Shown here: positions 1 through 64,000 of the stretch, piece after piece | Layout: each line of letters starts with the position of its first letter | Numbering within the stretch: the first letter of the stretch is position 1 | Origin: Mobula hypostoma | Taxonomy: Eukaryota | Reading direction: 5' to 3' | DNA length: 64,000 nucleotides | Assembly: GCF_963921235.1 (NCBI RefSeq) | Contig: NC_086108.1 | Span: 38,442,001 to 38,506,000, forward strand | The notes under the pieces: generated by a model | Database searches by the model: none | The model's input: only the letters and a program-made list of their open reading frames with translations | What the model was told of the DNA's origin: nothing | Made by a program: the position numbers and the translations under genes

Positions 1-298
1 GGAAAAAATTTTCATACATTGCAATTCCATGTTAGTTTTCCTAATGCCAGTGGAAAAGAGAATATGTAAAAAAATGAATGAACTCCAAAACATTTTCATT
101 TCTTTAAAAACACAATTTCTATAAATTGAAGGCAACATTTCACTGCATTTTAAATTTTTTCTGGTAAATGAAAGATCCCCTAACACAGAATATCAGAAAA
201 TATTACAAATAGATTCTTGTTGTTAAAATGTACATGTAAAACAGTTAAATGTCTTCCATGAGTCACTGCCTTCTACTGCATAGAAGGTCTCTTTCAAG

Positions 299-372
299 CA
301 GGGGTTCCCAACCTTTTTTTATGCCATAGACCCCTACTGAGGGTTCTGTGGACCCAAGGTTAGGAATCCCTG
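299..372. mobile_element. ~75-bp hAT-type MITE
   Basis: TIRs CAGGGGTTCCCAACC / GGTTAGGAATCCCTG; degenerate 8-bp flanks ctttcaag / cttcagag; same family at 4216 and 24209. Confidence 0.75.
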
Positions 373-1224
373 CTTCAGAGTACAGCAACCAGATAACAAA
401 AGAAATATGTAGCCAGAGAAGTGAACACGGTGGGACCCAATAAAACTGTAAATGTTTCAGACATTGTTAAAAATCTCAAGAATGGGATAAATGGAGTTGA
501 AACAGGAAGCTGCAAAAGGAAAATAGGAAGTGTTTTTCAGGCATCAACTGTAGCACTGTGATGCAGTTAAATAAGACTATGTCACCACTGATTCTTAGAA
601 CAGGAAGTAAAACTCATCCTTCCCATCTCTCCTATCATTAAAAAGCATCAAGCAGACTAACTTAAGAGTGCAACATGCACTGATCATTGTCTCAAGGAGA
701 AGGTCTATAGACAGTGCGCACTATGCACAGTATTAAAACCTGTGAATGAAATCCTTCCCACCCAACCAAATCAATTTCATTCAATAATGCTTCTTGTATT
801 TCACCATAAACACCATCTTTTGAGCTTCACAAACTCAATAAAGTTATTGAAGGGTGACTTTGGTTGCTGTATGGCCATGCAGAAATACTTGTGCTTTGTT
901 GCCAATATAGTAGCAAATAGGGTAATGTCACATAAATGGTTTATTGACCACCAAACTGCAAAAGTCCTGGTAGCTGGTTGAGGGTTGATACCAAACAGTT
1001 TCTTTTTTGATAGCTTCAAAATGGAAAAAAAAAGTGTGCTATATTGTTAAGTCAGCACATTGTACTCTGCCACTGAAATTTTGTCCACTGGATATGAAAT
1101 TCAGTCAGTTGAATTCAAAATAAAAAACATTGATTCAGCTAAATAGTAATTTTAAACAACTGACTGAGAAGAAATTTCAAGACAGTGGTTTGTAAAAATA
1201 TGTCATAGAAAATATTTTTTTCCT

Positions 1225-1560
1225 GACCAGGTCTGTATGAGTGATCTTACCAGCAATTAGATGGTTCACTAAACTGATTCCTGGAATGATGTAATTTTCT
1301 TGTAGTGAGAGATTGAATGTGACTGTCCCCTATTCACTGAAATTTAGAAGAATGCAAGATGATCTTATTATGACATATGAGATAGGAGTTACAGTACTCT
1401 GTGATGAGCTTTATTGGAGATGGTGGCAAATGTTTGTTCCCTTTGGCTACAGAAGCTAGAAATCAGAGGCAGAATGGCAAGATAACAGATAGCAAGTAGA
1501 GAAATATCTTCTTGCAAAGGGTTGTATATCTTCAAAATTCTCTGCCTTCAATATCAATGA
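1225..1560 (+). mobile_element. Degenerate CR1 LINE ORF2 3' fragment
   Basis: ttcactaaactgattcctggaatg...tttagaagaatgcaagatgatctta resembles the better preserved CR1 3' ends at 5581-6000 and 54285-54666. Confidence 0.55.
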
Positions 1561-1889
1561 ATACTCACGTCCATGCCTGTACTTAAAGCTGGGGTTAGTG
1601 AATTAGTTGTCTATCACGAAGATAACAGATCTGACAGGTACCCAAGAACAGTATCAGCCAGTTTCCTCGTCAACTCACATACCATCCTTTCTTGGAAATA
1701 TCTCTTTCCTTCATTGTCGCCAAGCCTAGCGGAATACCAACCTAGCAACATTCTCTAAACACCTTCACGACAAGGACCACAGAGATTCCAGAAGGCCTGA
1801 ATAAACATTGTTTGACAAGACAACTTGAGAATATGGGGCATGGACAGGCGAATGAACTGAAAGCAGATATTAACTCTGACCTTACTTAG

Positions 1890-2030
1890 TGACCATAAGA
1901 CATTGGAGCAGTATTAGGCCATTTGGCCCATCAAGCCTTCTCTGCTATTCCATCATGGCTGATTTATTTTCCCCCTTAACCTCCTGCCTTCTCCCTGTAA
2001 CCTTTGACACCATGACTAATAAGACCATAA
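1890..2030 (-). mobile_element. CR1 LINE 3' tail fragment
   Basis: gaccataagacattggagcagtattaggccatttggccc is the reverse complement of the CR1 tail at 54625-54666. Confidence 0.7.
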
Positions 2031-2289
2031 GACCTACGAGAGAAACAGGATCGAGGGGCCATTTGGTCTTACTCTGACTTCTTTTAACTTCACTGAGATT
2101 CCACTGTAAATACTGTTGAGAATGGGAGTGGTTTATTACTGTCGTGAGTACTGAGCTCGTCAAAAGATTTTTGCATGCCACCCAGACAGATTTTGCTCCA
2201 CACGTGTACACTGAGATGTTAATAAAAAAAAATTGAATTGCAGTATATAATACTGTAGCCATAGAGGAAGTCCAGAGCATGGAAAGAAA

Positions 2290-3550
2290 AGCAAGGCTGC
2301 AAAGAGATAAATTGGCAGATGCAGAGCTCAATTTTAGTGCACGAGAGGTCCATTCAAGAGTCTGATAACAGCGGAATAGAAGCCGCCCAGGTCTGATGGG
2401 ACACGCTTTCATATCTTTTGCCCAACGGGAAAGGGGAGAAGAGAATGACTGGGGTGGGGCAGATTGTTGATTATGATGGTCGCTTTCCACAGTGGGAAGG
2501 GTTGATAGACTAGGCTGTGTTCACAACTCTGATTTCTTGCGGACTTCGATAGAGCAGTTGCCATACCAAGCTGTCATGCACCTGGAGGGGATGCTTTCTA
2601 TGGTGCGTCTATGAAAGCTGGCAAGGGTCTGTCATAGGGAACAGGACAAATTTCCTTATCCTGCTGAAAATACTTTTTTTTGACTGTAGCATTACTGTGG
2701 TGAACCAGGACAAATTGTTCCTGGCATATACACTTCAGAACTTGAGTCTCTTAATCATCTGCACCTCAGCACTCTTGATACAGACAGGCATGTTCTCCAC
2801 CCTGTTTTCCATTAGTCGATGATGAGCTCCTTCCTTTTTAGACATTTGAGGGAAAGACTGAGTTGACACCATGCCAGTAGGCTCTCTTTTCTTCCTGTAC
2901 TCTGCCTAATGATTGTTTGAAATCTGGCCCATTAGCACTACATTATCTGCCACCACATCATCATGCCGGTAGGCTCGCTCTTCTTCCTGTATTCCGCTTC
3001 ATCATTGTCTGAAATCTGACCCACTGCACTAACTTATCTGCAAATGTGCAGATGGAGTTAGAGCAAAATTTGGCCACAACATCCTGGGTATAGAGGGACG
3101 AGAGTAAGGGGCCACGAACACAGCATTGTGGGGACAAGAGTTGATGATAATCGTGGAGAAGACTTTCGTCTCCCATCCTTACTGATTGTAGTCTGTTAGT
3201 CAGAAAGTCAAGGATTTAGTTGCAAAAGTTAGTGAAATTATTTAGTTGGTAGAAGGAAAAGGACTAGGAATTTAGAATTATGGCATTAAAGGAGTATTGC
3301 CAATAATTAGGAAACTGACTTAGTAATCTTTGTAATCCTGATGTCCAAAAGATAAGCGTAGGACCAGGGATATGCAATCTGTTGTGGACCTGCTTTGGCA
3401 GTAGGTGAACTGTAGTGGGTCAAGATTGCCTGGGAGGTGATATAAACCAGCCTCTTGAAGCACTTCATGATGATTAATGTAAAAGCCACCAGCATGTTAC
3501 TTTGTTTTTCAAAAAGTACTGGGATGATAGTGGTCCTCTAAGCATGTGGA
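2290..3550 (-). mobile_element. Degenerate Rex1/Babar-type LINE fragment
   Basis: Homologous to the Rex1-type copies at 16275 and 28500. Contains FADKLV (atctgcaaa) and ALTFIIMKCFKRLV-type RT motifs; many stops. Confidence 0.6.
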
Positions 3551-4028
3551 AACCTTAGATTGAAGTAAGGATATGTTTACAAACTTTCTAGCAAGTTGAT
3601 CAGCACAAGTCCAAGTAGGCCAATTGCTCACTAAAAGATAGGAGTATGATGGCACTTCTGCCTACATGTACCTCTCAGACATTAGGCTATGCTGATTTGC
3701 AATCATGGTAGTGAAATTATTGGCATTCACTGTTGCTGCATGAACCTGACACTTCAGTTTTTCACACTTGAATTCCTATGATAATTCTGGAGTTGCAGTC
3801 AGAAAATCAGCACAGCTCTACCAGGTTAAGTCCTTGCATACCAAAATGAAACAAAAAGAGGAAAAATACAAAATAGTTGAATCCATGAAGAGTTAAGACA
3901 TTTACGAATTGGTCCTATTGTAAAATAATCTGAAAATCTCATTCTTTACAACTGGAGTTTTTAGGCAGCTGATCAGCCACTATTACTACCTAGAAAACCA
4001 GTTTGCTGAGTAGTATATGAGGTTAGTA

Positions 4029-4815
4029 ACACGTACAAAATGCGAGAGGAACTTGGCAAATCAGTCAGACATTTATGGAGAGGAATAAATAGTTGATGTT
4101 CCAGGTCAAGACCCTTCATCAGGACTCGAAAGGAAGGTGCAGAAGCTATAATAAGAAAGTAGAGAAGATGGGTGGTCTCTTATACTGTCATGATAATGCT
4201 AAAGTCAGGTTAAGTCAAGGGTTCCCAACCTAGGATCCACAGATCCTTTGCTTATTGGTATTGGTCCATGGCATAATAAAGGTTGGGACCCCGGGTTAAA
4301 GGAACAACATATTCAAACTGGAGAGCCTCTAACCCGATGCCATGAACAGCAATTTCTCTAACTTCAGGTAATTACTCCCTCATCACCCCTTCTCTCTTTT
4401 TCCATTCCCCATTCTGGTTACCATCTCACCCCTTCTCTTTTTTGCCTTCCTCTGGTTCTGCTCCTTCTTCCCTTCCATGGTCCACTGTCCTCTCCCATCA
4501 GTTTCCTACTCCTTCAGTCCTTTATCTCTTCTACCTATCATCTCCCAGCTTCTTATTTCATTCCCCTCCACCCCACTACCCACCCACCTTCCCTCTCACC
4601 TGGTCTCACATCACCCACCAGTTTGTACCCCTTCTGCTCCCCTCTCACCCACATTTTCTTATTCTGGATCTTACCCCCTTCTTTTCCAGACCCGATGAAG
4701 GGTCTCAGGCTGAAACTTCGACCATTTATCCCTCTTTCTGAGTTCCTCCAGCATTTTGTGTGTGTGTCTGTGTGTGTTGCTCAACATTTCCAGCATCTAC
4801 AGAACCTCTTGTGAT
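4029..4815 (+). mobile_element. Penelope-like element remnant with inverted terminal arm (interrupted by MITE 4216-4293)
   Basis: 4300-4370 resembles the GIY-YIG C-terminus (EQH..LESL*PDAMNSNFSNFR*). It is followed by a pyrimidine-rich tract and the terminal motif ccgatgaagggtctc...gaaac...gagttcctccagcattttgtg; a reverse-complement copy of that terminus lies at 4029-4170. Confidence 0.7.
4216..4293. mobile_element. hAT-type MITE (same family as 299-372)
   Basis: TIRs CAAGGGTTCCCAACC / GGTTGGGACCCC; flanks ggttaagt / ggttaaag. Confidence 0.75.
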
Positions 4816-5309
4816 TATTTGTCTACAAATGTCTATTACAATTTGCTCATGTGAAAAGTTCGAAATGTATTTAAAATTTTTTAAATGTTATAATATTTGA
4901 AATTTTCAGCTACCATTTCAATGTGTACATTCCAAACTTATTTCAAATTCTATAGATAAATAAAAACATTGCTTCATCCTTTATAGTTTGCTGTCTGTAG
5001 AATTCTTTAATGTAACTATCTTTTCATCCTTCATATAGCAGTAATAGCAGCTGGATAGCTAGGATCTCTTTGAAATGGTGCCTCACAACAGGTATTAGGA
5101 AAAGGTAGCTTTCAGAACAGGTTATTTAGGCAAACTTGAAACACAAGGGAGATGCAGATACATCTAATTTGCACATTAATATAAAGATCATCAAGTAAAT
5201 GTCTTTGGTCCAGTTGATCCACCATTTTCTCTAACTTCAGATAACTATTCCCCCATCTTCACTCAGAGCACCATGCAAGTGTAGACCAAGCTGTCAGTAC
5301 AAGTGGTGC

Positions 5310-5475
5310 ATGTGAGGTTGATTTCAATGTTTAAGAGAAGTCTGGATAGGTACAGGGTTGGTAGGGGTATGGAAGACTATGGTCGCGGTACAGGTCGATG
5401 GGAACGGGCAGTTTGAATAGTTTGATAGGGACTAGATGGGCTGAAGGGCCTGTATCTGTGCTGTAGTTTTCTATT
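5310..5475 (+). mobile_element. CR1 LINE 3' end fragment
   Basis: gtttaagagaagtctggataggtac...gggctgaagggcctgtatctgtgctgtag, shared with 35790-35945 and 37797 (reverse). Confidence 0.65.
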
Positions 5476-5580
5476 ACTTCATTTCAGTAAAAAATCTTAT
5501 ATTAGCACTTCACGCCATCCAAAACATAACAGCAAGCCTTGCTGTATCCTACAAGGCACTGAATTACATTTGTTGATATG

Positions 5581-8500
5581 TAGACCATAAGACAAAGGAA
5601 CAGAATTAGACTATTTGACCCATAAAGTCTGCTCTGCTAGTTGATCATAGCTGATCCATTTCCCTCCCAACACCATTCTCCCGCCTTCACCCCGCAACCT
5701 TTCACGCCCTGACAAGAAGAATCTATCAACCTCTATCTTAAATACAACCTGTGTCAATGAATTCCACAGATTCATCACTCTCTGGCCACAGGAATTCCCT
5801 CTCATCTCTGTTCTAAATGGATCTCCTTCTGTTCTGAGGTTTCCTCCTCTGGCCCTAGACTGCCCCACTATAGGAAACATCTTCTCCACATCTACTCTGT
5901 CTAGGCTTTTCAACATTCAATAGGTTTCAATGAGATTCCCCCCTCATTCTTCTAAATTCCAGCAAGTAAAGGCTCAGAACCACCAAATGCTCCTCATACG
6001 ATAAGCTTTTCATTCCAGGAATCATTTTCGTGAACCTCATCTGAATCTTCTCCAATGTCAGCACATCCTCCCCTAGGCAAGGGGCCCAAAACTGCTCACT
6101 TTGCCAGTGCCTTATAAAGCCTCAGCATTTCGTCTTTGTTTTTAAGATTCTAGTCCTCTTGAAAACAATGCTAATATTGCATTTGCCTTCCTCACCACCA
6201 CCTCAACTTGCAAGTTAACCTTTAGGGAGCTCTGCACAAAGACTCCCAAGTCTCTGCACATCAGATTTTTGAATTTTCTACCCATTTAGAAGACAGTCTA
6301 CGCTTTTGTTCCTTCTACTAAAGTGCACGGCCATAAACTTACCAATACTATATTCTATTGACACTTCTTAGTCCTTTTTCTTCTTCCAAGTCCTTCTGCA
6401 GCCTCCCTGCTTCATCATCACTACCTGTCCCTCTACCCACCTTCGTATCATCCACAAACATGGCCACAAAGCCATAAATTCATCATCTAAATCATTGACA
6501 TATAACATAAAAAGCGGTCCTAACACATACCCCTGTAGAACATCACTAGTCTTCAGCAGCCAACCAGAAAAGGCTCCCTTTATTCCCACTCTTTGCCTCC
6601 TGCCAATCAGCCAATCCTCTATCCATGCTAGTATCTTTCCTGTAATGCCATGGTCTCTTACCATTTTAAGCAGCCTCATGTGTGGCATCTTGTCAATGGC
6701 CTTCTGAAAATCCAAGTACATATCATCCACCAATTCTCTCTCATCTATGATGTTTGTCACATCGTTAAATAATTCCAACAGATTTGTCAAAAAAGATTTT
6801 CCCCTTAAGGAAACCATAGTGGTTTTGGCCAATTTTATTATGTGCCTCCAAGTACTTCAAAATCTCACCTTTAACAATTGGCTCCAACATCTTCCCAACC
6901 ACTGAAATCAGGTTAACTGGCCTAAAATTTCCTATCTTCTGTCTCTCTCCCTTCTTAAAAAGTAGAGTGACGCTTACAATTTTCCAGTCCTCCAGAACCA
7001 TGACAGAATCTAGTGATTCTTTAAAGATCATTACCAACACCTCCATAATCTTTTAGCTACTTCATTCTGAACCCTGTGTTGTAGTCTACCTGGTCCATGT
7101 GACTTATCAACCTTCAGACCTTTCAGCTTCCCAAACATCATTTCCCTAATAATAGCAACCACACTCACTTCTGCCCCCTTGACACTCTCAAGCTTCCAGC
7201 ATACTGTTAGTGTCTTCCACAGTGAAGCCTAATACAAAACACGTGTAGGGGTTTCTTCTTTTATGTTACTGCTAAGGCTAATAAAATGGCTTCTCTGTAA
7301 TGTTAACTGCTGAGTTAACGGTAGCAGCTTGTTTGGGTTATAATTACTGATAACGAGAATTGTATTCATTTGCTAACCAATTAGGATAGATGTTATTCTT
7401 TCTTGTGTGTCTGTAAGCTATTGTGTTTCGCGGGTTTTGGGGCAAAAGGCGCGATGGGGACAGAGAGACGAGACGCGATGCTGTAAGCTGGGTGATGGAT
7501 CCCCAGCGGGAGTCTGAGTCCCAGGGTCTTCGGCGAGGAGAGGAGATGAGGACAGACTCATGTGAAGCGTTTGGTCGATCACCGAGGGTGGTCCCATTCG
7601 AGGGTCGGTGGAGTTCGGAGGACATCGACTGGAGGAAAGGGAGACCCGGTTCTGTAAGAGCTCCAACAAATTATTTGTGCACAGAACTGACAGAGTTACT
7701 GACTTAGCACCTTTATTGTATTTGTTTCTACTAACCCATCACCAAGAAATACTTGTAAAGTGTAATCATTTAATCGCATATAGTGTACTGTCTGTTATTT
7801 AGCGTGGTGGGGTACATCACACAGCATTTACATGAACTTGATTACCCATTTTGGCGGGGCTGAAGACTGCTTCTCCTAGATGAAAGTGAGCTGAGCGAGC
7901 CTGAGGCTTACCAGAGGGCTACATTGTGGGGGCCATCGTCCGGGTTTGGATTCTGTAGAAGCTGTGTGATCGCCCTGTTTAGATTATGTATGCTGCAAGG
8001 GCAGAAAGCTGGTGTGCCTCTGTGAGATTGCTGGTTATTACTGCATGCGTGTTGGGTGGGGTAGCTGTTGGTACCCCGGAGCTCTTTGTTTGAGTTCAGG
8101 CTAGTGCTGGTGGTGGGACTGCCAGTGTTTATTGGTGCCCCAGGTGAGGCGGGCCTTGGGCTGTCCATACTGTTAGGAGAGAGAGGAAAGAGTGGTCTGA
8201 TTCGGAGGTAGTGTCTGCAAATAAATGTTCCAGCTAAGGCAGGCTCCGCCTGGTTTTTGGGATAATGTCCACCCCTACAGGGGCGGAGGCGTGGATGGAA
8301 CGGACCTCTCAGTTGTTAGATGAGTGGCTGAGGGAAAGCGACAGGGATTGGTTGGAAGTTTGGATAGGCAGGCTGTTGACGTTGTCAGAACTGTCAGGTT
8401 CGATTAACCCGTAGTGACAGCTGCCAGTTATCTGAAAGTGGGGGAAAATGTGTTTTGTTCGACTGGAAGTAAAATGCAGCACCTGGGGGGCTTTCCATAC

Positions 8501-9760
8501 CTGTGTCAGGAGATTAGTGGGAAGTTTTCGGGGTACCTTCTCTGACTAGGGGGGCAGATAAATTGCTTGCGGTGCCAAGGGGATTAGTTAAGGGGATCAG
8601 CCCCTCCCTCAGTTGTTCAGCTGTTCAGAGAGGTGTCGGGAAACTTAGTGGAGGCCCAGTGGGGGAACAACTTGGGGACTCTGGGGGAGCACGTTCCCAG
8701 CAACATACCAAGGAACTCCCGAAAAGAACAGACCTTATTCCTGAATGCTTAGAGGGACCACACCCTCGGGTGGCGTTACGGATAGATAGAAGCTATGTTA
8801 AAGCCATTCTCAACACCGGGGTGCAGGTCAAGTTGTTGTACAGTTAGTTTTACAACTGGTATTTGAAGCATTTACCCTTGACAACAGTAAGGGCACTGGA
8901 GATTTGGGGTACCAGTGCAAGTGATTATCCAGACGATGATTATTGGTCAGTGAAACTGGAGATCTTGGAGCCAATGTGTGGGTGTCAGACGGTCGTGAAT
9001 CGTTAATGCTGATGTGTCTGGACCCTGGTGCAACAGCCAGGGTTTCGATTCTGGAGGGGACCAACACCCCGCTGATGAGGAGATGCTTGGGGGCCTGCCA
9101 GGAGGAGGTGAGTGAGAGCTATTTGGCGGCGTTGTTTCATGCTGCTTGTGAGGATGTGTGTAGCAGCATTGGGCCGGTACTGAATTTAAACGAGAGCTGA
9201 TGGTGGTACAGCCCGCTGGGGGGTGTATTGGAGGGTGAGACCCTCTTTGTGGATGCTCCAAAATACCACTAGGGAGGGGAGCTGACCGATAAAGACACCT
9301 CGGTGAGAGACAGGTCACAGCCACTGGCCCCTGCAGCCGTGGAAGACGTAGGCAGCGTGTGGATTACAGGACTCTGAACGGGCGCACTGTCATTTATCAG
9401 AATACGGTCCTGAGGGCCGAAGACGCGATGGTCTGTCTGCGTGGTGCGACGTGGTTTAACGTGGAAACTAACCATTGCTGCTCTGCCATTATCCCTGCTC
9501 GTTCCCCCTTCGAATTAACTTTGGCCAGCTTTTCCCTCATGCATCTGTAATTCCTTTTTCCTCATTATAATACTGACACATTTGACTTTAGCTTCTCCCT
9601 CTCAATTAGCAGGGTTAATTCTATATTATGATCACTGACTCCTAAGGGTTCCTTTACCTTAAGCTTCCTAATCAAATCCGGTTCCTTACACAACACCCAA
9701 TCCAGACTAGCTGATTCCCCCAGTGGGCTCAACCACAAGATGCTCTAAAAAGGACATCTT
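5581..9760 (-). mobile_element. CR1 (HER1-like) LINE, ORF2 pseudogene, interrupted by an LTR element at 7244-9467
   Basis: ORF fragments NFRPVNLISVVGKMLE, YLDFQKAIDKMPH, QGYVLGPLFMLYVND, DRVDVEKMFP; 3' tail at 5581. CR1 endonuclease-side sequence resumes at about 9468 and matches 51000-51290. Confidence 0.9.
7244..9467 (+). mobile_element. Truncated Gypsy LTR retrotransposon with PNMA-like gag; 5' LTR 7244-7923
   Basis: LTR bounded by TGTAG...CTACA. PBS-like TGGGGGCCATCGTCCGGG (7927-7944) resembles the tRNA-Pro PBS TGGGGGCTCGTCCGGGAT. Gag remnant PTGAEAWMERTSQLLDEW, protease-like [11 protein letters not shown] start VDYRTLNGRT..RAEDAMVCLRGATWF. No 3' LTR. Confidence 0.8.
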
Positions 9761-10619
9761 GTTTTTCCAGCCACTCAATCAAACTGGGAGCAAGAGAGGA
9801 GGCAACTCACAGATCCTTGAGTAAGATATAAAAAGGAGCATTTGCGGGCTTTTGGCATTTTTCCAGTAGCTTAATCAAATCAGGAGTGAGTGAGGAGGCT
9901 TGTGTATCTTTAACCCCAGCCTCCAATCTGTATTAATCATAACAATTATTTTCCTCAACAAAAGATGGAGAAAGCCAAAGTGTTTTCCACCAAATTCTTA
10001 TTACTGCATTCAGAAGGAAATATTATAAAGTGAGTAATATACTATAACCTCCAGGGACACTTTTGTGGATAAAACCAAATCACTTGAATTTAAACAGTAA
10101 TATACTGTAGTTTGAACAAATCTAAATAAATATTGAATTGTCAATTTGAATTTGCATTCCAGATACAAGTAAAAGAATTGACAGGGATATTTACATACTT
10201 TATATTATTTTTAAAAAGCAGCACTGCGTGAAAAGAGAAACCACTTCAGTTGGTTGATTTGAACATTCTTTGCTGCTTCAAAGTTCGTTCTGTAGCAGCA
10301 GAGAATTCTTGCTATCACATTTCAAAAATGTTATATTACTGGACAAGTATTTCAGGTTTGGATTCATAATCCAAAGACCACAGTTCAGGTCTGAACAAAT
10401 GGAATTTACATTCAGTTAATTAAATAAACCTGGGATGCAAATCTGCTGTCAATACGGGTAAACATAGATCTACTAGACTGACATTAAAATAAATCTGGTT
10501 CACATGTATCATTCAGAAAAAGAAATCATTTGCTTTTACTTGGTCTATTCGATAAGTGACTCCAGACTAATGATGTGGTTAATTCTCATCCACCCATGAA
10601 ATAATGCACCAAACATACA

Positions 10620-11340
10620 AAGTTCAAAGTACTTTTATTATCAAAGTATGTATACATTAAACACCCAATGTGCAGAGAGAAAACAATTTGTGCAAACAAT
10701 AAAAGTAAGCAAATAGCATTTAGAACAAAAGTGAATCCTCAGACACAAAGTCTGGAATATCCAGAGTAGGCCACAGCCCCAGCCTCAGGTCAGCGCATAG
10801 CAGGTTAAACGTAGTAGAGCCCAGAACAGCTGGAGCAGGCCATTGCCTCAGCGCAGTGCAAAGTGGAATAAATGTCACACAGCAGTAAGCAGAACCGTCC
10901 CACCACTCACTTAAGGTCCTGATACCCTGCCTTTTCAATCCATCTGGCCTAGTGTTTAAATCGTCCAAACATCGGGTCATTCCTTGCTCTAAGATCCAGG
11001 CTCCGTCGCATCAATACACCCTCAGCCTGGATCCCCCGCTGCCACATCCTGGCCTTTCCAAATTGCCCCAGCACTTATATCGATCAAACCTCGCTCTCGG
11101 TTCAGGTGGATGGACCTCAAATCTGCCTCTCCTCTGCTCCGCTCACCTCAAATATGCCTCACATGCTTCAAGCCTCAACTTAGCTTCGCCTTGGATCGCC
11201 TCTTCATTTTTTGCAGTGATCATTTACTTTTTAAAAAAAAAACAGAAGCATTACTAGTGAAGTATTTAGTTGTATTCCTTGTTTTGTTAACTACCCGTCG
11301 TAGTAGTCACTCAACTTCAGCAGTACCATCTTAAACCAGA
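10620..11340 (-). mobile_element. Non-coding interspersed retroelement (Rex1-like 3' tail)
   Basis: Homologous to 57525-57558 plus 59152-59990 (acacccaatgtgcagag...gtaagcaaatagcatt). The minus-strand 3' end has AATAAA plus a TTTGAAC-type tail; the 5' end has AAGATGG. Confidence 0.6.
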
Positions 11341-12876
11341 GCAATCACAGATGAGATACAATTGACAACCATAATAGTAATGCCTATATCCTGATTTAAA
11401 TGTATCCGATCTTCTTCTTCCACCATAGTTATCCACATCACTGGATGCAAAAACATTTTTGTAACATACAAGAATTTTATCAAAAACCTCATCTTCACTT
11501 GGCAAGCATTTCCATACTTTTGACCCAAATTTTTCTGCAAAACCATTGGGAATAACCACTGACATCACAGAATATAATGCTGACTGAGCAATGAAGCAGC
11601 TAAAACCATTGGTTTAAGGTAAGACACTTCCTACTGAACCAAGCAGGATATCTTACACTTTGTGTGGGAGAATACTACAGCCTGGGACCTGACTGAAAAC
11701 TGGAAACTGTACTTGGCACAGCACTTCTGCAATAGTGGTTACCATGTGTGAAGAACTCCTCAACTACAGAGCTTTATTAAGACCCAAGACCAACATTTGA
11801 AACGAGTACTTTACAGTGGCTCCAGACAACAATTTACAGTATAGTTGCATAGTACCTACTGTACATATCAGAATACCTGCAAGAGCTACACAGGATTCAC
11901 ATCCAGACTGCAGCAAGTTCTGCCAGAATCTCAATAAAATCACAAGAGTTCAATTTCAGTTAGGTTAGGTCCTCTGTCAATGATAGCTTCCAAGCCATGC
12001 TCCAAAGCTCCATCATCCAGCAGATAATAATCAAGTACTTCTTTACCTGCAAACAATCCAGACATTTGTGCTTGGCTTAACCCTTTTACACTATTGCATA
12101 ATAATGGATACAAATCTTCTGCTCATTGCACATTTCATTAGATTTTGATAAGAAGCCTCAGAAGATACCCGTATAGTATCTTCCGGAAAACTGTTCCACT
12201 TTAGGTATAGTGCAATTTTATATTATTGCTTATACCCTTGAAACCAAAGGTCGGGGATGGGTCACCACAGAAATTTCTGTAAGTTACTTACTGCATCATA
12301 GATCGAAGATTGCTCACTATGTGTGAGATACAATTTCTAGGTCAATATTATTTTATTTGGTCAATTTAGTTTTAAAAGATGCAATAATATTCACGCCATT
12401 AGGTAGGATCATACATGATGACCTGTGTAATTTTGACAATATAAATGCTCTGTTTCTACAAGCCACATGAGAGACAATGATGGTATGCCTTCATTGGGCA
12501 AATTTCTCAGAAACCAGAAATTTAGTTCCCTGATCAAATCAAAGTTGATGCTATTGTCTAAAATACAAGTGCCTCTGCTGCCTTTATTCTATTCCAAGTT
12601 AACTTCCCTTTGCAAACACACTGGAAAGCAAACTGGAAATTCCTCACTGTGTATTAAGTTACTCAAAAGAGGCTGCAATGAAAAAAAGAATGCTGTGGCA
12701 AAAGGAACCATAAAGATTAGTACAACTGAAAGATAACAAGCTATGTAAGAAGTCTAAAAAAAATGGCAACATTGATTCACCTTCAGCTTTTGAGAATCCA
12801 CAGGCAGAAAAACTGAGAACACAAATTTCAAATGGGAAAGCATTGATAAGAAGTGACAAGAGCAGAATCAAGATTT

Positions 12877-13694
12877 CTACATTGTCTTACTTAGATGTTA
12901 TGCCATAACTTATAGACAATGGACCATTTTCTATAATTTATAAATTACAGACTACAATTAAGAGAATTCGCGAACATCAGACATGATCAATGATAGAGTT
13001 TAAATGCTGTTTATCAACCGCCCTGGTTCAACTTACTGGCATGAATCAACAAGTCCCCTATTTATTTTTATTTGGAGATACAGCATGGAATAGGCCCTTC
13101 GAGCTGCACCACCAAATCTAATCTCTGGATAATTTACAATGACCAATTAGCCCACCTGGTGCGTCTTTGGACTGTGAGAGGACCCGAAGAAAACCCACGC
13201 ATTCCACAGGGAGAACATACAGATCCCTTACAGATGATGCCGGCATTAAACTCCAAAGCCCTGAGCTGTAATAGCATTGCGCTAACTGCTACATTGTCTT
13301 ACTCACAAATTATGCCATAATTTATAGACAACGGACAATTTCCTATAATTTATAAACTACAGACTACAATTAAGGGAATTCGTGAGCACCAGACATGATC
13401 GATGATGGAGTTTAAATGCTGTCTATCAACTGCAGTGGTTCAAAATTACTGGCATGAATCAACAAGGCCCCTATTTAGTTTTATTTGGAGATACAGCATG
13501 GAATAGGCCCTTCGAGCTGCACCACCAAATCTAATCTCTGGATAATTTACAATGACCAATTAACCCACCTGGTGCATCTTTGGACTGTGAGAGGACCTGA
13601 AGAAAACCCACGCATTCCACTGGGAGGACATACAGATGACGCCGGGATTAAACTCCAAAGCCCCGTGCTGTAATAGCGTCGCGTTAACCGCTAC
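12877..13694. repeat. Tandem duplication, period ~412 bp, each unit containing a SINE
   Basis: ctacattgtcttac...tatgccataa..tatagacaa starts at 12877 and again at 13289. The near-identical pseudo-ORFs MEIQHGIGPSSCTTKSN at 13072 and 13485 reflect the duplication. Confidence 0.9.
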
Positions 13695-13710
13695 GTAACC
13701 ATGGCACTCA
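13483..13710 (-). mobile_element. tRNA-derived SINE (duplicate copy at 13062-13292)
   Basis: Minus-strand head GGTTACGTAGCGGTTAACGCGACGCTATTACAGC...GAGTTTAATCCCG (A/B-box like) and tail GTATCTCCAAATAAAA; same family at 25190-25485. Confidence 0.75.
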
Positions 13711-15989
13711 GAATTCAAGTTAAAGTTTAATTATCATTCAACCATACATAAATACCCATGAATACACCCAAATGAAACAACACCAGGCAAGCTCGCTACA
13801 ACATTCCTAGTCCTCGCTAAAACTGAGGACATGAAGTTCCCTGCCGTCAGTTTCGCCAATAAATGAGGGAATGTTCTTGCAGCATTTTACATTATCAATG
13901 TCCAAGAGGCTCTTGTGATCGTAAGGAAAATATCCAGGACAATAACTCAACATTAGACTGTGGACCACCTTCACACACCCACTCTGATGCCTTCCTGTAG
14001 CAAGCGGTAACATGGTCCACACTAAGTACAGCCACTCTAGTTATTCTGCCAACGAGCAGCCCAGTGTACCTGAAGTTCTTAATGTCCAGCATTGTCCTGC
14101 AATTTATAAAAAGGACAAAACCTCCTTTGTTTGGCCCCTGACAGGCCACTGCATCCCAATGCACCGCCATCTTACCAGATGATGGAGGTACAAGTGGAAT
14201 ATGCCTTTTATAATTATATATGGAATATTCATTTTATAAGTATTACAATGTGGCAGCTCTACAACTGTGCTAATATGCTGAGGCCAGCAACAGTGGCAAA
14301 AACTGTCTTCCCACAGAATTTGTAGCCTTGTGGCGTGGCATAGCATACCCTTCAACCCACTGTCTTGGTTTCAATCAAGCCAGGGAAGCAAGCCCAGTGT
14401 GTCAAATCCATGCCTGAAGCAAATACAGACATACCTCGATGGGAGCTACCACACCAGACAGAGCTGAAAAAGACAACCACATGCATTTTAAGTATCAGAA
14501 TCATGATGGTAAAGACAGATCAATGCTGGATCAGAATTCTTTATTTCTCCCACATCCGCTCATGAGTGATGGCAGAGAATTAACCAACCAATAAGAGATA
14601 GAGGTGGCTCCATGACATATCTTAACTCTCAGTTATGGCACACTCAACATCTTAGTGAAACTAACACAGATAAAACATTTGCAATCATCCTCAAGATTTA
14701 ACAGGCTCCATCTCCCTCCTTGAAATGATGCCCGCCTTCAATTTGATTACCTCTATACATTTTCAATGAGCAGTTGCCTGAGCCAGTCACGGCATTCACA
14801 GTGGGTTCCAACATCATTCCAGATCAAGACTGAAAATGCGCTCACTGGATCTGGCAACACCTTTAGCCAAGCTTTTCGACAACAGCTACCTGCTATAAAT
14901 GACCTACTGAGGAAATCAGAAAGTTGGCCAAGATTTCGGAAAAAGCAGAATAAACCCAATTGTCACCTGCGGCTGCCCTGAACCAGGATAGATTGGGTTC
15001 ACGGTTTCCTCTAAGATGCCCAGGTGCGCAGCCGCACAGTAACTGAAATGGGGCCCCACACATAGCTTTTGTTGCTGCACAGCTGGAATTTTCTTTTACA
15101 TGATGTTAAAAAAAAGAGGGAGCATTGATCAGGTTGTAGCCAAAACCATAAAACAGTTTTTACTCACTAGGTTCACTCTGACTTCTGCTAAAAAAGAACT
15201 TCAACTTCACACCTCATTACAGCTTTTGCCAATGCTTGGATCAAGAAGTTGAATTCAAAAGGTGAGGTGACAATGAATGTCATCTATCATCACAGCAGCC
15301 TTTCACAGTGTGTGATGTCAAGGAGCCTTCATGAAACTGAAATATCAAAGGAAAACTCTCTACCAACTGGAATGAATAGCAGAATTTTTTTTAAATGTCC
15401 ACTGGAGGTTAATAATTCACACCTTGGAACATCACTGTAAGAATTCTTCAAGTGCTGTGTCCTGAACCTAACTCAATTCAGCTGCTATTTTCTTATTATT
15501 ATTTATTCTTTTTTTTTTACAATGTGCGTGTTCCTGGCAAGGGCAGTATGTCTTACCCACCTTAATTGTCCTTAAAAGATAGTCATGAGCCATATTTTAT
15601 GTCACAGCTGTTTTCCTGGTGAAGGCACTGTTGCACAAAAAGTTCTAGGATATAGGTCCAGATTGCAATGAAGTATCAGGAAGATATTTTTCTATTGTCT
15701 TCGACTTGAAGGGAATATGCAAGTGGTGGAGTTGCTACGCATTATGTCGTTGTCCTCCATGCAGAGGGAGAATTTGGATTGGGATTTGGAAGGTGTTAAT
15801 TCGAGTAGTTTAGGCAAATAATTGCAGAATACACTCAGTAGCCACTTTGTTATGTACTGGAGAACCAAATTAATCTATCAACCAGTTGTTGATTAACAAA
15901 CAGTACATCACCGGGGCAACCTAGGCCTTGTTAAATATGATCCCATTATCTGATTCATTCTTCCCCCAGCTGTTCTGAGAAAATAAAAC

Positions 15990-16095
15990 TTGTTTTCTCA
16001 ATTTTTCAGTTCTGATGAAGGGTCTTCAGCCCACAACATCAACTCTTTCTCCTTTCAAAGACACGCTGATCTGCTGAACACTTGCAGCATTACAT
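15990..16095 (+). mobile_element. Degenerate Penelope-terminus fragment
   Basis: cagttctgatgaagggtcttcagccc...ctgctgaacacttgcagcatt. Confidence 0.55.
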
Positions 16096-16274
16096 TGCAC
16101 ATGTTCAATATGTAAACTTTTAATTTACTATTTATTATCCTGTTTGAATGATAGCAAAGATTTATTGCATTTGGCCATGAACTCACCCTCCCCATAGACC
16201 CTTCATTAAATAAAACTGGGTCTTCATTTGAACATCAGTTGACAAACTGCTTTTTAACATTTTTAACTGCTTTT

Positions 16275-17090
16275 TGGATATGCTAACTAGTGGAATGGTG
16301 TTGCAGCAACACCTTACACTCAACGTCAGTAAGATAAAAGAGCTGGTTGTGGACTTCAGGAAGGGCAAGCCGAAGGAACACATACCAATCCTCATTGAGG
16401 GATCAGAAGTGGAGAGAGTGAGCAGCTTCAAGTTCCTGGGTGTCAAGATCTCTGAGGACCTAACCTGATCCCAACATATCGATGCAGTTATAAAGCAGGC
16501 AAGACCGCATCTATACTTCATTAGGAGTTTGAAGAGATTTGGTATGACAACAAATACACTCAAAAACTTCTAAAGATGTACCATGGAGAGTGTTCTGACA
16601 GGCTGCATCACTGTCTGGTATGAGGGGGCTACTGCACAGGACCGAAAGAAGCTGCAGAGGGTTGTAAATTTAGTCAGCTCCATCTTCGGTACTAGCCTAC
16701 CATGTACCCAGGACATCTTCAAGGTGCAGTGTCTCAGGAAGGCAGCGTCCATTATTAAGGACTTCCAACACCCAGGGCATGCCCTTTTCTCACTGTTACC
16801 ATCAGGTAGGAGATACAGAAGCCTGAAGGCACACACTCAACGATTCAGGAACAGCTACTTCCCCTCTGCCATCCGATTCCTAAATAGACATTGAACCCGT
16901 GAACACCACCTCACTTTTTTTAATATATATTATTTCTGTATTTGCACGATTTTTAACCTATTCCATACACTTATACTGTAATTGATTTACTTATTTATTT
17001 ATTATTATTTTTTCTTCTTCTTCTTCTATATTATGTACTGCATTGAACAAGTTTCGTGACACATGCCGGAGGTAATAAACCTGATTCTGA
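16275..17090 (+). mobile_element. Rex1/Babar-type LINE, 5'-truncated 3' end
   Basis: LNVSKIKELVVDFRK...ERVSSFKFLGV; ESVLTGCITVWY...SGRRYRSLKAHTQRFRNSYFPSAIRFLN; 3' end aataaacctgattctga. Confidence 0.85.
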
Positions 17091-17571
17091 GATAGAGAAA
17101 ACCACCCTATCCTAGATAATCCTGCTAATGTGCAATGAGAATGGAGTATACCTTCATTACAGTAATACAGCATAGCACATCACAGTGAAGATAAAGTAAG
17201 GGACCCTCACTATAGCATGCTGAGCAAGCCTGAGCGGGGCAACCTTGGAAAGGATATGTTCAAGGTATTATATCCAAGCTGCCAATCCAAGAACCTAGAG
17301 TGAACCTTGGATTCAACAGATCGATGTGCTTGTGCTGACTTATGCTCCGTATCCAAGAAGGAGTTGAACTTCTTTGAATGTAACAGCACATTGCAAACAA
17401 CATTGCAACAGATGTCAGCTATCACCTTAACTGTACTGCAGACCAAGATCAACGGTAGCAATGCATTTTATCCCCATAGTGTTAGCTTATGGCAATCTCC
17501 ACTTGCAAAAAGTACCAGACATTTTCTGTCTCTGAATATTGTGCATTGCTTTTTGGGCAATAGTGATTATA

Positions 17572-19110
17572 CAGTAATATAAAAAGTAATCCACCCCCTT
17601 GGAAGTTTTCATGTTTTATTGTTTTACAACATTGAATCACAGCGGATATAATTTGGCTTTTTTTGAGACTGATCAACAGAAAAAGACTCTGTCAGCATGA
17701 AAACAGGTCTCTACAAAGTGATCTAAGTTAATTACAAATATAAAACACAAAATAATTAATTGCATAAATATTCACCCTCTTTAATATGATACACCAAATC
17801 ATCAGCCAACTGGTTTTTAGAAGTCACATAATTAGTTAAATGAAGATCTGTTTTTGGAGACCTGTGTGCAGTCAAGGTGTTTCAATTGACTGTAGTAAAA
17901 ATACACCTGTATCTGGAAGGTCCAACTGCTGGTGCGTCAGTATCCTGGCAAAAACTACACTATGAAGACAAAAGAACACTCCAAGCAACTCCACAAAAAG
18001 ATTTTTAAGAAGCACAAGTGAGGAGATGGATACAAGAAGATGTCCAAGTCACTGAGTATACCTTGATTTACAGTTAAGTCAATTATCAAGAAATGGAAAG
18101 AATATGGAACAGCTGTAAACCTGCCTACATCAGCCTGTCCTCAAAAACTGAGTGACTGTGCAAGAAGGGGACTAGCTAGGGAGGCCACCAGGAGATTTTA
18201 TAAGCTTTGGTGGCTGAGATGGGAGAGCCTGAACATACAATAACTGTTGCATGGGTGCTTCACCAGTCACAGCTTTATGGGACAGTGGCAAGGAGAAAGC
18301 CACTGTTGAAATAAACTCATATGAAATCTTGAGTAGAGTTTGCTAGAAGGCATGTGGGAGACTCTGAAGTCCGCTGGAAGAAGATTCAATGATCTGATGA
18401 AACCAAAATTGAGCTTTTTGGCCATCAGACTAAACCAAGCACCACGCATCATCAAAAAATACAACTTCATCATCCCTACCATGAAGCATGGTGGGGCTAC
18501 ATTATATTGTGGGGATGCTTCACTGAAATAGGTCCTGGAAGGCTTGTGAAGGTAGAGAGTAAAATGAATGCAGCAAAATACAGGGAAATCCTGGAGGATA
18601 ACCTGATGCAGTCTGCAAGAAAACTGACTTTGGAGAAGATTTGTTTTCCAACAAGGCAATGATCCCAAGCATAAAACTAAAGCTGCACAGAAGTGGCTTA
18701 AAAACAACAAAGTTAATGTCCAGAAATAGCCAAGTCAGAGTCCAGACCGCAATGTAATTGAGAATTTGTGACTGGACTTGAAAAGGAGCTGTTCATTCAT
18801 GATCCCTATGCAATCTGACGGAGCTTGAGCAGTTTTGTAAAGAAGAATTGGGAAAAGTTGCAATGTCCAGGTGTGCAACGCTGACATCGAGACCTATCCA
18901 CACAGACCCAAGGTTGTAATTGCTGCTAAAGGTGTATCTACTAAATTGTGACTTAAAGGGGGTGAATACTTATAAAACACAAAATAATTGATTGCATATT
19001 TGTAATTAATTTAGATCACTTTGTAGAGATTTGTTTTCACTTTGACACGAATGATTCATTTCTGTTGATCAGTCTCAAAAAGGTCAAATTAAATCCACTG
19101 TGATTCAATG
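17572..19110 (+). mobile_element. Tc1/mariner (IR/DR-type, Passport-like) DNA transposon, decayed; right TIR truncated
   Basis: TA|CAGT start and ~200-bp inverted repeats (17572-17780 vs 18955-19110). Transposase remnant from ATG 17962: MKTKEHSKQL...SIIKKWKEYGT, SDETKIELFG, PTMKHGG, FQQGNDPKH, SQSPD...IENL, ending about 18950; stops and frameshifts. Confidence 0.9.
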
Positions 19111-21314
19111 AATCCCTTTTTCTCTGTCACCTCTGGGAAGTTAGCCTAGCCTTTGGCCCTGTCTTGTTTCTGGCTCTGCAGCAAATCCGCCAATGTCCTG
19201 ACTGCAATCGATAATGACCTAAAGTCTACAAACTTGTTGCAGCTCCAAAGTGCTACATACCCAATCCTACTGACCTCACTTCTAGTAAGGAGCTTGCAAT
19301 AAATTATTGTCAATCCCTTTACACAAGTGCAGAATTTCTTCCTATTATTCATGGCCCATACTGTATGCTACAACCATGTGAAATAATTTGCCAGATCAGT
19401 TGTCATATCACTCTTCCATGATGGTTGTCAACACTCCAACGTGCTTTGCCTCTTTCAGATGTGTATGTATAATGTGCACAAAAGAGCTTGACCTGATCTT
19501 TCAAAGTACCTATCATGATCAGAAATCAAAACAGCAAACTTACTGTAGAGCTCAAGTGTGAAAAGACTGAATTTTGGATCATTATGCCCTTTGATAATCT
19601 CTATCATAGCATTTAATTGTATACTGCATAAAATTATTTTATTTTGTACAATGATGTCACTTCCATGATCAGCAAGAAGTCTGTGTGTTGCGAGATCACG
19701 TATTACAAGTTGTATTAATGGAACAACTGCATTTAACCCCTGCAAATGTGCATACATTTTGAAGAATCAAGTAACTTTGAAAAGCAAGCAACATATTATT
19801 ATGCTCACAAATTATTGGAGCTTGAGGAACTTACATGTCAAGAACATTCCTTATGTATAAAATAGTGTTCTATCCCTAAACTGTTACATATAGTTTTGCA
19901 ACTTCTTCTGTGGCTAACAAACGTCTTTAAAAAAATGCAACTATTTATTAAAAAAATCACCATTCATCCAAAAAAAAGTGGAGTTATAAAGTCAGATTCA
20001 ACACCAGTCAAAAGATTTTGGGATCTGAAAACCCATAACATTAATACTATTACAAGCAATTAATAAACACTTAACATCAACATTTTCCATCCATTCCTCT
20101 GTCAATACATCTGTTAACTTATCATATGAAAATGATACTTTCCCACATGGATGTTTTGCATTAGCACTGATGGCAGGAGGATGCAGTTAAACACAGCATC
20201 TTCGTTTGTCCCATTGTAAATTTCTAGCCTACTCACAGGCATTAATCTTCATAACAAAACAAACTGTAATTGTTAATATGATGTTAAAAGTCGGCACTGA
20301 CTGCTGGTTGCCTGGTCCAGCTCAGTTGTGCCCAATCTTCAAAGACACGACCCAGAAAAATATGCTTGATCTCGAATTCTTTTCTTCAAATCAGCAGGTC
20401 ATTAACTGGACTTTCCCGTTCTTATAAATCTTTAAATCACTACATATCAATATAACTCAAGCCATCAGGTGCGTCAATTCTCAACACGCCCGATTACGTC
20501 GAGAGTTTCATTTGGTTTCTCCCCTCCTGTTGAAACAATTCTCCAAAGGAGAATAACATTAACTTTGCAAATGATAACCAGGCTTTGCTATGTCAATAAA
20601 TAAACGTTTGGTTTAAAAATGAGTTAGTGCATAGTATTAAGAAACTGAAGTAGCATGGTCAGAGATTTTCTAGTCAATAGAAACCGTTAACGCAATTATA
20701 AAAACGTCTCCAAATAATTTGTTTTCATAGCTGTAAGGCAAATATGCAGCTTTCAGTTTACATTTCGAATAAAACTTGACAGATAAAAATGTGTTAAATA
20801 TTTTCCTTATTAGCAAATAAACCTTGTGTGCTGCTTGATGGCTTTGGAATTAAAACGCTGATGCAGATACAAGTGTTATTTGGATCAGATCCTTGTAGTT
20901 GCCGCGTTGTGAATTTCGGAACGCAAAATTTCCAATGTTATTGTACCACTGAACAGGCATTCATGGTTTCCATAATTTTCGACTGCTTTAATAGAGAACA
21001 CTTCTAATACACGAGTAACTCCTTCCACTAACCAAATAAACAGGCGGTGAGGTGGGATCACTCTAAACATCGGGGTAATAATTATATTAGTAAACCATAA
21101 CATGCCTATGAACGCTTTTTTTGTACATCGGTGTTCTTGGTATTTGCATCCTGAACTGTACATGCATGATGTTGTTCTAAAAGAGCATTTCAGCCGAGCA
21201 AACTTTCCACTGCGTGTAACAAGTTGCATCTTTATTAAAATTGCACATCTTCTCCAACATCTAAGACAGCCAGCACTTAACGCCTATTAAGAGAGAAATC
21301 GGTAATTAGACCTA

Positions 21315-21452
<138 letters not shown>

Positions 21453-21559
21453 TTAAATGTATGTACTTTTAGTCCGTCCAGTGTGCAGTCTCAATGAAGT
21501 CAAAGGATGGGACTATCACCACACAAGAAAAATACAGCCCCTCCACGCAAAGGGTTCGT

Positions 21560-21955
21560 TTTGCTCGGTAGTGGGAGCCTCGCATGCAGGCGGGGGTGAG
21601 CTGCTACTCTCTCCTGCCCTTCAAGCTGATGGGAATGCGCCGAACGCGCGCGGCAACAGCCAGCGACCCCGGAGCGATCCAGGAATGGAACGCTGCCCGG
21701 AGCGCGCGCGCGCCAGCTGCTGAAGAGCTAGCTCACACCTGTGCCCACAGAGCGCGTGGCCGCCGCTGCCGGAATCACGGGGCTTGTCTCCCTGGAGAAG
21801 GAAAATCCCTCCCTCGGGCTGTTTACTGATTGGCCTCGTGCGCGCGCGTTCCCAGACAAATTGCCTAGGGAACATCCTTTCATAAGGAGTCGTGTGATTT
21901 ATTATCCCTCACCTCGCAGCCACCCAGCGTCCAACAGGGCGCACGAAAGCAACGT
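21560..21955 (-). promoter_or_regulatory. CpG island / putative KCNT2 promoter and 5'UTR
   Basis: Only CpG-dense non-repeat tract in the window, with several GCGCGC runs, directly upstream of the KCNT2 ATG. CCAAT box on the minus strand (gattgg 21828-21833) next to a forkhead-type TGTTTAC (21820-21826). Confidence 0.75.
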
Positions 21956-21965
21956 CTCTCTCTCT

Positions 21966-22006
<41 letters not shown>

Positions 22007-22010
22007 TCAC
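21955..22010. repeat. (CT)n-(CA)n microsatellite
   Basis: Direct reading: tctctctctctc followed by about 17 CA units. Confidence 0.95.
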
Positions 22011-24208
22011 GACAAGAGGGTTTCCCTCTTCGCTGTCTGGCGTGGGAAATACCTTCCTAAAGACGACAGTGTAGTATGGCAAGTTTTAATATGCATTAAA
22101 ATATCGGAAGGCTTAGCAGTAAAAATCATATTTTTGAAAGCAAATCTTAGAATATGGAAACCAATTATTGCCCATCCATTATTACCCTTAAGGAAGTGGT
22201 GGGGGTGGGGGGGGGGCTGATGCAGCGTCACCGAAGCTGCCTATGATAAATGAGTCCAAGTGCTCAGAAGAAGTAACTGAAGGTATTTACAAATACTTGC
22301 AACTTTAGACGGTGGCAGCCTTGGGTTTGGTTGGCATTGCTGATGATGGGTTGCTGCAGAAGCACTCATCTTGTAATTAAGCATAACTTAGCCAAGGTAA
22401 GCTGTTGATGAATATTTAACAATAATTGGTCTTTATGTAATTACATATTTCAATGACTGTACTAGCTTCATTGGTAGTTTAGCAAACAATATTTGGCCCT
22501 AAATCACCTATGGAGATTTTGGGGAGTACAGTAAATCAAAAATCTTGGTCAAGCACATAAGCTTTGAAAAGTACCTTCAAATAAAGAAATGGGGAAATGG
22601 GCAGATTCTTGGGGAAAGTCCAAAGGTTAGCACTGTGGCAGCTGAATGTATATTGACCAGCTGTGATATACATGGGGCAAGAATTGGATGAGTGCAGTGA
22701 TGTCAAGGGGTTGCTGGAATGGAGAAAGTTGCAGAGGTAAGAAAGGTGGCAATGGAAAGAGCAGTACGTTTAAGATTGAGTTATTGTCAAGCCAGGAATC
22801 CATGCAGGATAGCAAGCACACAGGAAGCAGAGGAAGCAGAATTGATATGAAATGCAATGGCAGAGATTTTGATTATATTGATTATAAGCAGTGGAATGAG
22901 GAAAACATTGAGGGACAGAAAGCAGTTATTGATTGACTAGGATTACTTAGTTAAAATGGAAGCAGATGAGTAAAAGATCACAGTACTATGATGGGGAGGA
23001 GATATTATCTGAAGCCATTGTGGTTGGTTTCAAGTTCCCAGATGTCATCATCTCAGAGGATATATCCCAGGACCATTATAATGATTCAATCGTGAAAAGG
23101 GCATATCAGTAGCTATACTTTAAAAGGATTTTGAAGATATTTGGTATGTCACCATAAATGTTCCCATAGTGACTGCATGTTTCTTCCAGGTGCTTCAATT
23201 TCTTCTCACGTTACAAAGGCAAACAGGTTATTAGTTCAATTAGACACCATAAGTTGCCCGTGGTGTGTGGGTGGATGTTTTTGGAAGTGAAGCAAGTAAA
23301 ATATTTATTTTGCAGTTGTATAAATGGATTCTTCATTGCTGTTTCGGTCACAATTTTTTTGACCAGTTAAGTTTTTTAGCCCTGAGCTGAACCCTGGAAC
23401 CAGGTGCGCCAGTGGACCATTCTTAGTTTGGCCTCTACCTTTTGACCTGTTTGGCATTGGTGGCCATACGAAGCATCGAAGCCCAAGGCCCTGACTGCAG
23501 CCTACATAGCTCTCTGGGTCATTGAAACACGTAAGCCTCCAAACCCTACGACAAGGTTGTGGTCCTCTTGGAGGTGTAAATGAATGCTTGATGGTGTTTT
23601 GCAGATTCAGTGGGCCATCAGGCCTTTATCCTTGCTGCAGGATTCTATGACTTTGGAGAAGCATTATATATAAAATAAATACAAATTGTAAGGAATATTT
23701 TGTTGGAAGAAAAAGGGGTGGAGAATGAATGTATTAAAATATTGAGAAAAAGGAACACAATGGGTTTAGTATAAATGTGTGATTAATGATTGGCATAGAC
23801 TTGGTATGCAGCAGGGATTCTTTCCATACTGTATCTTTCTGTCACGCAATGACCTTCCAATATTTGTTATACATGTAGTATTTGTGTCACTGAGAAGGAC
23901 AGCTTTGGAATCGGGCATCAATATGATTCAGAAGTTAATAGTGACAGCCAATTCAGTGAACATAATTTCCTTCGTGATATCAAGCAAGATTTAAAAATGC
24001 ACAAAGATGCATTTGGATTAGACATAGTTTAGAGACTGGAACAGAGTGTTCAGAAAGAAGTGTTATGGCTACATGGAATGCCTGCCTGCACGCTGCAAAA
24101 TTTAACCATTGTTATTGAAACATAAAGTACAAACGTGGATTCAGTTTCCAATCTCCAAGAGTGCAGGTTGTTTAGCATGGGGCTAAAATGCAGAGCATTG
24201 ATCTAGAG

Positions 24209-24288
24209 CGGAGGTTTCCAACTTCAGGTCCACGGACACCCTGCTTAATGGTACTGGTCCGTGGCGTAAAAACGGTTGGGAACCCCTG
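24209..24288. mobile_element. hAT-type MITE (same family as 299-372)
   Basis: TIRs CGGAGGTTTCCAAC / GGTTGGGAACCCCTG; 8-bp TSD-like atctagag / agttagag. Confidence 0.8.
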
Positions 24289-25189
24289 AGTTAGAGCTCA
24301 CTCAGTGCAACTGTTGACTATCAGCAACCTACAAACAATCTTAAAGATGCAATCATTTTCAGTATGCTATTGCAAATTGAATTAAGTATGTATCTAAGAC
24401 AACTGCATCTTTCTGTGGATAATACCTGCTGTTTATGTTCCAGCTTGTATCGCATACCTGGAACATTAATGATCTTTTTTTTAGCTTGCATGTATATTTT
24501 ATTTTGAAGATCTTTTTTGCCACACTTGAAAATGTCAGTGGACGAGCAGTTTTTGGGGAGAGATTTCCATTAATCTCTTGAAGGTGATGTTGCTTCTTCA
24601 AAAATTTATTCTTTTACTGGCACATGAAAAGGGAGCAAAGGTTATGGTAGTTCTTTGATGATAACATAGTGACATTTTGCTTTATGCACAATGATTGACA
24701 AGGAATTGCCCTTCATTGTCTACTTTAGTTCCATTGAACAACTTCATGAACTGGGTAAGAAAGAAAGACCGCAGAAATATAGACACAAACTACAATCTGG
24801 TACAGCCTTTCAGTTCCCTATCTCCTATTTCCTTCATAGTCTTTGTCCCATTTCTATTATATTATGTTCTAAAATTATGTTGAAGAATGGAGGCTGGTGG
24901 ACTAATGGGGGAAGGGGCTGTTACTTCATATCTAACTTCTCCTCACTATGTGAAATGTTGTGTAATATATTCTACTTTGCCTTCAAACATCAAGTGGTGG
25001 GGGAAAAAATGGTGCTTGTTTCAGAACCATGCATTATCACTGGGAACCTAAATAATGGATCAAATATTGTCCAGGGGAACATTGGGCCAAGTTATGTGAC
25101 AAGAAGAAATAACAAAGTATGTCTGGATATAAACAAGAGAAAATTTACAAATGCTGGATATCTGCAGATGATATGTCCGTGTATATTTA

Positions 25190-25485
25190 TTTTTGTTTTA
25201 TTTGGAGATACAGTGCAGAACAGGCTCTTCCAGCCCAATGAGCTGCACCACGCAGTAAGCCACCTATTTAGTCCTAGCCCAATCACAGGACAATTTACAA
25301 TGACCAATAACCTTCCAATAGTCTTTGACTGTGGTAAGAAACTGAAGCACCACGGAGGAAACCCAAGCACTCGTGGGAAAAATGTGCAAATGTTCTTACA
25401 GAGATCGCCACAATTCAACTCTGAGCTCTGATGCCCCAAGCTGTAATAGCATCACACTCACCGCTATGCTACTGTGGCATCCCAT
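25190..25485 (-). mobile_element. tRNA-derived SINE
   Basis: Homologous to 13483-13710 (tttggagatacag...aatttacaatgaccaat...gctgtaatagc...accgcta). Confidence 0.75.
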
Positions 25486-26909
25486 GGTACTCATAATAAC
25501 CACATAAGGTATGAGGTAGTTGTATAATGCATACATTTCAAAATGGCATTCTGCTTTATGAGTGTGAGAATAGTGGTCCTCGCATCTATGTCAGTAAATT
25601 GTATTAGAATGAGGTTTTGATAAAGTATTCTGTCTTTAACCATTCAACAAATTCTTTTAATATTTTCCATTGTTGCAGGCAAATCCAAGAATCAATGTTA
25701 TATGCTGTAATGAACACCATTATCTCCTGCCAGGCAACCTGAACCACTCTGTTCTGTACATGATATCCGTTGATCAGAAAGAGGATCTGTCACTCACAAC
25801 GGCACCAATGATATTCCAAAAGTCCTAGCTGCAAATGTGTGTCTCCATTTGTTGCTGCTACCGTGAAATAGCAAAATTTCAAATAGATACTTGTAAGCTC
25901 CTTGAGAGAAACATTGGGATTGGATACTGTTCGGATGAGATTGGCAACTTGTATAATGGAAGTATCAGAAGCTGAAAGAGTCAGGGCTTCATCACTTTAG
26001 TTCTGCTGAATGCTCTGGAATTACAGGATGAGAAATAAAAAGCTTTCTCATTTGATTATGCTACTACATAATGGCTATTCAAAAATGAGCAACTCCCAGC
26101 TCAATATAACATACAAACATAAGGGCACAATGGGATCCTGTTTGCCCCTTTATTTTTCAAGAGGCTGCAACAAATCTTCTTAAAAGTTTGGCACCATTAT
26201 CTTTATTGGAAGTTAATGGTTGGTTGCCTATCAGAATAATAAGTTGTTCCTACTGCTTGCCCACAATATATTAAGTAGATTCAGAAATCCAACTTGGAAA
26301 AATACTAATCTTGTTACACCTACTGGTTCCAAAGTGTGAAGGAAAAAAATCAGTTTTTTTGTCTACCTTGTAAGGTAATTGCCTGTTCCACAGCCAGTAA
26401 AAAAAAATTCAGTCTCTCTGTTGCAACTCCATGTCTTTCTTCGTGATTTGTGTTTTTCTTCCAAATTTATTGCTGAACCATAATGATAAGGTTTATGTAA
26501 ACTCTGCAGCCAGATGAACAGAGCTTTCATTATTTATATCTCTGAGTGGTAAATTAGCTGATTAAAAAGCATGAAAGGAGTTTTATTACACATGCATTAT
26601 GATTGGTTTCTTTCACAAAATCAACTTCAGGGTAATTATGTCCAGCTATCACATTACTTGGCACCAATTAAAATGCAAGCAAAACATTTAAGTCTTTCCC
26701 AAAAAATGTATTATATAAAGTTGTACTCTCAAAAATCTGATGTTATGTTTGCTTCTTTCTATCTTATATAACGCTGCTGTGTTTAAATGAGAAAGTTGCA
26801 CAGATAAGTGTATGAATTTTGATTAGCTTTTTCTACATAAACTACCTCACATATGCTAACTTACACAGAAAATGATTAAGGCCATGTATGTGCAGAATTA
26901 CCTGCAGAT

Positions 26910-27290
26910 ACTTGAATTAAGTTCAAAGTAAGATTTATTGTCAGAGTACGTACATGTCATCACATACAACCCTGAGATTATTTTTCCTGTGGGCATACTC
27001 AGCATTTCTCTGACAGTAACTGAAACCAAACTGTTCAAATGCAAGTATAAATAAATAGCAAGAAATAATGAAAGCATGATAAAGAGTCCTTAAAGTGAGA
27101 TCATTGGTTGTGGGAACAGAAACAGAATGAGTGAAAGTTATCTTCATTTGTTCAAGAGCCTGATGTTTGAGGGGAGTAACTGTTCCTGCACCTGGTGGTA
27201 TGAGTGCTGAGGCACTTGTAGCTTTGGCCTGATGCTGGCAGCAAGTAAAGAGCATGGCCTGTGTGGTGAGGATCTTCCATGTTGTATGCT
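26910..27290 (-). mobile_element. Rex1-type LINE 3' end
   Basis: DPHHTGHALYLLPASGQSYKCLSTHTTRCRNSY; tail aataaatcttactttgaact. Confidence 0.7.
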
Positions 27291-27294
27291 GCTT

Positions 27295-28497
27295 TTTTAT
27301 GACAATGTTCACTATGTCCTGTCCCACCTGGAAAATGGGGTCTCATATTCCAGACTGCTGTTCATAGACTTCAGTTCGGCAATTCAACACCATCATACCC
27401 CAGAAAGTGGTGGGGAAGCTGTCCTTGATGAGTCTCAACACCTCCCTCTGCAATTGGGTACTGGACTTCTTAACAGTAAGGCCACAATCAATCTGTTGAG
27501 CACTGGCACTTCCCAATGCTGCGTGCTCAACGTGCTGCTGTTCACACAGCTGGCACATGACTGTATCACAGGATCCAGCTCAAACCATGTTATCAAGTTT
27601 GTGGATGACACAACAGTGGTTGGCCTTATCAAGAACCATGACGAGATGGAGTATGGAGAGGAAGTGGAGCAGGTGGTGGATTGGTGAGAGAAGAACAATC
27701 TAAGCCTGAGTGTGGAGAAGACAACAGAAATTATTGTGAACTTCAGGAATGTGTGGGTGAACCATCCCCCTCTGTGAATATATGGTTCCTCCATAGAGAG
27801 AGTTGTGCACCGAGTTTCTGGGAGTTCACATCACGGATGACCTCACCTGGTCCCTTAATATCACCTTCCTGAACAAGAAGGCACAGCAGCACCTCCACTT
27901 CCTAAGAAAATTAAGGCAAGCAAGTGTCCCACCCCCTCCCCCCATCTTAACTGCATTTTACAAGAGCGCCATTGACAGCATCCTGACAAGTTGCATCTCT
28001 ATCTGGTATGGGAGCAGTTGAGCATCAGATCAGAAGTCCGGACAAAGGACTGTGAGAACAGCTGAGAGGATCATTGGGGTCTCCTTACCATCCATTGAGG
28101 ACATTTATCAGGAGCGCTCCCTATGCAGGGCCCTTTGTATTATTAAGGATTCCACCCATCCATCCAGCATCCTCTTTGACTTTCTACTGTCAGGCAGGAG
28201 ACTACGATGCATAAAAACAAGAATGGTCTCCAAGGGAAACACTTCTTTCCTCCAGGCCATTGGGCTTCTGAACTCCCTGCCATATCATATTCGAAGTGTC
28301 ACTGGTTAATTGTACCTTACAATATTTAATATTAGTACATTTTAGCTAGTTATTTGTGTGTGATTCATCTGTAGATTTTATCCTTACCTTCATAAGTTAT
28401 TGTGTGTTATGTGTTTTATAGTTCAAAGAAACATTGTCTCGTTTCTATACACGTTATATGCGTTACATACATGTATGTAGCTAAATGACAATAAACC
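27295..28497 (+). mobile_element. Rex1/Babar-type LINE RT fragment
   Basis: [57 protein letters not shown]; 3' end aatgacaataaa. Confidence 0.85.
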
Positions 28498-28499
28498 TC

Positions 28500-29540
28500 A
28501 TTTGTCACTTTCATGTAGATGTACTCAATGGTTGGGAGAGCTTTGCCCGTGATGTGCTGGGCCGAATCCAGTACCTTTGGTAGGATTTTTCGCTCAAAGG
28601 CATTGGTGTTCGTATACCAGGCTGTTACGCTGGCAGTCAATCCACCTCCCATCACACATCTACAGAAGTTTGTCAAGGTTTTTGATGATATGGCAAATCT
28701 CCAGACTCCTAAGGAAGTAGAGGCGCTGTCATGCTTTCTTTGCCATTACATTTATATGATGGGTCCAGGACAGGTCGTCTGAGATACGTAGTGACACTCA
28801 GGAATTTAATGTTACTGACCCTTTCCACCTCTGCTTCTCCAATGAATACCGGCTCATGGAGCTCTGGTTTCCCTCTCCTGAAGTCTACAATCAGTTCCTT
28901 GGTTTTGCTGACATTGAGTGATAGGGTTGTTGTTATAACACTACTCAGCCAAATTTGAAGTTTCCCTCCTGTAGGCTGGTTCATCACCATCTTTCATGCG
29001 GCGCACAGCAGTGGTGTCATCTGCGAATTTGAATGTGGTGTTGGAGCTGCGCTTAGCCACACAGTCATGGGTGTAAAGCGAGTAGAGCAGAGGACTAAGC
29101 ACACAGCCTTGTGGTGCACCTGTGCTGAATGAGATTGTGGAGGAGATGTTTTAGCCAATCCAAACTAACTGGGGTCTACAAGTGAGGAAATCCATGATCC
29201 AATTGCACAAGGAGGTATTGAGGCCCACGTCTTGGAGTTTACTGATTAGTTTTGAGGAGATGATGGTATTAAATTCTGGGCTGTAATCGTTAAAGAGCAC
29301 CCTAATGTAAGCATCTTTAGTGTCCATATGTTCCAGGTTGTGTGAAGAGCCAATGAAATGGCAACACCTGTTGCTGTGGTAGGCAATTTGGAGCAGATCC
29401 AAGTCACCACTTAGAAGGAGCTGATATGTTTCAACACAAGCCTCTCAAAACACTTTATCATTGTGGAGATAAGTGCCACTGGGCGATAGTCATTGAAGTT
29501 ACTAAGCTCTTCTTGGGCACCAGTGTGATTGGAGCATGCT
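28500..29540 (-). mobile_element. Rex1/Babar-type LINE RT fragment
   Basis: NDYRPVALISTMIKCFERLV, FNDYSPEFNTI, FKFADDTT (gtgtcatctgcgaatttgaa), LNVSKTKELIVDFRR. Confidence 0.85.
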
Positions 29541-29547
29541 TGAAAGA

Positions 29548-29646
29548 AGAGTTCTGATGAAGGGTCTTGGCCCAAAAATTCAACTGTTTGCACTTCTTCA
29601 TGGATGCTGCTCGGCCTGCTGAACCCTCCAGTATTTTGTGTGTGTT
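29548..29646 (+). mobile_element. Penelope-terminus fragment
   Basis: gttctgatgaagggtcttggccc...gatgctgctcggcctgctgaaccctccagtattttgtg. Confidence 0.65.
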
Positions 29647-30311
29647 ATTAATATAACTCCACCAGTTGATCAATGTAAAACTTAAAGGAGCAGACCAGGT
29701 TAGAACAGATATATCTTAGTTTCAGTAAAGCACCATGGGATCAGTTTTTATATTAAAGGTATAAAATAAATGTCAGTTGTTGTCGCTGCCAGGGATTTAC
29801 TTTTACAATTTGCCCATGAGACCAAATACTTAAGGACACCTTTAATAATTCCATTTATAACTGCCACGGCAAAGCAGAAGCGCATTCAAGAATTTTGCTC
29901 CTGGCCAAAGCTATGACATTCCTCCATTTTCAAAACATACTCTATCAAAGTGAGATCAAAAACAATCTTTCCAAATTTAAATAAAGGAGTTAGATGTAAC
30001 TAGACTTCAAAGGAACAGATATTGCTTGGTGGATATTCAGCAAGCACTTTACAATCCTCCGAGACATGGCCAGAATACAAAATACCAAATGTTCAAATGC
30101 TTTTCCGAGGCCAATGATATTACAGGATTATAGCTTCACCTCTGAATAACAAGTTCTTTGGCATTGTCCTGCTTCTGATAACTTCTGTTGCATCTATCAC
30201 TATGAATGTGCTTGAGTGTACTGTTCAGATCCTGAGGGTGGGTGCATTCAACATGTAGTTTGGGAGAAAATGCTTGAATGATTGCGCTTGCTATGAAATA
30301 TTGTCAGTCTT

Positions 30312-31159
30312 TCTTTTTAAATTCAAATTTTTATTATTATTTATTCTTATTTTACAAAGCAGCACAGCATATCATAGAGCAGATACAGTACAGCATGTTT
30401 ACACAGCCACCTCATGACAGGAAAACAAATAAAACTTAGAGACAGAAAGAAGTTCTAATTTAAGTTTAAATTAACATACAACCAAAATTGATCCCACGCG
30501 TCTTGCACTTTTCCCTCCCTGTTAATTCCTTCCAACATGTGTTCATATGATGAAATCTTAATCATTTCCCCAGTCCATTCCTTCACAGTGGGACATCTGG
30601 GGTTTTCCAGTTTTGCAATATAATTCTTGCAACTGTGATAAGACCCACCTTTAAAATAGTAAATTTGTCATTAAGACATTGCATTAGTAGCATATTTAAG
30701 TACGGTGACCCACAAAGTAACTCTTTAACTGAATACTTTATGTTACCACAGGAAGTTCATAAAGCATCAATGTTTTAGAAGATGTTCAAGCACTGTTTGG
30801 GTGAATCGTGTAATAATCTCAAAGCAGTACGGCAGAGGGATCTTGGAAGAAATATTGAAGATAATGAGTGGTCAAATATTTTATCAAATGTGGGTAGACA
30901 TATTAGGGAAGCGAGAGGAAAATTTATTCAGTATAAGATGGTACACAGATATTATTGGACACCAACTAGACTGTACAAAATGGGGATTGTTGATGATAAT
31001 TTATGCTGGAAATGCTGGAAATATTTTCACATGATTTGGGAGTGTTCCATGGTTCATCCATTTTGGTGTAAATTTCTTGATCTGTTGGGGAATTGGTCGG
31101 GTTCCACACTGCCCTTGCGCCCATGGCTTTGTCTCCTGGGTGATAGGACAATTATACTT
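30312..31159 (-). mobile_element. 5'-truncated, 5'-inverted L1-clade insertion with 15-bp TSD
   Basis: TSD AATATTGTCAGTCTT at 30297-30311 and 31160-31174. Plus-strand part encodes an L1-type C-terminal Cys/His region (KMVHRYYWTPTRLYK...CWKC..HMIWEC). Minus-strand part continues DKFTILKVGLITVARIILQNWK into an A-rich tail. Confidence 0.85.
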
Positions 31160-31464
31160 AATATTGTCAGTCTTAAACATTTAGTGGCACTTCGCAAGGT
31201 ACCTATAGTACATTTAGAAAAGGAAACAACAGAATTAGATTCTGCTGTCTGCACCAAATTTACTCTAACTATTGCATACATGTGCAATGTTTCCACCTCC
31301 CACCACCACCACCACTACATCAATTCCCACCATCCTCATTCCAACAATTCACCAAGGAGCCATTTAAATAATACATATTTAATAGCCTGAGGTGGATGTT
31401 CATGAAAAGAATTAGATTATCTTAAATCCTTATTCAAAACAAAATGACTAGTTTTGTTAATCCT

Positions 31465-32121
31465 GGGAGGGAGGAGAAGATGGCGACGCAATGCAGGGCG
31501 TGCGGCCGTTCCGAATGATATCGTATGTGTTAACTAGGGGGCCATGCACAATCCAGATTTGATGGAGAAAGCTGTGAGAAGCGCTGAGGAAAAACTGGAG
31601 TAACTTCTGAAATGCCCGCTTCGCTGCCGCTGCTACTGTGCAAGCGAGAATCTCCAGAGGGGAAGGCCCCAAATCCTCGGCTTTGCCTATTGCCTGTTGC
31701 CGAGGATGGGGTCGAAGCGCTTGGCAGAGATGGTGCTCAGTGTTTGGTGTCAGAGAGCTGGTCGGAGGCTCGGAGTTTTCGGACGGACTCGGAGTCGGAC
31801 TGCGGTCGGATGCTTCCAGGATGCTGCATCGACAAGTTGGCGGCGCTGGAGGTTCACCGTCTGCGTGAGATGATGGGACTTTCGAGAGACTTTGAGACTT
31901 TTACCGTGCCATGGTCTATTCTTATCAAATTATGGTATTGCTTTGCACTGTTGTAATTATATGTTATAATTATGTGGTTTTTGTTAATTTTTAAGTTGGT
32001 TTGTGATGTGTTTCTGTGATATCATTCTGGAAAAACATTGTATTATTTCTTAATGCATGCATTACTAAATGACGATAAAAGAGGACTGCGTGTCCTCATA
32101 ATCTAATCTAATCTAATCTAA
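31465..32121 (+). mobile_element. Young non-coding retroelement with (AATCT)n tail
   Basis: CpG-rich 5' part beginning GGGAGGGAGGAGAAGATGGCG; 3' aatgacgataaaa followed by four atcta repeats; no credible ORF. Confidence 0.65.
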
Positions 32122-33219
32122 ATTAGATAATTTTGACATTTTCAAAGTAAGTTTATAAAATTGTTAAAAATTTTAAAACTTGAAATCTATTGAATCATAC
32201 TTAATTAGTAGTTTTGCACAATGAATTTGTCTAATATGTTCTACTTGGTTAATGAAAATTAATTTGTATTAAATTAATAATGAATGTTTAACAATTGTTC
32301 AGATAATCTTTGCTTAAATTTTAATATAATACTCTAATTTGAAACTTCTTGGATCTCTGTTGTTGCCACTCTACAAGAAGTACTCTAAAATCTGGAAACC
32401 CCTGATTTACTGCATTAATAAAGTAAGTAAGATGAAGATTAGAATTTATAGCTAGCTGGTAATGTTCGAGAGTGGGAACCCTGCTGTTAGATCCCCAAAA
32501 CTCCTTCACAGAAGGAGAACGCATTAGAAGAAGGTTAAGCAAGGACAGAAGTTGTATGATTAAAAACAGGGGAAAGACTGAGTAACTTATTTGCTCAGAG
32601 ACTGAAATGGATTTAAATAGAAAATAAGCAAATGGCCACATACTGTAAACAATTTGTGAAGCATAGGGTATGCCTGAACTTTCCTACGGTAAACTAATTC
32701 ATCATGCCTGGGTGATGTCTTTGCCTAATACATGGCACTAAATAAGTAATACAAGAAACATAATCACATGTACTTTGTCAAGTGACCCCAAATATGTAAT
32801 GTATTCTAGCACATTAAAATCTCCATTCCCGGGTCCTTGCAGCCATATAGCTGTTATTGCTAACACTCATTCCACAAATTCTGATTGATCTTGATTACAG
32901 TATCTGGAGGCCAGTGTCCAATTAACTCTAACTTTCATTGCTGGGAGCAATAACTTCGAATATCAAGCCTCTGCACAAATAGTGTTCCAAAACCAAGCAT
33001 TTAAGTAGTCATAAAAAACGAAATAGTGGGAATAATTTGTGGTCAGCTAATGCTTGACAATAAGTCAGGAGTATGTGCTTCCTTAACCTTGTGAGAATAT
33101 GCATTAATCACTTTTATATTTGTTTTCCAAACTTTTTACCAGCTACTATATGTAACACAAGATATTCTTAAAGGAGCTGAGCTGCCTGTAATATTCTGTA
33201 TATACATACATATCAAAGC

Positions 33220-33316
33220 AACACACATAAAATACTGGAGGAACTCAGCAGGTCAGGCAGCATCATGGAAATGAATAAAGAGTCAATATTTCAGGCTGAG
33301 ACCCTTCTTCAGGACC
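33220..33316 (-). mobile_element. Penelope-terminus fragment
   Basis: aaatactggaggaactcagcaggtcaggcagcatc...gagacccttcttcaggac. Confidence 0.7.
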
Positions 33317-35784
33317 AAAGTGCTGATTGTCAGTGGCTCTGAATAATCAAAGTCATGAGAAAAAAGAGAAGGATGTTAAATGAAATATCTGATGGTTCCA
33401 TTCACCAAAGATGGTGACTACTTTTCCACTCTATCATTTATCATAATTCCCTAGCAACCCCAGAAAGTTATAATTAGTACGTAGTGAGATGAGAAAGTTA
33501 TTGGATGCAGGCATAGAATGAAAGCTGTTCTGATTGTGTAGAAGTTCAAGACATGTCAACCTCTGGCTACTGAGCAAATTGATGCTCATCTCAGCAGTCC
33601 TGGTATGTAGAAGAGACGGCCAGCAGAATATTAAATGCATGATTACCTTGTGTGTAGCGACCCTCAGGAAATGAGGCAAATATCTTGGAGAACAGCACAG
33701 TCTTGCATGTGAAAAATTGGATGATGGATGTGATTAGGAATTGGTGGCAAGGGAAAGGAGTTAATAGTAGCCAATTTATTGTAGGATGGGGAAAAATGTG
33801 ATCATTTCTTTCTCCATTTCAGAAAACAATTCATTCTGTAAAGAGAATGGATCTTGGGTAACTGGAGAAATTAATATAAAATGGATCACAAATATACGGA
33901 CTGTATTTCAAAGCGAATAAAGTATATTTGTTTGAGAATTAGTTTGCTCTCGAGAAAGGTAGTTCTGACATTTGTGAAATCCATTCTCATGAGTAACTCA
34001 GCAGGTCAGTCAGCATTGATGGGAAGAAATGAACAGTTAACAAAGCCTTTGTGTTAGTCTAGACCTGAACAATAACCTATGATGAAACATTAATAAGTCT
34101 TAATCTCTTCTGAGGCCACTGATATTTTACCAGCAGGCCCAAGATCTATGAGAGACTAGTCATCCACTGCCCCGCCTTGATATACTGTATCTCACACCCT
34201 GCTTGCACACAAAGCCCTTGCTATCAATGATAGAAATGATAATGCAAGGTAGGACAAGTGTTTTTATAAATGGCCTTAATAAGTCACTGTAATATTTGAT
34301 GTTTGCTTCTCTTGTGCATTACAGATAGTGTAATGACTAGGATTATGATGTAATAACAATTCATGAAGAACAAAGAATTTACACAAAAATACAGCAAGTT
34401 CTTAAGATTGTTGAATGTTTGATTCTTTTCATATAATATTCTACTCATTTCTGACTGTGTGCCTGATTCTGTATCTCATGCAGTTCTTTCTTTATCTGCT
34501 TCCTTGCAACAGCTCTCTCCCACCTTATGATTTTGTCAACATACGTGCTGTCACATTTTCCAAGACTTTACCATGTGCATAATACAAAGCAACTCCAGTC
34601 AAATTGGTTGTTTCATTACTTTACACATCACAACAATCCAATCAATTCCTGGAGTTCTTTTCATGTACATTTCATTGCATTTGTATTAGTCATGAAAATA
34701 GCCAATCTTGTTTATGCTCTTGAAAGAAGTGAAAATAAGACAATTTTGTAACTTTCGGAAAAATAAAAATATTATGCTTTATACAAAGATGAAGCTACAT
34801 ATCCATTTACAAGTTATTAGTAATATTTAGTAAAAACAAGATAAAATTACATTTTATAGCTGCAAGTTTTGTAAAATCATTTGTAAAAGTAAGTCATCCT
34901 ATTATCCTTTAACAATAATCTATAATTTTTTTAGAACTGTAGTCCTGATTTTATACTAATCTCATGCCCATATTTTCATGAGGGAGATGCACTTCCTTCA
35001 CAAGACCTGCTCACAAACTCTCGGAAAACATTTGATATACAACAAAGCCCCAGTTTCAACTTTGCCAGCTGTCAAAGCTATCCATGTTTTTTCAAAGTTG
35101 AAACTAATTTTAAAAATGTGAAAATGATGAGTATAATATCAAAATAAAAAGTAAAACAAAAAATTCTGAATAAATAAACAAAGCAAGGATAACTTATATT
35201 TGTAACTTATTTATAATTCCCTGAAGTTTGTATAGCTTTAAAATCCTTGCATAATTAAATGGGCTCTGAATCCTCCAGCAACAGTAATCTGGTGCAAGAC
35301 CCGAACAAGAGTGCGTATTCCCCAGTATAAATGTCAATGGGGACATCCCACATCACTGGACTACACAGGAGTTCCAATACTTGCTGGCACTTAAAATGAA
35401 AATGCTTGCTGGCACTTAAAATGAAAATGCTAGCAATTCTACGTGGAATTGCCAGCAAGGCTCAGCAATATCTGGGCCAATAACGTACCTTGCAATTGGA
35501 GCAAGTTTAAAAAGTGATTCAGTTATGTGTCAAGTAATCTCCCATATTGATTCATTTGTCAATTCCTGGAGGGTGAGCGTTTGTTCTCGCATTGATTTAA
35601 AATGATTTATTTAGCTGTGTTATAATGAAATAATTTTTTCAGTTAAAGAATAGGGATACTGACAGAAACAATATTCAATGACTTTGGAATAGACGTGCTT
35701 AATATCAGAGGTTTAGAGGAATTAAGCATGTCCAAAAAGATCTTGATGAAGTTAATGAATACAAAATGGATCTTTAGATAACAT

Positions 35785-35945
35785 GTATTTAAGAATAAAT
35801 TGGACAGATACATGGATGGGAGGTGTATGGAGGGATATGGTCCGTGTGCAGGTCAGTGGGACTAGGCAGAAAATGGTTCGGCACAGCCAAGAAGGACCAA
35901 AAGGCCTGTTTCTGTGCTGTATTTTCTATGGCTTCTATGGTATCT
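35785..35945 (+). mobile_element. CR1 LINE 3' end fragment
   Basis: tttaagaataaattggacagatacatggatggg...ggcctgtttctgtgctgt, with a short ttctatgg tandem tail. Confidence 0.7.
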
Positions 35946-37796
35946 ATGTCATAAGTGAAGACTTTTGAATAGGTAAATGGGGTATGTTTCAGGATGGCCT
36001 CCAGAATATTCTTCTACTGAAGCCCAGCTCTTTGGCAAACCGATGCAGTACTGAAGTTTCCTCAGGATAGAGAGCCAGCAGCACTGAAATAATGAATTTT
36101 ATATCTGAAGGGACCATCCCAGGCTTAGTATGATGAAGGGCATTAAATTTTTGTCTACTCCTTTGATATTCACAGAACTTGTTAAAAAAATCAAATACAT
36201 CAAGATGCATTTGGATACTATCAAATGCAGCAGAAGGAAGCAGCAATTGGATTTGGATTAAAAGGAAAGACAACAACTGGGCTGCAAGATGAAGACAGGA
36301 GGGTACGGAACTGAGGGGGGTGTATCTGGGACGCCAGGTAGCACCGCTGAGCCCTCTGGAGATGTCGTGGGCTTATCAACGAAATGTCAAAGGAAGGTGC
36401 CCACCTGATGACCCCAATGACGTACCTACCCTCCCTCCTAGTCACCACTCCAAGCCCACTGCCAACATCGAGAGTGCCATCTTACCACAGGGATTGAAAC
36501 ATCAAGCCCTAGTAGCTCTACTAAGACAATTAAAATAAACAAGTATATAGTTACAAAAATACTTATTCTCAACAGCTGATTTCTCACATTTGTTTGAGCA
36601 AGAACTGGAGTTCTCTTTCTCCAGGTTTCAGCAGGCACATGTTCAGTGAGCAGTCTTCGTAACATGAGAGCTGGGGACCTTAACAAAGTTTGCATTCCCC
36701 CATTGCATAAGTGCAGGTCAGAAGCAGTTGCAGGTGTTGGCTTAGGCCCATGCCAGGATCTCTGCAGAGACACAAAGCTTCTCCAAACTATCCACGTAAC
36801 AAAAAAATTCTGAATCTGGAATCAGTTTCTTCTTCACCAGTGCTGAAGCCTTTAAATATATCCCAAATCAATTCCCAGAAGTGGATACAACAATCAATTT
36901 GGGGCCAACCAATGCTGAAGATACTAATAAAGTTTAATCGGGTCTTATATTCCATGACACTATCTGGGATCCAATTTTATAACCATTTTCTCAACTAGCT
37001 CTGCAACTTTGATCTATCTACAAATCTACCCAGATATCTATTCTTATACCTCTTGCAGAACCAGGCTCTCATATTTATTTTGCATCTTGACTTTCTTCCT
37101 ACCAAAATGTAATATATCTCAAATCTCTCACAATTGTCAGCATTAAATTTCATCTGTCATCTTTTTGCTGTCCTGCTAGCCTGTCTATATTTTCTGAAGA
37201 CTGTTTCTATCCTCTTCAGTGTAAGTATAACTGGAAAATTTTCAGTAAAAATGTTAGAATAAGGATAGTTGGTCTGCACTCTAGTAACTCAAGATAAAAA
37301 GCCAATCATCCCTCCATCATACTCCATTACTTTACAGTTTACAGAATTATGCCCGGCATGTTTCATATTATTTATTTTCATTTATTCCAGAAATATATCT
37401 CCATGTTTAGTTTTCTACTTCATGGCTTTTTTAAATTAATCTACTACATAGAAATGATTTGGGTATTCTCTGCCTTTATATCACTTTTGAACATTTCCTT
37501 CAAGAAATATGTGGCCTAGAAATAATTATAAAATTAACCATATTTAATAAGGCTTAAGCTTGCATTCAATGGTATATTTATTCCATTCTCAGCAATCTTT
37601 GAATTGATTGTGTGAGGAAGGATCAAGAGAGTTAGAAGATTGAACAAAACCTTTATATCTTGCAGGTAACATATAAAGAAGAATAATAAATTATTTTGAA
37701 AAGTTTTTTTCTCAGTTATCCCTGAGTTTTCTCTTGAAAGAACTTGAATGAGATAATTTTAAAATTTTAATTGAATGAAAATTCAACTTGTAAAAT

Positions 37797-38530
37797 GGAA
37801 ACATAGAAAACCTATAGCACAATACAGGACCTTTGGCCCACAAAGCAGTGCCAAACATGTCCTTACCTTAGAAATTACCTAAGGTTACCCATGGCCCTCT
37901 ATTTTTCTAAGCTCTATGTACCTATCCGGGAGTCTCTTAAAAGACCCTATCGTACCCGCCTCCACCACCGTCACCTACAGCCCATTCCACGCACTCACCA
38001 CTCTGAGTAAAAAACTTACCCCTGACATCTCTATACCTACTTCCAAGCACCTTAAAACTGTGCCCTCTCGTGCTAGCCATCTCAGCCCTGGGAAAAAGCC
38101 TCAGACTATCCACATGATCAATGCTTCTCATCATCTTATACACCTTTATCAGGTCACCTCTCATCCCCTGTCGCTCCAAGGGAAAAAGGCCGAGTTCACT
38201 CCACCTATTCTTTCAAGGCATGCTCCCCAATCCAGACAACATCCTCGTAAATCTCTTCTGCACCCTTTTTATAGTTTCCACATCCTTCCTATAGTGAGGC
38301 GACCAGAACACAGCACAGTACTCCAAGTGGGGTCTGACCAGGGTCCTATATAACTGCAACATTACCTCTTAGCTCCTAAACTCAACACCATGATTGATGA
38401 AGCCAATGCAATGTATGCTTTCTTAATCATAGTCAACCTGCGCAGCAGCTTTGAGTGTCCTATGGACTCAGACCCCAAGATCCCTCTGATTCTCCACACT
38501 GCCAAGAGTCTTACCATTAAAACTATATTC
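37797..38530 (-). mobile_element. CR1 LINE 3' fragment
   Basis: ERQGMRGDLIKVYKMMRSIDHVD..LFP..TRGHSFKV; tail aaacatagaaaacctatagcac. Confidence 0.85.
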
Positions 38531-40479
38531 TAGTATTAACCTATTGGGTTATTAATACTATATCCTAGTATTAATTCTAGTAGGTTATTAATCAAACAAA
38601 TAGATCACATCATGATTTTGTATCTGCAAAGCTGTATATTTTGCCAAAACATAAAGCTCTACAACTGTCCGTGGATGCTTTTGTCAAGATTCTGCTATGT
38701 GTTGTGGAGTTGGAGATGGAGTGTGGGAAATTTACATCAGTAGTTCTCACAACAAATTTAATCTGGATTACAAAATTAAAACCAAATGTAAGTCTTTAAA
38801 TCTGGACTGAATATCATCTAAATGTCTTAATCTATATTTCTCCCAAAACTGTGCTCTTGCAACTGAAAACTAACTTTGAGGCAGACAAAAGGTTTTGTCT
38901 TGAAGTTGGGTCTAAAATGTTATTTTTGTTTCTCTTTCTACAGATGCTGCTTAGTCTACTAAGTGCTTCCAGTATTTTTATTTCAGATTCCCAGCAGTTG
39001 TTTTTTTTTATTTTCATTTACTTCTTAACTCCGGTTCATCTTAAAAAACATTTTTGCATACTTGTTTTCCTTGTATACATAAATACACACTATATTGTGT
39101 GTATAAATATATATGAGTGTGTAATTGCGGTTTCTTGCCAATAGAAGACATCTGGCAGCTAGGCTGGTGGAAGGATGGATTTAGAGTTTGTATTTCCCTT
39201 TAAAACTGCTGGCCTGCTGCGTTCACCAGCAACTTTGAGGTGTTGTCGGAGGTTCATTTTCTAGGTGAAAATGCAGGGCACTATCAATGAAGAACTGACT
39301 AAGCCTAATAACTGCTTCTCATAGAATTAAGTAGTCCATGAATGCAATCAAGAAGATTGAGATAACATTCAGGGATAGAATGATCAATAACAGGGGATAC
39401 TTGCATCACAAAGGTCAAACATTGACACCTCCAACAAGATGGAACTTAATCATCTCCATCCGATTCTCTACAGTGTCATATTAATGGAAATCCTCACCAC
39501 ACCATTTTGGGGGGCCAGGAATGACTGAAAACTTAGAGTAGTCACAAAATTTTTGCCATGGTGTTAAGAGTCAAGGGGATCAGACAGGAAAATGAAAGAG
39601 AAGCCAGTGGTCTAATCAGTCATGATCTTTTTAACTGACAGAATGGAGAAGAAGAGCTCCTGCTTTTGTTCTTTAGTGTTCTGATAGTTTAAAAAAAATG
39701 AATGGAATACTATTTTATGTATTAATAACCCTATTTTGTTTCATTATATACTGTATAGGATCATGCAATGCTAATGCAATTGGCACCTGCAAAGAGAAAC
39801 TTGATTTCAGAGTTGCTAAACTACAGCATTGTGTTCGTTTGAGAGCTACAGTACTCCTTCGGTAAAGTTGATCTTTGCAGTTACATAGCAACACAACCAG
39901 CAATAGGCATGTACTTTGCATTGTGATATAGATGGCAATTATATAAAACAAAATGACCTCTATGATGAGTCAAAATGCCATGTTAATAAAGGGACCAAGG
40001 AAATTGTCCCTCAGCACAAGAACAATAGGTGTAATCTTTATGCTGATTAACTCTGACATTGGAGGTCATTGGTAGCAGTTATGTTAATTAAGCTGACATA
40101 AGATTAATATGTACATAAAGCTATTATGTCATTAAAGTAAAAAAATATATATCAATTAAGCCAGTTATCTGGAGTGGCTACACTCAGGTTCAGGAATACT
40201 TTCAATGCCAATGATTTATATTGTACTGTCACTTAAGTATGTGGTGGGAGTTGTGGACTGCATTATTGTGCTGTTGAGTGTGATCATTTCAATTTCCAGT
40301 GTTGCTTTCAGTGACTAGTTAGTGTATTGAAAATGAGCAGAATAACAGTGCTCTCTCTGTGTATATACTGTATGTGAATTAATCATATATGTGAAAGGAT
40401 GTTGCAGCAGTACCAGTGCCATCAACACGTGCTAGTTATTAGTTTGCTCATTTATTTTTGTCACATATTCTACAGCATG

Positions 40480-41160
40480 GCACCCAGAACTGGACACAAT
40501 ACTCTAGTTGTGGTTAAATCAGTGTTTAACAAAAATTAATCAGAACTTATTACATGCTACGTCTCGATTTAGAAACCTTGCATTCCTGTTTTTATGTAAC
40601 CATTTTCTTGACTTGCCCTGCCACTGAATTATGAATAGATCTCTGTTCATATATCCACATTAGAATTGTGACCTGTCACTTGTATTGCCTCTTCTTCCTC
40701 TTCCATCCAAATATAACACCACTTTTCCTAGCACTAAATTATAACTGCCATATATTTGACCATTCTACCAACCTGCTTGTTCCTACCCTCTTCCTTGTCC
40801 ACTGTACTGTATCTACACATTCTGTGCCATCTACAAATCTGGAAACCGCCCTATACATCCATTAGTATGTATTACAAGAAACAATTTCTCTTCCTAGTAC
40901 TGACCTCTGAGGAACTCCAGTGTTGACTTGCAACCATTCCTCAAAATTGGCCCTGGATTCTCTGTGTCCTGCTATTTGGTAAATTTTGAATGCATGCTGC
41001 TCAGTCCCTTGTATTTCACCACCTTCAGAACATGGCACTTCATCAAGTGCCTTTTGGAAGTGCATTTGCCTTATTCACCCTTTCAATTACTTCAAAAATC
41101 TCTAACAGTTTAAAAATGATTTTCCTTTTAAAAAAGCCATGTTGTCTTTCTCTGATCAAT
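40480..41160 (-). mobile_element. Highly decayed CR1-type RT fragment
   Basis: HFQKALDEVP, WLQVNTGVPQRSVLG motifs. Confidence 0.6.
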
Positions 41161-41383
41161 CAAACCTTCAGCCGTGAATGGACCTTCAATATTGCTTGAA
41201 TTCTACTACGTTCTATTTATAAGTTACCAAGCTCAGAAATTGCAAATCAAGGTGCTGACTGTGTTTAGCTGTGACAGCAAGGAATTACACATGATGTGTA
41301 ACTACATATGTATCTCAAATGATGATGCTAAGACATTATAATCACATGACTTATCAACATAATCGTATACAAATACATCATAG

Positions 41384-41795
41384 TGTCACAAGGACGTTGC
41401 GGTGGAACAAACTCAAGTGCCGAACATGGGTGCGAGGCAGAGTCGGGAGGTGTTACGGTCGTAGCGAGCATGGAATTGGTGTCCAAGAGAATCTTTACCA
41501 GGAGTCTTGGTTTTAGTAGCAAATTCAGGAATGATGCTAGACTTAGAACTGATAGTCCTAAGAAGCATAGAACGAGGTTACTCATACACACGTCGACCAA
41601 TGAACTGGCAGCTCCTTGTTGCAATCACAGGGCCTTTATCCTGCAGTTTCTGATGGGAAGCATCACTAGTTCCACTAACAACACACACGGTGTAGTTAGT
41701 GGAACCTGGGAATGATTGGAAATTAAATGAGGTGATTGAGGCCCAATTCCTGCAGTAAATAGCAAGGTGGGGCATTGCCAGAAGGGACCATGACA
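41384..41795 (-). repeat. 3' LTR of sushi-type element
   Basis: Direct repeat of 46040-46430, preceded on the sense strand by a polypurine tract. Confidence 0.9.
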
Positions 41796-42128
41796 GTATC
41801 CCCCCCGCCCCCAGCGGGAGCTTCCAGGCAATCCTCCAGGCCTGTCTGGATGGTCCCGATGAAAGTCCTGGATGAGGGAAGGGTCTAGGATGAAGGAGCG
41901 GGGGACCCAGGAACGCTCTTCTGGACTGTATCCTTCCCAGTCCACCAGGTATTGGAAACCCCTGCCCCGACGGCGCACATCTAGTAGTCGTCGGACGGAG
42001 TATGCCAGATGGTTGTCGATGATACGGGCAGGTGGGGGAGTCTCAGCTGGGGGACACAAGGGGCTGACGGAAACTAGCTTTAACTGAGACATGAAAAGTT
42101 GGGTGGATACGCATGGATCTAGGCAGCT

Positions 42129-43385
42129 TTAGGCAGACTGCTGCCTAAACCTCAAATGGTCCCAGGAAGCAAGGGGCGAGTTTTCTATGTTCGTTCTTGA
42201 GCGGAATGTCCTTGGAGGAAAGCCACACCATCTGCTTAGGTTGCTACTCCTCAGTAGGGCCATGCGTGTCTCCTCCCAAATCTTAAGGCAACGATCAATA
42301 TGGTCCTGAACCGACGGTACCGCAATCTCCTCTTCTTGCACGGGGAACAGTGGGGGTTGGTACCTAAGGGAGCACTCGAACGGAGACCTTCCAATGGCAG
42401 AGCTCACCAGAGAGTTGTGGACATACTCAATCCATGAGAGGTGGTCGCTCCAGGTCAATGGGTTGTTTGCTGTTACACAACGGAGCGTCGCCTCCAGGTC
42501 TTCGTTGACCTGCTCCGTCTGCCCGTTCGTCTGGGGGTGGAAGCCGGATGACAGGCTGACCGATGCGCCTAAGGCTTGACAGAAAGCCTTCCATACTTGC
42601 AAGACGAACTGGGGACCTCGATCGGAGACGATGTCCGCGAGGATTCCGTGGAGGTGGAAGATGTGGCGGACGAGAAGATCTGTGGTTTCCTGAGAGGAAG
42701 GAGGTTTAGGGAGGGCCACAAAGTGCACCACCTTGGAGAATTGGTCCACCATGGTGAGGACAGTGGTGTTTCTGCGGGAAGGGGGTAGACCAGTGACAAA
42801 GTCTAGGGCGATGTGTGAGCAGGGACGACCAGGGACAGGTAGAGGACAAAGCAGACCTGCAGGTGGTCGATGAGAGACCTTTCCCCGGGCACAGGTGGAA
42901 CAAGCTGAGACACAAGGATGGGTGTCCCCCTCCATGGACGGCCACCAAAAGTGCTTCCTCAGGAGAGCCAGGGTCTGATCACTCTCGGGGTGGCAGGCGA
43001 ACCGGGATGTGTGCCCCCATTGGAGAACCTGGGACCTGACGGAGACGGGCACGTACAGACGATCGCAGGGTCCATTGCCCGGGTCAGGGTCGTCCCGCTG
43101 GGCTTCCTTTACTTTAGACTCCATTTCCCAAGTGAGGGTGGCAACCACGCAGGATAGTGGGAGGATAGTCTCGGGACTGGAGGTGTCATCCTTGGAGTCA
43201 TGCTGGCGGGATAGCGCATCCAACTTCCTGTTCTTGGATCCCAGATGGTACGTGAGGGTAAGCTTGAACCATCCAAAAAACAATACCCAACGGGCCTGGC
43301 GGGAGTTCAATCGTTTGGCAGTCTGAATATACCCCAGGTTCTTATGATCAGTCCACACCACAAATGGGTGTCCTGCCCCCTCCAA
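42129..43385 (-). pseudogene. Gypsy pol fragment: RNase H end plus integrase
   Basis: WTDHKNL, HHCC (H..HP..CSTC), [23 protein letters not shown]; frameshifted before the chromodomain. Confidence 0.9.
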
Positions 43386-46039
43386 CCAGTGCCTCTATTC
43401 TTCCAGAGCTAATTTGACCGCCAATAGTTCCGGATTCCCCACGTCGTAATTCCGCTCGGCGGGGGACAGTCAGCGAGAGTAGAAGGTGCAGGGGTGAAGC
43501 TTTTTGTCCCAACTTGACCGTTGGGATAGGACCGCTACTACTCCAGAGTCAGAGGCGTCCACCTCAACAATGAATTGACAGGATGGGTCCGGAGGGCCAG
43601 AATGGGAGCGGTGGTGAAACGCCTCTTCAGGTTGATGAGTGCTGAGTCCGCTTCGGAGTCCCAACAAAATGGTCTGGTAGACGAGGTAAGCTGGGTAAGG
43701 GGGCTGCCACTCGACTGTAGTCTCTGATGAATCTACGATGGAAGTTTGCAAACTCCAGGAATCGTTGAAGTTGTTTGCATGTCGTGGGTCTAGGCCATTC
43801 TTCCACTGCCTGGTTCTTCTCGGGGTCTGCTTTTACCTATCCGCTTTCAATGATATAGCCTAGGAAGCTGACCGAAGGAATGTGGAACTCACATTTCTCC
43901 GCCTTTGCAAATAATTGGTTTTCCCACAGTCTCTGGAGGACTTGACAGATATGGTGTACGTGTTCTTGGGGGCTGCTAGATATCATCAAGGTAAACAAAT
44001 ACGAACCAATTGATAAAGTCCCTCAGTACGTCATTGATCAGGGTTTGGAAAACGGCGGGGGCAAATATTCAAAGTGGCCCAGAGGTGTATTGAAGGCCAT
44101 CTTCCATTCGTCCCCCTCCCTCATCCTAACTAAATGGTAGGCGTTGCAAAGGTCCAGCTTTGAGAAGATGGTAGCTCCATGCAGTGGTTCAAATGCCGGA
44201 CTAATGAGGGGAAGAGGGTAATGGTTCTTACCTGTTATATTATTTAGGCCTCGGTAGTCCACATAGGGGGTGAAGCGTTCCATCCTTCTTTTCTACAAAA
44301 AAGAAACTGGCGCCTACCGGGGAGGATGAAGGCCTGATAATGCCCGCCGTGAGGGACTCGCTAATGTATTTCTCCATTGCCTCTCTCTCCGATCGGGATA
44401 GGTTAAAAAGGTGACTGGTGGGTAGCGGGGCCCCGGGGAGAAGGTCGATGGCACAATAATATGGGAGGTGCAGAGGCTGGGAAAGGACCCGTTGTTTACT
44501 GAACACCTGTCCCAAGTCATGGTGCTCTGTGGGGACGCGGGACAAGTTGAGGGGTTCCAAAACAGGCGGGGTCACGATGGCTTCTCTGGGAGATGGGGCT
44601 GACCGCAGACAGTTGGCATGGCAAGACGGACTCCATTCGGCTATCCTCCCTGTAGACCAGTCGATATGGGGATTGTGTTGGGTCAGCCATAGATACCCTA
44701 GAACTACCGGGGTTTGAGGTGAATGAATGAGACTGAATCATACCTCCTCCTGATGGTTGCCAGATAGGATCAAGGGGCGGCGTACAGTGGGTCACCCGAG
44801 CCAACAGTCTTCCGTCCAGGGCCCGGGCCTCCAGGGGGGTGGTTAGCGGCTCGCGAGGTATTCCAGCCTGGATGGCTATCTCTTCGTCTAGCAGATTGCC
44901 CTCAGCACCGGAATCCGCCAAAGTGGATGGGGACAGGGACTGTTGTTGGTAATTCATGGTTGCCGGGATCTACATCCAAGTCTGGGGTGGTGAAGGGACT
45001 ATCATTCGGCTCACCACAGCTCCCTTTCTCACTGGTGAGCCCTCCATTTTGGCCGCTGAGGGCAGGTATCCTGGCTGGCCACAACAGTAGCAATCCCTAG
45101 CTCTCCAGCTCCGAATTCGTTCAGCCGGGGGGAGACGGTTCCATCCCAGCTGCATCGGTTCCTCCCACAGGGGGGTGGGGACGGTTGGAGCAGGAGCCAC
45201 ACTGGGAGCGGCTAGGGAAGGGGGACTGGCTGAGACTGGTAAGGTGGACTGAGGGCTTCCTCGAGGAGCGGAGCGACTGGTTCTCTCTCTCTGACGCTCC
45301 TGAAGTCGATAATCTAATCGAATGGCTCGCGAGATCAGAGAGTCCAGACAGTCCATGTCGTCCCTCGCGGCCAACTCATCCTTTGTCTTGTCTGAGAGGC
45401 CCTGTCGAAACACCTCCCGTAGGGCCTCGTCATTCCACCCGGAGTCTGCGGCTAAGGTCCGGAACTCAATTGAATACCAGAGTAAGCAACCATTTCACAG
45501 CGTCCTTACCACAAATGGATTGTTCGAAGACTTTCCTCATTTCAGCGGCAAAGGAGAAGTAGGAGGAACAAACCTCTGGTCGGTTATCCCATATCGCAGT
45601 TGCCCGAGCCAAGGCATCCCCTCCTAGCAGCCCCATGATGTACGCAATCTTTGACTTATCTGAAGTGTAGGTACATGGCTGCAGCTCAAAGACTCGGGAG
45701 CATTGTAACAGGAAGGCCCAGTACCTACCTAGGTCCCCGGCGTAGGGTTCAGGCTCGGGTACATACAGCTCTCAAGGGGGTGGTGTTGCTGATTCCAGGG
45801 GCGAGGCTATCCCGAGCGATGCGGTTTGGATAGCTGGGGTTCCAGGAGGGGATGGAGAAAAGGAAGCGGAGACCCAGTCCACTTGTTCACTGACCTTCTG
45901 CACATTCGTGGATAGTGTCCAAAGTTTTTCTGTGATCTCCCAAAGTAGTGAGTTGTTGGCCCCCAACAGGTAGCCCTGGCTGGCCAGGGCCTGTTGTACG
46001 GGATCCGTGTCTGCTGGGTTCATCGTGGCCAGTTCGTTC

Positions 46040-46430
46040 TGTTACAAGGACGTGGCAGTGGAACGAAACCAAGTGCTGAACAGGGGCACGGAGACCGAGT
46101 CTGGAGGCATTACAGTCATAGCAAGCGTGGAATTGGTGTCCAAGAGAGTCTTTACCAGGAGTCTTGGTTTTAGTAGCGAATTCAGGAACAATGCTAGACT
46201 TAGAACTGATAGTCCTAAGAGCCATGGAACGAAGTTACTCATACGCGAGTCGACCAACAAACTGGCAGCTCCTTGTTGCGATCACAGGGTCTTTATTCTA
46301 CAGTTTCTGATGGGAAGCAGGTGTGTGTAGTTAGTGGAACCTGGGAATGATTGGAAATTAAATGAGGTGATTGAGGCCCAATTCCTGTGGTAAATAGCAA
46401 GGTGGTTGATTGCCAGAAGGGACCATGACA
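46040..46430 (-). repeat. 5' LTR of sushi-type element
   Basis: Direct repeat of 41384-41795; gag ATG 17 nt downstream at 46023. Confidence 0.9.
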
Positions 46431-47694
46431 CATACATATCTCCTCGAGATTAATTCTTTCTATACGTTCACAATTCACAAGAAGCATCTGTTATTTGAAA
46501 TGCCATTTGTCTTAAATATCAGTGACTGCAAAGAGAGAAGATCCTGCAAAGCAATTACTTAAGATAGGCAAAGTTATATGAAAAAAAAACTGTATCAGAA
46601 ACTGGTATAACACACCTAGTTATATACTTACATCACATTTTGAAGAAGTTTCAAGATCCTTAAGCACGCAAATCAGAAGTTCACCTATCTTGCTAAACCC
46701 TAGGTATACCCTATATGTTTCTATACCCTAGGTCATTTCTAAAGTAAGTGCACAGTTCAACTCAGCATTGTGGGCCGAAGTGCCTGTATTGTGCTGTAGG
46801 TTTTCTATGTTTCTTGCAGACCCACTGAAAAAGACGGATTAACGACAATCATAATCTTTGTTATTTATATAGTAAATACTTATGTAGTACATAGTAGTAT
46901 TTACAGGGTTGGTAGATGCTTTCGGTGTAGTTTGAGTGAGAAAACTACAGTAAACTTTGTTGGTTACACACACAGCAACCAAGGTGTGAAAGAGACGAGG
47001 AGAATTAATACCAATCAAGTGGGCTGCTGTATCCTGGGTGAGACTGAGCTGCTTAAGAGCTGTTGGAGATGCACTCTTCTAAGAAAGTAAAGAATATTCC
47101 AAGAGTTTTACCTTCTTGGTGATGGAAAGGCTTTGGGATTGCAAGGTCATTCTTGACATGAAGAGATACTAAAGCATAGTGTGTAGGGTTTTAACTTTGT
47201 AAACCTTATAAGGGATCTTAAAATCGGTTACATTTCAGATCCTAACATTTAACACTTTTTAACTGGAAGTAAAACCAGATTTAAAGTAGTTCTAGAAAAT
47301 ATTTCATTTTCTTTTGAATAGAAGTACTGACATCTTGTGGTTATTATGGTACATCATCTTGTGCAGAAAATTCTTTTACCTGCTTAGCAAAAACCATTGC
47401 TCATTCTTTGAGACAATTTATACAGTTCTATTTATGAGTCCTAGCAGACCATGGAGGGTCACAATAACAAAGAAAAGTTTAAATGCAAGCACTGAATTTA
47501 TGAAGAGATATTGACTATAAGTAAAAGTTATTTATTTATGTTTTGTTACATTGATTTCAGATGTATTGATTGTTCTTACATACACTCACCACTGTTGACC
47601 TAAAGATGTTCTCTCCTGAACACAGCAGTCTATGAGATTAAGTTCTTATATCATCTGATGAGATTATGAACAGATGGTCTGAGTATATTCAGGA

Positions 47695-48518
47695 ATTGTT
47701 TGAAGACAATTGAGGTGAAAAACCAGAAATTAAGAAAAACTTTGAAGGTCCAAGTATTTTAAAATCTGAAGTTCATAATGCAATAAATAAGATGAAGAAA
47801 GGAAAGGCAGCAGGTCCTGATGAATTAGTAATAGAACAAATTATCTCCCTTAAAGATGATGGAATTGAAATACTTATTGATTTAATCAATGACATTTATG
47901 AGACTGGAATAATGCCAGAAGAGATGAAAAAATCGCAATTATGACTCTTCCAAAGAAACCTGGAGCAATAGAATGTGAATTACATAGGACCATAAGTTTA
48001 TTGAGTCATATCACCAAGATACATCTAAGAATTTTGATGACAAGAGCTAAAAGTAAGATACAAGCTGAAATAGGCAAAGAACAATCTGGTTTTGTGAAAG
48101 ACAAAAGTACAAGAGACGCAATATTGATGTTAAGAATACTATCAGAACGAGCTATTCAAGTGCATAAAGATTTGTTTGTTTGTTTTATCGACTACAAAAA
48201 AGCATTTGATAAAGTGAAGCACAATACATTATTTGAAATATTACAGAAAACTCTAGATCTAGATTCGAAAGACCTCCACCTAATCATAAATCTGTACTGG
48301 GAACAAACTGCTGCTGTAAGAATAGATGGAGAAGTGAGTCTGTTTACGAAAATCAAGAGAGGCATTAGACAAGGGTGTGTTTTCTCCCCTGATTTATTTA
48401 AGGTATACAGTGAAACAATATTACAGAAAACAGGAGACACCTTGGGAATCAAAGTTGGTGGTGAAAACATCGATAACTTTAGATATGCAGATGACACTGT
48501 GTTAATTGCAAGTATGGA
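47695..48518 (+). mobile_element. RTE-clade LINE reverse transcriptase fragment
   Basis: KMKKGKAAGPDE, LPKKPGAIECELHRTISLLSH, FIDYKKAFDKV, GIRQGCVFSPDLF, FRYADDTVLIA. Confidence 0.85.
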
Positions 48519-51292
48519 GGTCTGTCTGGGTGGTAGGTTGGAAAAGGAGCTTGTTTTGCTGTTGTTGTTGTCTTGTTTCATTTTGTTGTTGTTGTTGTTG
48601 CTGCTTGTGTTATTCTGCTGAATATCTTGGGCATGCTATGTTAGCGCTGGAATGTGTGATGTCACTTGTGAGCTACACCCAGCACATCGTTAGGTGTATA
48701 GCTTGTTAACTCAAACAATGCCTTTCACTGTATGTTTTATTGTACATGTAATAAATGAATCTGAATCTGAGTGAAGCCATAATAGTACTCAACTACTTCA
48801 ACTCCAGCCAGGAAAAGCAGCCGGTTTGATCAGGACTCACGCCACAGCAACCAATAAACAAGCCTTGCAACAGAAACTTACTATAACTTCAAAATGTATG
48901 ATTTGCAATGTTCAGTGGAAGAACTTATCAAGTGTACTTCAACAGCAATTCTCTCTCTGAAGTATCAAGGCAGGGATAAAATATCTATGAACGCTACCAT
49001 CTCCAAGCTTCTCCCTGAGTCATTCGCCATTTTTGCATTAGACTGTATAATCTTTGCAGTTTAACATTTATGCCTGCCTGTATCTTATAAAGCTACCTAT
49101 TTACTGTACCTGTACATCTTTAATTTGTTCCCTAGTTATCACGGTGTGTACCGCATAAGCAAATGTTCAGTGTGTCCTCTAGTGAATACAGTTCATTATA
49201 TCATTCTGGATGCTTCTCTGGTGTCACGTTATTTGAATAGGGGCTATCTGATTGGTTATCTCTTATCTACAAATTTGAATAGAATATGTTTCATCTATGG
49301 GCTATAAGAAAAGCAGAGCATGGAGGCTTTCCATCTTTATTCTTGTCCTTCCTTTCTCCTCTGGTCTTAGACTCATGTTATTCCCCATTTCCAATTCTCT
49401 TTGTTCTATTAGTGCTTAATAAAATGTTCGTGAAACAACAAGTTTAAGTCTCTTTCTTGGCTACTGAAAGAACCTTGGCTCAAAAACATCAGAATCCAAC
49501 AATTTGGTTAAATCAGCAAAGATGGTTGCAAAGATTTAAAGACTCAGAACAATCCCAGGTAAAGTGGAAAATTTCAGCACCTAAATTTAAAAGGAGTTAA
49601 AAGCTTCCAAATTGAGGCAATATTAGAACAAATATTAGAAAGCTCTGTGGGGTCTTCAAGGGGGTGGTTCTGCTATTGATGCTTCTTTTGAAACTTCTCC
49701 TTGGGAAACACACCCCCTCCCCTTTCTCCTACCAATGTGTAGGACCATACATTTCCTGTCACTGTATTCCATTTGCCACCCCTTTGACCAAGTCCTTTTG
49801 TAGTCTCTCTACCTCCTCAAATCTAGTTACCCCTCCACCTATCTTCGTATCATCTGAAAACTTTGTGATGAAGCCATTCTGCCATTCGAGTCGTTGACAT
49901 TTAATGTTAAAAGAAGTGGTCCCAACACAGACTCAAGAGGAAAACCAGTAGTCACCGACAGCCAACCAGGAAAGACTCTCTTTATTCCCACTCTTTGCGT
50001 CCTGCCAATTAGCCACTGCTTTATCCTTGCTAGTACTTTTCTTGTAATACCATGGGCTCTTAACTTGTTAAACAGCCTCATGTGTGGCAACTCTTCTGAA
50101 AATCCAAGTACATAAAATTCGCCAATTCTCCTTCATCTATTCTGCTTGTTATTTCTTCAAAGAATTTCAACAGATTTGTCAGGCAAGATTTTCCCTTGAG
50201 GAAACCATGCTGACCACAACTTATTTTATCTGTCTCTCCAAGTACCCCAAAACCACATCCTTAACAATCAACTCCAATACTTTCCCAACCACTGAGGTCA
50301 GACTAACTGCCCTATAATACCCTTTCTCCTGCCTCTCTCCCTTCTTGAAGAGTGGAGTGACATTTGTAATTTTCCAGTCTTCCAGAACCATCCCAGAATC
50401 AGGTATTTCTTGAAAGATCATTGCTAATGCCTCCACAATCTCTTAAGCCACCTCTTTCAGAACCCTGGGGTGTAACCCTTCTGGTCCAGGTGACTTATCT
50501 ACCCTCAGACCTCTCAGTTTCACATGAACCTTCTCCCCAGTAATGGCAACTTCATGCACTTCTGACACCTAACACACTCGAACTTCCAGCATACAGTACT
50601 GCTAGTGTCTTCCACAGTGAAGACTGGTGCAAAATACTTATTTAATTTGTCCCCCATTATTGCCTCTCCAGAATTGTTTTCCAGTGGCCCAATATCCTTT
50701 TAAACTTTATGTATCTGAAGAAATTATTGGTATCCTCTTTAATATTATTGGCTAACTTACATCCGTATTCCATCTTTTCCTTCTTAATTACTTTTTTAGT
50801 TGCCTTCTGATAATTTTTAAAACCTTCCCAATCCTCTAACTTCCCACTAATTTTTGCAATATTATATGCCCTCTCTTTGGCTTTTATATTGGCATTGACT
50901 TCTCTTAGCCACGGATGTGTCATCTTGTCTTTAGAATACTTCTTCCTCTTCAGAGTGTATATATCCTGTGCCTTCCGAATTGCTGTTGGAAATTCAAGCC
51001 ATTGTTGTTTTACTGTCATCTCTGCCAGTGTCCTTTTCCAATCAATTTTAGCCAGCTCCTCTCTCATGCTTCTGTAATTCCCTTTACTCCACTGTAATAC
51101 TGATACATCTGACTTTAGCTCTCATCAAATTTCACAGTGAATTCTATCATATTCTGCTCACTTTCCTCCAAGGGTTATTTTACCTTAAATTCTGTAGTCA
51201 ATTCTGAGTCATTGCACAACACACAACCTAGAATAGCTGATCCCCTAATGGGCTCAACCACAACCTGCTCTAAAAGGTCATCTTGTAAGTAT

Positions 51293-52111
51293 GTAAACAC
51301 GAGGAATTCTGCAGATGCTGGAAATTCAAGCAACACACATCAAATTTGCTGGTGAACGCAGCAGGCCAGGCAGAATCTCTAGGAAGAGGTACAGTCGACG
51401 TTTCGCTCCGAGACCCTTTGTCAGGACTAACTGAAGGAAGAGCTAGTAAAAGATTTGAAAGTGGGAGGAGGAGGGGGAGGGGGAGATCCAAAATGATAGG
51501 AGAAGACAGGAGGGGGAGGGATAGAGCCAAGAGCTGGACAGGTGATTGGCAAAAGGGATATGAGAGGATCATGGGACAGGAGGCCCAGAGAGAAGGAAAA
51601 GGGGGAGGGGGGAAAAACCCAGAGGATGGGCAAGGGGTATAGTCAGAGGGACAGAGGGAGAAAAAGAAGAGAGAACAAAAGAATGTGTGTATATAAATAA
51701 ATAACGGATGGGGTATGAGGGGGAGGTGGGGCATTAGCGGAAGTTAGAGAAGTCAATGTTCATGCCATCAGGTTGGAGGCTACCCAGACAGAAGGTGTTG
51801 TTCCTCCAACCTGAGTTGGTTTACAATAGAGGAGGCCGTGGATAGACATATCAGAAATTCTCCCTGAGTCTCCTGTCCCATGATCCTCTCATATCCCTTT
51901 TGCCAAACACCTGTCCAGCTCTTGGCTCCATCCCTCCCCCTCCTGTCTTCTCCTATCATTTTGGATCTCCCCCTCCCCCTCCCACTTTCAATCTCTTACT
52001 AGCTCTTCCTTCAATTAGTCCTGACGAAGGGTCTCCGCCCGAAACGTCGACTGTACCTCTTCCTAGAGATGCTACCTGGCCTGCTGCGTTCACCAGCAAA
52101 TTTGATGTGTG
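51293..52111. mobile_element. Penelope-like element with ~255-bp inverted pLTR arms
   Basis: 51334-51590 is the near-perfect reverse complement of 51860-52111. The spacer encodes (minus) LEEQHL..LGSLQPDGMNIDFSNFR* (GIY-YIG C-terminus). Flanks catcttgtaagtat / caccttgtaggtat are TSD-like. Confidence 0.85.
52017..52052 (+). ncRNA. Minimal type I hammerhead ribozyme motif in Penelope pLTR
   Basis: AGUC-CUGACGA-A-GGG(UCUCCG)CCC-GAAA-C-GUC-GACU: stem I AGUC/GACU, intact core, stem II GGG/CCC, loopless palindromic stem III (ACGU); predicted cut after 52048. Confidence 0.75.
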
Positions 52112-52566
52112 CACCTTGTAGGTATTCTAGAAATTCCCCTTCTTGGGATTCAGCACCAACCTGATTTTTCCAATCTACCTGTATATTGAAGTCCCTCCTG
52201 TCTACTGTAACATTGCACTTTTGGCATGTATTTTTTATTTCCCATTGTAATTTATAAATCACATCCTCACTACAGATTGGCAGGCTGTATATATGTCCCA
52301 TCAGGGTCTTTTTACCCTTGCAGTTCCTTAGTTCTACCCACAATGACTCAACACCTTCCAACCCTATGTCACCTCTTTCTAATGTTTTGATTTCATTTTT
52401 CACCAACAGAGCCACACCTCTCAAGCTGCCTACCTGCCAGTCCTTTCGATGAAATGTGTATCCTTGGACATTCAGCTCTCAACTATAATCTTCTTTCAGC
52501 CATGATTCAGGATGCCTACAACATCGTACATGCCAATCTATAACTGTGCTACAATACATCTACCTT

Positions 52567-52842
52567 AAACACAAAATAATCTGCAGATGCTGGGGTCAAA
52601 GCAACACTCACAACACTCTGGAGGAACTCAGCAGGTCAGGCAGCATCCGTGGAAATGATGAGTCGACGTTTCGGACCAGAACCCTTCGTCAGGACTGTAG
52701 AGGGAAGGGGCAGAGGGAAGATGTGGCGGAGACAGAGGAACTGGGAATAGGGAATGGCATTTTTGCATGTGGCGGGGTGGAAAGAGGTATATTCGAGGTC
52801 ATTATGAGAGTCAGTAGGCTTGTGGGTTTGACAGTGAGTTTG
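52567..52842 (-). mobile_element. Penelope-like fragment (RT C-terminal piece plus terminus)
   Basis: YTSFHPATCKNAIPYSQFLCLRHI resembles the Penelope post-RT motif; terminus as in 51293-52111. Confidence 0.75.
52661..52696 (-). ncRNA. Minimal hammerhead ribozyme motif
   Basis: Minus strand AGUC-CUGACGA-AGGG(UUCUGG)UCC-GAAA-CGUC-GACU, core intact. Confidence 0.7.
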
Positions 52843-52844
52843 AC

Positions 52845-53837
52845 ATAACATCTCTGCCAGCATCCTGGATCAAAGTCAAGGCTAAGTACCCTGAGATAGC
52901 CACGAAAGCACTGAAAACGTTGCTTCCATTTCCAACCTATCTCTGTGAAGCAGGGTTTTCTGCAATGAATGCAATGAAAACTAAATTGCGGAATAAACTG
53001 GACATAAGGAACTCCCTTCGAGTATCAGTTTCTCCCATCACCCCTCGATGGGACTGTCCTGTTGCAGGGAAACAAGCCCAGGGCTCCCACTGATTCAGTG
53101 ATCTTGGTGTGTTGCAATGATTTTATATGTTCATATGGGGAAAATATGTGCTGTGTGTTTAATATCCAAATGTTGCTTAAAATGTTATGATGCTATTGAC
53201 TTATAAGTGACTTATAATTGACTTATCACTATATTCATGCAAGGAAAATATGCGCTGTGTGCTTAAAATTAAATTTGTTAGATAAACCCTTTTAGAAATG
53301 AAATTGAGTGTATTAGCCACTTATAAGTGACTTATAGTTGACTTATAGTTGATTCCCCACTAAGGTAGAGAATTCCTATGAAACCATTCATGCTGAAATG
53401 GCGTAAAGTGAAGAAGCAATTACCATTAATTTATATGGAAAAAATTTTGAGCGTTCCCAGGCCCAAAAAAAAACCTACCAAATCATACCAAATAACACAA
53501 AACCTAAAATAACACTAACATATAGTAAAAGCAGGAATGATATGATAAATACACAGCCTATATAAAGTAGAAATAATGTATGTACAGTGTAGTTTCACTG
53601 AACAGAAGCTTCAAAAACGATTGGTAGAAAAAAATCGGCACGTACACGCATAGGCACACAGGTGCCCGTGCAAGGCTTCATGGTCATTGTAGTCTTTCTC
53701 GGGGTAAACACAACGTATTTGACTGCTACTTCTGTCCGTTGGCAACCCTCCCCCTCCCCCCCACCGGGTCGGCCCGTCCACAAGAATATTTTCAATAATA
53801 AACCAGTCTGCAGTGCAAAAAAGGTTGGGGACCCCTG
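52845..53837 (+). mobile_element. hAT Charlie-type transposon 3' end (contains a Tigger fragment at ~53355-53595)
   Basis: 52845-53093 translates ITSLPASWIKVKAKYPEIATKALKTLLPFPTYLCEAGFSAM...KQAQGSH* (hAT dimerization domain); TIR GGTTGGGGACCCCTG ends at 53837. Confidence 0.85.
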
Positions 53838-54284
53838 AGATAAAACATGCAAAGCTTCTTCCACCACAGGGTGAGAGTCACTCAGTCCATTCTCAGTATG
53901 CTCCATCTTGGTCACATTTCCTTTTGTTTTTCCAAAGGTCTTTTTTTTATTACCGTATTTTAGTACCACAGTCTTTTTACTTTTACTGTCATATTCAATA
54001 TGTCCTTTTTTCCCACAGCTTCGGCATTCTAAGTCCTTACACCTGTACCTGCAATCATTGTTGCATGCCCAGTTTTGCCACAGTGGTAATACTGATTGCC
54101 AATAGGTATCATATTCTTAAAGTTAATAGAAACTTTATGAATTTTGAAGATGTGCTTAATAGCTGTGCTTTTCTAGCAGCCATCTCCATAAATGGTCTAA
54201 TCTCAATTGCCTTCTGTAATGTTAATCAGTATTCTGTAAATAAACATTATTGATTTGCCTCACTACACAGACTACATTTGAGTC

Positions 54285-54666
54285 TATCATTGAAATCTAT
54301 CGAGTGTTGAAAAGCTTCGATAGAGTGGATGTAGAGAGGATGTTTCCTATGGTGGAAGAGCCTAAGACCAGAGGACACAGCCTCAGAGTAGAGGGAAATC
54401 CGTTTAAAATGAAGATGAGGAGGGATTTTTTTAGCAAGAGAGTGATGAATCTGTAGAATTGGTTACAATAGGTGGCTATGGAGGTCAAGTCATTGAGTAT
54501 ATTCAAGGCAGAAGTTAATAGATTCTTGATTAGACAAAGCATAAAGGGATATGGGGAGAAGGCATGAGATTGGGGGTGAGAGGGAAATGAAACAGCCATG
54601 ATGAAATGGCAGAACAGACTCTATGGGCCAAATGGCCTAATCTGGCTCCTGTATCTTATGGTCTTA
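54285..54666 (+). mobile_element. CR1 LINE 3' end
   Basis: IEIYRVLKSFDRVDVERMFP..TRGHSLRVEG; tail tcttatggtcttat. Confidence 0.85.
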
Positions 54667-54824
54667 TCACGAAATGCATCATTCAGCGACTGTCCAAAAG
54701 CAGTGTTCATACAATTGCTTCAGCACTGCCACAAACTGTGAAATAGACTCGCCTTCCTCTTGATTCCTTTTATGAAACCTCTCAGCAATAAGGTTTAGGT
54801 GAATAGTGGTCCTTTAAGACTTTA

Positions 54825-54944
54825 CAAACAAGAGAATATCTGCAGATGCTGGAAATCTGAGTAGCACACACACGAAACATCAACTGTACTCTTTTCCACA
54901 GATGCTGCCTGGCCTGCTGAGTTCCTCCAACATCTCATGTGTGT
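54825..54944. mobile_element. Short inverted Penelope-terminus insertion with 15-bp TSD
   Basis: TSD TCCTTTAAGACTTTA at 54810-54824 and 54945-54959. Confidence 0.75.
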
Positions 54945-54994
54945 TCCTTTAAGACTTTAACGATGTCCTCATAAGGTTTATTGCCAGGGCTTAG

Positions 54995-55170
54995 CAACCT
55001 TCACTGGACTGAATAATAAATTAAATGTATCTGCACTCATCACAGTCAGAAAAGTTGGAACATGAATTTCATCTGAAATTTCATTTGTCGGTGCAAAATA
55101 TTTAAAACCTTTCAGAATATGAACTCCATTGCTCTGTCGTTTCATTGTAGAGCTCAATACTTCCAAACAT
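54995..55170 (-). mobile_element. Gypsy gag N-terminal remnant
   Basis: GSIELYNETTEQWSSYSERF*...TNEISDEIHVPTFLTVMSADTFNLL resembles the W..Y.ERF motif of Gypsy gag. Confidence 0.5.
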
Positions 55171-56619
55171 TGACATCATTTTCAAACACAATCATGTTCC
55201 AGAAAGGTTAATAGGTCTTATCCATCTCTCTCTCCCTCTCTTATTTGTTTTATTTAACCGTCCTGTTCTCGTTCTCTCACCTCAGATCCTACAGTCACCA
55301 TGCACCCTGTGGCTGTATATCTTGTGGTGTGCACTCAGACTTTTTTTGCCAAGGGGAACAAAACAATAAGTATCATGTAAGGACTTGTCTCCTCATTGCC
55401 AGTTGATATGTTTGTGGTACTGGGAAGCAAGGCGACTGTGAACAACACACGGAGAGACAGAGAGGTGAGGAACAAACTTGCCCTTGTTCATTTTACTTCA
55501 TCTACCCAGATTGCCCTCTCACATTACATTCAGTACGTAACACACAGGGAAGCTCGACAACAACCTGTGAGGATCAAAGTGTACATGAGTAGATAACAAC
55601 AATAATAACAATAAATAAGCAATAAGTATTGAGAACATGAGAAGAGTCCACAGCTGTGGAAACAGTTCGGGAACCTTGATAGGAAGGTTCTAATTGTGCT
55701 GTTAATTACTAACTCAATGGCAAAGGTAGAAGGAAAAAGTAAGTGGGTACATGCTAGCCACTGCAAGCAAGCGAATGCAGTATCCCACAAGGACGACAAC
55801 TGCTGTGGCTAGTCATTTCTGACTAAGTGCCTATGCTGCTCAGCTACAGTGAGCAAATCACTAACCAGCCAGAAGACTTCAAACAAAGTTGACAACTACT
55901 GGACATTATGAAGTTTGTTCTAATATTACTTGTTGTTGTCATATTTTTGCCAATTTTCCCTACTCACAATGTGCCAGTTGAGATGACTCAGAATATACAC
56001 GTGTGAATGTCACATGAATGTGCTGATCCCGTTCATGCCTCCAGCTGTAGGTATCTCAATGTATACAGCAGAGGCAGAAAGACGCTGGCCCACAGTGAGA
56101 CTCCCCGTTCCATCAATCAGGCGAGCTTACCACAGAAAAACGAGGGTGTTTAAAGCATTATTATTATAAATGAGAGATTTAGAATATCACAGAAGCATGA
56201 AATAGCTTTTGGGGGGGGGGTGGTTTACCAGGTATCAGGAGATGCATCCCGTTCCAAAGGGGCCGGGTGATGAACACAGACAGGTTGTGTGACCACTGTC
56301 TACAGGGAGCACTCTTCACCATCAGCGTGACCAGCCCACAGGTCAGTCAGGACCAATGGATCTGGCGGTTAATGACCTTAACTGAATCAATTAATGTACA
56401 TTATAAACACAGTTGAGAGAATCCTAAATTCCATAGGCGGATGAGCCAGCTGGGCAAGGATTCTCCCAGCCGCTGAGCTAAATCCTGCAGCTCGTTGCTA
56501 GTGTAGCTACAGATAGTGGTCTCAGTGGTATTACATGATTTTGTTCATTAACATTCCGGCTTACCTCATTAATTTTTACATGTCTGAGGGAGCGTGCCTC
56601 GGGGACATTGTTCTCGTCC

Positions 56620-57525
56620 CTGTCCCAATCATCATGATACCAGGTATCCCCATCCTAAGTACGTGGGTCCCGTTCCTCCTGCCGGACCAAAGATTGGGCC
56701 CTTACAGGATCCACTGTCATGCAGCTGTGCTGCATGATGCTTTTGCAATACAGCGGCCAATCTACATGCCACAGCAACTTGCTTAACTTCTGAGCACTCA
56801 ACATGTTCCTGCGCAGCATGTACCATTTCGCTTAAATAGTTCTGAGAACTCAAAGAGGCCAACTCCTGCTGCAGATGTTTGTTTTCTTCAGAGATTTCAG
56901 CTGTTTCAATATTTAACTGCTCCAATGCAGTTATAAAAATCCATCCTACTTGAGTCAGAGAATCCCTTTTAGAGGGAAAAGCTATATGTTTAAGGCATGG
57001 TGAAACTACACATGGAAGTTTAAGGTCAGACAATTCAATAAGTTCCTTCTCCCAGCATCTGAGAGGACCATATTTACTCAGAACAATAGCCTGCAATCCA
57101 AAACCCTCAAAGTTATCTGTCCATGCAGGGACCTGATAAGTCCCAGTACGGTATCACTCGACTTGCTTGCCCACCTCCACATTTTCCTGGATCCTGCTCA
57201 CAGCGCCAACATGTAATGGGTTGGGTTGAACTGACCCAAACAGTTCAAATGACTTGGAGATGTGGTAGTAAGTGTACAAGCACAACAAAGTAACTTAAGC
57301 CTATTTTATTATTTTAAACAGAAAACACAAATAAACCACACAAAAGACCACGCAGCAAGTCACAAAGATTTCCACAGACATTTCTGCAAGGCACAAAGAT
57401 TTCGAGGCTCATGATTCTTAGTCACCAATCATTTATGGTGTACTCCAAATTCCAACTCACTCTTGAAACCACCTCTGGGTCTTAGGCACTGATCACAATC
57501 TCTGGCCCTTGGTGAAGTCCACCAA
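56620..57525 (-). mobile_element. ERV-like remnant: LTR end, tRNA-Ser PBS and gag fragment
   Basis: LTR ends ...TTACA at 57212, with AATAAA about 95 nt upstream. 18-nt PBS TGGCGCTGTGAGCAGGAT (57208-57191). Gag-like VDPVRAQSLVRQEERDPRT*DGDTW at about 56640-56715. Confidence 0.65.
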
Positions 57526-57558
57526 AGTCAAAGTATATTTATTATCAAAGTATATATA

Positions 57559-59151
57559 CAGGTGTCCCCCGCTTTTCGAATGTTCGCTTTACAAAACCTT
57601 ACTGTTACGAAAGACCTACATTAGTACCCTATTTTCGCTTTCAGAAGGTGTTTTCACTGTTACAAAAAAAAATTCAGCGCGTGATAAAAAATCAGCGCAC
57701 GAAAAAATCAGCGCGCGATAAAAGGCAGCGTGCCCCGAGCAGCTGCTCTCCCCTGGATTCTTGCCGGCATTGCTTAAACACGTGCCTGTGAGCAGCCGTT
57801 TGCAAGATGAGTTCTATGGTATCGGAAAAGCCTGAAAGAGCTCGTAAGGGTGTTACACTTACGGTAAAACTAGACATAATTAAGCGTTTTGATTGTGGTG
57901 AACGAAGTAAGGACAGCGTGAGTTTGGCTTGTGGAAGTTGACGAAGATGATGTTGAAGAGGTTTTGGCATCCCATCACCAAGAACTGACAGATGAAGAGC
58001 TGATGCAATTGGAAGAAAAAAGGATAACAATCGAAACCGAATGAGTAATGATAAAGTACGACTTTAATTTTGAAAGGGTACGTCGGTTTAGGGGATATTT
58101 GCAAGATGGTTTAAGCCCTTATTAAAGAACTGTGTGATAGAAAAATACGCGAGGTTCAGGAGTCAACCAAGCCTTCCACATCAGCCACAGCAGACGACGA
58201 ACCTCGACCTTCGACATCTAGGCGGGCAGAGATAGAAGATGACCTGCCTGCCCTAATGGAAACAGACGATGATGAGATGACACCCCAGTGTCCCACCACC
58301 CCAACCCCCAGGCCACGGACAGAAACCGATTTGCGAAGAATGCAATGGTAGCTGGGAGGCACACAGCACATCTTTAAGAAAAAAGCCAAAATAAACATGC
58401 TAATTAATTAGGTGCCGCCGACACGGAATGTTCGGCCCAGCTCAGAGACGATGCAATCGGAAATCGGCACTGATCTGGGCTGACAATTACGGGCGGCACC
58501 TAATTAATTAGCATGTTTGTTTCGGCTTTTTTCTTAAAGATGTGCTGTGTACCTCCCGGATACCGCTGGACCCCTGCGTTCTTCGTGGCAATGTATCGCT
58601 CGGCGGTCTGGAGGGTGGGGGCCACTGCACCACCCAACCTCCAACGACTCAGTCTAACACACCATCATCAGTGTGCTCGGCGCTGTCCCGATTCCCGTAA
58701 GTGATACTACACTGTACATACATTATTTCTACTTTATATCGGCTGTGTATTTTTACGTGTTATTTGGTATGATTTGGCAGCTTCATAGCTTACAGGTTAC
58801 TGGAGAACGCTTGCGCGTATTTTTGCCAACAGCGCTTGCGTGAGATTTTCTGCCGACGGCGCTTGCGTGAGATTTTCGCTCCGGAGAACAGTTCAGTAAT
58901 GATTGTGGAAAAGTATTTCTACGTTATATAGGCTGTGTATTTATCATATCATTCCGGCTTTTACTATATGTTACTGTTATTTTAGGATTTATGTGTTATT
59001 TGGCATGATTTGGTAAGTTATTTTTGGGTCTGCGAACGCTCACAAAATTTTCCCATATAAATAAATGGTAATTGCTTCTTCGCTTTACGACATTTCGGCT
59101 TACGTACCGTTTCATAGGAACGCTCTATCTTCGGATGGAGGGGGAAACCTG
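57559..59151 (+). mobile_element. Tigger/pogo non-autonomous element, complete ends, internally deleted transposase
   Basis: TA|CAGGTGTCCCCC ... GGGGGAAACCTG|TA. ATG 57807 gives MSSMVSEKPERARKGVTLTVKLDIIKRFDCGE (CENP-B-type HTH start), followed closely by C-terminal EDDVEEVLASHHQELTDEELMQLEE. Confidence 0.85.
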
Positions 59152-59784
59152 TATTTTATATAACCTTGAGGTTCATCTCTATACAGACAGTTACAAAACA
59201 AAGAGACCCAATAGAATCCATTAAAACAAAAGACAGTCAAACACCCAATGTGCAGAGAAAAAGCATGCAAACAATAACAGTAAGCAAATAGCATTGAGAA
59301 CTAAAGTTCACAGAAGTGAGTCCACAATGTGATACTTGCAGGCCATGACCACAGTTTGGCGCAGAGATAAGTAAACCTCACCTAGCAGCAATTTGAACTG
59401 GCCCTGACATCCTGTTCTTTTCAATTTGGCCCGGTGCTTAAATCATCCAGACCTTGCTCTCGAACCTGGATTCTACCACTGTGGGATGCTCTTGGGCTGT
59501 TGCTCTGCCACCTCAGTTCAGCCCATACCCAACTTTTCCACTTCAGTTTGGTGTTTAAATCAATCAAACCTCAGGTTGTTCCCTGCTCTCTGGCACGGAC
59601 ACCGCCGCCTCGCTTGTGTACGTACACGCCACTGAGCAACCATCCTGAACCTTTGAGACCTCAGTTCTGACCACAAAAATGCCAGGTCATACGGGTGGTT
59701 CAAAAGTTCAACTCCAATGGGGAAGTTACGGTCTATTGTTTGCAGGGATCACTCAGCAGAAAAAGTGTAATTAATGAAGTATTT

Positions 59785-59904
59785 CAATCACAAACAAGAG
59801 AAAATCTGCAGATGCCGGAAATCCAAGTAACACACACAAAATGTTGACTGTACTCCTTTCCATAGATGCTGCCTGGCTTGCTGAGTTCCTCCAGCATTTT
59901 GTGT
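59785..59904. mobile_element. Short inverted Penelope-terminus insertion
   Basis: Same architecture as 54825-54944; TSD-like ttaatgaagtattt / ttaatgaagttttt. Confidence 0.7.
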
Positions 59905-60212
59905 TTAATGAAGTTTTTGTTGTTTTCTTTGTTCTATTTGCCACCAGAAAGCAGTCACTGAGGTTCACCAGCGCTATCTTAAATCAAAAGTTTAAGAGCT
60001 GTTTTAAGGCAAGGCTGGGAAAGCACCCCCAATATATTCACAAGACTCACAAGGAAAAGGCACACAGAGATATACAAACTCTTTGATCTCTTGTCTCAAC
60101 ACAGCTTGTTTTTTTTTCAAACACATTCTGTGTCCATTGATCAATTAGCTACTCTAATGGTCACTCCCCATTATCTTGCAGCACACAACATTCCTTTGGA
60201 CTTACATAAGTA

Positions 60213-60791
60213 CAGTTGAAGGCAGATGTTTCCATACACCTTAGCCAAATACACTTAAACTCAGTTTTTCACAATTCCTGACATTTAATCCTAGAAAACA
60301 TTCCCTGTTTTAGGTCAGTTAGGATCACTACTTTATTTTAAGAATGTGAAATGTCAGAATAATAGTCAAGAGAATGACTTATTTCCGCTTGTATTTCTTA
60401 CATCACTTTCCCAGTGGGTCAGAAGTTTACATACACTTTGTTAGTATTCAGTAGCATTGCCTTTAAATTGTTTAACTTGGGTTAAACATTTTGGATAGCC
60501 TTCCACATGCTTCTCACAATAAGTTGTTGGAATTTTCTTCCATTTCTCCAGACAGAACTGGTGTAACTGAGTCAGGTTTGTAGGCCTCCTTGCTCGCACA
60601 TGCTTTTTCAGTTCTGCCCACAAATTTTCTATCGGATTGAGGTCAGGGCTTTGGGATGGCCACTCCAATACCATGACTTCGTTGTCCTTAAGCAATTTTG
60701 CCACAACTTTGGGTCATTGTCCATTTGGGAGACCCATTCGCTACCGAGCTTTAACTTCCCAGCTGATGTCTTGATATGTTGCTTCAATATA
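60213..60791 (-). mobile_element. Sleeping Beauty-like Tc1 transposon, right IR/DR and transposase C-terminus
   Basis: TA|CAGTTGAAGGCAGATGTTTCCATACACCTTAGCCAAATAC...inner DR TCCCAGTGGGTCAGAAGTTTACATACACT (60409-60437). Protein WPSQSPDLNPIENLWAELKK.VRARRPTNLTQLHQ...LTQVKQFKGNATEY*. Confidence 0.92.
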
Positions 60792-61827
60792 CAGGTTTCC
60801 CCCGCCATCCAAAGGTAGAGCGTTCCTATGAAATGGTTCGTAAGCCGGAAGGTCATAAAGCAAAGAAGCAATTACCATTTATTTATATGGGAAAAATTAG
60901 TGAGCATTCACAGACCCAAAAATAACCTAGCAAATCATGCCAAAAAACACATACAACCTAAAATAACAGTAACATATAGTAAAAGCAGGAATGATATGAT
61001 AAATACACAGCCTATATAAAGTAGAAATACTTCTCTACAATCATTGCCTGCACTGTTCTCCGTAGCGAAAATCTCACGCAAGTGCTCTCGGCAAAAACAC
61101 TCTCTCCAGTAACCTTTAAGCTATGAAGCTGCCAAATCATACCAAATAATGCATAAAAATACACAGCCTATATAAAGTAGAAATCATGTATGTACAGTGT
61201 AGTATCACTTACGGGAATCAGGAAGACAGCGAGCACACTGATGGTGGTGTGTTAGGCTGAGTCGTCAGAGGTTGGGGTGGTGCAGTGGTCCCAACCTGCG
61301 GGCAGCGAACTGATATCGATCAGCGGAGGATTCAGCGGTCCAGCAGTGGCCAGGATGCACCCAGCACATCTTTAAGAAAAAAGCTGAAATAAACCAGCTA
61401 ATTAATTAGGTGCCGCCCAGCACGTAAATGCCGGCCCAGATCGGAGTCGACACAATCAGCAATCACCTCTGATCTGGGCTGACATTTACGTGCCGGGCGG
61501 CACCTAATTAATTAGCTTGTTTATTTTGGCTTTTTTCTTAAAGATGTGCTGGATGTGTCCCGGCTACTGCTGCATTCTTCACAGATCAGTATCTATCTGT
61601 GGCCGGGGGATTGGGGTGGTGGGACACGGGGGTGTCATCTCATTGATCAGGGCAGGCAGGTCATCTTCTCCTATGACTGCCTGCCTCAATGTCAAAGGTT
61701 GAGGTTCGTCGTCTGCTGTGGCGGATGTGGAAGGCTTGCTTGACTGTTTAGCCTTACGCATTTTTAGATTACACAGTTCTTTGTAAGGACTCAAACCATC
61801 CTGCAAATATACCCTAAACCGACATAC
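60792..61827 (-). mobile_element. Second Tigger/pogo copy (opposite orientation), inserted at a TA in the SB-like transposase and interrupted by Gypsy
   Basis: TA|CAGGTTTCCCCCG start; colinear with the reverse complement of 58080-59151. Confidence 0.85.
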
Positions 61828-64000
61828 TGTAGCGGTGTGCTACACACAGCGCTAGAATAATCACACGGAGTCGGTGAGTTGGAGTTGCGATAAAGAGAGA
61901 TTTATTCAAACTTCGCGGCCTGCTTTAAAGCCTTCCTGTTCCCACCCTCCCTGGGCGGGACTGCTGTGGGGAATGCATATTCCCAGACCCTTTCTGCATG
62001 CAGGATTTTCCCTCTGCTGGTGAAGATGGCCAGGCGCCCTCTTTGGGGCCGGCCCTCTGCCTGCGCACGCTGTTGTGAGCCAGTTCGTGTGTGCTAGAAA
62101 GTGGGTCGCCACATAACGCCCCCCCCCCACAGAACCGGCGATACCTCCCCCAATGTCCACAGTCTGGATCGGCCTCTGTTTGGGAGGTCTGCCCCTGCGC
62201 CGCGGTGCCTGAGCCTGGACCGGCTGTGCCAAGTCCACATGGGCCAGTTTGAGTCGGTCCACCGTGAAAACCTCCTCTCTCCCGCCAATGTCCAGCACGA
62301 ACGTGGACCCGTTGTTCCTGATCACCTTAAACGGCCCCTCGTAGGGCCCCGTTGTACAAAAAGAAACTTACAGTTCTGCAGGTCTTTGGGTACGCAGGTT
62401 GGGCTCTGTCCATGGTGTGAAGTGGGTATGGGGGCCAGGTTACCGAGCCTCTCACGTAGTCTGTCCAGGACTGCTGCGGGTTCTTCCTCTTGCCCCCTTG
62501 GGGCTGGTATGAACTCTCCTGGGATGACCAGGGGCGCGCCGTACACCAACTCGGCCGACGAGGTGTGCAGATCCTCTTTGGGCACCGTGCGGATTCCGAG
62601 CAGGACCCAGGGAAGCTCGTCCACCCAGTTAGGCCCCTCCAGGCGGGCCATGAGAGCCGATTTCAGGTGACGGTGGAAGCACTCCACTACTCCGTTCGAC
62701 TGTGGGTGGTAGGCAGTTGTGTGGTGTAGCTGTGTTCCTAAAAGGCTGGCCACAGCCGATCACAGGCTGGAGGTGAACTGGGCTCCCCTGTCGGAGGTAA
62801 TGTGGGCCGGTACCCTGAAGCGGGCTACCCAGGTTGCGATCAGTGCTCGGGCGCAGGATTCGGAGGTGGTGTCGGTGAGCGGGACTGCCTCTGGCCATCT
62901 GGTGAAGCGGTCTATCATAGTTAGGAGGTACCGCGCTCCTCGCGGCACTGGCAGGGGCCCCACGATATCCACATGAATGTGGTCGAACCTCCGGCGGGTG
63001 GGTTCGAACTGCTGTGGCGGAGCCTTGGTGTGCCGCTGCACCTTGGCCGTTTGGCACTGCATACACGTTTTGGCCCATTCACTGACCTGTTTACGCAGTC
63101 CATGCCACACGAACCTGTTGGAGACCAGCCGGACGGTTGTCCTGATGGAGGGGTGCGCTAAGTTGTGAATGGACTCGAAAACCCGCCGGTGCCAGGCTGC
63201 TGGGACGACGGGGCGGGGTTGGCCGGTAGCGACGTCACATAGGAGGGTCCCCTCACCTGGGCCTATGGGGAGGTCTTGGAGCTGTAAACCGGAGACTGCA
63301 GTCCTGTAACTGGGGATCTCAGCGTCTGCCTGCTGTGCCTCTGCCAGCGCTGCATAGTCCACCCACTGGGACAGGGCCTGTATGGTACGTCTGGAAAGTG
63401 CGTCCGCCACGACTTTGTCCTTTCCCGAGACATGCCGGATGTTCGTCGTGTACTTGGAGATGTAGGACAGATGTCGCTGCTGGCGGGACGACCAGGGGTT
63501 GGACACCTTAGTGAACGCAAATGTAAGCGGTTTGTGGTCTGTGAACGTGGTGAAGGGCCTACCTTCTTAGAAGTACCTGAAATGCCGGATTGCCAGGTAT
63601 AGTGCTAATAGCTCCCGGTCGAAAGCACTGTATTTGAGTTCAGGTGGTTGTAGATATTTGCTGAAGAACGCCAGGGGTTGCCAGCGACCCTCGATGAGCT
63701 GCTCCAGCACTCCACCGACCGCTGTGTTGGATGCGTCCACCGTGAGGGCAGTAGGAACGTCCGTTCTGGGGTGCATTAGCATCACGGCGTTTGCCAGGGC
63801 TTCTTTGGTTTTAACGAAAACGGCTGCAGCCTCTTCGTCCCAGGTAATGTCCTTGCCCTTACCTGACATTAGAGTGAACAGGGGGCGCCTGGTTCGGGCT
63901 GCTGAGGGGAGGAAACGGTGGTAGAAATTCACCATACCCACGAATTCCTGCAGGTCTTTGATTGTGTTGGGTCGGGGGAAGTTGCGGACCGCGTCTACCT
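61828..64000 (-). mobile_element. Gypsy LTR retrotransposon (3' LTR 61828-62113; RNase H and integrase), continues beyond the window
   Basis: LTR TGTGGCG...CGCTACA with G10 PPT at about 62119-62128. LTVDAS..YSAFDRELLA (RNase H); H.LAHP..C..C, HIHVDIVGPLP, ITSDRGAQF, YHPQSNG..E (integrase). CpG-rich with only a few lesions. Confidence 0.92.

What the first reader, a model, noticed from the sequence alone, without database searches (positions are those of the whole stretch)
51293..52111. Fold-back Penelope element with hammerhead ribozyme cores on both arms
Seen: two ~255-bp inverted arms surround a GIY-YIG C-terminal remnant. The plus arm carries AGUC-CUGACGA-AGGG..CCC-GAAA-CGUC-GACU with all core nucleotides. 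The minus arm (51393-51428) has a G8-to-A change and a broken stem II. Stem III is only the self-complementary ACGU with no loop. Established: Penelope-like pLTRs carry minimal hammerheads that are thought to cleave as dimers. Inference: this abundant repeat family (about 8 cores in 64 kb, near 4092, 4688, 16010, 29552, 33281, 51393, 52017, 52661) is a self-cleaving RNA family, and transcription through it would also give long dsRNA.
Basis: partly seen in the sequence, partly recalled or inferred. Interest (0 to 1): 0.7.

Follow-up and report, generated by a model that had tools for sequence, protein, structure and literature searches.

The report
Truncated Penelope retrotransposon with minimal hammerheads
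This is a broken, folded-back copy of a common Penelope-type jumping gene in a ray-like fish genome; its ends carry the small self-cutting RNA motif already known from such elements, so it is a real but ordinary feature.

Summary
Observation confirmed. 51293-52111 is one insertion with a 14-bp target-site duplication (12/14). It is a 5'-truncated Penelope-like element (minus strand: GIY-YIG C-terminal remnant, pLTR, 41-nt tail) joined head-to-head to an inverted, tail-less pLTR; the arms are 241/261 identical. Relatives of the remnant are ray proteins with a Neptune-type linker, related to RT+GIY-YIG ORFs. The plus arm matches the published minimal hammerhead consensus. The minus arm's G8A and stem II breaks are decay: laid family contigs mostly carry G8 and a paired stem II. 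Of 8 cores in the window, 3 pass a minimal-hammerhead descriptor (0.01 per shuffle). The same layout, including two minimal hammerheads on opposite strands 100-700 bp apart, is in Cervera and de la Pena 2014 and Craig 2021. The two cores cannot dimerise within one transcript. Read-through RNA is predicted to bury the intact core in duplex. No copy clearly starts at the cut site. Cleavage and transcription of this locus are untested. The scan noted similar elements in two other shark-like genomes.

The parts
51279..51292 (.). left target-site duplication (14 bp)
   Evidence: 12/14 identical to 52112-52125 and abutting both element ends; P about 4e-6 for one fixed register. In a looser +-30 nt search its score of 8 is reached by 7 of 300 random pairs.
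51293..51333 (-). 41-nt 'tail', the distal 3' end, present on this arm only
   Evidence: absent from the right arm; family loose ends pile up at 51294/51295 (282+614 contigs in X5, 43+89 in X11)
51334..51594 (-). left pLTR arm (3' end of the truncated copy)
   Evidence: 241/261 identical to the right arm
51393..51428 (-). defective minimal hammerhead: G8A at 51419, stem II mismatches at 51406 and 51407; cut-site triplet intact
   Evidence: by summed contig depth the family has G8 (70% X5, 97% X11) and the stem II letters (96-100%)
51595..51733 (-). remaining 3' untranslated region between the stop codon and the duplicated arm
   Evidence: sequence; covered by family contigs
51734..51856 (-). 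C-terminal remnant of the Penelope-like GIY-YIG endonuclease, stop codon at 51736-51734, broken by short deletions near 51793 and 51819, 5'-truncated at about 51856
   Evidence: tblastn with P0001; piecewise translation; family contigs carry extra letters at both breaks and continue past 51856
51853..51861 (.). head-to-head inversion junction, with a 4-bp-arm palindrome (weak)
   Evidence: sequence
51858..52111 (+). inverted 5'-truncated pLTR arm ending at the proximal end, no tail
52017..52052 (+). intact minimal type I hammerhead; predicted cut 52048/52049
   Evidence: passes the descriptor; matches the consensus in PMC4209133 Fig. S3
52112..52125 (.). right target-site duplication
   Evidence: the flanks joined without the element and one duplication give a frame open for 29 codons
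52566..52824 (-). separate internally deleted copy of a sister subfamily: tail, intact core at 52661-52696, RT-region fragment at 52720-52824
   Evidence: (66% identity to P0001 residues 76-110)
4025..4817 (.). older fold-back of the family: minus arm with broken core 4091-4126, plus arm with ORF remnant, broken core 4688-4723 and tail; no clear target-site duplication
54825..54944 (.). 120-bp mini fold-back: inverted tail joined to a tail-less arm starting at C11.1; exact 15-bp duplication (54810-54824 / 54945-54959)
59785..59904 (.). second mini fold-back with the same junction; duplication 13/14 (59771-59784 / 59905-59918)
33281..33316 (-). solo copy, core intact, AUU triplet
29550..29585 (+). 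solo copy, G12A
16008..16044 (+). solo copy, G12 and A13 changed

Best explanation
A dead-on-arrival insertion of an endonuclease-positive Penelope-like retrotransposon, most likely Neptune clade, in a ray-like genome. Shown: boundaries, target duplication, 5' truncation, inverted pLTR, one-sided tail, ORF identity, and a family-majority intact minimal hammerhead. Inferred mechanism: the element's RT-GIY-YIG protein nicks both strands about 14 nt apart and primes reverse transcription from each nick on uncleaved element RNA. One cDNA starts at the distal start site (tail included) and the other at the proximal one. The two are joined at their far ends, which gives head-to-head arms. The hammerhead is a passenger of the pLTR: in the active, tandem source element it probably cleaves slowly, as a dimer through the palindromic ACGU or with protein help. 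In this copy it decays neutrally and would be masked by the antisense arm in any read-through RNA.
For: Target duplication and open host frame. Family 3' end at 51294/5. The remnant matches P0001, a Mobula hypostoma predicted protein with YxDD, a CX4CxxC linker and GIY-YIG (Pfam E 4.6e-4, below the cutoff). Of 46 longer relatives of P0001, 37 carry RVT_1 and 8 carry RVT_1 plus GIY-YIG. The descriptor finds 3 loci against 0.01. Among the 8 copies the 36-nt motif is 75% identical, against 46% upstream and 52-56% downstream (27 pairs, the arm-arm pair left out). All 4 fold-backs in the window have the tail on one arm only, and 3 of 4 have 14-15 bp duplications. Copies run across the cut site, so the template was uncleaved, as in PMC11167929. 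The layout is published in PMC4209133, PMC8557442 and PMC3846280.
Against: No cleavage assay. No significant covariation in 8 copies. No Rfam match. Nearest-neighbour folding favours an inactive rod for the monomer (-11.8 against -7.8 kcal/mol) and the dimer (-26.8 against -14.5); that model ignores core tertiary contacts and no control ribozyme was folded. No intact autonomous ORF of this exact family was retrieved: the best long relatives are 52% identical or less. The two-primer mechanism rests on 4 events and on in vitro data from a Poseidon-clade element. In PMC11167929 the start site did not differ between strands, so the one-sided tail is not explained there.
Confidence: 0.88

Rival explanations
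1. Same element, different origin of the inversion: self-priming on an antisense template or cDNA fold-back, as proposed for rotifer Penelope elements, rather than two target-primed events.
For: PMC3846280 argues this from palindromes at head-to-head junctions. A 4-bp palindrome sits at this junction. Both arms share a minority letter at 51345 (the family has the other letter at 86% in X5 and 98% in X11), which fits a common template.
Against: The junction palindrome is short. The inverted arm copies sequence from the 3' end, not sequence next to the junction. A common template also fits two-primer synthesis on one source element's RNA.
Confidence: 0.25
2. The fold-backs, above all the 120-bp ones, are a non-autonomous family that moves as a unit.
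For: The two mini fold-backs share size and junction, with the tail-less arm starting at C11.1.
Against: The two larger fold-backs differ from the minis in arm length and junction. Microhomology between the reversed proximal end and the GAAAC segment (5 of 7 letters by eye) could make the same junction recur. Only two minis were seen.
Confidence: 0.12
3. This locus itself works as a host RNA element: self-cleavage at 52048/52049, or a long dsRNA feeding editing or small-RNA silencing.
For: The plus-arm core is intact. The whole element folds at -544 kcal/mol, against about -250 for 15 mononucleotide shuffles. The family is present in a run guessed to be RNA (7,611 contigs).
Against: No listed piece spans the stretch, and the listed pieces carry many differences, so they come from other copies. 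A>G places number 15 in both the DNA-guess and the RNA-guess run, so there is no editing signal. Duplex formation hides the ribozyme. The divergence pattern looks neutral.
Confidence: 0.07
4. The motif only resembles a hammerhead and has no catalytic ancestry.
For: No Rfam hit. No covariation signal. An inactive fold is predicted.
Against: It fits each feature of the published consensus, including ones outside the core (U-rich 5' flank, extra base after A9, G10.1-C11.1, palindromic 15.2-16.2). It sits in the pLTR downstream of the ORF. The descriptor gives 0.01 hits per shuffle.
Confidence: 0.03

Closest known systems
Minimal hammerheads (min-HHR) of metazoan Penelope-like elements, Cervera and de la Pena 2014 (PMC4209133)
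   Same: No helix III loop, extra base between 9 and 10.1, G10.1-C11.1, palindromic 15.2-16.2, stem I of 4-5 bp. Dual motifs 100-700 bp apart on opposite strands (here 588 nt). Fig. S4A describes a 5'-truncated copy with a second motif on the opposite strand at its 5' end. The Acropora Neptune motif has the same CUGACGAA core, a 4-bp stem II and the same CG-UC.
   Different: No cartilaginous fish is among the Fig. S3 motifs or Table S1 entries that I read. Stem II here is short (4 bp) compared with the 7-8 bp of Schistosoma.
EN+ PLE insertion unit with pLTR, inverted 5'-truncated copy and one-sided tail (Craig 2021 PMC8557442; Arkhipova 2013 PMC3846280)
   Same: Head-to-head inverted pLTR, tail at one end, target duplication around the whole unit, heavy 5' truncation.
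   Different: The tail is 41 nt (30-40 cited) and the duplication 14-15 bp (8-10 in the rotifer cases read).
Poseidon_Ac of Anolis, the biochemically studied PLE (Frangieh 2024, PMC11167929)
   Same: Two adjacent 3' ends separated by a tail; insertions made from uncleaved RNA; AT-rich flanks.
   Different: Different clade: P0001 has the Zn-finger-like linker that PMC8557442 gives for Neptune and Nematis. Protein-assisted cleavage is untested here.
Non-LTR retrozymes (Li 2026, bioRxiv 10.64898/2026.07.22.740005)
   Same: Type I hammerhead from a PLE pLTR; reported in the one chondrichthyan sampled.
   Different: Retrozymes are head-to-tail tandem arrays. This element is a dispersed inverted unit with ORF remnant and target duplication.

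Membership tests
EN+ Penelope-like element | C-terminal GIY-YIG endonuclease | tested here: met
   The remnant matches the C-terminus of P0001. P0001 and 7 of 10 relatives hit Pfam GIY-YIG, all below the curated cutoff; 10 of 46 longer relatives are annotated PF01541.
EN+ Penelope-like element | RT and endonuclease in one ORF | tested here: met
   Met in relatives, not in this truncated copy: YxDD in P0001; 8 of 46 relatives carry RVT_1 plus GIY-YIG.
EN+ Penelope-like element | pLTR, direct or inverted, with optional tail and target duplication | tested here: met
EN+ Penelope-like element | RT groups with telomerase/PLE RTs in a tree | not tested
   No named reference RTs were on hand; the PDB search with P0001 found nothing significant.
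Neptune clade | CX2-5CxxC linker between RT and EN | tested here: met
   The linker is plain in P0001-P0006 and P0008. It is shared with Nematis, and Li 2026 reports Neptune and Poseidon as the widespread groups in vertebrates. Clade placement by tree was not done.
min-HHR (type I) | CUGANGA, GAAA and UH core with stems I and II | tested here: met
   Met for the plus arm and 2 other copies; not met for the minus arm and 4 others.
min-HHR (type I) | extra base after A9, G10.1-C11.1, palindromic 15.2-16.2 | tested here: met
   against PMC4209133
min-HHR (type I) | covariation in stems | tested here: inconclusive
   90.6% of cells paired; covariation score 0.237, reached by 88 of 500 shuffles; 8 copies, mostly CpG decay.
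min-HHR (type I) | self-cleavage at C17, as dimer or with protein | not testable with these tools
   Needs an assay. No raw RNA reads were available.
Rfam hammerhead families | match to a covariance model | tested here: not met
   No hammerhead among 3 matches at E up to 5.
Non-LTR retrozyme | head-to-tail tandem units each with a hammerhead | tested here: not met
   The 8 cores are dispersed or inverted.

The most novel reading that the evidence does not exclude
The fold-backs record a coupled two-primer insertion by a dimeric PLE protein in which the two subunits obligatorily use different RT start sites (tail on exactly one arm in 4 of 4 events here), with recurrent junctions and 5' ends set by the hammerhead's edges rather than its cut site. 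Ray genomes, at about one core per 8 kb in this window, would then be a very large natural record for testing the unresolved PLE integration mechanism and the role of the ribozyme. The inverted arm would act as a built-in antisense mask that silences the ribozyme.
Probability: 0.2. Interest if true: 0.45.

Novelty: new member of a known kind. Interest (0 to 1): 0.2.

Why it matters
Modest. It adds a very abundant ray Neptune-type family to the list of Penelope-like elements with minimal hammerheads. I found no paper that describes this family in the held library, but Repbase, Dfam and Lunse 2016 could not be checked. The open question in the field is what the PLE hammerhead is for. This locus does not answer it, but a high-copy family with sharp ends and target duplications is good material for genome-wide tests of tail asymmetry, junction microhomology and selection on the core.

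Tried and rejected
No whole genome is held, so no genome-wide consensus or copy number could be made. Two metagenome scans for family motifs found 0. A viral-contig scan gave 9 loci; the motif neighbourhoods printed do not show the family's flanks, so they were dropped. Rfam gave no hammerhead. Covariation on 8 copies was not significant. No RNA holder is on record for the stretch. Raw-read runs X21 and X22 laid 0 reads, so they are no test; X5 and X11 are contigs and show neither ends, strand nor level. The G8 share differs between X5 (70%) and X11 (97%), but these are different organisms, depth-weighted contigs, and RNA is only a guess, so it is not used as evidence of selection. Editing was not supported (A>G places 15 in both runs). 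The idea that cleavage defines 5' ends was rejected for this window: of 14 segments aligned, none clearly starts at the cut; two old fragments begin at +1 and +3, but decayed homology seems by eye to run further upstream. No target duplication was found for the 4025-4817 fold-back (best score 6, within the null). The PDB search with P0001 gave nothing significant. Pfam did not name the host remnant. Lunse 2016 is not held.

Full report
Observation. The inverted arms are real: 51334-51594 and 51858-52111 align at 241 of 261 columns. The plus arm holds a complete minimal type I hammerhead at 52017-52052 with the predicted cut at 52048/52049. The minus arm's motif at 51393-51428 has G8A (51419) and only 2 of 4 stem II pairs. 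Only 3 of the 8 keep all core bases. The same 3 pass a structural descriptor that fires 0.01 times per dinucleotide shuffle (2 of 200 shuffles had one hit). Rfam returned no hammerhead.

Anatomy. A 14-bp duplication (12/14) abuts both sides, and the flanks without the insert give a frame open for 29 codons. The host looks like a CR1/L2-type LINE remnant; that label is recalled, as Pfam did not name it. On the minus strand the insert reads: truncation at about 51856, the broken end of an ORF with its stop at 51736-51734, a 3' region, the hammerhead, a proximal end at 51334 and a 41-nt tail to 51293. The plus arm is an inverted second copy of the last 254 bases without the tail. The arms are therefore head-to-head.

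Identity of the ORF. A search with the remnant returned one protein from one candidate, P0001, a predicted Mobula hypostoma protein. Its C-terminal part finds 15 proteins among 124 candidates; the named ones are from the rays Mobula, Hypanus and Rhinoraja. I infer a ray-like host. P0001 has a YxDD motif, a CX4CxxC linker and a GIY-YIG domain. Of 46 longer relatives, 37 carry RVT_1 and 8 carry RVT_1 plus GIY-YIG, at up to 52% identity. The linker points to the Neptune or Nematis clades (PMC8557442, passages). Neptune is the likely one in a vertebrate (Li 2026); no tree was built.

The family. Laying four runs on 51180-51857 placed 133,318 contigs of X5 and 7,611 of X11, and 0 reads of X21 and X22. 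By summed contig depth, the family has G8 in 70% (X5) and 97% (X11), and the pairing letters at 51406 and 51407 in 96-100%. The minus arm's defects are thus decay, G8A being a CpG-type change; 20 further variant rows were not shown. C11.1 is U in 25% and 42%, which keeps a G-U pair. Loose ends pile up at 51294/51295 with A-rich flanks, which fixes the tail end. Within the window, mismatches fall at CpG columns (25 of 77) more than elsewhere (12 of 175; 7 ungapped copies). The motif is more conserved among copies (75%) than its flanks (46% upstream, 52-56% downstream), though some flanks lie beyond the truncation points. Covariation is not significant on 8 copies.

Other fold-backs. Three more occur: 4025-4817, 54825-54944 and 59785-59904. 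All 4 have the tail on one arm only, and 3 of 4 have 14-15 bp duplications. The two minis join the inverted tail to an arm that starts about 9 nt upstream of the cut site. Three solo copies start 0, 2 and 7 nt upstream of stem I; these ends come from local alignment to one subfamily and are approximate. No copy clearly starts at the cut site.

How it works. Shown: the structure above. From the literature: the anole PLE protein nicks and extends both strands, starts reverse transcription at two internal sites that bound the tail, and uses uncleaved RNA. Its hammerhead cuts only with protein and is not needed for insertion in vitro, and no RNA-seq ends were seen at the cut site (PMC11167929, parts 1-2 of 4 read). 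Minimal hammerheads show no monomer activity and low dimer activity (PMC4209133; introduction, results, discussion and supplement parts 1-2 of 3 read). Inferred: this unit arose from two primed cDNAs that met head-to-head, and its ribozyme is a passenger. The self-priming model of PMC3846280 (passages) remains a rival. The two cores cannot form a cis dimer because they are on opposite strands. In a read-through RNA the arms pair (-544 and -547 kcal/mol; 233 and 247 long-range pairs), and the stem I and II pairs drop to probability 0.000 from 0.86-0.98 in the arm alone. A minus-strand transcript could hold the intact 52661 core and the G8A motif 1,268 nt apart, and the G8A motif keeps its cut-site triplet, but it too would be in duplex if transcription came through the right arm. 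Folding also favours an inactive rod over the open monomer or the double hammerhead; this is a caution, not a test.

What is known. PMC4209133 describes every feature of the motif, dual motifs 100-700 bp apart on opposite strands, and in Fig. S4A a 5'-truncated PLE with a second motif on the opposite strand. PMC8557442 describes the inverted 5'-truncated copy and the one-sided tail as typical. No cartilaginous fish is in the lists I read there. Li 2026 (parts 1 and 3 of 5 plus passages) reports retrozymes in one chondrichthyan; its supplements are closed and may bear on novelty. Lunse 2016 I saw only as a reference and through a review's passages (PMC6765202). Searches for Penelope with shark, cartilaginous fish, elasmobranch or Mobula terms showed no paper on this family in their listings (listings only). 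Two earlier scan notes on other shark-like genomes reached the same reading; they are not independent support.

Verdict. It is a new member of a known kind. Interest 0.2.

Noticed in passing
window 54825-54944 and 59785-59904: Two 120-bp mini fold-backs with the same junction at C11.1 of the hammerhead and clean target duplications; microhomology or a small non-autonomous subfamily could explain them.
   Followed up: partly
window 33318, 29550, 16005: Three solo copies appear to begin at or just upstream of stem I of the hammerhead (0-7 nt).
   Followed up: partly
window about 4208-4291: An insert of about 80 bp with inverted-repeat-like ends interrupts the ORF remnant of the 4025-4817 fold-back; it looks like a small DNA-transposon derivative (recalled, not tested).
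   Followed up: no
window 51345: Both arms share a letter that is in the minority in the family, which hints at a common template.
   Followed up: partly
window 51419 in runs X5 and X11: G8 is at 70% of depth in the DNA-guess run and 97% in the RNA-guess run, while the tolerated C11.1-to-U change is common in both; not interpretable from contigs of two organisms.
   Followed up: partly
window about 41350-46330 and 61900-64000: GC-rich LTR-retrotransposon remnants with integrase domains (Pfam rve and Integrase_H2C2; RT_RNaseH in the first).
   Followed up: partly
window 47902-48618: Reverse transcriptase frame (Pfam RVT_1, E 6.5e-20), probably another LINE remnant.
   Followed up: no
window 53126-53362: Two copies of a unit of about 104-120 bp with internal 11-bp tandem repeats.
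   Followed up: no
window 61406-61507: A long hairpin of about 100 nt (weak Rfam miRNA match, 31 bits against a cutoff of 99), possibly a MITE.
   Followed up: no
L005:501-525 and L008:501-523: Two viral contigs hold hammerhead-like cores matching the short pattern; their flanks do not resemble this family.
   Followed up: no
P0003, P0005, P0007, P0014, P0015: Several named ray gene models (for example a neuromedin-U receptor and a chitinase-domain protein isoform) include pieces of this element's ORF, either by exonisation or by annotation error.
   Followed up: no

Follow-up and report, generated by a model that had tools for sequence, protein, structure and literature searches.

The Sleeping Beauty (SB) clade of DD34E/Tc1 transposons is characterized by a coding sequence identity above 80% within the clade, against 61% between SB and SB-like elements, and horizontal transfer has been ascribed to it in 71 of 108 species (Jia et al. 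2022, PMC9777934); the cut-and-paste mechanism with TA duplication has been described (PMC3878927). Among vertebrates at large, Zhang et al. 2020 (PMC7070016) reported 975 transfer events, ~94% of them with ray-finned fish and Tc1/mariner the commonest group, and in the accessible part of their genome list Callorhinchus and Rhincodon are present and Leucoraja, Chiloscyllium and Scyliorhinus were not found. Transfer of DNA transposons involving Chondrichthyes has already been reported, in the form of Tigger transfers involving two sharks (PMC9219625), and PCR did not detect the DTSsa1 group of Tc1 elements, known from lampreys and teleosts, in cartilaginous fish (Kuraku et al. 2012, PMC3516227). 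The TcMar share reaches 3.28% in skates and 2.30% in rays, compared with 0.33% in Pristis, 0.14% in sharks and 0.03% in chimaera (PMC12361510; preprint 10.1101/2024.05.27.594570), a contrast that spans all Tc1/mariner families and not SB specifically; this expansion is described without invoking transfer, with 0 occurrences of the word "horizontal" in the accessible text of the journal version. The accessible text of PMC12400950 and PMC13343379 contains nothing on SB in rays, and the literature searched, mostly from outside subscription journals, yielded no account of a ray carrying an SB-clade element. Against this background, the 64-kb stretch of DNA analyzed here (the window) holds one end of an SB-clade element next to what appears to be elasmobranch DNA.

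Anatomy of the element and of the insertions nested in it

The main reference for comparison was L001, a complete element found by scanning metagenome contigs with a 14-protein SB alignment, a scan that returned 80 loci. The L001 protein is 99% identical to the transposase of the pT2 vector (P0163), and the element is termed salmonid-type solely from a protein cluster (118 proteins) in which near-identical proteins group with Oncorhynchus, Salmo and Hucho entries. Among the 80 metagenome loci, L001, L003 and L027 are the only ones of SB type and none has ray-type sequence; the plasmid collection gave no match, and 467 pattern matches in viral contigs yielded 0 confirmed cases. The features of the locus are as follows:

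60211..60212 (no strand): TA target dinucleotide at the outer end, read from the sequence; the L001 alignment stops on the same TA
60213-60791 (minus strand): right end of an SB-clade Tc1 element, starting directly after the TA
60213..60437 (minus strand): right inverted repeat (IR) of the IR/DR type, ~225 bp, 211/227 identical to the right IRs of L001 and L003
60223-60242: outer direct-repeat (DR) core, decayed, with 4 substitutions relative to L001 in 60222-60232
60420-60439: inner direct-repeat core
60441..60710 (minus strand): transposase C terminus, SB residues 252-340 plus the stop codon, containing the third catalytic residue, E279
60710..60712 (minus strand): deletion of 13 bp that shifts the frame, placed between D244 and E279, the second and third catalytic residues; seen as a gap relative to L001
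60711..60791 (minus strand): SB codons 221-248 of the transposase, with D244, the second catalytic residue; ends on a TA, the insertion point of the next element
60792..61827 (plus strand): second DNA transposon with short TIRs and a TA target, inserted in the SB coding region
57559-59151: complete 1.6-kb copy of the second transposon, inverted
61828..64000 (minus strand): Gypsy-type LTR retrotransposon splitting the second element and running past the window end (integrase domain rve, E = 5.1e-13; RNase H, E = 2.9e-26)

The original prediction, made from the sequence alone, had recognized at 60213..60791 a ~225-bp IR/DR that is colinear with that of SB even though non-coding, together with the last 87 residues of the transposase carrying about 14 differences from SB, and each of these observations proved accurate. 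The IR resembles the right-hand IR of L001 most (~93% identity), with 67-68% identity to the left IRs of L001 and L003, and its two DR cores are spaced by 197 bp, exactly as in L001. The frame at 60444-60713 matches SB100X (PDB 5CR4; E = 8.6e-45), the sole PDB match, as well as the Pfam domain DDE_3 (E = 2.1e-08), and the C terminus is 84% identical to protein P0004 over 89 aa. Upstream of the 13-bp deletion, the coding sequence continues in another frame, where tblastn (60790-60707) recovered 78.6% identity over 28 aa. Of the catalytic residues, D244 and E279 are unchanged and D153 lies beyond the left break. The long TIRs (mostly 180-300 bp) with internal direct repeats that typify the SB clade are thus represented by the 225-bp IR, and the coding sequence, identical to L001 at 320/351 positions (91%) and to L003 at 319/351, lies above the 80% within-clade bound. 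Spanning 120 of 340 codons, frameshifted and represented in the window by one IR whose outer DR has decayed, the copy is not autonomous; it is a dead, inert fossil without a function of its own.

The TA is seen at the outer end of the SB copy, and the opposite end lies outside the 64-kb window. The nesting of the insertions gives the order of events, namely, SB, then the second transposon, then the Gypsy element, and for the rest of the SB copy (its left half) the predicted location is beyond the latter, past position 64000. The two copies of the second transposon are 81% identical over 1090 columns; the alignment between them ends at 61827, after which the Gypsy LTR presumably starts. Judging from a CENP-B_N match in the 57559-59151 copy (E = 0.0032, below the Pfam cut-off, which makes the family label weak), the second transposon is probably a non-autonomous element of the Tigger/pogo type. 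A further, shorter piece of it was observed at 53362-53575, as was an internal 220-bp inverted repeat.

Host of the copy and the insertion junction

The host was assessed from one gene fragment:

21316..21410 (minus strand): KCNT2 coding exon, the host marker, from a splice-site scan; ~38.8 kb from the SB element

This exon, which matches a KCNT1 structure (E = 2.8e-08), emerged with a looser splice-site scan, having been missed by a short-motif scan and a strict splice-site scan, and a comparison of twelve long ORFs with Pfam revealed no host gene. Among the best 120 of 1235 homologues, the exon is identical at 32/32 residues in 19, all of them from named sharks or rays, and no named teleost is found, whereas the identity in chimaera, coelacanth and gar is 97%. 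The original prediction had made its reading depend on the host not being a teleost, and the exon points instead to an elasmobranch, an assignment that turns on one residue relative to chimaera, gar and coelacanth. The host of the SB copy is probably a devil ray. As a separate observation, at 21316-21432 (minus strand) a splice acceptor with an open frame is located 22 bases before the annotated start codon of the KCNT2 exon, so that KCNT2 may have a further exon upstream, in which case the SB copy might sit in a 5' intron.

Contig evidence for positions 59160-60791 was drawn from four runs (X1, X5, X7 and X19) of the 23 listed, and the 15 runs with a small share besides X7 and X19 were given no weight. 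A 382-nt contig of X1 (organism A) extends over the junction between the flank and the IR with 0 differences, and a 393-nt contig of X5 (organism B, from another study) also spans it, showing 9 differences and 1 gap; the X5 flank contig shows 9 differences in 444 positions. The junction being bridged in both runs, the insertion is common to two organisms ~2% apart. X7 and X19 cover the transposon only (11/30 bins) and none of the flank or of the second element, the depth of which is very high in X1 and X5 and zero in X7 and X19.

These data bear on whether teleost or vector DNA contaminated the assembly or a chimeric join created the locus, a danger that the original prediction had also raised. 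SB vectors are common in laboratories, and X1 may be the assembly's own sample, hence not independent of it. However, X5 carries another label, comes from another study and bridges the same junction at ~2% divergence, and the transposon that splits the SB copy, although plentiful in X1 and X5, has zero depth in X7 and X19. Furthermore, the host copies carry alleles of their own: at 9 sites, at least 99% of the X1 and X5 depth has the window letter, whereas X7 and X19 have the L001 letter (93-100%). A second copy in a Mobula hypostoma RefSeq model, P0097, is also at odds with contamination. With two organisms from two studies bridging the junction, this explanation is already largely refuted, and we consider its residual probability negligible.

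Several other repeats were observed in the window. Downstream of the KCNT2 exon, on its intron side, the interval 17582-19110 (plus strand) contains an almost complete but decayed Tc1 element that belongs to a different family, with IRs of ~155 bp (17630-17784 and 18953-19110), 74% identity to L014 over 1511 columns and only ~37% protein identity to SB; should it have a close relative in fish, it would be another candidate for transfer. A Gypsy-type element at 41384-46430 is bounded by paired repeats (41384-41795 and 46040-46430; 84% identical), likely LTRs, and encodes RNase H and integrase domains in a frame of 421 aa. A tandem duplication with a unit of ~412 bp (89% identical) occupies 12877-13694, and at 51334-52111 a short repeat of very high abundance (261 bp) occurs twice in opposite orientation, the two being 92% identical and separated by 263 bp, with related pieces at 33213, 52566, 54824 and 59790, the last of which (59790-59904) has the top depth of 59160-60791 in both X1 and X5.

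Similarity to the salmonid-type element and the host subfamily

Over 594 columns, the window copy and L001 share 531 identities with one 13-base gap, that is, 531/581 or 91.4%. The non-coding part (211/230) is as conserved as the coding part (320/351), and its 230 bases align without a gap, compared with a best gapped identity of 139 in 200 shuffles. At the protein level, 20 changes are found in 115 codons (95/115 identical), 14 of which, in agreement with the count in the original prediction, fall within residues 254-340. The corresponding divergence estimates are dS 0.14 (SE 0.05), with 9 synonymous differences only, dN 0.084 and K2P 0.092.

To separate what belongs to the host family from what is private to this copy, 40 of 156 difference rows were examined, 33 of which are in the element, all among the 50 differences between the window copy and L001. 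At least 23 of the 50 are private to the window copy, most of the X1 and X5 depth having the L001 letter there, and the 13 bases deleted from the window copy are still present in another host contig (X1 record 8). The 9 sites at which X1 and X5 keep the window letter, together with one site where the host family has a third letter, bring the subfamily-level differences to at least 10 of 50, with 17 sites assigned to neither class. The host subfamily accordingly differs from salmonid-type SB at 10-27 of 581 positions (1.7-4.6%; 95.4-98.3% identical), and the decay of the window copy since its insertion amounts to 23-40 sites (4.0-6.9%).

The subfamily is abundant. Summed X1 depth over the element is 2.7e4-1.8e5, compared with 360-680 in the adjacent bins, which marks a high-copy family and is not a copy number; likewise, one allele at an IR site recurs in as many as 99 contigs of X1 and 72 of X5, contigs not being counted copies. 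With the 118 proteins of the salmonid-type cluster on the teleost side, at least five copies are present per clade, the number used in PMC7070016 as a transfer criterion that guards against contamination.

A second SB-like copy, of ~67 residues, forms the end of the M. hypostoma RefSeq model P0097 (XP_062905703.1, TTC33 isoform X3). Its tail is the nearest tree row to the window copy (87% identity over 61 columns), and both have F303, L305, P312 and E317. In a tree of 89 columns, an alignment that does not resolve relations within the SB clade, the window copy and P0097 pair (support 87/82) inside a clade of 13 rows (96/99) that contains every SB row and one long-branch row (L002). Among 189 SB-like C termini, F303, P312 and E317 occur jointly in the two ray copies and in a Sparus/Prochilodus group and are not the salmonid pattern, whereas at K287, T298 and K331 the ray copies match the salmonid pattern. 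On this residue evidence, the ray family is best read as the sister of salmonid SB. We considered the window element as a copy of salmonid SB itself and rejected this reading, given a distinct sister subfamily with at least 10 fixed differences. As a side observation, the P0097 tail might be an exonised SB-like copy or an annotation artefact.

Probable transfer between cartilaginous and bony fishes and its direction

In the tree of PMC7070016, the chondrichthyan split is placed at 473 My. Vertical inheritance from the gnathostome ancestor, with the sequence kept by slow elasmobranch evolution or by selection, would need, over both branches, a rate of 9.7e-11 changes per site per year for the K2P of 0.092 and of 2-5e-11 for the subfamily distance. 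For comparison, salmonid duplicates 25-100 My old are ~86% similar (PMC2198921), from which a rate of at least 7.7e-10 per year and, over 473 My, a divergence of at least 0.37 on the bony-fish branch alone follow by hand arithmetic. Sharks have the lowest mutation rate measured in vertebrates, 7e-10 per generation (PMC10587355), which favors vertical descent to the extent that the slow elasmobranch clock weakens the rate argument on the ray branch, but not on the teleost branch. Selection might be read from a dN (0.084) below dS (0.14), although the latter is based on just 9 synonymous differences; however, the 230 non-coding bases align without an indel, and DNA transposons within genomes evolve neutrally (PMC7070016). 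Moreover, the copy visibly decays, with its frameshift and at least 23 private changes, which leaves at most 4.6% for 946 My of branches, and the SB proteins of other teleosts, at 81-84% identity to SB, are no nearer to it than the decayed ray fragment (95/115). We therefore regard vertical inheritance as very improbable. The remaining refuting condition of the original prediction, an identity no higher than that of neutral orthologous DNA, is rejected by this rate arithmetic only.

The similarity to salmonid-type SB is far above that expected from inheritance through the common ancestor, so the element most probably crossed between cartilaginous and bony fishes, and we hold with high confidence that horizontal transfer is the best explanation. 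The Ks of 0.14 over 115 codons falls within the transfer filter of PMC7070016, which is set at Ks <0.5 on at least 100 codons; a further criterion of that paper places Ks + 2 SD below the 0.5% quantile of core-gene Ks for the two clades, and Ks + 2 SE is 0.24 here. The original prediction of horizontal transfer is upheld, with the refinement that what the ray genome carries appears to be a sister subfamily rather than a copy of salmonid SB. Because the element represents a sister subfamily, it does not by itself give the donor or the direction. Among the best 120 of 188 matches to the P0097 tail, none exceeds 86% as a candidate donor and none comes from another named chondrichthyan, both being weak evidence from a word-limited protein search.

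In the scenario that we favor, an active SB-clade DD34E Tc1 element would have entered the germ line of an elasmobranch lineage. It multiplied by cut-and-paste into TA sites, giving rise to the high-copy, host-specific subfamily that is apparent from the allele pattern and depth. One copy inserted at this locus before two related organisms split, as seen from the shared junction, and then decayed neutrally, as recorded in 4-7% substitutions, the 13-bp frameshift and the damaged outer transposase-binding repeat. A second TA-targeting transposon and, judging from the nesting, a later Gypsy element subsequently inserted into the SB copy. The likeliest donor would be a teleost carrying a relative of the salmonid element that has yet to be sampled, with a ray as recipient and possibly a parasite or prey as the route; within the transfer explanation, this direction is modestly favored. 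Teleost to ray is the default because the diversity of the SB clade lies in ray-finned fish, which account for 107 of its 108 species (PMC9777934).

The same diversity argues against the reverse arrangement, in which batoids are the older reservoir and the donor, directly or via a vector, of salmonid-type SB. This alternative draws on the decay of the window copy, which, at 4.0-6.9% in a slow-clock host, is several-fold above the ~1% per lineage accumulated since the split of organisms A and B, given a flank ~2% apart between them. The distance of the host subfamily from salmonid-type SB is nevertheless a mere 1.7-4.6%, and L001 and L003, both of the salmonid type, differ at 12 of 1642 positions, a figure that understates salmonid decay, as both were picked as the best SB matches. 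Likewise, both ray copies keep F303, P312 and E317, as in the more distant Sparus/Prochilodus group, residues that are absent from the salmonid type; yet the ray subfamily has a derived residue of its own, L305, and is therefore a sister, not an ancestor. On balance, a batoid donor is unlikely. In its fullest form, batoids would be a long-lived, slow-clock SB reservoir with a ray subfamily older than the salmonid burst, would have kept a near-ancestral SB that accounts for much of the unexplained Tc1/mariner expansion of rays and skates and would have handed it on to teleosts, among them the ancestor of those salmonid copies from which SB was reconstructed; we hold this, too, to be improbable.

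Rays and salmonids could also each have been supplied independently by a third host, for example, a parasite or an invertebrate. Parasite records can be host contamination, which counts against such a route, and no third-party carrier of ray-type alleles is present among the 80 metagenome loci or the best 120 of 188 matches to the P0097 tail. Conversely, fish Tc1 families have been reported in parasite sequence data and in lampreys (PMC2198921; PMC3516227), one mollusc is listed with an SB-clade element (PMC9777934) and Tc1/mariner hit groups are often indirect (PMC7070016), so that we rate a third host as doubtful but deserving of consideration.

The locus widens the natural host range of the SB clade from ray-finned fish to elasmobranchs and, on the transfer reading, documents a germ-line transfer across a 473-My split. 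Such a transfer offers a testable cause for some of the growth in Tc1/mariner content reported for rays and skates. In addition, with its many copies, a slow-clock genome can serve to date and root the history of SB and to show natural transposase variants.

Comparison with known systems

Tc1 transfer among aquatic vertebrates is well known; what is new here is the elasmobranch host record for the SB clade. The closest described system is Sleeping Beauty itself (SB10, SB11 and SB100X; 5CR4; P0163) and the salmonid-type Tss elements (PMC2198921), with which the window copy shares 91% DNA identity over 581 bases and the same IR length, DR spacing, TA target and stop position. It differs from them in its elasmobranch host, in belonging to a subfamily with at least 10 fixed differences, including F303, L305 and P312, and in being truncated and frameshifted, with a damaged outer DR. 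The 91% identity places it in the SB clade of Jia et al. 2022. Unlike the present locus, that clade, in the accessible part of PMC9777934, comprises 107 ray-finned fish and one mollusc and no Chondrichthyes, the sole chondrichthyan record being a ZB-like element in Callorhinchus; among 12 species codes sought in the supplement, only Callorhinchus was found, in a table whose long rows are incomplete and could hide a record. The shark Tigger transfers (PMC9219625) concern another superfamily. The lamprey-teleost DTSsa1 group (PMC3516227) offers a further parallel, with near-identical Tc1 elements across an even deeper vertebrate split and neutral decay after arrival, but involves a different Tc1 family, 95-99% identity and an obvious parasite link.
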